In this document: positions 1 to 15,284 of the stretch, piece after piece
Position numbering within the stretch: the first letter of the stretch is position 1
Layout of the letters: each line of letters opens with the position of its first letter
NCBI GenBank assembly: GCA_049976845.1
Contig: JBMFHL010000015.1
Location: forward strand, 1 to 15,284
Direction: 5' to 3'
DNA: 15,284 nt
From: Candidatus Micrarchaeia archaeon
Lineage (GTDB): Archaea > Micrarchaeota > Micrarchaeia > Micrarchaeales > CABMGC01
Translations under genes and position numbers: made by a program
The notes under the pieces: generated by a model
What the model was told of the DNA's origin: nothing
Databases searched by the model: none
The model's input: the letters and a program-made list of their open reading frames with translations, nothing else

Positions 1-1
1 T

Positions 2-67
2 GAGGTGAATGGAAAGAAGATATTTGAACTGGAAATTTCAGAGGGCGAGCATCTTGACAAATCCTAA
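2..67 (+). CDS. Possible 3' end of an ORF entering from the left (...EVNGKKIFELEISEGEHLDKS*)
   Basis: Frame 2 is open from the window edge to TAA at 65-67. Too short to assign a product. Confidence 0.3.
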   Translation, partial: EVNGKKIFELEISEGEHLDKS

Positions 68-299
68 TCCCTGCTTTGCTAATTGAGGAAGGTGTAATAT
101 TAAAGAGCCAAGCAAGAGGAAATGGGTAAAGTTGTCTTAGGGCCTATGATTTCGGCAGTAGAGTACAGAATTATAAAAAGGCGATAAACAACGGAAGCGG
201 TAAAATTTTAACTCCGTATTCATTCTTTTCTTCTACGATCGTCTTTTTACTCAAAATGATTTTATTTTTTACATCATATTTAAATGTTTTGATATTACA

Positions 300-375
300 G
301 GCTTTGTTGATTTAGTAAGATTTTTTCAACAAAAATCAGACTTTATCAACAAAATTTGACTTTTTCAACAAAGCC
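300..375. mobile_element. 76-bp MITE / minimal non-autonomous IS element, IS5 family IS903-group-like
   Basis: Perfect 11-bp terminal inverted repeats GGCTTTGTTGA (300-310) and TCAACAAAGCC (365-375). Flanked by an exact 9-bp direct repeat GATATTACA (291-299 and 376-384). The right end read inward, GGCTTTGTTGAAAAAGTC, matches the IS903 IR GGCTTTGTTGAATAAATC (recalled) at 16/18, and IS903 makes 9-bp duplications. Confidence 0.85.
319..375 (+). repeat. Three tandem 18-20 bp repeats with core GA(C/T)TTT(T/A)TCAACAAA inside the MITE
   Basis: Units are gattttttcaacaaaaatca (319-338), gactttatcaacaaaattt (339-357) and gactttttcaacaaagcc (358-375). Confidence 0.9.
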
Positions 376-632
376 GATATTACAGTATCAAGTCTATAGA
401 GGCACTAACTAAGTGCAAATTCTTGCATATACCTTTGTAGATCTGTTCCGCAACGCCTATTTTACAGTTGATTGGCAGCAACCAAAAACCTTTTCTGTAA
501 AAAAGCATCAAATACCATATAATAGTGAATACAGAAAAGAAGGAATCGTTGTAGCAAAGCCTTCTACTTTAATACAATTACTCTTTTTCTCTAAGATCCA
601 TTCATGGTCTGAAAAAAAATCAAAAGAAAAAA

Positions 633-1316
633 TCAAGCTCCGTTTAGCATCAATTGCATAAGCCTAGAGGTTTGTGGAACCACTGTCATATTTACACTTG
701 GGTTCATTTCTACTCCTACTATCAATAAAACGTTGTTTTTGTATCCAAGTGCTTCTGTACCTGAAGGCTCAACAATATACTCCCCCCCATTATATTGGGT
801 TACATTAGGTGACACCAAAGATAAAGCGGAGAATAACTTCGATACATTGCCCTGGCTCTTGAACTGGAGAGCGCCTACTCTTATAACTCCAAATGAAGAG
901 TTAGTATAATTCTCTAATTCTGCAGACTCTAAGCCGTAGGCAGCAAATTCCTGCACGGAACTATTAGTTTTTGATATGCTTACGAGAGGAGATGCCACAA
1001 ATTTGGCATTATAAATTGAGCTTATCTGAGCAGCGGAGGGGAAGCTTGCGCTTGCACTTGATGACGATAAGGAGAAAACTGCCGCAATTATTATAAGTAC
1101 TATAACAGCTCCAGCTATCAGTCCAGTTTTACTGGAAAACTTAAGCTTAGGTTTAGTGGTAGTGCCTGCACCTTTTGCATTCGGTTGCGCTTGAGCTTGC
1201 GTTTGTGGTTGCATTTGAGCAGCACCAGTATTCATTTGATTTTGTATTGGCTGCGTATTCATGCTCGCATTTCCTGTGCTTCCGGCATTCGGAGCACCAG
1301 CATTGTTGTTGTCCAT
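633..1316 (-). CDS. Hypothetical single-pass membrane protein (~227 aa): Q/N/A-rich low-complexity N-terminal tail, one TM helix, probably glycosylated extracellular domain
   Basis: ORF track gives 633..1433. Start re-placed at ATG 1316 (MDNNNAG), which has TTTAAAT boxes upstream. TM segment LIAGAVIVLIIIAAVFSL follows basic residues. Several N-x-S/T sequons follow it (NSS, NYT, NVS, NVT, NMT). Confidence 0.75.
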   Translation of the reverse strand: MDNNNAGAPNAGSTGNASMNTQPIQNQMNTGAAQMQPQTQAQAQPNAKGAGTTTKPKLKFSSKTGLIAGAVIVLIIIAAVFSLSSSSASASFPSAAQISSIYNAKFVASPLVSISKTNSSVQEFAAYGLESAELENYTNSSFGVIRVGALQFKSQGNVSKLFSALSLVSPNVTQYNGGEYIVEPSGTEALGYKNNVLLIVGVEMNPSVNMTVVPQTSRLMQLMLNGA

Positions 1317-1507
1317 TTTGCCATCTCTTAAATGCTTACGATTTAAATCTGCAAATTTAAATATCTTCTGTAATACTTTCCTGTTATTCAAAAATCCTCT
1401 TGCTGAAGCTGCTGCAACTCTATTCATTCGCAAAAGCAGGGTAATAACATATGGCTTGTTTGCACAAAGTATAATAAAATAACAGTATAGTATATCTATG
1501 TGGTTGC

Positions 1508-2710
1508 ATGTTCCTCTCCAATCTTAGCAGGTTTGCTTCAAGCCCGATACGCGAGGAAGACAGCATAGCCGCAGATCTTCTGAAGAAAGGAAAAAAAGTA
1601 ATAAAGCTAAATACCGGAGATCCTGCAAAATATTTTAAAACCCCTGAGCGTGTCATAAATGCGTACATAGCTGCGCTTAAGAAAAATGATACCTACTACT
1701 CTGATTCGCAAGGCTTGCTTTTGCTTAGGGAAGCGATAGCGCAGAGGCATGCAGAATTATACAACTTGAATATAGGTGCCGAAAGAATCTTGATAACGCA
1801 GGGCATAAGCGAGGCCCTGCAGTTCATAAACATCGCATTGATAGACAGAGGCGACAAGGCAGTTATGGTACGGCCATACTACCCTTCATATATGCCTTAC
1901 ATATCTATTGTCGGTGGAAAGGTGATTTTTGCAGATGCGGATGAGCAAAACAACTGGTCGATAAACACCGACGAGCTGAAGAAGTCTATTAAGGGGGTAA
2001 AAGGCATAAAGTACATGCTGATCACTACGCCAAACAATCCTGCAGGATATGTACTATCCAGGAAAATGCTTTCAGAAATTGTGGATATAGCCAACGATAA
2101 TGACATGTTTTTGATAAGCGACGAGATATACGATGAGCTTGTTTTCAAAGGTGGGTTTACCAGTCTCTCAGAAGTGGCAAAAGGAATACCTTATATGATA
2201 TTAAACGGCATGTCAAAAAACTTCAATGCAACGGGATTCAGGCTTGGCTATATGCTGCTTCCAAATGAAGACGAGAAGAGCACACAGCTGCTCGCCAAGT
2301 TAATAGACCTTGCGCGCATGAGGCTCTCCGCAAATACGCCGGCGCAGTTTGCATTTGCGGAAGGACTGAGAGATCCAAAAGCCCATGCTAAAGAGGTTTC
2401 ATATCTAAGGGAAGCAATAAAAAAGAGGGTGGAGTTCACCGCTAAAAAGGTAAACAAAAGCAGCTACATGCATGCGGTTATGCCAAGCGGTGCATTCTAT
2501 GTATTTCCAAAAATCACGATGGAAAAGCTCGCGCTGGGTAGCGATAAGGAGTTTGTGAGCAAGCTGCTTCTTGAGGATTATGTGCAAGTTACAAGGGGTT
2601 CTGGCTTCGGCATGCCTGGGCACATACGCATAGTGGCATTGCCAAGCACAGATGTTCTCGGGGAAGCAATAGAAAAGATCGAAGGGTTCTGTAAAAGGCA
2701 TTCGAAATGA
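1508..2710 (+). CDS. PLP-dependent aminotransferase class I/II (alanine/aspartate aminotransferase-like)
   Basis: Motifs LNTGDP, YSDSQG, TPNNPAG, ISDEIYDEL, NGMSKNFNATGFRLG (PLP lysine), GAFYVFP and GSGFG..GHIR. GTGGT RBS upstream. Confidence 0.93.
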   Translation: MFLSNLSRFASSPIREEDSIAADLLKKGKKVIKLNTGDPAKYFKTPERVINAYIAALKKNDTYYSDSQGLLLLREAIAQRHAELYNLNIGAERILITQGISEALQFINIALIDRGDKAVMVRPYYPSYMPYISIVGGKVIFADADEQNNWSINTDELKKSIKGVKGIKYMLITTPNNPAGYVLSRKMLSEIVDIANDNDMFLISDEIYDELVFKGGFTSLSEVAKGIPYMILNGMSKNFNATGFRLGYMLLPNEDEKSTQLLAKLIDLARMRLSANTPAQFAFAEGLRDPKAHAKEVSYLREAIKKRVEFTAKKVNKSSYMHAVMPSGAFYVFPKITMEKLALGSDKEFVSKLLLEDYVQVTRGSGFGMPGHIRIVALPSTDVLGEAIEKIEGFCKRHSK

Positions 2711-4482
2711 CAAGCATGCAAGCCGAAGAAATATTAGAAGAGCTGCGTTCTATCAATGCGGAGCTTTACAATAAAGTAGCAAAATACATTGAAATTCTAG
2801 GGCCTGATTCGATTGTATTGATAAAGGGCAGCAAGGAAGAATATAATTCCCTTATCAATGAAATGCTGGAAGCAAAAGAGCTGATAGAGCTCAACAAGGA
2901 AAAATATCCCAGATGCTATTTATATAGAAGTAGCAAGGATGATGTTGCAAGGACAGAGGAGTGCACATACATATGCACCAAAAGCAAAGACGATGTCGGA
3001 CCTACAAACAACTGGGCTGAAGAAGACGAGATGGAGGCGAAGCTTGTTGGCATGCTAAACGGCATGATGAAAGGCAGGACGTTGTATATAGTTCCTTATC
3101 TTCTTGGTCCAGCAAATTCAGGCTTTGCAAGGGCAGGAGTCGAGCTGACGGACAGCAAGTACGTTGTGATAAGCGAGATGATAATAGCAAAGGTTGGCCT
3201 GCAGGCTCTGGAGCACATAAAAAACAGCGATTTTGTTTTTGGAATAAATGCAACAGGCACCATAGATCCGTCAAAAAAATACATCGCCCATTTCCCGAGC
3301 AAGAACTTGCTTATAACAATAAATTCAGCATATGGGGGCAATGCATTGCTGAGCAAGAAAAACCATGCACTTCGCATAGCAAGCTATCAGGCCAAAAACA
3401 TCGGAATGCTTGTGGAGCACATGATGAGCATAGAGGTTATAGATCCAGATGGCAACAGCTACGGAGTAGCAGGGGCGTTCCCGAGCTCAAGCGGCAAGAC
3501 AAATCTCGCTATGCTCAGACCACCGAACGGCTATGAGCATTGGAAGGTAAAGCTCCTTAGCGATGATATAACATGGATGCTGCTTTCAGAAAGCAAGCTA
3601 ATGGCTACAAATCCAGAATATGGTTTCTTTGGAGTGGTGCCAGGTACTAATGAATTTACAAACCCGAATGCCATGAGGACTATAACGCACGACACCATAT
3701 TTACAAATGTCGCGTTGAACCTTGAGAATAATACACCATGGTGGGAAGGGCTGAGCAGCGAGAGGCCAGAGAATATTTTAGACTGGCAAGGAAACAAAAA
3801 TACGCCTGGCACTGCGGCGCATCCTAATTCAAGGTTTACCTCTCCAGTAAGCCAGTATCCTGAACTTTCTGAGAGCAACGGCTCTGCAGTTGGGCTTGGC
3901 ATGCATGCGCTGCTATTTGGGGGCAGGAGGAAAAGCCTTATACCCCTAGTATATGAATCCTACAGCATTGAGCATGGGGTGCTTGTAGGCGCAATGCTAA
4001 GAGCAGAGAGCACCGCTGCAACAGTGGGCAAAGTCGGTATAATAAAAAACGACCCTATGGCAATGCGTCCATTCTGTGGATATAACATGGCAGACTACTT
4101 TGACCACATGAGGAATATACTAAGCAAAACCGAGCCAAGAATAAGAATATTTAACGTTAATTGGTTCCGCACAAACGATGAAGGAAAATTCATATGGCCG
4201 GGATTCAGCGACAACATGCGTGTTATAAAGTGGGTAGTAGAGAGGGTAAATGGCAAAGCCAAAGGTATTGAAACGCCAATAGGAATAATACCAAGCGCTG
4301 ACGAATTTGACAAAGGTAATATTAGCAGTAGTGACATGGAAATCCTGTTTAGTATAGACAAGGAAGGCTGGCTCAAGGAATTGGAAGAGGTAAAGCCATT
4401 TTTTGAAAGCTTCGGAGATAGACTGCCAAAGTGGCTGTGGGACGAATATTATAGGTTGCAGCATAGGATAGAATCCTACTGA
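2707..4482 (+). CDS. pckG: Phosphoenolpyruvate carboxykinase (GTP)
   Basis: Motifs DVARTE, YGGNALLSKK, EHM, P-loop AFPSSSGKTNLAM, SDDITW, NPEYGFFGV, AHPNSRF, FGGRR, DPMAMRPFCGYNM and VNWFR...FIWPGF. ATGA overlap with the upstream stop. Confidence 0.97.
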   Translation: MTSMQAEEILEELRSINAELYNKVAKYIEILGPDSIVLIKGSKEEYNSLINEMLEAKELIELNKEKYPRCYLYRSSKDDVARTEECTYICTKSKDDVGPTNNWAEEDEMEAKLVGMLNGMMKGRTLYIVPYLLGPANSGFARAGVELTDSKYVVISEMIIAKVGLQALEHIKNSDFVFGINATGTIDPSKKYIAHFPSKNLLITINSAYGGNALLSKKNHALRIASYQAKNIGMLVEHMMSIEVIDPDGNSYGVAGAFPSSSGKTNLAMLRPPNGYEHWKVKLLSDDITWMLLSESKLMATNPEYGFFGVVPGTNEFTNPNAMRTITHDTIFTNVALNLENNTPWWEGLSSERPENILDWQGNKNTPGTAAHPNSRFTSPVSQYPELSESNGSAVGLGMHALLFGGRRKSLIPLVYESYSIEHGVLVGAMLRAESTAATVGKVGIIKNDPMAMRPFCGYNMADYFDHMRNILSKTEPRIRIFNVNWFRTNDEGKFIWPGFSDNMRVIKWVVERVNGKAKGIETPIGIIPSADEFDKGNISSSDMEILFSIDKEGWLKELEEVKPFFESFGDRLPKWLWDEYYRLQHRIESY

Positions 4483-4493
4483 CAAAATATAGC

Positions 4494-4549
4494 AATGCAT
4501 AATTTTGCATTCTAAACAACAACGAGCAATGCAATTGTTATTATGCATT
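4494..4549. terminator. Imperfect long hairpin between convergent genes (possible bidirectional terminator)
   Basis: AATGCATAAT (4494-4503) pairs with ATTATGCATT (4540-4549). Inner TTGCATT (4505-4511) pairs with AATGCAA (4528-4534). Confidence 0.4.
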
Positions 4550-4561
4550 AAGCTTATTTGC

Positions 4562-5254
4562 TCATATACTCCCAAGCCTTGCCTTTATCTCTTCTAAGCT
4601 TATTTTTGTGGTAAGCAGCGGCACCTTCTCTATCTGTGCTATCTTTATTGCCAGTTTATCTATCTCGTCAATGCCCCTTATTACCACAAGCTTGGGCTTT
4701 ATAGGGGCAACCCTTATGACAACCATTGGCGATCTGCCTGTACTCACTTGATCAAATATGAAAGCCCTCTCATTAGTGGTGCCGAAGAGCATCGGATATT
4801 CGGAAGGCGATATCTCTAATATTACCCTGAGGCTATCTAATATAGTATAGCCGAAGAGCTTCGTAGTGTCAAGCAGGTTTGGGTTTGCCACTATCTTAGC
4901 ATCTATCATCCTTGCAAAATCAACTCCGTCTATAGGGGCCGAGAAATCACGCAATGAGTAATATGGCTCCTCTTTTTCCTTCGGTATATTGAACTTCTCC
5001 AAGTTCCTAACTACCTCTCCACCTCTCTGTTCATCTATAGTAAATATTGAGTTTACAAACCTCTTTATGACCCCTGTGCCTGGGCTCATCCTTCTGTTGC
5101 CCTCATAATCGCTTATTGTCGAGGTAGATATCTTGAGGTATTTTGAGAGCTCGACCTGCGAAATGCCAAAAAGTTCTCTCCACTTTTTCATCGTACTGCC
5201 AGGGCTGTCTGACAATGCAATCTCACCAGCAATCCTCTCTTGTAAGCTGTCCAT
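4562..5254 (-). CDS. Archaeal XRE/Cro HTH transcriptional regulator (COG1709-type)
   Basis: N-terminal IAGEIALSDSPGSTMKKWRELFGISQVELSKYLKISTSTISDYEGNRR.SPG HTH. C-terminal GYTILDS...ERAFIF.QVSTGRSPMVVIRV..IKP is characteristic of this archaeal family. Confidence 0.9.
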   Translation of the reverse strand: MDSLQERIAGEIALSDSPGSTMKKWRELFGISQVELSKYLKISTSTISDYEGNRRMSPGTGVIKRFVNSIFTIDEQRGGEVVRNLEKFNIPKEKEEPYYSLRDFSAPIDGVDFARMIDAKIVANPNLLDTTKLFGYTILDSLRVILEISPSEYPMLFGTTNERAFIFDQVSTGRSPMVVIRVAPIKPKLVVIRGIDEIDKLAIKIAQIEKVPLLTTKISLEEIKARLGSI

Positions 5255-5276
5255 GAAAAATATTTGACATTCAAGC

Positions 5277-5296
5277 TTAATAAACCTTTCGACGAA
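5277..5296 (-). promoter_or_regulatory. BRE-TATA promoter of the HTH regulator (probably leaderless) with overlapping palindrome TTCG-N-CGAA
   Basis: Minus strand reads CGAAAGG-TTTATTAA, with the TATA 23-30 nt upstream of ATG 5254. Palindrome ttcgacgaa at 5288-5296. Confidence 0.5.
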
Positions 5297-5396
5297 CTGC
5301 GATTAGACAAAAGTGAACTAACAGAAAAATATTTATAGATTCTCTACCAAATCTCTCCAACTGCAGATAAAACGCATCTCACTCCCCTGAGTACCT

Positions 5397-6131
5397 TTAT
5401 CTGCCTTTTCCTTTTCTTCCAGCCTTTTGCTTCCTTTTCTTTTTATTTTCTTTTCTAACCTCAATCTCCTCCTGCCTGTTATTACTCATTGCTTCATCAT
5501 CTTTGCCTATTGGCCCCTTTGCCTTTGATTTCCTTATTACTCCAAAAGCAATAATACCTATGCCAGAAATGAAAAGTATGCCTACAAGCGTGCTGTCATA
5601 AACTATACTCCCAACTTTTTGGTAGATATTATTATTCACAGTTTCTATTACTGTCACATTCGCCTCTTTATTGCCGAAATTCTGCAATATTAAATAATAT
5701 GTGCCATTGGCATAATCATTTGGGCTTGCAGAATATGCAGGTTTGCCTATATTTATTGTGGAATTGCTTGCATACAACCCATTGCTGAAAATGCCAAAGG
5801 TAGAATTAAGATATACGCCCAATGTGCCATTGCCCTCAAGCATTAAAACCATTTGCCTCAATTTGTATGAATTCTTTATTATTGCAATGGCATCTACATA
5901 GGCTGGCGAATTTATTATATAAGCGTCTATTGGCTCGGTTGAATTGTATGTCAGCGTGACGAGCGACGATTGATTCACTTGAAACGCCGTGGAAGAGGTC
6001 ATGTTTGGCGCAAGCACAATCCCAATATTACTGAATGTGGGTATCTGGAAAAGATAAGATGAATAGAAAAATGCTGCCACTAAAGAGAGCAGTATAAGAA
6101 CAATACCAGAATAAACAATCCTTTTGTCCAT
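5397..6131 (-). CDS. Hypothetical membrane protein (~244 aa): two TM helices flanking an N-glycosylated extracellular domain, with a basic C-terminal tail
   Basis: Start re-placed at ATG 6131 (MDKRIVYSG), preceded by GTGGT. TM segments IVYSGIVLILLSLVAAFFY and LVGILFISGIGIIAFGVI. About 8 N-x-S/T sequons and a K/R-rich tail. Confidence 0.8.
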   Translation of the reverse strand: MDKRIVYSGIVLILLSLVAAFFYSSYLFQIPTFSNIGIVLAPNMTSSTAFQVNQSSLVTLTYNSTEPIDAYIINSPAYVDAIAIIKNSYKLRQMVLMLEGNGTLGVYLNSTFGIFSNGLYASNSTINIGKPAYSASPNDYANGTYYLILQNFGNKEANVTVIETVNNNIYQKVGSIVYDSTLVGILFISGIGIIAFGVIRKSKAKGPIGKDDEAMSNNRQEEIEVRKENKKKRKQKAGRKGKGR

Positions 6132-6269
6132 AATACCACTAATGCCATATGTCCGCACATTCTAATACTACCATCTTTGCTGCTGCCATACTTTTCTTTT
6201 TACTGCTGCTATCCTTTACTATTACTATAAGTTTAAATATTTTTAAACTATTATAATCGTGGTGTTTTT

Positions 6270-7013
6270 TTGGTAGACTTGATAAAAACTGGCATAGAAG
6301 GCCTTGATGCAATTTTATATGGAGGCATCCCAGATGGCAACCAAATAATCCTAGCCGGAGGTCCAGGTGCAGGCAAGACCCTTTTGTCATTTGAATTCCT
6401 ATATAGGAATGCGAAGATGGGGAATCCCGGAGTATTCTTCGCACTCGAAGAGAATGCAAAGGCTATAATAGAAAATGCTAAGTCTGCATTTAAAACTTTC
6501 ACAGATATAGATGATTTGATCGCAGATGGCAAGCTTATAATAAACAGTGAGGATCCAACATCGCATCTGCAGCAGAGCAGTGATTCCTCTTCATATGAAT
6601 TTGGAAAGGTAGTCTCTGACATAGAGGGTATAGTTTCATCATCGAAGGCCACGAGAGTGGTAATAGACTCACTTTCACTTCTTGACATACTAATAAACGA
6701 CCCTATGGCATACAGGAGATCAATGCTTGCTCTAATAACAAACCTGAAGAGAATGGGGGTTACCTCCATATTGACATCTGAATTATCCACTCCTGAGAAA
6801 TCAAAGCTTGAATTCAGGCCTGAGTTCTTTATATTCGACGGCATAATACTTATGTATCAGATAGGGGAGCAAGACAAAAGATCCCTTGACGTTGAGGTTA
6901 TAAAAATGAGGGGCAACAACCACAGCTTTGTGACAACCCCATATGAGATAACCCCAAAGGGCTTCAAGCTTTTTGCTGCCGAAGCTCCAAAGTCCTACGA
7001 AAACCTTTATTGA
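6270..7013 (+). CDS. Single-domain KaiC/RAD55-like RecA-superfamily ATPase (COG0467)
   Basis: KTGIEGLD..LYGGIP, Walker A GGPGAGKT, catalytic LEE, Walker B RVVIDS, DGII and KMRG. TTG start with GGTG RBS. Confidence 0.93.
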   Translation: MVDLIKTGIEGLDAILYGGIPDGNQIILAGGPGAGKTLLSFEFLYRNAKMGNPGVFFALEENAKAIIENAKSAFKTFTDIDDLIADGKLIINSEDPTSHLQQSSDSSSYEFGKVVSDIEGIVSSSKATRVVIDSLSLLDILINDPMAYRRSMLALITNLKRMGVTSILTSELSTPEKSKLEFRPEFFIFDGIILMYQIGEQDKRSLDVEVIKMRGNNHSFVTTPYEITPKGFKLFAAEAPKSYENLY

Positions 7014-7026
7014 AGATTGGATTGCA

Positions 7027-8103
7027 ATGAATGATAAGATGTTGGGGAGCGACAAAGCGGAACACAAGAATACTTTCAGTAGCAATCCTACAAAAGCAAG
7101 GCTTCTTCTATATGTATCAATTACTGCAATAATAGTGCTGCTTGCGATATCTACTACAATTGAAAGCAAAGGTTCGCAGCTGCAAAGATGCCTCAACGTT
7201 GTGGTGGCGCAGAACAAATATTCATGCTTGGAGAGTCTTGCCCTATCAACTTCCAATGGCTCAATATGCAGTTATCTCCCTGGTTTGCAATCGGCCAGTT
7301 GCTATTCAAGCGTGGCGGAGCAGAGCAATGCAATAAGCTTGTGTTACAATGCGCTGGGTATAAGCAGCGCAATTGGCGCGTCGTGTGTCTCAGAATTTGC
7401 AGCTCAGCAGGGCAATCCAAACCTCTGCAGCAGCCTGCCTCAACAGTATGTATCCAAATGCGCATTTTATGCTTCTATAAATTCATCAGATGTGCATGGT
7501 TGCTCATTGGTCAGCGGAGCCAACAATTCAATATGTGTTTCCTCAATAAACGTAATCAATGCGCTTAAATATAACAATCCAGCATTGTGCATGAATGTGT
7601 CTAACAGTACAAATGAAACAACAATCTTCAGCATACTCCAATATTCAAAAGTGAAAATGAATGCCTCTCTAGAAAGCCTGCAAATCTCAATGCCTTCTTC
7701 AGGATACAATATCACAGCCCGTGATTTGTGCACAATATCTGTTGCAGAAAAATCGGGCGCAGCTAGCTATTGCTCAGGCATCAGCAATTCAGAAATAAAG
7801 GGAATATGCTATGGGCTTGTTTCGCCAGCTCCAGTAACTGCTCCAAATTATACTGCAATGCTTGCAAGCTGCGAGAGCTCCGGCAGTTTCGCTGGCACCT
7901 GCAGGAATATGGTCCTACTTTCAGAGGCGGTCGCAACTAAAAATATATCAATATGCAGGGGCTTTAACGAAACCTTCTCATGGCAATGCTTCTCTTCCCT
8001 TGCACAATACTACAAGAATCCCAGCTACTGTGGTTTTATAAGCAACTCCACCGTTAACAATGCCTGCATGATGTCTGCAGGATACAATCTTACTGTGGGG
8101 TAG
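7027..8103 (+). CDS. Membrane-anchored extracellular Cys-repeat protein (~358 aa, 20 Cys)
   Basis: Start re-placed at ATG 7027, after the ATPase stop. TM segment LLLYVSITAIIVLLAIS, repeated C-x4-A-x4-N-x3-C units and many sequons. Confidence 0.85.
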   Translation: MNDKMLGSDKAEHKNTFSSNPTKARLLLYVSITAIIVLLAISTTIESKGSQLQRCLNVVVAQNKYSCLESLALSTSNGSICSYLPGLQSASCYSSVAEQSNAISLCYNALGISSAIGASCVSEFAAQQGNPNLCSSLPQQYVSKCAFYASINSSDVHGCSLVSGANNSICVSSINVINALKYNNPALCMNVSNSTNETTIFSILQYSKVKMNASLESLQISMPSSGYNITARDLCTISVAEKSGAASYCSGISNSEIKGICYGLVSPAPVTAPNYTAMLASCESSGSFAGTCRNMVLLSEAVATKNISICRGFNETFSWQCFSSLAQYYKNPSYCGFISNSTVNNACMMSAGYNLTVG

Positions 8104-8140
8104 TGTCTGCTAAGCCATAATGCAATAAAATAGTGAATAT

Positions 8141-9523
8141 ATGAAAGGGTTAGTCTGTTCTATAAAACATACCTCAAACATAGTAGATTCGCTCTATTAT
8201 ATAGCATCGCTTTCACCCGATTCAATAAGCCTATACGAATGTCTGAGCAGTGCCGTTCTGAAACCGGGAGAGGAGATAGAAGCAAAAGAATTTAATGGCA
8301 AGATAGAGCCAACAAAGATAAAAGACGGGGATGCAGACAAATATGAGAGCGCGGCGCGCAGGCTCGCAAAAAAGGCAACAAGGAAATACAAGAGCATTGG
8401 CATAAAGGAGGCTGACGCTCTTACAGATTTGATGGAACCGAAGCTCAAGGCTGCGGTACAGTTTTTTCTTTTCAAGCTGCTGCTCGGTGCGCCAATGGTC
8501 ATAAGATTCCACAATGATTCTGATGGTGCGTCAGGCGCTTTGGGTCTGTTCAGAGCGCTCAAATCTACTGAAGTGGCAGCACACTTCGAAAACAGGATTA
8601 CATGGCGCATGCACAGAGGTGTATCATATTCTGCCGAAAACGCAATTGACGACATGCTTTTCGCAAACAACTTCAGCTCCATAGAGAAGCCCTTGCTTGT
8701 TATAATAGATTTTGGCACTGCCCCAGAAAGCAACGAAGGCATAAAAGAGGTTAAGGATAAGTTTGACATAGTTTGGTTAGACCACCACCCCATAGCAGAA
8801 GAGTTTGATGGCATAAGCATTGAAAATTACATAAATCCATGGCAATTTGGAGGCGATTCAAATTATACCGCAGGGCTATTGGCATGCACATTCGCAAGCA
8901 TGTTTGCAAATATCGATATAAATACAATAGCAAATGCATCTCTCATAGGGGATTACAGCACTTTCATTAAAGATGATGAAGATAGTAGGAAGCTCTCTAC
9001 AATACTTGAGCTCCTAACAAGCGATTCAAGCATAATAGATTCAAGAAGCCTCACTCCTTACGACATAGACGAAGTCATAAGCAAAAAGGAAAAATTCGAC
9101 GAGCTTTTCAGCTATGCGACAATGCAATTGGAAGAAGCGCTCGCATCCGCTCTCGCGTCTGTGAAAAGCTACAAGTCGCAGCTGGCGAACATTTATACGA
9201 TAGACTTCAAGAATATAAGGAATGCGGATACTAAATATCCATTGCCAGGCAGGTTTGCATCGAAGCTGCTCTCAAAGCTCGAGGAGCTCAGCGGCAGGCA
9301 ATGCATCCTAATACTTCACTTTTACTCATTCATATCAATAAGGTCAAGCAAGCAAGTTGACATAAACTTGGTTGATGTTGTAAATGAGGCAAAGAAGGCG
9401 TACAGAGTGGTTGAATCAGCTGGAGGGCACAAGAATGCGGCGAGCATAAAGCTAGCCGACGAATATGCAAAAAAAGAAGTGATAAATTCACTTCTAATAA
9501 GATTCGGATGCTCTGTAAAATAG
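8141..9523 (+). CDS. DHH-family phosphoesterase, archaeal RecJ-like nuclease (COG1107/HAN-like core)
   Basis: Motif I RFHNDSDG, motif II IIDFGT, DHH motif WLDHHP, then INPW..GGDSNYTAG, GD, YPLPGR and DHHA1 AGGHKNAASI. Confidence 0.85.
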   Translation: MKGLVCSIKHTSNIVDSLYYIASLSPDSISLYECLSSAVLKPGEEIEAKEFNGKIEPTKIKDGDADKYESAARRLAKKATRKYKSIGIKEADALTDLMEPKLKAAVQFFLFKLLLGAPMVIRFHNDSDGASGALGLFRALKSTEVAAHFENRITWRMHRGVSYSAENAIDDMLFANNFSSIEKPLLVIIDFGTAPESNEGIKEVKDKFDIVWLDHHPIAEEFDGISIENYINPWQFGGDSNYTAGLLACTFASMFANIDINTIANASLIGDYSTFIKDDEDSRKLSTILELLTSDSSIIDSRSLTPYDIDEVISKKEKFDELFSYATMQLEEALASALASVKSYKSQLANIYTIDFKNIRNADTKYPLPGRFASKLLSKLEELSGRQCILILHFYSFISIRSSKQVDINLVDVVNEAKKAYRVVESAGGHKNAASIKLADEYAKKEVINSLLIRFGCSVK

Positions 9524-9556
9524 CAACATTGCGCATTACAAAAAGCAGCAGCAAAA

Positions 9557-9579
9557 CAACGATCACTTTGTAATCGTTG
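9557..9579. terminator. Short hairpin between convergent genes
   Basis: CAACGAT (9557-9563) pairs with ATCGTTG (9573-9579), flanked by A-rich and T-rich tracts. Confidence 0.3.
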
Positions 9580-9601
9580 CTTCTTTGCTTCTCTAGATTT
9601 T

Positions 9602-9964
9602 TTACCAGCCGTACGGCTTAGCTTTCTTTATCTCCTTCGGCTCGAAAGCATAGTTGTACAGCGTGTCCTTGTATTCTACTTCCTCTTCCTTGATGCCATT
9701 TTCTTTGGGCTCCACGCCATTCTCCTTGAGCAGTGCAATTATACCATCAAGGCTTATCTTAGGCAATTCATTTTCTGCGCCTTTCTTGTTGTAATACAAC
9801 TCTATGCTCCCCTTTGCAAATGACACCTTTGCTTTTATTATTGCATCGTTGAGCAGCAATCTGTACTGCAATCTTGCAGCGTGAGGTACATCCACAAGCC
9901 CCTTTTTGTCAACACTTATAACCGCATGCACAATCTTTTTGTAAGGTATTACATCCATACTCAT
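9602..9964 (-). CDS. Small hypothetical protein, HMA/ferredoxin-like (beta-alpha-beta-beta-alpha-beta) pattern without CxxC; possibly DUF3213-like
   Basis: GLVDVPHAARLQYRLLLNDAIIKAKVSFAKGSIELYYN...ISLDGIIALLKENGVEP follows the HMA hydrophobic pattern. ATGA overlap with the radical SAM stop. Confidence 0.75.
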   Translation of the reverse strand: MSMDVIPYKKIVHAVISVDKKGLVDVPHAARLQYRLLLNDAIIKAKVSFAKGSIELYYNKKGAENELPKISLDGIIALLKENGVEPKENGIKEEEVEYKDTLYNYAFEPKEIKKAKPYGW

Positions 9965-11673
9965 GCTTTCACCCCTGCATTGCCCTTGCCATTTACTGGC
10001 AGCGAGAAATAGTCCACGAGCTTGTCATAAGTCCTATGATAATCTTCTGTTGATTCAAGCTCCTTTACATTTCTAATATACTTCTCTTTCTGGTAATCCC
10101 ATTCAGGATGCATCTCCTTCCACTTTGCATTCGGTATGCTGTACTGCCTTTGTATTTTGTCCCTGTAAATCTCAGGAAATACATTGAATGTGCAGAAAGG
10201 CAATATCTCACCATCTGGCATTACATAGTGTATGTCGCATTTCTCAACCCTTGATATATCATATGTATATTCGTCCTGGAAGTGCATCATTCCTAAGAAA
10301 AGCGACTTGACGTGGAATGCTCCCAGGGAGGAAAAGTCATGCTTTAATAGTACAGTAGTTAGCAGCTTAGGAACATTTATGCTCTTCGGCATATTCTTAG
10401 TGTCGACAAATTTCCTTATGCCTGCAACAGTCTTGAGCGCTATCAGCTTTCTTTGCATCTTGCCCTTGCCTTCCATCTCATTTACCGCGCCCTGCAGATG
10501 CTCTATGAGCCCAGGCGCATCTATAAACCGGGTTATTGGTATGACTCTATTGTCATTGTCAAGGAAAAGATACGTTCCTGCGCCGCACGCGAAGTGTATT
10601 GAAAGGTCATATGTAAAATTGCCACTAAGCGCCTCAATAAACTTGCTTATGCCGCCGGTATAAGGAACTGAGAACCAGTCCTCTTTCATTATATTGCCTT
10701 TGGTCTGCTCCTCAATAAGCTTGATTGCCCCAGGTATAGTAATCCTCTGCTTCTCCCTGAGCCTGTCTGGCATGCGCCCCACAAGCGAAACGGGCTGGAA
10801 ATTTACAGCTCTAACAATGTCAATGTTGTTTAACGCAAAGTTTATTATGTTGCCAAGGTCTCCATCGTTCACGGTTCTTATGACAGTGGGCACAAGCACT
10901 ATCCCTGTTTTTGCTTCACGTGCTGCCTTAAGTATGGAAGGAATCTCCCAGTGGTTCTTTGGGTTAGTGCGCTTGCTCACTCCGTCGAAGCTCATATACA
11001 GAGTGCTAGTGCCTGCTTCTCTAAGCTCTTTGAGCAGCTTAGGGTTTGCTCCCAAGTTTATGCCTGTAGTATTGAGTTGTATCTGGTCAAATCCGACCTT
11101 CTTTGCTATTCTCACAATGTCCACTATGTCCTTCCTCATTGTCGGCTCGCCGCCAGTTATCTGCAGCGCATTTGTAGCTATGGGTTTCACATTTCTCAAA
11201 TCTACTAGCATCCTCTCTATCTCGCCAAGGCTGGGCTCGTATATAGGCTCGCCCTCCTTTGCGTAGAAGAAGCAGTACCAGCATGAAAGGTGGCACCTGT
11301 TTGTCACAACTATATTGGCAAGCGCTGTGTGGCTCTTGTGCCTTGAGCAAAGTCCGCAATCAAATGGGCAGTTCTCGCCCAGTGTCGGGTAATTTGGATT
11401 GGTAACCCCCCTCCCGTTGTAAGCATATTTTGACATCCTTTCATACATATCATAATCTTCCCAATACTTCTCTATGGTCCAACCATGCTCTGGGCAGTAT
11501 TTTCTTATCATGACATTGTCATTGTCCCTGTAAATTATCCCGTCTATAATCAATTTGCACGTGGGGCATACTGTCTTTGTCTTGCCCAGCACCGGCAGCT
11601 TCTCTATCTCTTCCATGCTCCTATGATAAGGCTCTAAAATCTTCTTCTCTATTTCTGTAGTTTTTTCTTCCAT
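9961..11673 (-). CDS. tes: Tetraether lipid synthase Tes / GDGT-MAS homologue (MJ0619-family radical SAM enzyme), ~570 aa
   Basis: N-terminal metal site CPTC...CPEHG, auxiliary cluster CPFDCGLCSRH, radical SAM motif CHLSCWYC, TGGEPT, NFQPVS..GR, HFACG and C-terminal MHFQD...CDIHY..PDG.ILPFC.FN. Start placed at ATG 11673 with GGGTG RBS; the ORF track starts at GTG 11685. Confidence 0.88.
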   Translation of the reverse strand: MEEKTTEIEKKILEPYHRSMEEIEKLPVLGKTKTVCPTCKLIIDGIIYRDNDNVMIRKYCPEHGWTIEKYWEDYDMYERMSKYAYNGRGVTNPNYPTLGENCPFDCGLCSRHKSHTALANIVVTNRCHLSCWYCFFYAKEGEPIYEPSLGEIERMLVDLRNVKPIATNALQITGGEPTMRKDIVDIVRIAKKVGFDQIQLNTTGINLGANPKLLKELREAGTSTLYMSFDGVSKRTNPKNHWEIPSILKAAREAKTGIVLVPTVIRTVNDGDLGNIINFALNNIDIVRAVNFQPVSLVGRMPDRLREKQRITIPGAIKLIEEQTKGNIMKEDWFSVPYTGGISKFIEALSGNFTYDLSIHFACGAGTYLFLDNDNRVIPITRFIDAPGLIEHLQGAVNEMEGKGKMQRKLIALKTVAGIRKFVDTKNMPKSINVPKLLTTVLLKHDFSSLGAFHVKSLFLGMMHFQDEYTYDISRVEKCDIHYVMPDGEILPFCTFNVFPEIYRDKIQRQYSIPNAKWKEMHPEWDYQKEKYIRNVKELESTEDYHRTYDKLVDYFSLPVNGKGNAGVKA

Positions 11674-11677
11674 AGAA

Positions 11678-12487
11678 TCAAACACCCTTCCTAACTCTGG
11701 CCCTAGAAATAGTGCTTTCTAAATTCTTTTTCAGCACATCTGCTATAAACCTTTTGCTGAAAGCATCAGCCTTTGAAGCTATGCTTATCTTAGTTGCGTA
11801 TATCCTTGCTATCCTTCCTCCATTATGCCTTCCTGCATTCGAAACCTGAGGCATCTTGTACAATATCCCGTATTTTGGCGGCCTGCTGCCATACTTTAAG
11901 TGCTTGAAGAGCGCCTTTTCTGCGCCAAGCAACTGTATTGTGCTTGCTGGCATAAGCGCAAGCTTGTTTAATGAACCTGCCCTGCTCAGCAATTCTGCAG
12001 CAATCTTTGTGTCTACAAGATAAGAAATATTAGGCATTATCCTCTTGACGCTTCTATCGATATATCCGGAGAGGTTGTCCTGCATGCCTGCTATGTTTAT
12101 AAGAAGGTTTGCGATCGAAGAAAGGGTCTTGTATTCCTCCTCGCTCGGCTCCCTGCCTATGCTCCTGTTTATCGCATTCTCGACATCCTTAGCCTTGTCT
12201 CCTAGCAGCTCCGAAAGCTCCGCGGCGCTTGCATTCTTTTTGTTAGCTCCGAATTTAAGCACGAACTTTGCATACGTGACCTGGTTGCTTATCCTAAGCT
12301 CTGGGAAGTAAATGCTATACCACTCCTCGAGCCTCTCAAATACAAGGTTCTTTACCTTATCCATCTCCAAATAAGAATTTATTGCCTCTATTATTGCATG
12401 CTCTTCTCCAGCATAAGCACTGCTGACGCTTGCCTTGGCTTTGTCAAGCAATCTCCTCCTCTTCTCTTCAACACTTTCCTTCCTCAC
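11678..12487 (-). CDS. nop5: Nop5 (Nop56/58) C/D box sRNP protein, short form
   Basis: Coiled-coil segment ERLEEWYSIYFPEL and Nop domain AGSLNKLALMPASTIQLLGAEKALFKHL...PPKYGILY...GRIAR...ASKAD. GTG start with GGTG RBS. Confidence 0.93.
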   Translation of the reverse strand: MRKESVEEKRRRLLDKAKASVSSAYAGEEHAIIEAINSYLEMDKVKNLVFERLEEWYSIYFPELRISNQVTYAKFVLKFGANKKNASAAELSELLGDKAKDVENAINRSIGREPSEEEYKTLSSIANLLINIAGMQDNLSGYIDRSVKRIMPNISYLVDTKIAAELLSRAGSLNKLALMPASTIQLLGAEKALFKHLKYGSRPPKYGILYKMPQVSNAGRHNGGRIARIYATKISIASKADAFSKRFIADVLKKNLESTISRARVRKGV

Positions 12488-12671
12488 TATAGCACCGAAT
12501 ATGTAAATTGACTAATAAAGGTATAAAAAGGTATAATATATAACTCAGTTATTAAAATAATATGTTGTGAATAGCAGAATTTATTTTGATATGTAAAGCT
12601 GCAAGGCTATGAAAGGAATAAATATATACATTTAGCATATTATAGCTGAAAAACGCTGATGCAGTGATCTG
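12488..12671. promoter_or_regulatory. AT-rich divergent promoter region between the nop5 operon and glyS
   Basis: Tandem AAAGGTATAA x2 (12517-12536) gives minus-strand TTTTTATA about 35-40 nt upstream of nop5. TAAATATATA lies upstream of glyS. Confidence 0.5.
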
Positions 12672-14144
12672 ATGCAAAACGAAAACACCAACGCTTCAAG
12701 CATAGTTGAGAGGAGAAGCATATTCTATCAGGCATTCAATATCTACAAGGAAATAGGGGGCTTCTACGATTACGGCCCTATAGGGACAAAGATAAAGCAC
12801 AACATAGAAAGGGAGTGGCGCAGGCTCTTTGTAGACACATTGTGTGCGCTGGAAATAGAGACTACTACAATATTGCCAGAGCCGGTCTTCCAAGCGAGCG
12901 GGCATCTGAGCACGTTCACTGATCCTATAGTAAAATGCACGGTTTGCAATACTCCTTACAGGGCAGACAAGCTTCTGGAAGAGTTCTACGAGAAGAGGAA
13001 CGACACTAAAAGCGCTTCTGAAGTAAAGAAGATGAATAATGAAGAGCTGAGCAAGAGAATAAAGGAGCATGGGATAAAATGCCAAAAATGCGGCGGGGCG
13101 CTTTCAAAGGCAGAGAGCTTTAATTTAATGTTCCAGGTTAAGATAGGCCCCACAGGAAGCGAAGTTGGTTATTTGAGGCCAGAGACTGCTCAGGGCATAT
13201 TCATAGATTTGAGAGAGTTATTCAAGACCCAGGGGCTAAAGCTTCCTGCGCTCGTTGCCCAGGTCGGCAAAAGCTATAGGAACGAGATTTCGCCGAGGCA
13301 GCAGCTTGTTAGGATGAGGGAATTTACCCAAATGGAGCTTGAGCTTTTCTTCGATCCTGCAGAATATGTGAACGAAATAGGCTACATAAACATAGACAAT
13401 ATAATGGGAGAAAAGATAAGCTTCCTTAGCAGGGGATCAGAAACTGCATCAGAAAAGTGTATAAGCGATTTGTTAAGCGCTGGCAATATACCAAACAAAT
13501 ATTTTGCAATGCTCCTTTACATGGAAGACAAGCTGCTGAAGAAATTGGGCTTCGAAAGCAAGGCATACAGGTTCAGGGAATTGGAAAAGGAGGAACTGCC
13601 TCATTATTCGAAGGGCAATGTTGATTTGGAGGTGCAGACATCATACGGGTTCATAGAGGTGGCAGGCAATGCATACAGAACCGATTACGACCTTATATCA
13701 CATTCAAAACTCTCCGGTTTCGATTTGTCGGTAGTAAGCAGCAACAAGAAGGTAATGCCGCATGTAGTAGAGGCGAGTATGGGCCTCGACAGGCTTCTGC
13801 TGAGCTTATTGGAAAATTCTTTCATGAGCGGCGACAGGGAATGGAGCTGGATGAAGATGAATGAAGCTGTTGCACCTTACAAGTATGCAGTTTTCCCACT
13901 GCAAAAAGACGACAAGCTCATTGCGAAGGCAAGAGAGGTTAGCAAGCTCCTTGTAGAGAATGGCGTTGCAGCTTTCTATTCTGAGTCTGGCAGCATAGGA
14001 AAGAGGTATGCAAGGGCAGACGAGGTAGGCATACCCTACTGCATAACAATAGACTATCAGACAATTGAAGACAATACGGTAACAATAAGGGACAGGAACA
14101 CGACTAAGCAGGAAAGGAAGAGCGTTGAAGAGCTCTCCGTATAA
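12672..14144 (+). CDS. glyS: Glycine--tRNA ligase, homodimeric class II type
   Basis: GFYDYGP, SGH..FTDP, FNLMF, YLRPETAQG, motif 2 RNEISPR..LVRMREFTQMELE, HYS, motif 3 VVEASMGLDR and anticodon domain SGSIGKRYARADEVG.PYCITID. Confidence 0.97.
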   Translation: MQNENTNASSIVERRSIFYQAFNIYKEIGGFYDYGPIGTKIKHNIEREWRRLFVDTLCALEIETTTILPEPVFQASGHLSTFTDPIVKCTVCNTPYRADKLLEEFYEKRNDTKSASEVKKMNNEELSKRIKEHGIKCQKCGGALSKAESFNLMFQVKIGPTGSEVGYLRPETAQGIFIDLRELFKTQGLKLPALVAQVGKSYRNEISPRQQLVRMREFTQMELELFFDPAEYVNEIGYINIDNIMGEKISFLSRGSETASEKCISDLLSAGNIPNKYFAMLLYMEDKLLKKLGFESKAYRFRELEKEELPHYSKGNVDLEVQTSYGFIEVAGNAYRTDYDLISHSKLSGFDLSVVSSNKKVMPHVVEASMGLDRLLLSLLENSFMSGDREWSWMKMNEAVAPYKYAVFPLQKDDKLIAKAREVSKLLVENGVAAFYSESGSIGKRYARADEVGIPYCITIDYQTIEDNTVTIRDRNTTKQERKSVEELSV

Positions 14145-14157
14145 TCCAATCCTATTT

Positions 14158-15102
14158 ATGAAAATAATAGCTAAAGACTTCAATTTGAAGTATACTGTGG
14201 AAAGTGCCCAGCCGCTGGCATTTTTCGGCAACTACCGCTCTGAAAAAGGTATAGAATACATAGAATATGCTACTGCAAACGGCATAATCAGTGTGAGCGC
14301 AGAACGCATAGGGAAAAACAAGTACAGCATAGCCGCAGAGCAGCACGGCTATTATACAAATACAGGTTTGAAAAAGGAGATCAATGCAAGGTTCGGATTA
14401 AAAGACAACATGAAAATTATATACAATAATATAGAAACGGATAAATTCATGAGAGATGCTGTTAAAAATTTCTACGGCATGCGGGTAACGCTAAACGGCC
14501 CTTGGGAGACTGCCCTTTCTTTTATAGTAAGCCAGTTTAACAACATAAAGAGAATAAGGGGCATAATGCTCAGACTCATAAGTGAATTTGGAGAAAGTAA
14601 TAGTGGAAGCAGTGCAAAGCTCTTTCCAACTCCAGAAAGCATAAGCAAGGCTTCGATAGGGCAGCTTAAAAAATGTGGGGTGGGCTTTAGGGCGAAGTAC
14701 ATAAAAAGCGCAGCGCATGAATTCGTAGAAGGCAGCTTCGATAGATTGAATTCGATGGGCTATGAGGAGGCAAAGGAAACACTTATGAAATACAGTGGCA
14801 TAGGGGACAAGGTTGCAGACTGCATACTGCTCATGGGCTATAAGAAATTGGAGGCATTTCCCATAGATACGTGGGTTGAGAGAATTCTTGAAAAAGAATA
14901 CGGAAGCGAGATGGAGAAAACTAAGAATGGCAATATAGCAATAAGGGAAATGCACAGGTTTGCGATGAGCAAATGGAATTCCTATGCGGGATACGCAGAA
15001 CAATACCTTTATTGGCACGGCAGGAGCATTGGCATTACGGAAAGAAAGGCAATGCAAAGGAATAAAGCAGCTGCGCTCGAGAACATTAATAAGAGCATAT
15101 AA
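14158..15102 (+). CDS. ogg1: 8-oxoguanine DNA glycosylase, OGG1-type HhH-GPD (~314 aa)
   Basis: OGG_N-like FNLKYTVESAQ, SFIVSQFNNIKRI, FPTPE, GVGFRAKYI, HhH GIGDKVADCILL (catalytic Lys), AFPIDTW (catalytic Asp) and AGYAEQYLY. Start re-placed at ATG 14158. Confidence 0.85.
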   Translation: MKIIAKDFNLKYTVESAQPLAFFGNYRSEKGIEYIEYATANGIISVSAERIGKNKYSIAAEQHGYYTNTGLKKEINARFGLKDNMKIIYNNIETDKFMRDAVKNFYGMRVTLNGPWETALSFIVSQFNNIKRIRGIMLRLISEFGESNSGSSAKLFPTPESISKASIGQLKKCGVGFRAKYIKSAAHEFVEGSFDRLNSMGYEEAKETLMKYSGIGDKVADCILLMGYKKLEAFPIDTWVERILEKEYGSEMEKTKNGNIAIREMHRFAMSKWNSYAGYAEQYLYWHGRSIGITERKAMQRNKAAALENINKSI

Positions 15103-15125
15103 AGAATATGTGAGATTGTGGTTGC

Positions 15126-15284
15126 ATGTCTAAAATGAATGTCAGGAAAAAAGATCAAAAAAAATCAGGCAATGCGAAGGCGCGAGCATCGGCTCCTTTT
15201 GGCGTGCCTAATATAAGCAATATAACCAGGGAGCTTGAGGCACTGCAGGCAAGGCAAGAAGCTGTTTTTTCAACATCCAGCAGG
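15126..15284 (+). CDS. 5' part of an ORF running off the window (MSKMNVRKKDQKKSGNAKARASAPFGVPNISNITRELEALQARQEAVFSTSSR...); weak resemblance to the translin N-terminal helix
   Basis: ATG has the same TGTGGTTGC leader as the aminotransferase. 53 open codons to the window edge. Confidence 0.6.
   Translation, partial: MSKMNVRKKDQKKSGNAKARASAPFGVPNISNITRELEALQARQEAVFSTSSR

Follow-up and report, generated by a model that had tools for sequence, protein, structure and literature searches.

A cysteine-free HMA-fold protein linked to tetraether lipid synthase in Micrarchaeota, and its probable kinship with DUF3213 of Thermococcales

According to the comparison of genomes described here, the gene directly following tes, the gene of tetraether lipid synthase (Tes), in Candidatus Micrarchaeia archaeon (contig JBMFHL010000015.1, the whole stretch of which, 15,284 nucleotides in length, is called "the window") encodes a new Cys-free variant of the HMA fold, which is tied to this enzyme and can be joined to the orphan family DUF3213. 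The finding is supported at the level of comparative genomics. On balance, the product of this gene (hereafter, the partner) is rather probably a dedicated small non-catalytic subunit binding Tes and built of a degenerate HMA domain devoid of the CxxC motif. GDGT tetraether lipids form the basis of archaeal survival in extreme habitats and are widely used as palaeoclimate proxies. Their synthase, known only since 2022, has been treated as a stand-alone enzyme. A literature search that covered main texts and passages found no description of a Tes partner or accessory protein, in line with the initial annotation, which likewise knew of none for GDGT synthesis. Within the searched text the terms neighbor, operon and partner do not occur in Zeng 2022 (PMC8941075), and accessory, partner and chaperone do not occur in a 2026 review (PMC13459092). 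No paper using the term "DUF3213" was found, and "PF1455" led to one unrelated paper.

The window Tes is a full-length member of the family known as Tes/GDGT-MAS (MJ0619), from whose other members it differs in that the enzymes studied so far are described, in those parts of the literature that were covered, without a partner. The score of the NF045702 profile was 679.9 bits at a curated cut-off of 450, with profile positions 1–485 of 486 aligned, and the models PF04055 and PF23545 (zinc ribbon) were also matched. GTG is tentatively taken as the start codon of tes, and an ATG lies four codons further in. A Nop56-like gene (11678–12487, minus strand) overlaps this tentative start by 8 nt of its 3′ end; its protein is short (269 aa, profile positions 136–375 of 417), with the N-terminal domain missing. 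Downstream of the partner gene there is a DHH/HAN-nuclease-like gene in convergent orientation, and the remaining genes of the window are housekeeping ones.

Table 1. Features of the tes–partner locus (window positions)
Feature	Position	Strand	Basis
Tes, tetraether lipid synthase, radical SAM enzyme with N-terminal zinc ribbon	9961..11685	−	NF045702, PF04055, PF23545
C-terminal Tes tail beyond the family profile (residues 518–574), HPEWDY.KEKY and Y..TY...DYF	9964..10134	−	motifs common to Thermococcales Tes
Shine-Dalgarno-like GGGGTGA inside the end of tes, 5 nt 5′ of the partner ATG	9969..9975	−	sequence
ATGA overlap of partner start codon and Tes stop codon (translational coupling)	9961..9964	−	sequence
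Partner gene; product Cys-free with HMA fold, a short-form member of the Tes partner family	9602..9964	−	ORF list, translation, model, alignment

The open reading frame of the partner, stop codon included, encodes a protein of 120 aa with zero cysteines. Its ATG (9964–9962) overlaps the TGA (9963–9961) of the 574-aa frame of Tes, and the minus-strand text across the junction reads ...GGGGTGAAAGCATGAGTATG... Both the lack of cysteines and the overlap of the two codons as ATGA had been pointed out in the initial annotation, and ORF, translation and sequence confirm them. Related loci have a median distance of 16 nt from Tes stop to partner start, and 53 out of 64 do not exceed 40 nt; motifs resembling a Shine-Dalgarno sequence precede the partner start in 43 of the same 64, some start codons being of our own choice. 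Such an arrangement would be best explained by joint production of the partner and Tes from a single transcript through translational coupling.

No Pfam or NCBIfam model matched the 120-aa protein at E≤1. An exhaustive phmmer search over 1.84 billion representatives registered 23 clusters at E≤0.001, and the profile search registered 352; among the 120 of them that were listed, every named one is a "hypothetical protein" and none has a Pfam domain. With one genome per species taken, a relative of the partner is encoded at 147 loci. Since the homologues found intact in these 352 protein clusters and 147 genome loci are far above chance expectation, the 120-aa frame is a real gene. The best 80 of the 147 loci come nearly all from records labelled Micrarchaeota, Micrarchaeia or Micrarchaeaceae, among them two complete genomes, those of Ca. 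Micrarchaeum sp. A_DKE and Micrarchaeota archaeon ARM-1; the exceptions are one "archaeon", three Marsarchaeota, one Mancarchaeum and one Methanothrix. Thus, as judged by the best 80 of 147 loci, we found a family without a name that is near-exclusive to Micrarchaeota-labelled records. Most relatives represent a long form of about 195–235 aa, which combines an N-terminal tail (MDRRD...) and a core equal to the window protein with a charged helical extension (EEW.KMKPEWE...KF.EWQ..Y..HP) and a lysine-rich end, often ...GFWFHG. Core-only forms are confined to the subgroup of the window and two other small groups, and the short form has KKAKPYGW at its C-terminus.

Linkage of the two genes was estimated on several taxonomic levels. 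Among 41 genomes of the order, the partner was registered in 35 and Tes above its cut-off in 36. Five of the six genomes devoid of the partner (G011, G012, G014, G015 and G020) are Tes-less, and in the sixth (G025) tes is followed immediately by a divergent partner homologue (hhalign probability 96%). Coordinate tables compared by eye place the homologue of each of the 35 genomes 3′ of Tes, both genes sharing contig and strand. The sole split pair belongs to genome G010 (L032:2366-3471), where two inserted genes of the opposite strand, coding for a membrane protein of 126 aa and an anchored Ser/Thr-rich protein of 238 aa, separate tes from the partner. The sample of the phylum (301 genomes) contained both genes in 50 of 53 genomes of family f1 and 70 of 75 of family f3, eight genomes having neither; with the window genome added (n=129, related genomes being non-independent samples), 121 have both genes, 8 neither and 0 only one of them. 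The unpublished genomes G038 and G211 are counted in these tallies, and their omission changes nothing. Outside the two families Tes was found in 10 genomes out of 172, and a weak partner match was present in one of these (G051) only, directly after tes (hhalign probability 95%). Of the best 80 of 147 loci, 79 have Tes as the immediate upstream neighbour on the same strand, and the 80th has merely 209 nt of sequence upstream. The flanks are variable: the Nop56-like gene is found in 13 and the DHH gene in 15 of these 80 loci. Strict co-occurrence, co-loss and adjacency with variable flanks support, therefore, the early suggestion that the protein is a conserved small partner of Tes. At the locus L036/L004 of genome G005 tes and the partner gene share one reading frame, being split by a single stop codon and two codons, i.e. 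they are one substitution short of fusion.

The spatial structure of the partner predicted by AF2 from an alignment of 22 homologues (mean pLDDT 82.7) contains strands 10–18, 42–48, 53–58 and 86–97 and helices 26–37, 72–81 and 98–107. The order of elements in this model is beta-alpha-beta-beta-alpha-beta with one extra C-terminal helix, which agrees with the HMA pattern read initially from the sequence, one helix being added, and corresponds to the ferredoxin-like fold of about 70 residues characteristic of HMA (PF00403). Among the Foldseek matches listed, most are HMA domains, with TM scores of 0.64–0.87 normalized by target. The profile of the partner family matches HMA domains of CopA from B. 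subtilis (1p6t, E 3e-5; 2rml, E 2.6e-4), and the former value indicates a distant kinship of the partner to HMA domains. The Pfam model PF00403 did not reach its cut-off, the best E of 0.061 being obtained for one of 22 members; the divergent member of G051 showed weak similarity to CopZ-type NCBIfam models (E 1.5e-4 and 0.002, below cut-offs). The metal-binding loop (G)MxCxxC of HMA is absent from the partner, which has D-V-P-H instead: in the profile alignment with CopA (1p6t) D-i-P-H of the family sits on C-A-A-C, and this bears out the replacement of CxxC proposed earlier. Thus, the likeness to metallochaperones of the HMA/CopZ/Atx1 type (PF00403) lies in profile similarity to HMA of B. 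subtilis CopA, and the differences are the loss of CxxC and of any cysteine, the extra C-terminal helix and the tie of the gene to a radical SAM lipid enzyme rather than to a metal pump.

Sixteen residues are invariant in 53 members of the family: P7, Y8, D25, H28, A30, R31, L32, Q33, Y34, L36, A45, N59, N65, K69, Y98 and P117. On the model they lie mostly before strand 1, in the beta1-alpha1 loop, in helix 1 and in the loop after strand 3; P7, Y8, D25, H28, A30–Y34, L36, N59, N65 and K69 are found on one predicted face formed by loop 1, helix 1 and loop 3. The motif A-x-x-Q-Y-x-L is represented by A30-R-L-Q33-Y34-R-L36, with A30, Q33, Y34 and L36 invariant in the 53 members, and the Q-Y pair on the exposed side of helix 1 is the residue pair uniting all branches. 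The pair D..H is invariant only in the Micrarchaeaceae-type family, being absent in G025, G051 and DUF3213.

Invariance of D25 and H28, which occupy the positions of HMA cysteines in 53 of 53 aligned members, brings forward the reading that we rank as the main rival, a residual role in metal handling. In this case a hard metal such as Fe or Zn, bound through Asp25 and His28, would be handed to the rubredoxin-like Cys3His iron site of Tes or to its auxiliary cluster. Descent of the family from HMA/CopZ-type domains is in line with such a metallochaperone, as is the composition of the enzyme: according to Lloyd 2022, Tes holds three [4Fe-4S] clusters and one mononuclear iron. Both ligands are missing in the divergent members of G025 and G051 and in DUF3213 (N-I-N-W-E-K at these positions), and two ligands in a Cys-free protein make a weak site. 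One more argument concerns the C-terminus of the enzyme. Tes tails of the type ...GDSCGCG...SCGCG... were observed at loci L012, L013, L015, L020 and L032 and at 27 of 65 loci among L033–L112, and by their sequence they look like a metal-binding appendage; the CGC-type motifs presumably resemble the high-affinity nickel site of HypB. All 27 His-/Cys-rich tails of the 65 related loci are paired with a partner ending in xWFHG, and the two traits change on the tree at least 5 and 6 times, respectively. The number of well-supported independent contrasts is 2–3, and although all of them have the same direction, they are not significant (sign test p 0.5), so the link between the Cys-rich tail of Tes and xWFHG of the partner is suggestive only. 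The window Tes has no Cys-rich tail, and the pair of the window combines neither tail nor WFHG. Taken together, these data leave the metallochaperone an unlikely function of the partner.

A probable counterpart of the partner was found in Thermococcales. Thermococcus loci entered the analysis via a Tes scan built from euryarchaeal sequences, and in both of those extending past tes the next gene is DUF3213 (PF11491; E 6.3e-40 and 1.3e-24). In 81 genomes of the order around the Thermococcus genome Tes is present in all 81 and DUF3213 in 79, and in 79 of 79 carrier genomes DUF3213 is encoded directly 3′ of tes on the same strand (tables compared by eye), so the initial annotation was right in placing this family beside tes-like genes. 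For 30 loci a script gave spacers between the two genes of −20 to +11 nt. A further DUF3213 copy, at the end of a contig, is present in one genome. The two DUF3213-less genomes have a Tes of another clade, only 36–39% identical to that of Thermococcus and closer to the Methanocaldococcus type. In 13 of the 81 genomes the open frame of tes is extended to about 1040–1075 aa and is still followed by DUF3213; at one locus (L224) an intein with a LAGLIDADG domain is inserted into the radical SAM core.

Similarity of the partner to DUF3213, assumed initially from the A-x-x-Q-Y-x-L helix, stood as far as this shared helix and the order of fold elements are concerned, and failed in the direct test with Pfam: the DUF3213 model (cut-off 27 bits) gave no match at E≤1 with the window protein and its family. 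In six-frame translations of 41 related genomes it gave 8 weak matches at E≤10, none of which was on the partner gene. Comparison of the 53-member partner alignment with 26 DUF3213 proteins by hhalign resulted in a probability of 66% (E 5.6e-5, 56 columns) and placed A-A-R-L-Q-Y-R-L on A-T-x-K-Q-Y-E-L; with single sequences the probability was 20% and 0.2%. In the protein Atlas the nearest named neighbour of the partner is a DUF3213 cluster (feature score 0.79, which is a lead only), and over 100 residues the TM score is 0.66 by query and 0.77 by row. As modelled by AF2, DUF3213 (pLDDT 81.1) consists of strands 8–16, 37–43, 48–53 and 72–81 and helices 21–32, 60–66 and 82–98, i.e. both models have the same order E-H-E-E-H-E-H, and its nearest folds are the same HMA domains as those of the partner. 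The DUF3213 profile identifies PDB entry 2F40 (P. furiosus PF1455) as a solved member (E 1.4e-29). This entry was outside the top 50 of every fold search, even with the AF2 model of DUF3213 as a query, and so no weight can be given to its absence; it may be that prediction and NMR model differ, or that the libraries do not contain the entry. Thus, DUF3213 resembles the partner in its position 3′ of tes, often with an overlap, in element order, QY helix and nearest HMA folds, and in the sister position of the corresponding Tes, and differs in lacking the D..H pair, the Y-N-P turn and the P-Y-G-W end, in having F-x-N-G-Y and S-W-N-N, in occurring, as far as seen here, only in the order around Thermococcus and in having no long form. 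We consider homology of the two families as probable, not proven; the tie rests largely on position, fold and the tree of Tes.

In this tree (IQ-TREE in quick mode, LG+G4, 70 rows) the partner-linked enzymes form one clade with an SH-aLRT of 98. It combines 15 Tes with a known partner, namely eight of the Micrarchaeaceae type including that of the window, those of G025 and G051 and five from Thermococcales, with one more Tes whose contig ends after tes. Thermococcales Tes are sister to G025 and Micrarchaeaceae (support 96), and FastTree reproduced the same grouping with 158 rows. Other Tes of the same phylum are found elsewhere on the tree and have no partner. The Micrarchaeaceae-type Tes is sister to Thermococcales Tes rather than to that of Thermoplasmata, and other genomes of the Micrarchaeota phylum have Tes of three further clades, which suggests that tes may have been acquired in this phylum several times independently. 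Tails of the partner-linked enzymes share HP[DE]W.Y.KDKY and Y.KTY...[DN][YF]F, which the outgroups do not have; the first motif is missing in G051 and in the row with the contig ending after tes. Length of the tail was rejected as a marker of partner presence: many partner-less Tes of Nitrososphaeria, Thermoplasmata and Thermoprotei have tails of 70–90 aa. Since partner-linked Tes make up one clade, the tes–partner pair looks like a single two-gene module, and in our reading this module is of single origin, with DUF3213 and the Micrarchaeal family being positional counterparts that diverged beyond the reach of the Pfam model.

The same data make it very improbable that the partner is a passenger of the operon, i.e. 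an unrelated small gene sharing the transcript of tes and playing no role in tetraether synthesis, as tight packing of unrelated genes in small genomes and the unrelated housekeeping neighbours in the window might suggest. Both genes are lost together in 8 of 8 genomes, their adjacency is kept in 79 of 80 and 79 of 79 cases of two distant lineages with changing flanks, and presence of the partner tracks one clade of Tes, not an organismal group.

Beyond this clade the pairing is not general. The survey of tes neighbourhoods that the initial annotation had proposed for archaea as a whole confirmed the linkage in Micrarchaeota and Thermococcales and did not extend it further, 76 of 80 Tes loci of a broad sample having no partner neighbour. 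The partner HMMs matched at the other four, three of which are labelled Micrarchaeota and one "Acidiferrales bacterium"; Tes of the latter nests inside Micrarchaeaceae in the FastTree phylogeny. For 73 Tes loci of other archaea, the 115 nearest-neighbour ORFs gave no match to HMA or DUF3213 at E≤0.001. Several other neighbours of tes were observed. A TrmB-family regulator of ~255 aa is encoded divergently just upstream of tes at about two dozen loci, mostly labelled Nitrososphaeria or Thaumarchaeota (L115, L118, L127, L131–L137, L144–L148, L154–L156, L159–L162, L166, L167, L172 and L178), and could be a dedicated regulator of tetraether synthesis. Archease (PF01951) directly follows tes on the same strand at five Thermoplasmata loci (L175, L180, L181, L183 and L184), a SCP2 sterol-carrier-type protein is encoded after tes in a Tiamatella MAG (L130:4187-4534), and geranylgeranyl reductase genes adjoin tes at L153, L176 and L177. 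According to Lloyd 2022, Tes of the M. jannaschii type is active alone in vitro. As this enzyme works alone and most archaeal Tes have no partner, the latter is not needed for the core chemistry of Tes.

Coming back to the partner as a subunit of Tes, some hints on the way of its binding may be drawn from HMA domains used for purposes other than metal transfer. HMA domains contact their partners through the metal loop and helix 1. Integrated (decoy) HMA domains of plant immune receptors and HIPP proteins exemplify the same fold as a protein-binding module; such receptor domains appear among the structural matches, and PDB titles indicate their purely protein-binding use. They are eukaryotic, have an unrelated role and in many cases retain cysteines, so the analogy is one of principle only. 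Loss of the metal motif together with all cysteines, conservation of the QY helix and the use of HMA domains as binding modules favour, therefore, a non-catalytic subunit binding Tes. The partner would dock on Tes by the face that HMA domains use for their partners, and this face would be made up of two loops, beta1-alpha1 and beta3-alpha2, together with the exposed side of helix 1 (R-L-Q-Y-R-L). Stabilisation of Tes, its placement at the membrane or tuning of its products are candidate roles. Observations that speak against the subunit include the following: no fused Tes–partner protein was found among 7999 scored candidates of 460–2000 aa, which was a weak search, and invariance of D25 and H28 fits a residual metal or catalytic site equally well.

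Placement at the membrane may also be imagined as the main task of the protein. Such a factor would recruit Tes to the membrane, or aid uptake of diethers and release of tetraethers, by means of its aromatic and basic C-terminus (PYGW, GFWFHG, SWNN). Membrane lipids are indeed what Tes acts on, and in the long form the C-terminal 30 residues contain 23% of Lys, have a median net charge of +4 and often terminate in ...GFWFHG; the short form ends with KKAKPYGW and DUF3213 with an invariant S-W-N-N. At the same time, the HMA core has no lipid cavity, there is no transmembrane segment, and the form encoded in the window is devoid of the long tail. An amphipathic membrane helix in the long tails is not supported, their helical hydrophobic moment (0.47) being no higher than that of shuffled tails (0.51). 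We consider, therefore, a lipid-handling or membrane-placing factor as quite unlikely and retain the non-catalytic subunit as the preferred reading.

A more far-reaching version of the subunit, which we put forward as a tentative possibility, is that Tes is a two-subunit enzyme in one archaeal clade. Its HMA-derived subunit, DUF3213 in Thermococcales and the unnamed family in Micrarchaeota, would be required in vivo for tetraether formation or would set the balance of products or membrane placement, and the module would have moved horizontally between a Thermococcales-like lineage and DPANN Micrarchaeota. Zeng 2022 (PMC8941075) suggested that the Tes genes seen in DPANN MAGs are possibly those of hosts. 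We argue that Tes of Micrarchaeota is their own and does not come from host contamination, since tes is present in complete Micrarchaeota genomes beside a lineage-specific gene. Krause 2022 (PMC8975820) describes Ca. Micrarchaeum harzensis as having membranes of GDGT-0 and a lipid pathway that is incomplete, which would fit a symbiont finishing tetraethers from acquired precursors. If the two-subunit enzyme is real, genome-reduced symbionts could turn diethers scavenged from the host into tetraethers of their own.

A conserved and coupled partner in two lineages would mean that a part of the tetraether-forming system has been overlooked, and the orphan DUF3213, including its solved member 2F40, obtains a functional setting as well as an ancestry for its fold. 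Since Thermococcus kodakarensis can be manipulated genetically and the pair is present in the two complete Micrarchaeota genomes, A_DKE and ARM-1, the system is directly testable.
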